Notes under the pieces: generated by a model | Databases searched by the model: none | What the model was told of the DNA's origin: nothing | What the model saw: only the letters and a program-made list of their open reading frames with translations | Position numbers and translations under genes: made by a program | In this document: positions 1 to 35,538 of the stretch, piece by piece | Numbering within the stretch: the first letter of the stretch is position 1 | How the letters are laid out: each line of letters begins with the position of its first letter | Origin: Catajapyx aquilonaris | Lineage: Eukaryota | NCBI GenBank assembly: GCA_000934665.2 | Contig: JYFJ02004015.1 | Location: 1-35,538 of the forward strand | Direction: 5' to 3' | DNA length: 35,538 nucleotides

Positions 1-1816
1 ACCCTATTTATGTGCAATTAATTTATATTTCGTCATTTCCATATTCTCAACTGGGAAATATCAGGGTGAGCGAAATATTCTGGGTTTGGGCAAGTATTTT
101 TACCAGCAAATGGCCTGGCGCAAGTGTATAACCTACATTTCCGTATGCAGGGAGGTGAATTTATGCCAAGAGGGAAGAAATTGCGAATTGTCTACTTCAG
201 CAACCCTTATACTGCAAATGATAATTAAATAGTTGCATAATTCACAATCAGCAGCTATTTAATGAGAACCAACAATAATTTCTCTATGCTACTTCTTAAT
301 CTGGTTTCTCACAAAAAAAAATAATATCTTCACCGTGGGCATGTGAATTGCACTACCCTGTACAAAGTTATTTTGAGATCATTTCACAGCAGTTACTTTC
401 TCATTACAAGAACATATTACGGCTAGAGCAGCACTTGCAAAAAAAAATACCGGACGTATATTTTTGCAAACTGTAAGCACGCTAGGTTTGCTCATATATG
501 TGACGTGTAGACCAATCACACAGAGCTCTAAATCTGTCCGGTTTTGATTTTTCAAACCGCACACTAAATCCGGGCGATGCTTTTTTTTCCGGGGACGTAG
601 TAATCAAGATCAGAGTGTAATTCTCATGAGCCAATGATTTCAGCCATTCGATGGTCCCGGTTAGGTGTTACTAAGTTAATAGAAAACGTTATCGGGTTAT
701 CGAAAACCCCTGCACGGTGTAAATTGCATACGTGCTACAGATTTCGGTTAGGACCTTTAATGACTACTAATTGGAAAGTCTATGATTAAAGATTTTAGGT
801 TTTTCTACATACATTAAAGAGGGCCGCAGGCTTTTATACTTTATGGCCATTATTAGAGTTGCGTACACTGCACGCTGACCCTCACTGTATTATAGTACAA
901 GCCTTATTAGGCTACAGTTTAAAATGATCAAACTAATTAGCTGGGTCCATTACACAAATATGTTACTTACATTCCCCGACATTCCATACAAAAAGGAGCC
1001 TAACGCTAAAACTAGATGCAGTCATACTATTAAAAATTAGTAAAATGCTAACAAATCTGTGATGTGACACCTATTTGGCTCAAGACAATAATAGTTTGGG
1101 TGGAATACTGGAAAAGGCGCATAACAGCGTGAATTTAAGTAAACGTGCAAAAGAGACAGCTACGTCGTAATTTTGCGAATTTGCATTTTTTTCGAAATTC
1201 ATAAGGCAGCAGAAAGTGCAAAAATGTGATCGAGATTTTTATACAATTGGCTAAATTGGTCAATTTTTATTGACATCGTTCACAAAAATTAATAGTAGCT
1301 TTTGATATCTATTTAATAACCAGCTTAGGGTTAAAAATCGCTAACATTTCAGTAGGCCTAACATGCATATCCTGCCAAACCTTCAGTCGCTTTACATCAT
1401 AACTTACGGTGTACACAGCCCGTTTGTAAATTTTAGTTACACAAACTCTGAAAATCAAACACGAAACATTTCCGCACTACAGCACCATTCCCATTAGCAA
1501 TTTCAGACCTCAAAGCCCAGCTGCAGAAACCAGGCGAGTTGACCTGACCAACACTAGTGGCTGATAAATAAATAGCAAGCTGCTGACCTAAGACAGGCCA
1601 GTGTGACCATTACATATTAATCTGGTACGAGAGAGAGAGAGAAATGTTGCCTCGGTTGACCTTCCGAGCAACACTTTTTTTTGGAGGTATGGGTGAGAGG
1701 TGAAAAGGACCATTAGAGCTCCGCCTCCTAAAAGTATTTTCAGGTACGCTCGATGCCTTCCTGTGAAAGCCTCCCGGTGCATTATTCAAATGGTCCTCCC
1801 AGAACCCAACACTCAC

Positions 1817-1961
1817 CTCTGTTTCGGAGTGGGTCCTTTCTCTCCTTGAGGAACCTCTTCTTCTCCTTCCCACATGGGCATGGATATGGAATAGTGGAGG
1901 ATGAGCGTCCATATCAGGCCCAGGATTAACTTTAATTTGCAGTCAACTATGTCCGTCGAAT
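1817..1961 (-). CDS. FLN: Filamin, second coding exon (end of CH1, linker, start of CH2); gene continues beyond the left window edge
   Basis: Not in the ORF track in this frame. Acceptor ttgtatctttccag|AT completes G+AT = Asp, then [55 protein letters not shown]. Phase matches the 14422 donor; intron 1962-14421 is 12,460 bp. Confidence 0.96.
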
Positions 1962-4900
1962 CTGGAAAGATACAATGGGAATTGTAAAGAAATGCCCAAA
2001 AACTTTGCCAAAAAAATCAACATTTTTCAGGCCAAACCTACGAGTGATGTCACAAATCTGCCTGTGACGTCACATGTGTTGCTTACGGATGGCTCTGATA
2101 TATGATTCAACAAAGAGCTGAAAATTGATGACAACTTACACGCTTGAAGTGCAACCAACGCATGGAATGATTGATTAAGGAAAGTAACTCCCTAGTTCGA
2201 GCATTAAAATGCGATATATAATCTGGAATTGAGCGAGAGGAAGAAATGATCTGAAAAAAAGTGATGAATTTCTATGACACTGCCCTCTAAAATTTGACGC
2301 ACTCGGTGAGCTCACTTATTTGTCACATTCACCCCGCTCGAGCTGCCCTTATAGTCAAACAGCAGTGTCAAAACTTTTTTTTAACAGTTGTGGCGGACTT
2401 CCAAGCAAAAGTTCCAGAAGACTATCCCTAAAAAGGGGCTTTGGCCCAGCACATAAAGGATAGCCTGAGAGTCTGGCCAACACTCTTCCTATATACTCTC
2501 TTCCTCAACTTTTGTATGTCTACTCTGCCTGTAGACACTTTGTTCGTGGATGCAACTTGCAAGGATCATGTACCAAGTCCATATTACTTTTTCATCATTT
2601 GTTTGTTTAATTTTTGTTTAATTCAGTGGGATTGCTACGTTTTTCGTTTTCATAATTTTGTTGAAATTTCTGAACTCGGAGTTGATGCTAGCAAACCTTC
2701 GACTGCATCCACCGAAAATCTGTTACCGTCATCCGCGTCAGAGAACACTCGTAGTGGGGGGGAGGTCTCCAGGCTAATTTCTGAAGAGACATAACTTGGT
2801 GACGTGCAGCCTGATGGAAAACCGGGCGTAAATCACACCCGGCAGTGATGAGGCGTGCGAGATTCGCGAATGAGCGCCCTGGGAAATGCACGAACGTGGC
2901 TTGAAATTCCTACTTTTGCTCACCCCCCCCCCCCATATTCAACCTTTGAAGCCATATACTTTTCCGCACCTCCTATATATATTTTTTGCGCGCCAAACCC
3001 CTCCTTCCCATATAGACCTACCCCCATAGCACCTATCACCACCCCTCCCGAGGCCTCTTGCCCAGCAAACCGCGAGACGATTAAAGTTGGGTCGAAATGA
3101 GTTAGCTTGTCCCCTGGTAGGAAGTTCGTCTAATTAGGGGATCATTCGGCGAGAGATTTTCACAAGCAGTTGTGAGAGAGAGAGAAAAGTCCACCATTTT
3201 AATGCAGAATAATCTATAATATTAAAATCCTTCGGACCGAGTCCTCTGATTGGCCCGGGCTACATATTGTTGTTACCGCGTTACTTCCCATTGGCCCGCG
3301 TTCTACGCATGCTCAATGAACAGAGGAATGCCTCAGTCGTTCGCTGGAGGTCGGCGAGTCCTCATCTCCTCTCTCTTATTAAATTAAAATAACACCATAA
3401 AAATACAGTATATTAAATAAAATAATAATATAAGAGAGTGAACACCTTGCCAAAACTTAGCAACACTACCCCGGATTGTGGACGTAGTAGCATATTATCA
3501 CATAGATGGCGCAGCTTTCAGCACACTAGTGATGGCTCACCGCGGACAAACAGAGGCGCAGGCCCAAGCCAATTCCACATAAGATAACAACTTGTCAAGC
3601 AAGACAAATTTACATTACAGTATATGCAAATTTCTTTACTTACAGTGTGTCCAATATTTCAATTGCGCATGGTTTCCTAGAGCTATAAGTTCGCGACTTT
3701 AAAGTAGGCTTATATTATGTCGTGACTTGGTTTTTGATTTAAATGATAACAGTTGGAGAAGAAAATGTGTGCTGGGTATATATGGCGTGCACGTACAGTT
3801 TTGTTGGAATTGCAATCAGCGAGTAAGCCCAAACATTTATCAGCGTAATCTGGTATATGTGCAGTTAGACTTATCACGTTAGTACTGCACACACACAAAA
3901 AACCACTGCAGTCGGGATTGCATTTTTAGTATCGCTCTCCAGTGAAAATGGAGCCAGCATGCAATGTTGCATGAAAGGATAAGGCTCTCCCCGAGTTCTT
4001 TTTTTTCCTGAACTATAAGAGGCCAAATAAATTGCCCGTTTTCTTTACGAAAACCTACAAAAAGTTGTATAATCTGGTTGCTCACAATGCGCAAGTTGGA
4101 ATCATTACAGATTGTTATTCCAGCAACCAGTAGATCGAAGCATGTTCTATTCTCTTGCATGCTGACGTGAGTGCCCTACTCTGTATGTAACACAGAAGCA
4201 GAGCAATTACCCTATCATACGCACCCCTTTATGTTATTATACACATGCCATCTGAGCCGGAAGCCATTATTGCCTTCATTACACCAACCCCGCCACATTC
4301 ATAGACATAAAGTGCAATGTAATGCGATCAAGACTCACAAAAAGTGACCTCTCCAGCGTCGCCACGTGGAGCTCAAAGCGGAACAAATGATATCAAGACC
4401 CAAGAATGCGCTGTATTAATAAAAATGTCGTAACCAGCACTGATGGGCACTGGCTGGAATGCGAGTATTTTTTTTTGTGTGTATGTGCGGACTAGTCACT
4501 TCCATGTGGCCATCACCACAAATCAAAGTGACGTGCAGCGTGAGAATTTATGGTAATTATCCCCGATTATGACAAGTCAAGTCTCTCTACCCAGCTATGG
4601 TAATATGGGCGGGTTTGTTGGAAGCTTCGAAAACAAGCCCCCGCGCACATTAATAACAAGTTTCCTATCGACGGTACATCACAACGGTTATTAATTAGAG
4701 GGGGAGGTACATTGCCAGTCAGAAGCAAAGTACAGAGGTCAAATGATCCTGTCAAGTTTCGTCTGGGCCAACATATTAGGATATTCCTACGAGCGAGACA
4801 AATATCAGCAATTTCTCCTATTATTGTGAACAACAATGTGTTTGAGAATCATCAATATGACTTTTTTGGAAGTGCAATCGGGTGGATATATTTTTCATTA

Positions 4901-7900
4901 GATTTAATTTTCATCCGCGCGTCATGTGTCAGTGTGGGATGTCATCCAACACAGCCAATTCGCGATAAATCATCAAAATCGCGATAAATCATTGAATAAC
5001 AATAATTTTACGAGCGATTGATAAATTTATGATCCACTAATGCACAGTATGCAAAAAACATTAGAAGGAATTATTCCGAATGTCTGACGGCCATAAATTC
5101 ATTGCAGTATACAGACTCAGGAATGAGGGTTCCATTGAGACTGATTAATAATTTTGGTAGGCATTAAAAAGTATGTCTTGGAAAGTAACTGTTCAATAAT
5201 AAAAGGCTAGTTGTGAAAAATAAATCGCTTGCTGAAACAGACAAGACTTAATCAGCATGTATTATGCAAGAGCGGCACTTGGCTGCCTTAGGACCTGTTG
5301 TGCCGATTCAAATTAGGGAAGAAATCTTCCGGCTGATTTTGAGTAATTACATAAGAACTTAAGCAAGCTTTGTCCTAATTTTCGCTCGATGTACCCGGAC
5401 CTTACATAACTCATTTTTGGATTGATAAAATTGGTACTGAGGAATATCTGGCTCTGTTTGGATCAATCTGTTCGTGATAATCACTGCCATTAAACTGTAA
5501 TTGCCAGCAGTCTGTCTATTTGCATATTTCCACTGAGGACGCAAAATGCTATTATTAGTTTTAATTCATTCATTCGGTGTATATATTCCGCTTAATTACA
5601 CACCATAACTATAGCAAGTGTTTCAATAGTTCGACCAATTTAAAAAAATAACGTTACGCATCAATTCTTTAAAATTCGAATGTTGCAATTACAAGTCACA
5701 AATTTCGAGAAACAAGACCCATGTTATATGAATGGCAATTTTGGGAACACTGATGTCATTAATGTCATATTCTTTACAGCCGTTTTGTTGTCTTTTAAAT
5801 CATATATTTTATTCACTATACTTTATTAATTATTAAGCAACCCATCCTTGGGTACGCTTCGCTGGAAAGTTACCAAAACCCAAATCTCATCCGAAAAATT
5901 TCAGCCCCATATTATTTCCGCACTCTGCAAAGCATTAAAATTCCGCAATAATAACCACCTCAACTAGCAATTAGCGTCCAAGTGCAGCGACCTAAAAAGC
6001 ACAACACCCACTGCACCAGGCATGCAAACTGCGATTATTGTTTTTTTTAACTCGTTGTTTTTATGATTATTTAAACCAACGCTCGTTTTCAGACAGTCTT
6101 CCCCCTCCCCCTCCCCCATTGTTGTCAGCGCCTCTAGAGGAGGCGTCCCCTCAACACTAAGCATCTCACACAATTCCAGAATGGCACTTAAGGGAGAGGA
6201 CCCCCTTATCCGGATAGGAATTCTTGCCAGCATGAGTCCCTTTTGGTGGATGACAAATCATATTTTCCTGGGAGGGAGGAAATGTTGCTAACACTCCTTC
6301 CGCGTCATCCAATTAGCCCTTACAATACAGGCAAGGCTCCGGAACAAAACCAGCGCACGTCCATCTGAAGACCAGACCCACAAAACCCAGTCTCAAAATC
6401 TAGTCTATCTAAACACTGCAATAAAGGACAGAAGGTGGCTCGAGTTTCGGCTAAAAGCATGCCTCCGACCTAGATTTAAAAAACCTCTAAAATGGCTAGT
6501 GTTTATTATCAGCTTTCTTTTAAGAGGACGATAAAGAGCCCTGAAATGGAACCCACCAATTAACTTTGAATATTACGGTTATGGATTTTTTTTTTCTTTT
6601 TGCAATGAAAAAACCCGGTCTTGGCCAACCGGTCCAATATCAGGGCAAAATCCCAGTGCAATTTCGGTATCGGATTGTCTGCAGCTTCTTTCCAGATAAG
6701 CCTAGCTCCTGTGGGACTATACAACAATAGAAGCAAAGAATCCAGTTCATCTCTGACTCCTCTCAGTGTGTTCATCTGTTGACCTTTAGTAAACAACTTG
6801 GGCACTTCCAACAATATTTGATCCTATCTCAGTATACAGTAAGTAAAATAAACATTATTGTACAATTGTTGTAAAATGCGAAAATTTGGCAACCCTGCAT
6901 ATGCACCTTGTTCTTGAAACCAACCCGAGTGGGCGGCCGCTTCTAGACAAGAAGATGTGACCTTCAACTTGCACTTGGTGGTCAAACATGGTGACATCAT
7001 CCATTGAAAGGAATCAGGGGGTCTGGTATGCCGATTGGTCAATTTGCAAGGAGGCCAAAGTGCATTACGAACCGCGTGTGCATTTTTTTGCGAATTACGA
7101 TTAACTTATGCGGTTTTTACGATTGAATTTCTTAAACAGGTGGTCATGCCCCGTTACAATTCGTTTCGCACAAAATTATATCTGGGTACTCGAATATTTG
7201 CAAAATCGCATTGTTCTTTTCTGAGTGTGGAAGCCGCCTATATGCATGATAATGTAAATCAATTTGCAATTTTAAGCGCCATAAACACAGGATGCAATTA
7301 AATTTTAATTGGTCGTTTGCAGGCCTCGGTTGCAATTCTGGTGCATGGTCACCTTCATGGGGGATTACATGAACCGATATTTCAGACACTACGTTTTGCA
7401 AAATGATATAATGTGCATTGCAATTAATAGCACGTTATTGCCAAACAATTTACAGGCCATCATAAAAGTCACGCAGGTTGGCACAGCTCGCGGTGTATCA
7501 CAAATAGCCGTTCCTCCTAGCTATTATATATCATTTTACGCCATTAATAACTATTGCTACGTATTGTTATTTAAATTTGCGTTGTGTACATTTTTTACTA
7601 GTATTAATTTTGCGGCAACATTATTATCCTAAGCAATAACTGGACTTTTTCTTTCTAGGATCCTAGTTGATTAACCGTGGGTTTAAACTCCATTGCGACG
7701 TGCCCAGTGCGCTTTGGTTATTCTGCAGATACATTTGTAACTGTCAGCCAAGTTTGAATTAATTGGCACGCAGATCAAGAGATGTTACACACGCCAGTCA
7801 AGATAAGAGCGAGGTTTATCCGCCCGCAAAATCATATATCACCAGAAAAGATAAGACAAATATCAGCCACGTGTTGTTATTCTCGTCCGCAACAATTCGC

Positions 7901-8895
7901 TCACTCAACCACAGATGGCATTACATTCCTCACGCCATCTGTCATTAAACCGAGCCAACTAATGGCACATTTTCACAACTTTTTTTTTCTCTCTCTTTCT
8001 TATTCTTCCCTGGCAGAATAAAACCTGCTGCATCCACAGTACCACCTGACAACACGGCAAACTTTTCCCCAATAAATCCACGGAGGTCGCCCCGAGGCGA
8101 TGCATTCTTTGGGCCTACCAACTTGACGCCTAATCCTCACCAGCCACAGCCCCAATATCAAGGGTCACCCAAAAGCAAAACTTTTGCCTATAAAACTACT
8201 TTAAAACAACACTATAGTGCATACTCTGAAGTTTTGAAACTGCAATTGGCTAGTACTACTCAAAACTTGCCTTTTACCAAATATACTTTGGAACCACGAA
8301 ATGAGACAAAAAGGAGAGATCCATGTACTACTAGTCTGACGAGTACGTGGCGGCAGGTTTGGAGAATAAGAAAAAAAAATACCTGGGGGTTAATGAGCTA
8401 CTAAATCAGTCTGAAGGCCGTGTGTCCTTTATGTTTCTTAAACCGTTTTTTTTTCAGGATTATAACCGGTTACAAAGCTAGTTCCAATCGCATAAAACCG
8501 CGTGTTTGATACGGAGTTGAAATTAAATCGGGTAATTTTCTTGTTACTGAGTCCCCTTGTAGCTCAAATGTGCCATAAAAATCGCAACGACGAAGAAGTT
8601 CGGACCGACAAAAAAATTGGTATGTTGGAAGGTGGAAGGTACCGGTATATCGACCAGTTTGTGGCAGACGTATACTTCATAGAAAAACTCCCGAGGAAAA
8701 AAATTTATATAACGCCTCTGACAGCGCACCTTTTTCCAGCAAAAGAATCGCCCAGCCGGATTTTTCCGCTTGTTCTGTTCAAGTTTTCCAGTTGAAGTTA
8801 AATGCATGATGAATCCAATACCACATTTCTAAGAATTGCAACAAAAAATGCAGAATATCAATAATACCACGTACTACATGTCACTGTATGTTGTA

Positions 8896-8978
8896 TAGTA
8901 AAACCTGTCAAGTTGGACGCCTTAATATGTTGGACAGTTTCAATGGAACCATCAGTGTGCAACATACAGGTTTTACTA
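8896..8978. mobile_element. Small Tc1/mariner-type MITE
   Basis: 13-bp inverted termini TAGTAAAACCTGT / ACAGGTTTTACTA, preceded by TA. A similar short foldback (gaaacctgttt / aaacaggtttc) lies at about 21258-21317. Confidence 0.55.
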
Positions 8979-9929
8979 TTTATGACACAAAATTGTGATT
9001 TATTTAACTAGCCTGTTAGCTATTAGAATCATGCCCTATATCCTCACATTTGGTATGTGCAACATTAAAAATTTCCGGTAGTGCAGGCGGTATTACGTGT
9101 CGTACCTCATGCATCACTGCCACATTTACAAAGGTGACCTCGCCCCATGATGTCAATGTTCCTAGAATTTCCTCCTTCACAAACAACCTCTTCACTAGAA
9201 AAAAAAGAGACAAGCCCATTTACTCCTCTCACTTCTTGTTGTCGTAACCTCCTACTCTGCTGACCTAATCTAAAGAATTCCGGACTCTTTACGGTTCCTT
9301 TTGTGGTGGGGGACATATAGACTTGGGTGGGATCGAGCATAGATGTGTAAACCACACCGATGTGACATGGACCAAACTGGGTCAAATGCGATGCCGCCTA
9401 ATAAGGACCTTGCCTCCTGCACTCTCTCCAGGACCGAAGAGTGTGTCATTCTCTGCCCATAACATTCCATGGAAGGAGGTTATGTGGGTTAACTAGGTAA
9501 AGGTTGTAACTGGCTGCTGGGGGCCCACGAAACTTCAAAGTTCTCTCCGGTTCATTCGGATTGAGTGCCAATAAAATCTGCAGATAGCCCACCCCATAGC
9601 CCTACCCCTGTCCTTAGAATAGGGCCTCCGCTCTTCTCATTGGGTTCCTTTTGTTGCACCGAACTTTGACTGCAAAAAAGAAACCCAAATTGGAAAGATC
9701 GGCGAGTCAAGAGGCATCTTATTGGCTATCAAAAATCTGATTAGAGGAGGGGGGGTGCCCAGGACCCCTTATGACTCCCAGTTCAAGTGGAGTTTCTATT
9801 GGGCCAAAAATGCGCCTCAGCTTTGATATTGGTAATGGCATTACATTTACAGCCAGTAAATTTAGTAACTGCATTTAGGAAAGGATGACAGGGCCAGGAA
9901 GCACAGCTTATAAAGATGTCAGCTTCCGT

Positions 9930-10240
9930 TATTTACTTACATTTATGCTTACATTAGTGTATTTAGTTAATAACTTGTAATAATTGATCATTTAGCTAAT
10001 TAGTTATATGTAAACATCTGCTTAATTTTGTTTGTTTCTCATTTTGATTATTTATTAATCAAATTATTTCATTATATTATTCGAAATGTTTATTTCATTA
10101 TTTATCCATTTATTTACAGGATTGTTTATTGTGTCATCAATTTCTTAATTAACCGAATTGTTTACTCATTGTATTTGTTAATTAATTTAGGATTTCATTG
10201 CATAATTTTTAAATTATTTTATTAACATATTAATTATTAT
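9930..10240. repeat. AT-rich low-complexity tract (degenerate ATTT-like)
   Basis: Very T-rich, with recurrent attt/ttat units. Confidence 0.7.
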
Positions 10241-13200
10241 TGAGTGCATATTGAACGTCGCCTATTAGTGTAGGATGTTTTCATGTTATTTTCAATGAAT
10301 AAAATTCCTCACCAATGAGCATTCCTTCAGAGGGAAAAGTTTGTGTGGTATTGTTCCGTTGTTGTTTGTTTTCATTGTTTATTACACCCTAGAACAAAAG
10401 TGACTTCTTAACAATCAGCTTAGTGCCAGACATGAAAGGAAGAGTAACACCTTTCCCTCCAACAACATGGGGTCACGCCACTTGCAATTTGCTCACCATC
10501 CTCCCTCCAAATATTAGCACAGTTACACGGCACATTCCACACCCCTTAACACCTCAAGTTAACCCCACACTGGGAGTGAACTTGTTGCACGTACAGCCCT
10601 TGGCGTGGTCCATACTCATCCCTCCTAATTTCACGGAGCGGTCACAAGTTGCGGCGTGTGACCCTCCAAAAAAACAAACAAAAACGTGACAACCGGATGA
10701 AAAAGAAAAGTACCACAAAAGCCGCGCAAAAATTGGTCCCAGCATGAGGCGGAAACCTCACCAATTTTCCGGCCTCCAAAATTACATTGCTTGGTTTTTG
10801 GGAGCGACGGCGACGTTTCCTTTTCCCGCCACCACCGTTTGCGCCAATCAAAGGAAATTAATTTGGAAGTACCCGTTTAAAAGGATGGAAGACGTCCTAA
10901 TGTCATTTTGAGAAAAAAAAAAGAGGTCGTGTCCCATCAAATTCAATCAGGTTGTTTGCATGTTATGTGCGTCACGTGTACCGTTTGTTTGCTCTGTAAT
11001 GTACTCTGAACAGTCCACCTAAGCGAAACCCATATCCGCAGGCAAATAACGACATCAACTTGCATCCGCCTCATGCTGTGTGCTCATTGATTGCACCTTT
11101 CTTCCATTGTGTCACATCATGCAGCACAAGTAGGCCGGCCAAACATTCAGTCCAATCAGCAAATTTAATTTTCAATGTATTTCATTTATACTTATTTCTA
11201 CAGTTGTTCGCTTCATTTTCAATTCAGTTTGCAAAATCCGCAACTACATTAGGGTTTCTCCAATCCGACCACTCCCTGACAACAACCCAACAATAGAAAA
11301 AAAACGGGGCCAATCTCCCAGTTTTGCTGGAGATAGCCGAGGCGTCGGAGAAGCAAATTTTCCGGAATCGTAGTCGCAAAGGCTTGCTACAAATATGAAA
11401 GTAGTCTCCAAGCTAGAGACGAGCCATAGAGCATGGTAGAGGGGAAAAAAAACTACAGTGTGCTTTAGGAAAACTGTACAAAAAAATCCTGGAAGGACTT
11501 TTTCTGAATGGAACCTGGCCCAAATCCAGGCACGTTTATAAAGCTTTTCCATTCCACACATCTCTCTGAGTATATACCCCTACCCACACTATGCATCCAC
11601 TATACCTACCGGGTATACAAAAGCGGTGGCCAGAATGGGAGGGATTTCCACAAGATTTACCTACCCGTGGCCTCGGATGATTCTCGCCTCGGATGCTGTA
11701 GAGGCCTTACATTGGACCAGAAAGAAAAAGCGCAATATTGACCCAATTAAAGGGAGGATAAACAACGGCCGGGGCATTCAAGAGAGACGTGCTTATATAA
11801 CTACCCGCGAAAACACAACATAATTACAAAAAAATAATTATTTTTATGTTATTAATAACTACGAATCTGTGGAAAATATTGCAAACTGTGGACGATGTTC
11901 ATATTTGCGAATTTGGGCCTGGGAATAAATCGATTTCTTTTCCTCCCGGTTCTTTCCTCTGCTTTACATGTAAACCGGTGTTTGATTGATCGGCTGGATA
12001 TTTATGGCCGGATTTTATTCTTCTCAGCTACGGTTTACACACAAAAAACTGGCAGGCCGTGACGTAACAGATTGCGGCTGGAATAATATCATTTTTAACC
12101 TTATATGCAAGGGTGTAGTGAACGACACTTTTGACAATGGCTTGTTTGTAAATTTTTTTAAAAGAGGTGTAATTTATGACGTAATTCATACCAACCGCAT
12201 TTATGGTGGTGCAGTGAACGCTTTGCAAACTTGCTTTAAAAAAAAAAATCGCGGCCCTGACTGCGTTCATGAGGTGATTGTCCTGCTGGAGGAACATTGA
12301 ACGGAGAGAATACCCCAGCCTATTCATGTAGGGATAAACATCTACCGTTTGAATCGCCGAGGTATTTCATGCGTGGGAGTGGTGCACACACATGGAAAAA
12401 AAAATTAGCAACGTTTTTGCATCATTCAAATAAGCTGGTTTTGGCGACGTGTGTAATTACTCGGTGTGCCTATTATTTTATTTACGGCAACCGGTCCCAC
12501 CGGCGAGGTTTTCTGGCATTCTTGCCTAATCCGGGCTCTAAAAACTCTGAATAAGTCAGGATCAAATCGAACAAGCTGAGGAGGATTCCCCAAGGCGCAT
12601 TCACACAGCGGCTTCTATTTTTTTCGTTATTCAGCAAGCCAGAGTTTATTTGCTTCTACCTGCACAAACGGGCTTGCTGTTTCACTGTACTGAACAGAAA
12701 CAGCAACACAAAAATGCACTGGCAAAATTACGTATGATAAATGAGAATAACGACAAAAGATTTTTAAATTCGCAAAAATTCTGCAAAAAAACAGAAAGTG
12801 CAGACAAAAATTTCCTCGTTTTTAAGAACATCGCGTGCAGGCTCCAACATTTGAGCCAAAATGTCAAATTCAATTTGCAAATTATTTTACAATTTACAAT
12901 TGCGAAAAGGAACCATTATCAAAAAAATAAAAATGGCAGGAATTAAAATTGTAGCAGTAATTAACACATAACAAAAATTAATAAAAAAGTAAAATGTGAA
13001 CAATTACGCAAAAATAAAAACTTTCCATATATTTAATTCGAATTGCATTTAAATCAAATAAATTGCGTGAAAATTACAGTCTATTAAAAACGAAATATGA
13101 AACTCAGTCAATTAGACCTGTACTGAAATAGTTAACATAAATTCAAATGCTTAATTTAAATTTTAATTCGCACAATCACAATCACGTCATTTTCCCAAAA

Positions 13201-14421
13201 TGGGGGTTGCCAGCGACGACCAGGTACATTCACCTGGTCATCTCGTACGACCATTTTTAATTCAAACCTGAAAATTTTAGTGAATACCAATTAGGTCTAC
13301 ATTAAAATATCTTCCATCAATCTAAGTGATAAATTTAAACATAAACTTAAACTCAACTAGAAATTGCATTTAAAATTATAAACGTCGGGTTTTCGCCTGT
13401 AGCCCATAAAATACGTCCCAAAAATGAATGAAAAATGCAATCTGGCCGTGACCAAAGTGGCAGACCGTGACGTCACAGCTCGCGCACCCCGCTTATAATC
13501 CACCCCCTTCACCGCCCCCTTCTGATCTCCTGGCCCAGAAATCGGGTTGAAACTTCCCAAACTATCGCCTCCTCCTCCCCCCTTTACACACCAAGCCTAT
13601 TCTTCCCTAGGGTTCAACGCACCACCGCACTGTAGCGTAATTTGCAGCCTTCCTTCATTAGCGCAGACGAGGAAAATGCCTCTTCATCCCTAAGTGTCGG
13701 GAGGGACTGGCATAACCTCAGCCAGATATTAACCATCTAACTACGGGGCTGGAGATACCGCGAGGGGGGGACAAGGACATGTCCTAAAATGAAATTTTAT
13801 GCCTAGAAAACCCGGGCAAGGACGAGTCAAATTAACAAAAGGACGGGAAAACCACAGCGGCACGGTTTGTTTGGATTCGTATGAAAAGCTTGGTGATGAA
13901 CCTCCCAGGTTTATGGACAGAACCACGGAGGAAATTAAGCCTGCGGACACCCCCCAGAAAGCAATCCGGCGTTCCGGAAACACTTCATACAAACTGGGAA
14001 GCTGGAGGCTAATAGGTCGATTCTGCAAAGTGCCAAGTTGCACGTCAAAGTCACTACCTCGCGAAACATGTTACAGTCAGGCCAATACCTTGAGGCACTA
14101 TGTATTTGTATAGTTCATCCAAAAACATGTGGAATTTCCCGCCAAAATTACACGTGACATGTGGCTGTATAACACGGCAAAAAGATTGTCGCACTGTATC
14201 TGTGTGGTGTCCGCGACTTTTTGTTTGTCCTGCCGTCGCCGGGCTGATTGGGAGTAGACACCGTCACCCTGCAACGACCCTTGTGGCAGGAGGGTAAACA
14301 GAAAGTCGCGGACAGAGTGCGACAATCTTTTTGCGCGTTATAGTACTGTACGATATTGCACCTGCTCGGTTCTCGCTAGCACATGTCGCATTTGAACACC
14401 ATAAGTGACACTGATCCTCAC

Positions 14422-14806
14422 CAATGTTGACGATCTTGATCCCCTCGTCCTCCTCCAGAAACTTGAGCACCACCGACACATTCTCCAGCTTCTGCGACCT
14501 GAAGGTGGGCCTCTTGGTGTGCCTTGGCAGCCTCTTGCCGGACAACACCTCGACTAGTGAGACGAGCCTGAGCCCATCTGACAGGTCAGTCTCGAGGTTC
14601 CCGATGTGCTTGCTGACCGTCTTGAGATGCTCGTTGGCCCACCTGGTGAAGGTGTTCTGTTGGATCCTCTTCCACTGGGCGTCCTCTGCCAGGTCTCGCT
14701 CCGTGGCCACCATCTCCTCGTCGTCCCACTCCAGACTGGGCCTCCTGGCCTCCTCCGACCCCCGCCTAAGGCCCGCCTGCTTGCCTGCTGCATCATTGTT
14801 ATTCAT
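14422..14806 (-). CDS. FLN: Filamin (cheerio-like), first coding exon: N-terminal extension plus most of actin-binding CH1 domain
   Basis: Translation contains [27 protein letters not shown]...[21 protein letters not shown]...[16 protein letters not shown]...IKIVNI, the filamin CH1 signature. Ends AAC ATT G|GTGAGG (phase-1 donor at 14421). Probable acceptor ctcttgctctgtatttccag (AG at 14998-14997) makes 14807-14996 5' UTR. A second in-frame ATG at 14713 matches the usual arthropod start. Confidence 0.96.
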
Positions 14807-17800
14807 CGCTGGCTACTCCCCTGTAGGGCTATCCTCCTACCAGCAGAGGGCCCAACCAACCACACATACACACCCACACCTTGATCAGCAGCCTCACAAG
14901 CGCTCTCTATCTGCACGCCCGCACTCTCCACCACTTCCGATGCCTTTGCCGCACTTTTTTTCTTCTTTTTCACAGGTTCTCTGGCTCGATGCAGGCCTGG
15001 AAATACAGAGCAAGAGTTATATACGGGTGGTCGAACAGGTGCATCTGCGCGAGACTGGCGCATTGCATAGATACTGCAACATACATCACTTATGCAAGTA
15101 CAGAACCCTGCTGTTTACAAAGCACTGGGCACAAATCTATAATGCACCAGGTAATCTCCTGCATTGGATATTGATGTTTACAACCAGACGTTTTTCAAAT
15201 TAATTCAGTCTCCAGTGTACGTGAAATTCGACTTAAGCATAATGTTGCGGTACAATCCACAGCATATAACTTTTCAAAAAGTAGGCGGAGACCTCTGCCC
15301 CTCCAGTCTCCAAACACCCTAAGCAATCTGATTAACCCCGCCCTCTGCTCCACCAATCAGAATAGTGGGTACAGTGGGATCCAAAAGAAATCGTCCTATT
15401 TTGGAACCCTACCGTACATTGCTTAACCACAGAGGTCGCAATATTTAGGATATGCCTATTTTAAAAAAGAATGCAGTACGTAAGTCTGGAACTGTCCGTA
15501 GGCCTATATATAAAATCATTTCAAAGCCTACACACAATTATGCCCAATTCATGTTTTTCAAGCACAGTAATGAATACGTGCAATTAATTACTTTCGCTAA
15601 TTACACCACCTATTTATTGCTCTTTTGAATTAGAACTTGAAAGTCCCCCAGATTAGTGTGAACGCATGAACAATCAGTTGCTGCTTGGTCTGATTGGTCA
15701 TATTGTGCATTTGGAACAACAAAGCAGCGTTCACTCAGGGCAATTCCTATGCCGCAGAATACCTCCTGCATCCATTTGTCTTAAACTGAGCCGAACTGGC
15801 AAAAGCTTGAACCGCACAAAGTTCCTCCTAGCTCCTAACTATGACGATGATGCAGAGTCTGCTTTGAGAGAGTTCCCTGTGGGCACTTCCAACTAACAGA
15901 ATTCTGCTTCAGCATGTTTCGTGAGAGAGCCATGGGTGTTCAAATAGTTCCTGTGGGCCACGGAAAGACAAACCACTAAGCGCCTATAAACAATTACACA
16001 GACTCTCTTCTAGGTAGAGACTTGGTAGAGATGTGTTAGGCGGTTGTGCATGTAGCCAAATTTCCAAAATCTTTTTAATGTTCTATAATATATATGACAC
16101 TTTCATAAATGCGGTCCAACAATGTCTCCAAAAAATTATCTAGCCTTCCATGCAAAAATGTTCTTTGCTCCAGATCACATGGAATCAAAGGTACCAGACT
16201 CCCATAAACGTCTCCAATTCTCCCCGGATTGTGATTTGTAGGAGATATTTTCCTGGGGCGAGCCAAGATTTACTTGGTGATTCCAGACCCTTCAGACCCA
16301 CCTGAGTGTCTCGAGAGTTTCTAGAGAATAAATCTTCTCTCCAGCATTGGCACGATGGGCAGCCAACTAGTCGTCGACAACTCCAACTATACCACTTCAA
16401 CCCTAAAATATTACTGTTGTTCGCAAAAGTTTCCTTTTTATTATTGTCCCTGTCGTTTTCCTTGTCTGTATCTAGTACTTTTTACAAACTAATTTGCCGA
16501 TAGTAAATCAGTGTAATGAACATCGAGCTTGACTCCTACCCTCTGTGCATCTCATTAACATGCGCCCAGAAGCCGACCTTTTATGAACAACTCCTCCAAA
16601 GTTTCGGTAGTTAGTTAGCCCAAATTATAAGTAAGGCTACCGTATGCAAAGTGCACTGACGAAGTACCGGGGCAATAATCCAAGCCCTCGTTTATCATAC
16701 TAATTGTTTCCTACGCCACCTTGAGCTAATGTTCTTTTGTTTCCTTGGGTTCTTAGAAACCTTTTGTCAATGGAAGGACGTTTTCCGGAAACGAAGCTGG
16801 CCAATCAGGCAATCTCTCGATAATCGGATCGACTACGACTAAACCATGTTTGAGCACAATTTTATTCCATTAGCTACCAAGGAGGATCGATTCTAGGGTG
16901 AACAACAGGTTGGCAGAAATTTTTGCTGTATTTTTATTGCAGCAGCCTGTATAGCAGTGGAGGCAAAATTTGCAAAACGGCAAGGCTTGAATGGGATTCA
17001 TTAGCGACATACCGGCGTCTTGATGTCATCGTATTAATGAGTCATTGTTCGACTCGACCTCGAGAGTTTATAGTCGCTCACGTTACATCATTCGCAGAAT
17101 TAGAGGCCGATAGACGCAGCCTTGTCACGTACTAAATATCGAGCTAAAAATACTGCTTATTGAAATTTGGATGTAGACCGGAAAATATTTTAAAAAAAGG
17201 CGATATGAATGTTGCACAATGAGGTAATGCCCATACATATATATGCATATGTCATTCATTACAAAAAAAAATCCATTAATTCCAACCCTGCCAATGCACC
17301 TGTTGTTGCACCCAGCGCTACCTGTCTCTCCCATCCCAAACTTGCGCATCATGACACTCGTTCCAGTCCAGGAAACTTCAAAAAATATTTTTTTTAAATA
17401 TATTGTCATCCCCATGTCTTTTTTAGGCCAATTGGGTCCGGTTCCGACTCTCCCAGAAATCAGTCATCTGCAAAATTGAATCATCAAACGCCGGCTGGAT
17501 TTTGGGCAACTGGCCATTTTCCATTGGGGAAGACTTGAGAGATGCTACGTGTGACATCTGCATGCTGGTATCCCAACTATTCTGGAGTTTAAAGCGGGGG
17601 AGTCTGATGGTTCAAACAGGTTCAAACATAGGTCCTGATGATATTGCCAATGTGTCAATTTGCGCTTTATGGCCGTTGTTTGGACGCAAATTAATTAATC
17701 GGAGATTTCACATTAATTTGGGTTGATGCAACCGGCTTTAAACCAACATGGATAAGACGCCCTGTCAGAGACGGATGACTGCGGCCATTGATGCGTAGAG

Positions 17801-19329
17801 TCTGGCCTGCTTCCAATTGTGGGCGCTCGCATAGATATGGATCGACTTTTCCTTGAATTCGGAATAGAGTCGGGGAGCCATGCATCAATGTGATGGAATT
17901 CATGGCTGCCAGGAGAAGTGCAACACCTTTTTTTTTTTTCACTTGGGAAGCTTCAAAGTGAGGGATTACATAGCAACGCGATAACGGAAAAACTGCGCAT
18001 TTTCCGCTGATCGAAAGACGACTATCATAGCACGTAAAGGCCATATTGGACCAGCCTTTAAAAATAATGCATGTATAAAAATAACACGCGAACAACGTAT
18101 CGTACCAAATTGAAGAATGTTTGTCTGAAATAGGCTATGTATAGCCTACGTGATTTTCGAGCACACAGAATGTATACAAAAATATTTACGAAATAAGTAG
18201 CTAAATATGTCATGTATACTCTTTCATTTTTAGTAACTTAGAGTCAGTCTACTATGACACTGCCAAATTACAAATAACGATTTTTTATCTTCCGGAGCTG
18301 TTTCATGAAATATGCAGCGCATCCGCTGAGCTCCGCTAACTGTAAGAGATAAGTCTTTCTGGTGAAAATTTAATTTTGCCAGGGGGCCCAAAATCCGGCA
18401 GGATTCGTTTACAAAGCTGATTAACGGGCGTTAAGACGTCAGCGGACTCACTATAGTGAGTGTAGCTCTAAATGCGGTTAGATCAGTCATCACATAAACG
18501 AGACTGGTTGTTGCGACATACCGATGACACTCGACGATATACTTTTTTCTGGAGAAATTCTGTAGCAGACGGATATAATTAGCGACATATTTTGGGCTAA
18601 GATTGCAACATGAAGAGTAGAATCAGATGTCTTTTCTGCAGATCATTGTTGTTGTTATTAGGTCGTGGGTCTTGCACTCCCCATTTGGTCGGATGCAGCT
18701 TCAAAACATCTCTGTCTAGTCATGTTGCACGTGCCCACATGTAGCGAAAGAGATAACATCCACAACATCCTCTGGAGACTCTTCGATGGCGGTTTCTAAA
18801 CGTGTTCCAAATATAGAGAAGCTCAACTCCATACCTCACAGCAAGGGGGTTGCAGAATGCTGATGGGAACACACCCCCTCCCACCAGGTCATTTTTCACT
18901 TGCAAAAAATTGCGAGTAGTCATTTGCACTGGCGTAATGCAAACGTGTGTCAAGAGATGGTCCCACGTTTTCTGGACGAATCCGAGCAAAGTTCGAGCAA
19001 ACGTAGCGGAAATGGCGGGTCATCTCGATTCCAACTTGGAAAAAAGATGAGCCAAGGGAGAAAATCTTGGCTTCCGTCTTTCGGGCAGCCTCTCCCATGC
19101 CAACGTATGAAATCTGCTCAGCCGAGATGAGATTTCATCCTTTTCGATTTTGATTCTTTCCACGCTTTGATTTATACACTGCCATTACAGTGAGGATATC
19201 AGACTTTTGAGAGTACTATATGCTGGATTCACAAAAATTGGACCATTTGCATCAAATTTTCTGAATCGTGGCCCCTCATTGGACATAACCGCATTCAGGC
19301 CCATCAGTGAGTTTGATCTTAATCATTCG

Positions 19330-19330
<1 letters not shown>

Positions 19331-19408
<78 letters not shown>
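19331..19408. repeat. (AAT)26 microsatellite
   Basis: Perfect trinucleotide run. Confidence 0.98.
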
Positions 19409-19409
<1 letters not shown>

Positions 19410-19480
19410 TTGTAACTATACAACCTTTACTACGAGCATGTCATCGTCGTGACTTTAGCGCAAAAAGTGGCAAATATGTT

Positions 19481-19696
19481 CCTTATAAGGAAACCTCCCC
19501 AAAAAGTGGGGCAGTCATGCAGCCATGTACATTAAAGGAGTTGGCACTTTACACACACACAAAAAAAATGTAGGCTATCGACAGGGTCTATAAGTCGGGG
19601 GAGTAGGTGTCCTTGGAATAAAAATTTTTCAGCTTCGCACGTGTCGGTCATTGCTCAATGTTCGTCTCAATGAGGGGGAGGACTGACCATTTATGG
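19481..19696. promoter_or_regulatory. Pair of perfect CArG boxes (SRF sites)
   Basis: CCTTATAAGG at 19481-19490 and CCATTTATGG at 19687-19696; a TGACGTCA (CRE) follows at about 19720. Confidence 0.45.
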
Positions 19697-19959
19697 CAGT
19701 CAACTTTCGTCTTGCAATGTGACGTCACTTATTTCAGGTGCAATAATGGTAAACTGAATTAATGAGAGAGGCCTATGAAAGGGTTAAAGGACTTGGCCCA
19801 GCTTCAACCGCATCCTTTCGTGATGCTGAATACACTCGGCCAACTCCTCACAGTCTATTTTTAATCAGCAAGTCAACTCGGGGTAAATATTACTCCTGCT
19901 TTTCCCCCCATATAATTGCAACCATCCCACAACTCTAAATAAATGAGATTCAAACTTAC

Positions 19960-20095
19960 AGTTTTTTTTAAAATATATAAAAAGGTATGTCCCCACACTG
20001 GAGCCGGCTTGGATGTGTTGTGAGGGTCAGCACAGGCTTCTCAGGCCTCTTTTATGTCCTAGGCGCCTCCCACTGGTGATGCAAAAAAGCCAATG
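19960..20095 (-). promoter_or_regulatory. Candidate filamin promoter and short non-coding first exon
   Basis: Minus-strand TATA-like CATAAAAG at 20056-20049, CCAAT near 20090, Inr-like TCA near 20021 and GTAAGT donor at 19959-19954. Perfect CArG boxes lie just downstream. Motif arrangement only, no transcript data. Confidence 0.35.
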
Positions 20096-20928
20096 GAGCA
20101 GCAGCATAACTCAAGTGTGTATGTCTCCGATCTGCAAACCCGTTTGGTCACTCAACTTATTCTGATGGGAGTTCCTAGGCATGGCGGCCGATTCTTTCCA
20201 CTGCTTGTCCGAAACTGAGCCACCAAAATGGGAGCAATGCCGGCTAAGAATAGAGAGGGGGTGTGTAGAGGGGTACCTGGTGTCTGTGGGTTTCAGTCTG
20301 TTGCTGTGAGTTTCTGAGCCAAGTTGAGCTCAATGGGAATCCTGAATCATAGTTTGGTTTTCGACACAGGGTGAGTCAAAATGCCCTGAAACAATGCCAA
20401 GCATTATAACATCTCATTTCTGGCCGCGTCATGTATTGTCACAACATAAAGAGCAATTTAGTCATGCCAGGTAATAAAATTAATTAAGCTGTTTACAATC
20501 ACTGCATGTCAATAAATCACTACATTTCTTCATTAGCACTACTTGGCCTGTAATTCCTGTGGCATTAGCCCATTATGGCAGGCATTATGCATTCTGGAAT
20601 ATACTGTGCACCTTGACACATATCCAAGAACAATACAAAGAGGTATGTGACAGGTATTTTAGAGTAAATGTTGGCAAGTTTTCGTTATGACAAAGGAACT
20701 CATCCAAGTAGTGTTTCCGATTATGTCGAAAGTCCTACTATGGCTAATGGTCCTTGAATAGTTTGGTGTATCAGAGCTAAATATGGTCAAAGCAAGTTTC
20801 ACCTCTTACATGCACGTTTGTCACCATTATAACTGGTGGGAGATGTAGGCTACAAGGCATCTACCCATTTAGATTTTATGGAATGTCAAAATCTAAAAGA
20901 AAGTGCATGTTATGTATTTCACTACTTA

Positions 20929-21055
20929 TGCCTGGTTGCACCAACAAAATTACCGGTCCGATAGCTCCTAATGGACAGATAGGTAGACCTTTTAACATGT
21001 GTTATCGGTCCGTTAGGAGCTATCGGACCGGTAACTTTGTTGGTGCAACCAGGCA
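20929..21055. mobile_element. PIF/Harbinger-type MITE (127 bp)
   Basis: 53-bp inverted arms with 3 mismatches (20929-20981 and 21003-21055), 21-bp spacer, TTA on both flanks as a 3-bp TSD. Confidence 0.8.
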
Positions 21056-21593
21056 TTACCATACAATATTGTGCTTATTTTTAATGACCATTAAAAAAAT
21101 TCCTGGAAACTGTCCTGCAAGTGTCAGGCTATTGCTATAACATTTGAGCAATGGGTCATAATACTAGCTGTACTGGAATGGAAACAGAAATTTCGTTCTG
21201 GCCATCATGGACATAGCTTTCTGTCATTCTCAGACCCACAACTACAGAATAAGTTGTGAAACCTGTTTATAGCAATGTCATCAATTCTGCAAAGGTTTCC
21301 AGCATAAAACAGGTTTCAGTTATGTAGAGCAGATAGGCGACACTGTAAGTAAAAGAAATCCTCTGCTGGGGCCTAAAAGAATAAAGGATATCGCATAGTA
21401 TGCCTACTGGAGCAAACAAGATCACAGAACAGGAGAACATGTATGAAACTCTGAAAAAGTGTCTGACAAAATATTACAGCAATGGAAATACTCTATAGCG
21501 TAAAGAAGCATGTTTTCCTCTACTTGCAAGTTCCACTATTCATATTATCGCTCTTGATATTATTAATTCAGCCCAAGTTCCTGGAAAATATTA

Positions 21594-22547
21594 AGGTGAG
21601 TAGGGGCAAGTGTGACCCTGTTTTACATAGGTTGACTTTGGGTGAAGATTGTGCCGCTCAGGAAGCTGTATAAATGCTGAACGTTCAACGACATCCAGAG
21701 TAACTAATTCTCTTTTAGTGATCACAGAATCAATAGGGTACAGTTTTGCAATTGTCTGAAAATGATTTATTCCCGAAACTGTGACATGGATTTGGCACTT
21801 GCCCCGATGTGGGGTAAGTGCAACTACTGGCCTTATCTTTGAAGAGAGCATCGGGTGAGGGAAATGAGGTAAGTGGCTACTAGGGTAGCAGTATACCTTT
21901 CTAGAGTTCTTTTCCGAATCAAAATACCTTTTCCCAGTGTCAAATTATCAACTTTCAATGAAAATCTGCGTAAGAGGAGCCAAGAGAAGAAAAAGTCCCC
22001 AAGTTACATAGTATGAGTTGACATGTGAATAAAATAAGTTAGTATGTCTCAAAAGCACTTCTTCAGTAAACAGAATGCCACACTCACACGTATAGCACAC
22101 ATTTAAACCTGAAAAATCCAGTCCAAATAGTAATGCTCCACCTCTGCGGTCTTCCTAGGTCGCACTTGCCCCAGTGTCACATTGTCATGGGGCAACTGCG
22201 ACCTAGGCAACTAAAGGTGATGTCATAATCTTATCGCTAATTACACAAGGTCATAGAAAATGCTTCATAACTATGCAAAAATAGAACACCCAGCATGTTG
22301 AAGTGCACCTACACAAAATATCTTCCGAAGTTCGTCGATCTTCTTCTGAAGGTGAGATGTGAAGGTCGCGAGTTCCGTCTCCGTCATAGCCACACAATGC
22401 CAGTAATGCGGGAAAATGCTTTTGCCCTATGTTGACCGAGGTCAAGACAATCATATGGGGGTGTCACGAAAAGTGCTCCCATACCGTGGCATTATTTTTC
22501 CCCCGAAGTCGCACTTACCTCGTTTCGGCACTTGCCCCGACTCACCT
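21594..22547. mobile_element. Non-autonomous TA-targeting (pogo/Tc1-mariner-like) DNA transposon, ~950 bp
   Basis: TA|AGGTGAGTAGGGGCAAGTG ... CACTTGCCCCGACTCACCT|TA; the GGGGCAAGTG motif recurs internally as inverted pairs near 21795-21820 and 22160-22205. Confidence 0.8.
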
Positions 22548-23117
22548 TACGACATCATGTCACTGCAGTGGGACATTGAGAATCAGGTGCAATAATTACA
22601 CAATTATTGGATACTTGTAGTAGTCAAAATGACTTTATTTAGAAAAAGGTTCATTTCCAAATATTAATAAGTTGTGGCATACACCAAGCACATCTCTGAC
22701 GGCCCAAGCAATAACCCTGTATCTTCGAAAATCACGTACATGGAGATAAGTGCACCATTGCACTCCTCTGTGCAAGCCACACCTGTTGGTACAATGCCCG
22801 TAGCTGTTGGAGCAACTCTTACAAAGTTTTGACCACATTTAAATCCTGCACTTCCAGCTACAGTAATGGAAACAAAAAACTTCAAACGCAAATATCTTGA
22901 AATGACAAAAAGGCGAGATACAGGGTTTTGACTTGGGCTGTCAGATCTCAGTGACACCATACAAGTTCAATCCAAAAGTTACACAGACCACACTCACAAA
23001 CTGAGCATGATGATTCAGATATTTTCCAGTCCAACTTTCATGTGTAAAAATGTTTTCACACCATTTGAAAGAAACAAACTGAATAATGAAATGTCTCTTC
23101 AATCACAGGTACTTGCT

Positions 23118-23267
23118 CTAGTCAACTTCTTCAAGACAAATGTATCTATGATCATCAGGTTTGTACTTGGCAATTCCACATCGAAGCAGAAACTCCACAT
23201 GCGGTGTCCACATGTCTCTTGTTATCTCAACATAGAGATCTCCTCTAGTCTTATTTCGCACCAATTC
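23118..23267 (-). CDS. CENPK: Centromere protein K, last coding exon (conserved C-terminal head)
   Basis: Acceptor attttgcag|; ELVRNKTRGDLYVEITRDMWTPHVEFLLRCGIAKYKPDDHRYICLEEVD* matches the recalled CENP-K C-terminus DPYVKI...FWPPYVELLLRNGIALRHPEDPTRIRL. Candidate AATAAA (minus) at 22639-22634. Confidence 0.9.
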   Translation of the reverse strand, partial: ELVRNKTRGDLYVEITRDMWTPHVEFLLRCGIAKYKPDDHRYICLEEVD

Positions 23268-23364
23268 CTGCAAAATATTTGCAAGTATATTTTACATACC
23301 GACATATGCTCTCTGGTCCTGCAGCAATGGAGGAGCTGATCAAAGGAGAGCGAGCAGTACTTAC

Positions 23365-23433
23365 GGAAAGGATATCACTGACAGTCAAGTTGTACCCTGA
23401 CTTTGGAGGAAAGGCCAGCTCCACAAACTTGTG
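23365..23433 (-). CDS. CENPK: Centromere protein K, coding exon 3
   Basis: Acceptor attttattttcag|, 23 codons HKFVELAFPPKSGYNLTVSDILS, donor |GTAAGT, phase 0 at both ends. FVELAFPP resembles vertebrate CENP-K FLEDHFPLP (recalled). Confidence 0.85.
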
Positions 23434-23618
23434 CTGAAAATAAAATTCTTGCATTTTCACACACTTAATGTTACATACAATTACACAGCACCTTTTGTCA
23501 TTCTAAATTCCCAATAACAGAGCCAATTCCTGACCAGTCAAGAGAGTACAGCAGCCCACGTCTGTTTGCAAACATAATTTTCATACTTCCAGTTTCAAAT
23601 GACCCCAGAAGGGAAACC

Positions 23619-23836
23619 TGAAATAATTATTCTAATTTTATGGCATTGGTGTGTGACAATTTTTTGTCACATTCACTAATTGAAGTTTGTACAATATTAC
23701 TAGTACCATGTAGCAACCAATCATAATGGCGCATTATAATGGGATGACTCGTCAAGTTCATTGTCAGTTTTAGTGAACATCTCACTCATTAAATTGGGCA
23801 CCACCTACCAATGCCATAAAAATTAAAATTATTTCA
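23619..23836. mobile_element. Degenerate MITE / foldback element
   Basis: Imperfect ~30-bp inverted termini tgaaataatt...ttttatggcattggt / accaatgccataaaa...aattatttca, plus an internal inverted match (ttcactaa / ttagtgaa). Confidence 0.55.
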
Positions 23837-23911
23837 TGTTCTAGGAACAAGGTTCTCTGCAGTTCTCTGAAGCAAAATTCCCCTTGTCAATTTTCTCAAC
23901 TTCAGCTCCAT

Positions 23912-24352
23912 TAGATTAGCCCTTCCTATCCACGGGGATTGGCTACAGGACCTCCCGCAGATACCAAAATCTGCGGATGCTAAAGTCCTCTGTATAAAAG
24001 GGTGGAGTACTTTCATTAAACCAACCCACATCTTCCTGCATACTTTAAATCTTTGCTAAATTACTTATAATACACCGCAAATGCTGTGTGACCAGGGATG
24101 GAAAAAGAACCGCTTCTTCGGTTCTTTTTCCATCCCTGTGTGTGACAAGTTATCATCTTCTATGGTTTAGGGAATTATAGCACGAAAAACGAACATGTGT
24201 GTACATGTTCAGGGCAGGGTTAGGCCTCAGTGTTTGGCAAATTCAAGTTTTGCTCTATTGGAACCTTCGGATTTCATTTTTCTTCACATATTTTCTACGA
24301 GCAGCTGTTATAATCTGCAGATGGATAAGCCATGGACACAGAGAGCCAACTG
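23912..24352 (+). mobile_element. Tigger (TcMar/pogo) non-autonomous element resembling MER2/MER2B
   Basis: Degenerate TIRs (gcccttcctatccacgggg ... ccatggacacagagagccaactg) and internal blocks colinear with recalled MER2/MER2B: ggggattggctacaggacc, gataccaaaatc, atactttaaatc, ttacttataatac, gtttagggaat, tgtacatgttcag, gcaaattcaagttttgct. Confidence 0.8.
24093..24138. mobile_element. 46-bp hAT (Ac-like) miniature element
   Basis: Perfect 20-bp TIRs CAGGGATGGAAAAAGAACCG with a 6-bp spacer; perfect 8-bp TSD TGTGTGAC at 24085-24092 and 24139-24146. Confidence 0.9.
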
Positions 24353-24357
24353 AACAA

Positions 24358-24500
24358 TGCCAATTCTCATGACCGTAATCATGTCAAAGAAAATCGTGTT
24401 GGTCAGATCACCAAGTAAACACAAGCAGTTGGAGGTTAACATAAAAACCATAAAAACATGTTCCTCAGCATTAAAGTGGGTGCTGTCATGAGAATTGGCA
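24358..24500. mobile_element. MITE with 16-bp perfect inverted termini
   Basis: TGCCAATTCTCATGAC at 24358-24373 and its reverse complement at 24485-24500; no clear TSD. Confidence 0.6.
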
Positions 24501-24558
24501 CGATATAATCTTTATTAGGAGCCAAAATCACCAGAATCAACTATCATCATTTTGTCCT

Positions 24559-24826
24559 TTGGGCGACACGGTGGCGAAGTGGTTAGCGCCTCAGCCTTCC
24601 ACCTCTAAGGTCCTGAGTTCGATCCCCGGATCGGACAGAGGATACTTATGTGGATAGAGTTTCGATGGGTTCTCTCCGTGTTCGCGTGGGTTTTCTCGGG
24701 GTTCTCCCGTTTCCCCCCACTATCAAAATCGATCACAGCGCAGGCAATGATTAAAGTCGGTCAATTAAAAGATGATCCCCAAAAAGCCCAAGGAGGCTTA
24801 TCACAGGGTGTCCCATTATTATCATA
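24559..24826 (+). mobile_element. tRNA-derived SINE with V-type conserved central domain
   Basis: A-box TGGCGAAGTGG 24572-24582; B-box GAGTTCGATCC 24615-24625; central ttctctccgtgttcgcgtgggttttctcggggttctcccgtttccccccac; 3' hairpin AAGCC-caagga-GGCTT; short ATT tail; TSD ATTTTGTCCT at 24549-24558 and 24827-24836. Confidence 0.88.
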
Positions 24827-25568
24827 ATTTTGTCCTAGAAAATTCCATAAACCCTGGTCTGAGAAGTGTGCACCACATTGTAAAATAACTTCACATTCAT
24901 TATGAAATGGAGAAACTTAAGAAAAACCGCAATGCATAGCACAGAATTTAGCAAAATGTGTTTACGTATGTAAGGTTTGTCAGTAGCTAAAGATCTGTTC
25001 CTTCACGCTGACCTGGAGAGCAGCACATTGCAGTAGCTGGAGACAAGAGTAGTGCCAGGCGACTTGTCAGGTTTTCACCTTGAGTGTACCATCCCAAGTG
25101 CCGCGGACATTTGAAACGCAGACAAAGATCAGGATCGGTGTAGGAAAGGAAGAGGGCAATAGGCAATGTGACCATGCGACTATGCCACCGTTATCAAAAT
25201 GAGCTTTGGATTGAAACAGTATTAAGGTGGTGAATAGAAGGTCAGACAGCATGTGAGGTTGCTCATCACTGCCTGCTTTTTCGACACCTAGGATGGGGTG
25301 AAAGTGCAACATTTCTGCTTGTCTCAATCCGTGGCATTGTGCTGCTTTGCAGGGCCTCTTCTCAATTACAGGAGGTACATACAAATCAAAAGTAATGGAA
25401 TTAGCGTGGGCATTTTAAAATATGTCGACTGGGAACTTGATGCTTATGCTATGTTTGTTACTGAAACTAACATGATGGGAATCAGCAATTTTTTGTCTGA
25501 CTTTTGAGGCCACGCGGTTGGTTACAGATACAAATCTGTGCCAGTGTCATACTCCCTCCAACACTCAC

Positions 25569-25867
25569 CAACTTATCCTTGAGGACCTTGAACATGGCGT
25601 GCACACGCCTCTCCTTTGCCACCAACTCCGCCACCACCTCCTCCTCACTCTTCTCAGTCTGTGCCTCCCGTCTCTTGGCCACGGCTTCCGCAATGTCCCT
25701 CTTCCTGGACTTCTCCCACCTAATGTTCTCATCCAGGTCCCTGATCTTGGCCTTCAACCCCTTGTCCTTCGCGGTGTAGTACTGCAGCATCCCTTGCGTC
25801 CCGTCCAGTGCTTCCTTCAGCTTGTGCTTGTTCCACACGTACAGCAGCTCCGGATCATTAGGCAAGC
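25569..25867 (-). CDS. CENPK: Centromere protein K, coding exon 2 (coiled coil)
   Basis: Acceptor ctctttcgtgggacag|GC in phase 1; GLPNDPELLYVWNKHKLKEAL...MFKVLKDKL; donor TTG|GTGAGT (phase 0). Confidence 0.85.
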
Positions 25868-25926
25868 CTGTCCCACGAAAGAGAGTCATCATCCAGGGTG
25901 AAGGACATGACAAGGGGGGTATTTAC

Positions 25927-26140
25927 CTTGAGCCTGTCCGGTTGTGCTCATCTCCAGCTGGCTCCTGGCGTCCTGCAGCCTCTCGTTGAGGACGGCTCTC
26001 TCGATGTCTTCTACTTGGTCGTCGTCGTCCACCGAAGCAGGGTTGTTGAGCCTGGCGTTCTCCAGCTGCCTCAACAGCTCCTTCACCTCATCAGTCGCCG
26101 TGGACAGGGCCGAGTCCAGAGGGGTTGCTTCCGCCGCCAT
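25927..26140 (-). CDS. CENPK: Centromere protein K, coding exon 1
   Basis: ATG at 26140; helical/coiled-coil-like MAAEATPLDS...GQAQ; donor CAA G|GTAAAT (phase 1); 59-bp intron 25868-25926. Confidence 0.82.
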
Positions 26141-26754
26141 AGCCTCTTATTCACCTCAGCAGGTTTGAATCGAACTCAACGGACATAAAGACAAGGAATG
26201 CCTGCCTGCCGCCAAAGGCCAAACTCAGGCCTCCTTGTCCTGGTCAGAAACACTAAGCTTTGTAATATTGGACACCACGAGGCGTTGCATGACATGCCAT
26301 GTTGTTGTATGGCACTGTTGTTAGCGCCACATGTAGGCTGATGTGTGCAATGTGTTGTGAACTTTTGTCTGTTTATGGCAGTAATTCGCTTTCCTTCCGA
26401 AGGCGGCGCTGGCTACTTCCGCCAAATTGGAGCGCACAGTTGAAAATGGTTTGAAAGATGTGCAGCGTGGACTAGAGTGTAGGCAATTATTGCCGAAGGT
26501 GGTGCAATAAATATTTTTCAAATAGGCTACAATAATAAGAAATAGAGGCGAAATCTGCATCAAACACTTACCTAGGCTATACTACCATCATGATCATCAG
26601 CTTGGTTTTCATGTCAAATAATGTCAGCAGGACGGGTACGTTTGTCATGGATTTTTGTGCGATAATTTTGGCGTGTGTGCAGCCTATTTTCATAAAATTA
26701 TAGATGGGAGCAGCTTGTTTCAGGCAGCATATACGGTCCAAAAGACAGTAGATT

Positions 26755-26820
26755 GGGACCCAAGATGGCCGCCATTTCGCGCGCTGGAAGACGATTGGGT
26801 AGGTCTAGCCAATCAGCGCT
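26755..26820 (-). promoter_or_regulatory. Probable CENP-K promoter (YY1-type motif plus CCAAT box)
   Basis: CAAGATGGCCGCCATT at 26761-26776 (overlapping YY1-like motifs on both strands) and AGCCAATCAG with CCAAT at 26809-26813. A strong donor TAG|GTAAGT at 26571 and an acceptor near 26240 suggest a 5' UTR intron. Confidence 0.5.
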
Positions 26821-26821
26821 T

Positions 26822-26977
26822 CGGTACTCAGGTGTACACCTGCGAGTGGTACTCCCAGGTACTCCTCAGGTACCACACTCTTTATTACTCCTTGGTACTC
26901 CTGTGAGTGGTACTCCCAGGTACCTCACTCTGTATTTACTCCTTGGTACTCCTTGAATTTGGTACTCCAGTGTACAC
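26822..26977. repeat. GGTACTC-rich imperfect tandem repeat
   Basis: About nine GGTAC cores; two larger units starting GAGTGGTACTCCCAGGTAC near 26844 and 26905; bracketed by ggtactc..gtgtacac direct repeats. Confidence 0.85.
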
Positions 26978-27119
26978 TTTTCAGTCGAGTGATTGCTCCC
27001 TTAGATAGTCATAATGACCTGGGCATTGAGCATTGCAGGCACAGCAGACTAACCACTGTGTCTCAGTTGGTGTGTATGTAAGAAGATAGATACTTCACTA
27101 TTTCTCTTAGAAAAGTGTA

Positions 27120-27257
27120 AAATTGTACATTATTTCATACTTGTCATGTTTTTTGTTGTGTTTCATTCAAGTTTCCCTTGCTCTTCGGGTTATCCAACCT
27201 AATTTGTTATCAGACTATGCCCTGTCCCGTGGGTGACGGATAATCGGAGTTCTACTG
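27120..27257. mobile_element. Partial second copy of the 30339-30611 MITE family
   Basis: Shared blocks attgtacattatttcat, tttcattcaagttt, gtgggtgacggata and ttctactg occur in the same order. Confidence 0.6.
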
Positions 27258-28724
27258 CACCACACGTGGTGTCTGCAACCCATTCATTTAAATACTGGCA
27301 GATGAGTTTGATATAAGTTCCAATAACCCAATGGTACAAATTGTTCATTATACAGGCATGACTTATTATGAGCTATTCTAGCCTCGACCTTGCTGGGTAT
27401 GGACTATTCTGCCTTGAGACTGAAAGCAGGTCCTGCCTTATCTGAATGAGGCTGGCTCCTCATCACCCACGGCAATAACCAAGGGTGATATAAAGCTCAG
27501 CATATGGCATGCATTTCACAGATAAATATGATCATGTGCAAGGCACAACAATTCCACACCTGGCAGGACATCTTATTTTTAAGTGGTACTAAGCCCTACT
27601 GTGACATGAAACTGGTCACAACCAGGAGTTATTTTTGTAGAACAAAAAAAAAAAAAAAATCTCCCTTCATGAAAGCCAAGGGGGCCACAGGTAGTGTACT
27701 GGTCCAGTCATTAAACTGCCACAAATTTTACAGAAAAGTAGTCACATGTGAGAAGAGACCGCTCGGAAGAGACATCACCAGCTTTACAGTGATCCTTGCC
27801 ATCTTTATATGCATATCACCTGCTGCATAAAATGTTCGCAGATGATATGTTATTGTTCTTCCAATGTTCATAAAAAAATGTGAAGCTGTAATTAATATGT
27901 AGTTACAAGCAGGGACACAATTTTTCCCCTTTTTATTTGTAAACTTTTGACAATAAGTATGACAAAATAGTGAACACTCTGTTACTGTAAAACCCTGTTA
28001 ATCCATCCCCTGATGGCACACTTCGTCCTTTCCTAAACTACCTAAATTACCTGAATCAGGCCCACACTCGTAATATATTACTCTTCTCTGCAAGGTATGC
28101 TTGGTTTCAAATGTACAACGTGGAGCCAAACTTACCCTGACCTCTGCATAAATAAATTTTCCAGTCACTTGTTTTTTAAACCCTACTTGACTGTATAAAT
28201 TCACTAAAGTAAACTGAAGGGACTGGCTAGCAAAATCCTAGACATTCTTGAAACCTTGTGACTTTTTTTTTTTTCTTTCTTCAGACATGTACGTCTAGAT
28301 TGCAGCAAGTCCCCCCCAAAGCCTGTGTATAAATATAGTCTTATGCAAAAATGGGTGTTGGATTAACATGGTTCATGTACTAGTTCCTGTCAAAACACGA
28401 CAAAAAAAAAAAAAATCAAAAGATCAGCACATAACAAATAGGCGGTATGGTCTCCAGGGAAAGCTCCGTCATCAGTCTGTAGACATGATCTGAAATTTTG
28501 TAACATTTCATGAGCTTTGTGCAACATATGAGCAATCAGCATTTCATAATCCAATTTTTTAAATCAGTCCTAGCCTACCTTGGCTGTAGTTGTAAAACTG
28601 TGTTCATGATTTGCTAGGCTTCCCCTGGCTCGTCATCCGCATCACTCCTCCACCTAATGTATGAAGTGAGTTGTCATTCTAATTCGACAAACGTCTCGCC
28701 ATATCCTTACCGTCCCTTGTGCAC

Positions 28725-29105
28725 CTAGGAAACGGTGCACCCGGACTTCTCCTGAGGATTTCCGTCCGCCTTCTCCACCTCCATGACAACTGCATTGAAG
28801 ACGTCTGCCACAGACTCCCTCTCTTTGGCGGAGGCCTCCACAAAGGCAGCCTTCCACTGCTCCGCTAGCTTCCTTCCCTCCTCCCTGCTCACCCGCCTCT
28901 CAGTGCGGAGGTCCGTCTTGTTCCCAACCAGGACCAGAGGGAGATTCACCTTGCCAGTCATGTCCACGAGTTTGTCGTAGATCACCTTCACCACGTCAAA
29001 TGATTTGTCATCTACAATGGAGTACACCAAGACGTAGCCATGAATGTCCATCGAGTACTGGGTCGGAAATATCGAGTACTCATCCTGGCCTGCGGTGTCC
29101 ACCAC
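28725..29105 (-). CDS. Rheb: Rheb GTPase, coding exon 2 (183 aa in total)
   Basis: Acceptor cttcttatttcag|GTG; VVDTAGQDEYSIFP, NKTD and EASAK motifs; CAAX box CTVS*. Candidate AATAAA (minus) at 27937-27932. Confidence 0.97.
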   Translation of the reverse strand: MVDTAGQDEYSIFPTQYSMDIHGYVLVYSIVDDKSFDVVKVIYDKLVDMTGKVNLPLVLVGNKTDLRTERRVSREEGRKLAEQWKAAFVEASAKERESVADVFNAVVMEVEKADGNPQEKSGCTVS

Positions 29106-30338
29106 CTGAAATAAGAAGTTGCTTTTAGCTCTAGATCATGTTTACAACTAGTGATTAAATTATCAAGTGGTTACACACAATAACAACAGAGATAAATAAT
29201 TAACAATTTTCATGAAATACTTCTGAGGTAATGTACAAGTTGCAGAATGTCATTATCAAGCATCATACGGGAAGGTTATGATGACAGAGATTGTATATTA
29301 TTTGTGTGCTATTGTGTATTATTTGCGGCGAGTCCCCATTCTGCAGCTGGTATTGTGATAAGTAATTTTGCAGGTGCAAAGTAAGCTCGTGTGTCATTGT
29401 TTACCACTACTGTAGAGCAATTATGTGATATCATACAATGAGCTGGTCTGGCCTAGATTGTTACTAATGCTCAATATGTTTTATTGATCCCATGTTATTG
29501 GATAATAACATGCAAAATTATTCTGAAACCATGCAGATTTTTAAGAAATGTTCAAATTTTGATTAGTTCATGCCAGTTCAGGTAAGGACAATAATCATAA
29601 AATTGCTGCAATGAAATACTGCAAGTGCACATAAGGGTAATGCCTTGGTGATAAAAACTGTGTTCTTACTTAACACTCGCATTGCATAACAGGCTCAGCA
29701 TAACCTTGAATATCTTATCACCTTCTTCTCTGTCTAATCAAGCACGTATGTTTGAAGCAACTGTTTGTTATAAGGCATCAGCATATATGCATTTTAATGC
29801 TTCAGAGCAAGTCAGGTCCAGCTTGCAAACATTAAAATGGCAAGGGGTTGTTTTGCAACAAAACCACAACATTCCAATACCGCAGATTAGATACGACCAC
29901 AACAGTCTGTCGTTCTTCAAAGGGCATCTTGATGTGATAAGGGTTTTTTTTTCTCAATAAAACCCAATCCCATGTCATGCTCAATCCTCATGATATGCTC
30001 AAGATTAGCCGACACGATCCAATCTGAAAATGTGCCTGAAAACTAGGTTACTATGGCAGAAATTTGCACTTGTTTTTCCCCCTTATCATTACCATAATTA
30101 TATTTGGTACATGTTGAAACGATTCAAAAAATGCAAAGCGCCAGGCACAGATTGTAATATTTACTGCTCTGCTGTAAAGGTTTAGCATATTTGTTTAAAA
30201 TGTCCAGGCAGGTCCTCACATTTCTTGGCACTTTGGCATCCGAATAATCAACGCAAGGCAAACGCGAAATTCACATTACTACGGTAAAGATAATGGGAGC
30301 AATTCGATGGAATTTTTGGGAAAGACGGACAGTGAATA

Positions 30339-30611
30339 CAGAGAACCCCGATTTTTATCTGACTGTCCCACTCCAGAAATATATTTTTCTCATCAAACAC
30401 TGTACTGTACTAGCCTACGCATTTGTTTTGTATCGCTAAATGGTAAGTACAGTACAATAAGTGTGCATGTAAAAGATAAATACGAGACTTCACCGTTTTT
30501 TTTAGAAAACCAGTAATATTGTACATTATTTCATGCTTTTTGTTCTTTCATTAAAGTTTTCTTTGCTCCGACCATCCTGTGGGTGATGGATATTAATTGG
30601 GGATTCTACTG
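30339..30611. mobile_element. Tigger-like MITE in the Rheb intron
   Basis: TA|CAGAGAACCCC ... GGGGATTCTACTG|TA; its right half is shared with 27120-27257. Confidence 0.6.
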
Positions 30612-30980
30612 TACCTCATTTTAAAATGCACGTACGCTAATCTAGCACCTGCTGGCTTCATTTATGACCAAATGTAACATTGGGCGTAATAATTCCCCAT
30701 CAGCGGCTCGTTATCAGCCTAAACATGAAAATAATATGGAAATTGCAACACAACATATCCATCGCAAAGTACCTATCTGCATTATGCCGATAAAATTATC
30801 GACATCACCTCTACACAACGATGCACTGAATCACGGCCTATGCCATGTTCTCACCTCTGTATCGGTTGCACGCAACGTACATTACATGCGGCATTCTGTC
30901 AAATGCGGCACAGAAAAAGTGAGTCCGCATTTTATCAGCAGACAGCCTCCATTTGCAATTGTAAAATTGGGCTACGGCTG

Positions 30981-31016
<36 letters not shown>
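30981..31016. repeat. (ATT)12 microsatellite in the Rheb intron
   Basis: Perfect trinucleotide run. Confidence 0.97.
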
Positions 31017-31019
<3 letters not shown>

Positions 31020-31083
31020 GGCGCGAAAGTGCGCGTTATTTTTGTTGTGAATGGGTGTGTGTGCGTGGGAGGCAGTGAGTGAC

Positions 31084-31254
31084 CTTGATCTCGTACTCCT
31101 GTCCCCTGATCTTGACTGCCTTGGAGAAGGTGTTCTCGATGGTGGGCTCGTACTGGTCCACAAACTGACCCTGGACGAACTGGATGGTCAGGGAGGACTT
31201 GCCCACGGACCTGAAACCCATGACCGCGATCTTGCGCTGCTTTGGAGGAGCCAT
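31084..31254 (-). CDS. Rheb: Rheb GTPase, coding exon 1
   Basis: MAPPKQRKIAVMGFRSVGKSSLTIQFVQGQFVDQYEPTIENTF...GQEYEIK has the Rheb-specific Arg-Ser in the P-loop and the Y-x-PTIEN effector loop. Phase-0 donor AAG|GTCACT. Confidence 0.96.
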
Positions 31255-31560
31255 CCCGCCTCTCTCTTGGGGTGTGTCACTTCCTCCTTCTTTCTCCTCC
31301 TCGGAACAAGCTAGGGCGTCTCAAGATGGCCTTAGAGAAGAGGCGAAAGGGATGCGACGGAGCTGCTGCGGACTGGTCAGGAGAGATTCGCTGGTGGTGT
31401 TGGCATCGACGCCATCTTGCCCGATTTGCACGGTTGGGACCACTGCCGCCGGAAGGGTTGGCGGCGCTGGGATAGAAGCCAGCCTCAAGCCCCAAGAGGC
31501 ATCTGGCGGACGGGGACGACACCACTGGAAAATGACCGCGGGAGATCCGAACTCACAAGA
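31255..31560 (-). promoter_or_regulatory. GC/CpG-rich Rheb 5' UTR / promoter region
   Basis: Abrupt GC- and CpG-rich stretch upstream of the ATG, with YY1-like CAAGATGGC motifs at 31322-31330 (+) and 31419-31410 (-). Confidence 0.45.
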
Positions 31561-31599
31561 CACGGCTACAAAATTGGGGGTAACACACAATAACACTGA

Positions 31600-33899
31600 G
31601 AAAAAAGTCCAGGTCCATTTTTTCTGTATTTTTTTTCCATCAGCAGATATAATTATTCCCCTGGTAGGAAACAAATTCAACAGCGTCCAGTCCCACTCAA
31701 AACACGCTCTTGTCTCACCTTCTCCTCTTATTATTTCTTTTTTTTTTTTGACAAAGAGAACACAATAGAATACTGAAAAACTGTGGAAAGGAAATATAAG
31801 AGACGGTACACCTTTGGTTCCTCCAAAAATTCGAACACAAAATTTTTAAGAAGAAGCGAGAGAGGAAAAAAAAAAAATCTTTTTCGTGTTTGTTGTTTTT
31901 TTCTTCACTTATTTTTTTCTTCTTCTTCTTCTTTTCGTTTTTTCAACTGCATAGTGGTGGATTATAAAATTTTCTTTTTGGATTTGTCTGGTTTTGGTGA
32001 AAGCTGAGGGGGGTTACGGGGGGAGTGGAAGTTAGACAATAATAATAAGTTACGCACCTCCTGAAACAAAGGTACTTCCTGTTCAACAGTGACTGTGGTT
32101 TATTCTTGGGGGGGTAGTTAGTTAATAGTAGTTTGTGTAGTGTTGATGAAATGGGGAACTGATTGAAGGCAAGTGCAGCTTGTGGTGTGCAAACCGCAAG
32201 GCTTCAAAAAATACTTAATGATCCTGTAGTTTAATAAAGTCATATCCCTGTTTCGTCTGTTGTGTTGTGTACAGTAAAATAAATTAGGAATAGACTATTA
32301 GTCTACTACTGTAGGGCATTATTATTATTATTATTTTCTTTTTTATTGTTTATTTTTATTTTATGGGATTATTTATGTTGTCGGGCGCGACGGTTTCGTT
32401 AGCTATTGCCTGAGAAGCCGGTGTGTTTATGGTAGTCGCCAACGCTTTGTGTGACACGCTGGCGGTTTGAGACCTGTATGAATTAATTAGTGGATGGCTG
32501 ATCAAGACACTTGCAGTGAGGTACCGTTGTCAAATAACGGCGTTCGATAAGTAAAATAAAAATATTCTACGTTCTGCTGCCGTGTTCCATTCAGCATACG
32601 AAATGTTCCTTGAGATATACAGACACTTGACTAGGTTATTCTTCTTTTTTTCATCTTCTCTTTTTTTATACTGAGGTATGGTGGGGGCAGGGAGGGGGGT
32701 AAGGGAGAGAGAGATTTTGGTCTTGGATAGAGGTGTGTACTGCCAGTTATCTACAAAGAGGACCATAATTTTTTTAAACCACGTTATCTGCATCATGACT
32801 CGGATTTCTTTTTTTGGTTCATTTTTCTCTTCTTTTTTCAAAGGGGGGGGGGAGGATGACACCCTACCAAATTTTTTACACACATCTGTACTAAAACATC
32901 CACTGATTATCGACTTGAATAATCTAGACATCAAATTTGCCTGTACTTTTTTGGGCAAGGGTGTTTTTTTAAGGGTTGAGAAAGGGTCATTTTTGGAAAA
33001 GGATTACAAAGGTCCAGGATTATTTTTTGGATATGGAACAGGATTGGGGGTAAGGATAGGGGCAGATATATTATATATATATTTTTCGTCGCAACTAACG
33101 CCTTTTTGGGGGAGGGGGATAGGGTTTGGGGGTAAATTGGGGGAGAAGCCACGAGTACTAAATTTGCGCTTGTCTATCGCAGCTCTGCACTCTCACTTTT
33201 TCTATACACCCACTGTTCTCTGCCCTAGCTTTACATTTTACAGCCCGTACAAACATTAGCCACTCTCACTAATATCGGTACTCGTGCCTGGGAGTAAGGG
33301 TTGGGATGAGGGTATGGGTGGGGGTAGAAGTATTTTGCAGGGTGGGGAGAGTCATCCATCTGTTGGGATGCGCCTAACATCATTATTTTTTATCCATTTT
33401 CTCTNGTTAAGGAGTTTTTTCGAGGGAGATAGTTTGGGGGGTGGGGAGGGAATATACCAGTATACGTTTTGGTGAACAAATGTCAGTCCGCTATACAACA
33501 CTGGCTACTGTGCTTATTTTTTGTGGGTTTTTTTGAACCTCTCCTTCTTTCTCGAGTAAACCTTACTGTTTGGAAACCGCTCTCTCTTTTGCTTTTTCCT
33601 TCTCTCACTCATTTGAACATCTCGCGCCCCAAAAACTGTGCGTCGTCTTATCCATTTCTCCAAAAAATTGTCCACCGCTTTGCAAAAAATCCAGACCCCA
33701 AAACTTCGAGTCAAAAAAAAATTTCTCCTCATGCTTGTAACTAGGGGGAGGTTTTTGCAAGCACACAACCGGGTTAAGCAACAAATCCCACCCAAATTTG
33801 AGCGTCCATCACTTTCTTTTTGGCTTGGCTCCTCCCCCGTCTTTGTGTGTAGTTATGTATATATAATATTAGATCACAATGGTGTTGTCGTAGGGTAGT
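31600..33899 (-). other. Probable FoxP 3' UTR (3' end uncertain)
   Basis: A- and C-run-rich low-complexity sequence on the minus strand after the stop; AATAAA candidates near 32342-32354 and 32099-32104. One ambiguous base (n) at 33405. Confidence 0.55.
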
Positions 33900-34302
33900 C
33901 TATCCTTCGACGATGTGGTCGCAGCGTCCTTCAGTGCCGACGCTGAGGTCCTCTGCCATCTCCTCCTGGTCGCAGTCCTCAGCCGGAGAATGTCCTCCTC
34001 TGACACTGTTCACCTGCTGGGTGTTGGTGGTGCTTCCTCCTCCTCCTCCTCCTCCCCCTCCTCCTCCTCCTTCTGGAGGGAGGGGAGGGGGAGGTCCCAT
34101 GGAATGAGGGGGCATCTCCTCGTCCTGGGTGCTGCTGGGGGGTGGTACGGTGGGTCCGTTGCTGCCGGAGACGGCTCCTCCGCCGTTGTGCTCCAGCATC
34201 TCCTGCTTGATCAGGTGGACCAAACCGCCGTTCTCAGTCGGATGGGGGACCAGGCCGCTAGGCTCTCGCTTCACCACGACCATGCTGGGGTCCACCGGCG
34301 CT
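33900..34302 (-). CDS. FoxP: FoxP transcription factor, last coding exon
   Basis: Acceptor ggcaccttcacag|A; ...VVVKREP...IKQE...poly-Gly...HSPAEDCDQEEMAEDLS... parallels the FOXP tail VKEEP...HSPE...EE..EDL. Confidence 0.8.
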
Positions 34303-34645
34303 CTGTGAAGGTGCCAGAACAGCAGGTCACAATGGTGCCATCGAAGCAGGTGCGCGCGCATTGGTTCGGGTCGTATTTGGGGTACTGCGCAGGCGAATAC
34401 GCAAGTGGGTGGAGCGAATGCGCAAAGAGACGGAGCCATTGCGCCGTACCTCAAATTGCGACTTGAATGCTCGAATGGAACGAATTTATTCAAATGGAAA
34501 TATTTATTCTACATCTTGATACGATTGAACTACTCGCGACAGGGAATGGGAAGAGTTCCCGACCCCTATACCCGTAAGTTGCTTATATCCTGGAATTGGT
34601 GTCGCGCTCCCTTCCCATCCCTTAAACCAAAATCCCGATAACAAC

Positions 34646-34743
34646 CTGTGGGGTGTGGGTGAGCAGGTCTCCTTCTCCGGACTGGATGGGTTGAGCGGCC
34701 CCGTGGTGTTGTTCATGAACGGAAGGTTATCAGCCAGCGCAGC
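34646..34743 (-). CDS. FoxP: FoxP transcription factor, penultimate exon
   Basis: Acceptor ttctttttctttcgcag|; AALADNLPFMNN...CSPTPH-AG|GT resembles the recalled FOXP2 exon AALAESSLPLL...CSPQPH. The phase-2 end matches the next exon. The forkhead domain is outside the window. Confidence 0.8.
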
Positions 34744-35538
34744 CTGCGAAAGAAAAAGAACCCCCGTCCGATCAGAATCACCGTTTGGTCCAGCCTCCAC
34801 AAAAAAATTAGCTACTCTCGACTTCTCAACTAAATCTCTCTCATTTTTTTGTGCCTTCCTATAAAGCCTGTCAGAATAGCACTAGACACATGATTCATAT
34901 TGACAAGTTTACCACCTAGCCTCTCTTTGGTGGGGGGTATAGATTTCCATGACAAAGAATTGTACTAAGAAAAACGAAGCATGGTCATGTTGGCTATGTA
35001 TATATTTACCTCGGGATAGTTCTCACATTGGGTATTCTTGCAAAGAAGAATGCATGTGTTAGTAACTCTTAAGAGTACGAGTGTCAGAATGAAAGGAACA
35101 TGATCTATGTAAGTTAGTATTGCCTGTTGGTTGTTGACCGGCAACTGCTAGAACCGCTACGTGGTCACTGTGATCCAAAACTACAAATTCGGATAAGTTA
35201 ACACGCACTACAAATCAAGAGAACGGATATGTGGCAGCCATGACACTTCAGGGCTAAAATCATGCGAAATATTAAGATGTAAGATTTCAATTACTGGCGA
35301 TGTATTACGCGTAATAAGTTCGGTTGCATCCAGGTTTACCCAGAATTGTTCTGTGCATTGTTTCCAACAATAACCTAGCGTTTAAGGTGAGATGTATGAC
35401 AAGAGTTAATTATTTTGTGTGTTTCGGCAGCCAAGAAGTATAAGTAAAGACTGTTTCGTTTCGCATCGTACTTGTCCGTTCTAGCGATTTCTAGCCAGCT
35501 GGTTACAAGCAGTTGTCTTTCAAACAACAGTCTTTCAA

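Follow-up and report, generated by a model that had tools for sequence, protein, structure and literature searches.

Non-coding transposon DNA that can still be aligned between a non-vertebrate animal and a mammal cannot have been passed down by vertical inheritance, and a stretch of intronic DNA at positions 23912-24352 of an animal contig raises the question of whether such a case is at hand. An earlier note, made from the letters of the same DNA, had read this stretch as a transposon of the human MER2/MER2B type and had proposed it as a candidate for horizontal transfer. We followed up this proposal within the window, by which we mean the whole stretch of 35,538 nucleotides that was analysed, and considered what the locus itself, its neighbourhood, sequence collections and the literature say about the origin of the stretch.

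MER2 and MER2B are human non-autonomous relatives of Tigger2, and their known host range is the placental mammals. A copy in a non-vertebrate host would represent a related family, not MER2 itself. In the part of PMC5753468 that gives a Repbase listing, both names are entered as human repeats of the Mariner/Tc1 class. Tigger elements as a whole are spread far more broadly: sections of Diaby et al. (2022, PMC9219625) report them in 180 invertebrate and 145 vertebrate species, describe transfers between vertebrates and invertebrates in which Eutheria and arthropods are included, and give cross-phylum transfer as the explanation of the patchy distribution of these elements.

Host and gene context of the locus

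The window is animal DNA carrying several genes on the minus strand, one of which informs on the host. Two minus-strand exons of a Rheb gene (31039-31320 and 28728-29135) match the Ras family of Pfam with E-values of 2.5e-11 and 1.9e-32, respectively, and by a count made by eye the exon at 28728-29135 shares 77 of 130 aligned columns (~59%) with residues 54-183 of human Rheb. Vertebrate Rheb proteins are more than 90% identical to one another, and the genes that encode them contain many exons. With an identity to human Rheb of only ~59% and residues 54-183 all within one exon, the host is a non-vertebrate.

The stretch in question measures 441 bases and, as read over 23600-24700, lies in intronic sequence of a CENP-K-like gene (Table 1). 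To the right of the AG acceptor TTTTGCAG, in the sense of the gene, follows directly the last CENP-K-like exon (23267-23118), and the ORF that contains it (23121-23291, minus strand) matches the C-terminal part of the CENP-K profile of Pfam, PF11802 (E 3.5e-8). The match covers positions 206-259 of the 263 in the profile, and its 33.8 bits exceed the cut-off of 27.2. When this last exon was used as a query against 1.84 billion representative proteins, six proteins were found at an E-value of 0.001 or better; a word-index search with the same exon found none. Two of the six proteins (P0003 and P0005) match the exon through their own C-terminal ends, with a tblastn E-value of 6.8e-10 for P0003. 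Residues 107-148 of P0005 also align weakly to 25865-25740 (tblastn E 0.010), which is the correct order relative to its C-terminal match and falls within the upstream coiled-coil exon. The phases agree, with phase 0 both at the end of this upstream exon (25867-25569) and at the start of the last one. Searched for an identity of its own, the ORF at 25.5-25.9 kb gave a best E-value of 0.18 in the PDB, nothing below E 0.02 in Pfam, no hit among the longer proteins of the word-index search, and a best atlas score of 0.79, which is under the useful range.

The splice signals, together with this weak homology, suggest that positions 23912-24352 lie in a 2,301-nt intron, the last of a CENP-K-like gene, in which an additional small exon may also be present. 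The earlier note had placed the element in an intron of such a gene, and the PF11802 match, the splice signals, the agreement in phase and the ordered tblastn match support that placement.

Table 1 Features of the locus and of the gene around it (positions in the window)
Feature	Start	End	Strand	Evidence and remarks
Last coding exon, CENP-K-like gene	23118	23267	-	AG acceptor 23269-23268; TAG stop 23120-23118; Pfam PF11802
Upstream coiled-coil exon, probably of the same CENP-K-like gene	25569	25867	-	AG acceptor 25869-25868; GTGAGT donor 25568-25563
Probable intron holding the element (element antisense to the gene)	23268	25568	-	2,301 nt, GT..AG; canonical signals and matching phase
Candidate Tigger2/MER2-like fossil, left part	23912	24092	+	starts TAG, preceded by AT; presumed likeness to MER2
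Target-site duplication TGTGTGAC, left copy	24085	24092	.	exact direct repeat with 24139-24146
Nested hAT-type mini-element	24093	24138	.	two 20-nt inverted arms starting CAGGGATGG, 6 nt between them
Target-site duplication TGTGTGAC, right copy	24139	24146	.	exact direct repeat with 24085-24092
Candidate Tigger2/MER2-like fossil, right part	24147	24352	+	ends CCAACTG, followed by AA

A nested hAT-type insertion

An insertion that duplicated 8 bp of its target sits inside the stretch. An 8-bp target duplication together with short perfect inverted ends starting with CAG is the signature of hAT-type insertion, and the 46-bp palindrome at 24093-24138 carries it in full: the arms pair at 20 of 20 positions (100% complementary; pair I1), and the duplication of TGTGTGAC on either side is exact. 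The hAT insertion that the earlier note had seen inside the candidate element is therefore real. The pattern of the arms has two sites in the window, both of them the arms themselves, where dinucleotide shuffles give an expectation of 0, and neither the window nor the viral_contigs collection holds a further copy that the arm pattern would reveal. In its 8-bp duplication, its short perfect terminal inverted repeats and its first triplet CAG, the insert resembles the MITEs of the hAT superfamily, from which it differs in being extremely short. Its first bases, CAGGGATG, presumably resemble the end of the maize Ac element. Given its perfect arms and duplication, the insert must be young relative to the DNA around it, and the same perfection implies that this surrounding DNA belonged to a genome in which hAT elements were recently active.

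Ends, flanks and copies of the outer stretch

The outer stretch is far less well defined than its insert. All of the sequence strings quoted in the earlier note were found within 23912-24352 on direct reading; the description of the element as bounded by terminal inverted repeats, in contrast, was not confirmed, since its ends do not pair above chance and TA/TA flanks are absent. Among the four inverted-repeat pairs in 23500-24800, none joins one end of the stretch to the other. When 23895-23952 was aligned locally to the reverse-complemented 24290-24365, the score was 15; shuffles gave a mean of 15.2, and 253 of 500 did at least as well. Counted by eye, ~15 of the outer 24 positions of the two ends agree, which is what is expected from two arms each a quarter decayed and equally from chance. 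The flanks are AT (23910-23911) and AA (24353-24354), so that the TA duplication is absent; its loss could be explained by the decay of an old copy.

The ends of the stretch, TAG...CTG, are one transition away from CAG...CTG, the form that Table S1 of PMC9219625 gives for most Tigger elements. When both ends were compared with five Tigger terminal motifs printed in that table, the scores were at chance level: 181 of 2000 shuffles, and 158 of 3000 28-mers drawn at random from the window, did as well as the best of them, that of the 5' end against the Hovi motif.

No second copy of the stretch was found in the 35.5-kb window, in which blastn returned the stretch itself and the palindrome and, beyond these, matches at E 0.039 or worse; likewise, no part of 23300-25100 is repeated elsewhere in the window at E 1e-3. 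Rfam and tRNA searches over the window gave 0 matches each. A transposase domain was sought with Pfam in stop-to-stop ORFs and was found neither in 126 of the 128 ORFs of at least 38 aa in 19.5-28.6 kb, with two ORFs over the element's left part set aside, nor in any of the 135 ORFs of at least 62 aa in the rest of the window. Taken alone, the sequence of 23912-24352 gives no demonstration that it is a transposon.

Proposed likeness to MER2 and search for relatives

What would set the stretch apart is a presumed likeness to MER2, and the transfer proposed in the earlier note depends on such a likeness across the non-coding interior. We assume that in both subterminal regions the blocks of 23912-24352 run in the order of the MER2 consensus, at ~70-75% identity. 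The presumed likeness would include a comparable length without the nested insert and ends of the CAG...CTG type, and the stretch differs from MER2/MER2B in its non-vertebrate host, in the missing TA duplication and in ends that do not pair above chance. The earlier note proposes the same likeness; our agreement with it is a lead rather than independent evidence.

Relatives of the stretch were sought in sequence collections that are microbial and contain little animal DNA, so that blanks in them carry little weight. A 26-base pattern made of two interior blocks had 0 matches in viral_contigs and 0 in metagenome_contigs, and a second two-block interior pattern had 0 in viral_contigs. A 19-base pattern near the left end matched 10 loci in genome_contigs, 1 in viral_contigs and 11 in metagenome_contigs. 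All 22 loci were rejected as relatives, because local blastn matched the pattern only, as chance would produce; in one of them (L017) the match runs a little further, and this locus, GC-rich coding DNA of bacterial type, was likewise discarded.

The literature was searched as well. Three short strings of the element yielded nothing concerning transposons among the matches listed, and no report of MER2-like non-coding sequence in an invertebrate was found in the running text of open-access papers. Neither Tigger nor MER2 is named in PMC13465657. Within the supplement of PMC9219625, as far as its coding sequences and terminal motifs go, six word-starts of a Tigger2-type end matched a single row, that of an unrelated frog element, so that no Tigger2-type element was met among the rows consulted.

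Origin of the stretch

We consider 23912-24352 to be a decayed, non-autonomous Tigger2/MER2-like element of the pogo/Tigger group that was later struck by a young hAT mini-element, a reading to which we give about even confidence. Such an element would have been inserted by a Tigger-type transposase acting in trans, and point mutation would then have erased the duplicated TA and left the ends largely unpaired. The last and much later step, in which the 46-bp hAT-type mini-element entered the stretch and duplicated 8 bp of its target, is shown directly by the palindrome and the exact repeats. What is left would be an old, immobile, non-coding remnant with no present function.

It is unlikely, in our judgment, that the stretch is plain intron sequence whose resemblance to MER2 is accidental or over-read, and in which only the 46-bp hAT mini-element was ever mobile. 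All of the tests internal to the sequence speak for this view, as pairing of the ends, TA duplication, second copy, Tigger motifs and relatives each came out negative. Yet an old copy is expected to have lost both the pairing of its ends and a duplication of 2 bp, and the presumed collinear likeness over ~390 bases would, if real, be beyond chance. We likewise regard as rather improbable that the stretch is the relic of a Tigger lineage that invertebrates have long carried, which would share with Tigger2/MER2 only the family-conserved transposase-binding sequence near the ends; no transfer involving mammals would then be needed, and the likeness in the interior would be weaker than presumed. 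Ends of the type CAGTC..C.C...TTATCCG.GG are indeed widespread outside mammals: Table S1 of PMC9219625 gives them for Tigger elements of arthropods and echinoderms (Homalodisca, Cryptotermes and Ophiothrix). In a section of PMC7325037, Tigger2 forms its own clade, distinct from Tigger1, within a large array of pogo-like elements. With the invertebrate Tigger elements the stretch shares a non-vertebrate animal host and ends one base from the usual form, but it is without a coding part, and against the printed invertebrate motifs its ends scored at chance. The presumed likeness, moreover, would span the whole interior in the same order and not just the ends.

That the stretch is mammalian DNA, for example human, brought into the assembly by contamination or by a chimeric join, is very improbable. 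The stretch is present as a single copy in the window, and its presumed distance from the MER2 consensus is about that of a real human copy. In addition, four sequencing runs (X1-X4, from one sample of one study) contain 0.85-0.86 of the sampled words of 21000-27000, and these runs may be the source of the assembly itself, in which case they lend no independent support to the locus; a run from a second study (X5) contains 0.20 of those words, and none of the five is counted here as support. Against a foreign origin stands the perfect hAT-type insertion with its perfect 8-bp duplication inside the stretch. In the human lineage hAT activity ended tens of millions of years ago, and for that reason so intact an insert is not expected in human DNA. 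CENP-K-like exons lie 645 and 1,217 bases off either end of the stretch, joined by one GT..AG intron, and the sole N of the window is at 33405. The base composition points the same way: the observed/expected ratio of CpG is 0.51 in the stretch and also 0.51 over 19.0-28.6 kb (0.71 in the whole window), whereas in bulk mammalian DNA it is ~0.2-0.25. The argument in the earlier note that an intronic position and a nested hAT insertion oppose simple human contamination is thus upheld, and to it we add the non-vertebrate host.

Implications of a possible Tigger2-like element in a non-vertebrate host

Were the likeness to MER2 confirmed, the Tigger2 lineage would probably have moved horizontally among distant animals, as has been reported for other Tigger lineages; a direct exchange with mammals would not be necessary for such a spread. 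A closer link is possible but doubtful: the host may carry a family nearly identical to eutherian MER2 in its interior, in which case the short element, or a Tigger2 parent with the same ends, would have crossed between early placental mammals and some lineage of invertebrates. If such a family were present, this genome, or those of related species, would be a pointer to the reservoir outside mammals that has long been sought for the Tigger2 lineage.

SPIN and OC1, reportedly described by Pace and colleagues in 2008 and by Tang and colleagues in 2015, are said to be DNA transposons that crossed phyla between invertebrates and tetrapods, and the evidence for them is said to consist of many copies, consensus sequences and tests against the distances of host genes. 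The event proposed here is of the same type, in that non-coding transposon DNA would be alignable between animal genomes that otherwise are not. It differs in that 23912-24352 is one decayed copy with a presumed likeness to MER2.

A confirmed likeness would add another cross-phylum transfer, for one of the oldest and most abundant families of human DNA transposons, and may hint at the origin of the MER2/Tigger2 family. Transfers of Tigger elements across the divide between vertebrates and invertebrates have already been published, so that this one would contribute a further case, and possibly a donor lineage, but no new principle. Should the likeness fail, the locus would be an ordinary intron with one tiny hAT element.

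Neighbouring repeat-like units and other features of the window

Several further units with the look of repeats lie close to the stretch. A MITE-like unit of ~226 bp (23615-23840) is found 70 bases to the left of the candidate element; its outer ~40 bases form imperfect inverted repeats (pair I2, 20 nt, 90%; pair I4, 14 nt, 93%), and no other copy of it is present in the window. Five bases past the right end of the candidate element begins a unit of 143 bp (24358-24500) with perfect 16-nt inverted ends, TGCCAATTCTCATGAC (pair I3), for which neither a clear target duplication nor another copy in the window was found. The segment 24560-24640 resembles the head of a tRNA-derived SINE, with box A-like and box B-like motifs; ARAGORN calls no tRNA in it, and Rfam returned nothing.

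Farther away, the Rheb-like GTPase gene on the minus strand apparently consists of two coding exons only (28728-29135 and 31039-31320); the structure of the vertebrate RHEB gene is far more complex. On the same strand, 33903-34508 holds an open frame of 202 aa in a GC-rich region, with a glycine run, proline-rich parts and no Pfam family, which may be an exon of a further gene. A long AAT-type microsatellite at 19289-19570 (plus strand) reads as a run of asparagine in one frame and produced spurious weak Pfam matches. Lastly, a calponin-homology exon at 14267-14812 on the minus strand (Pfam CH, E 1.2e-13), filamin-like by eye, lies in the kilobase with the highest GC content of the window (0.543).
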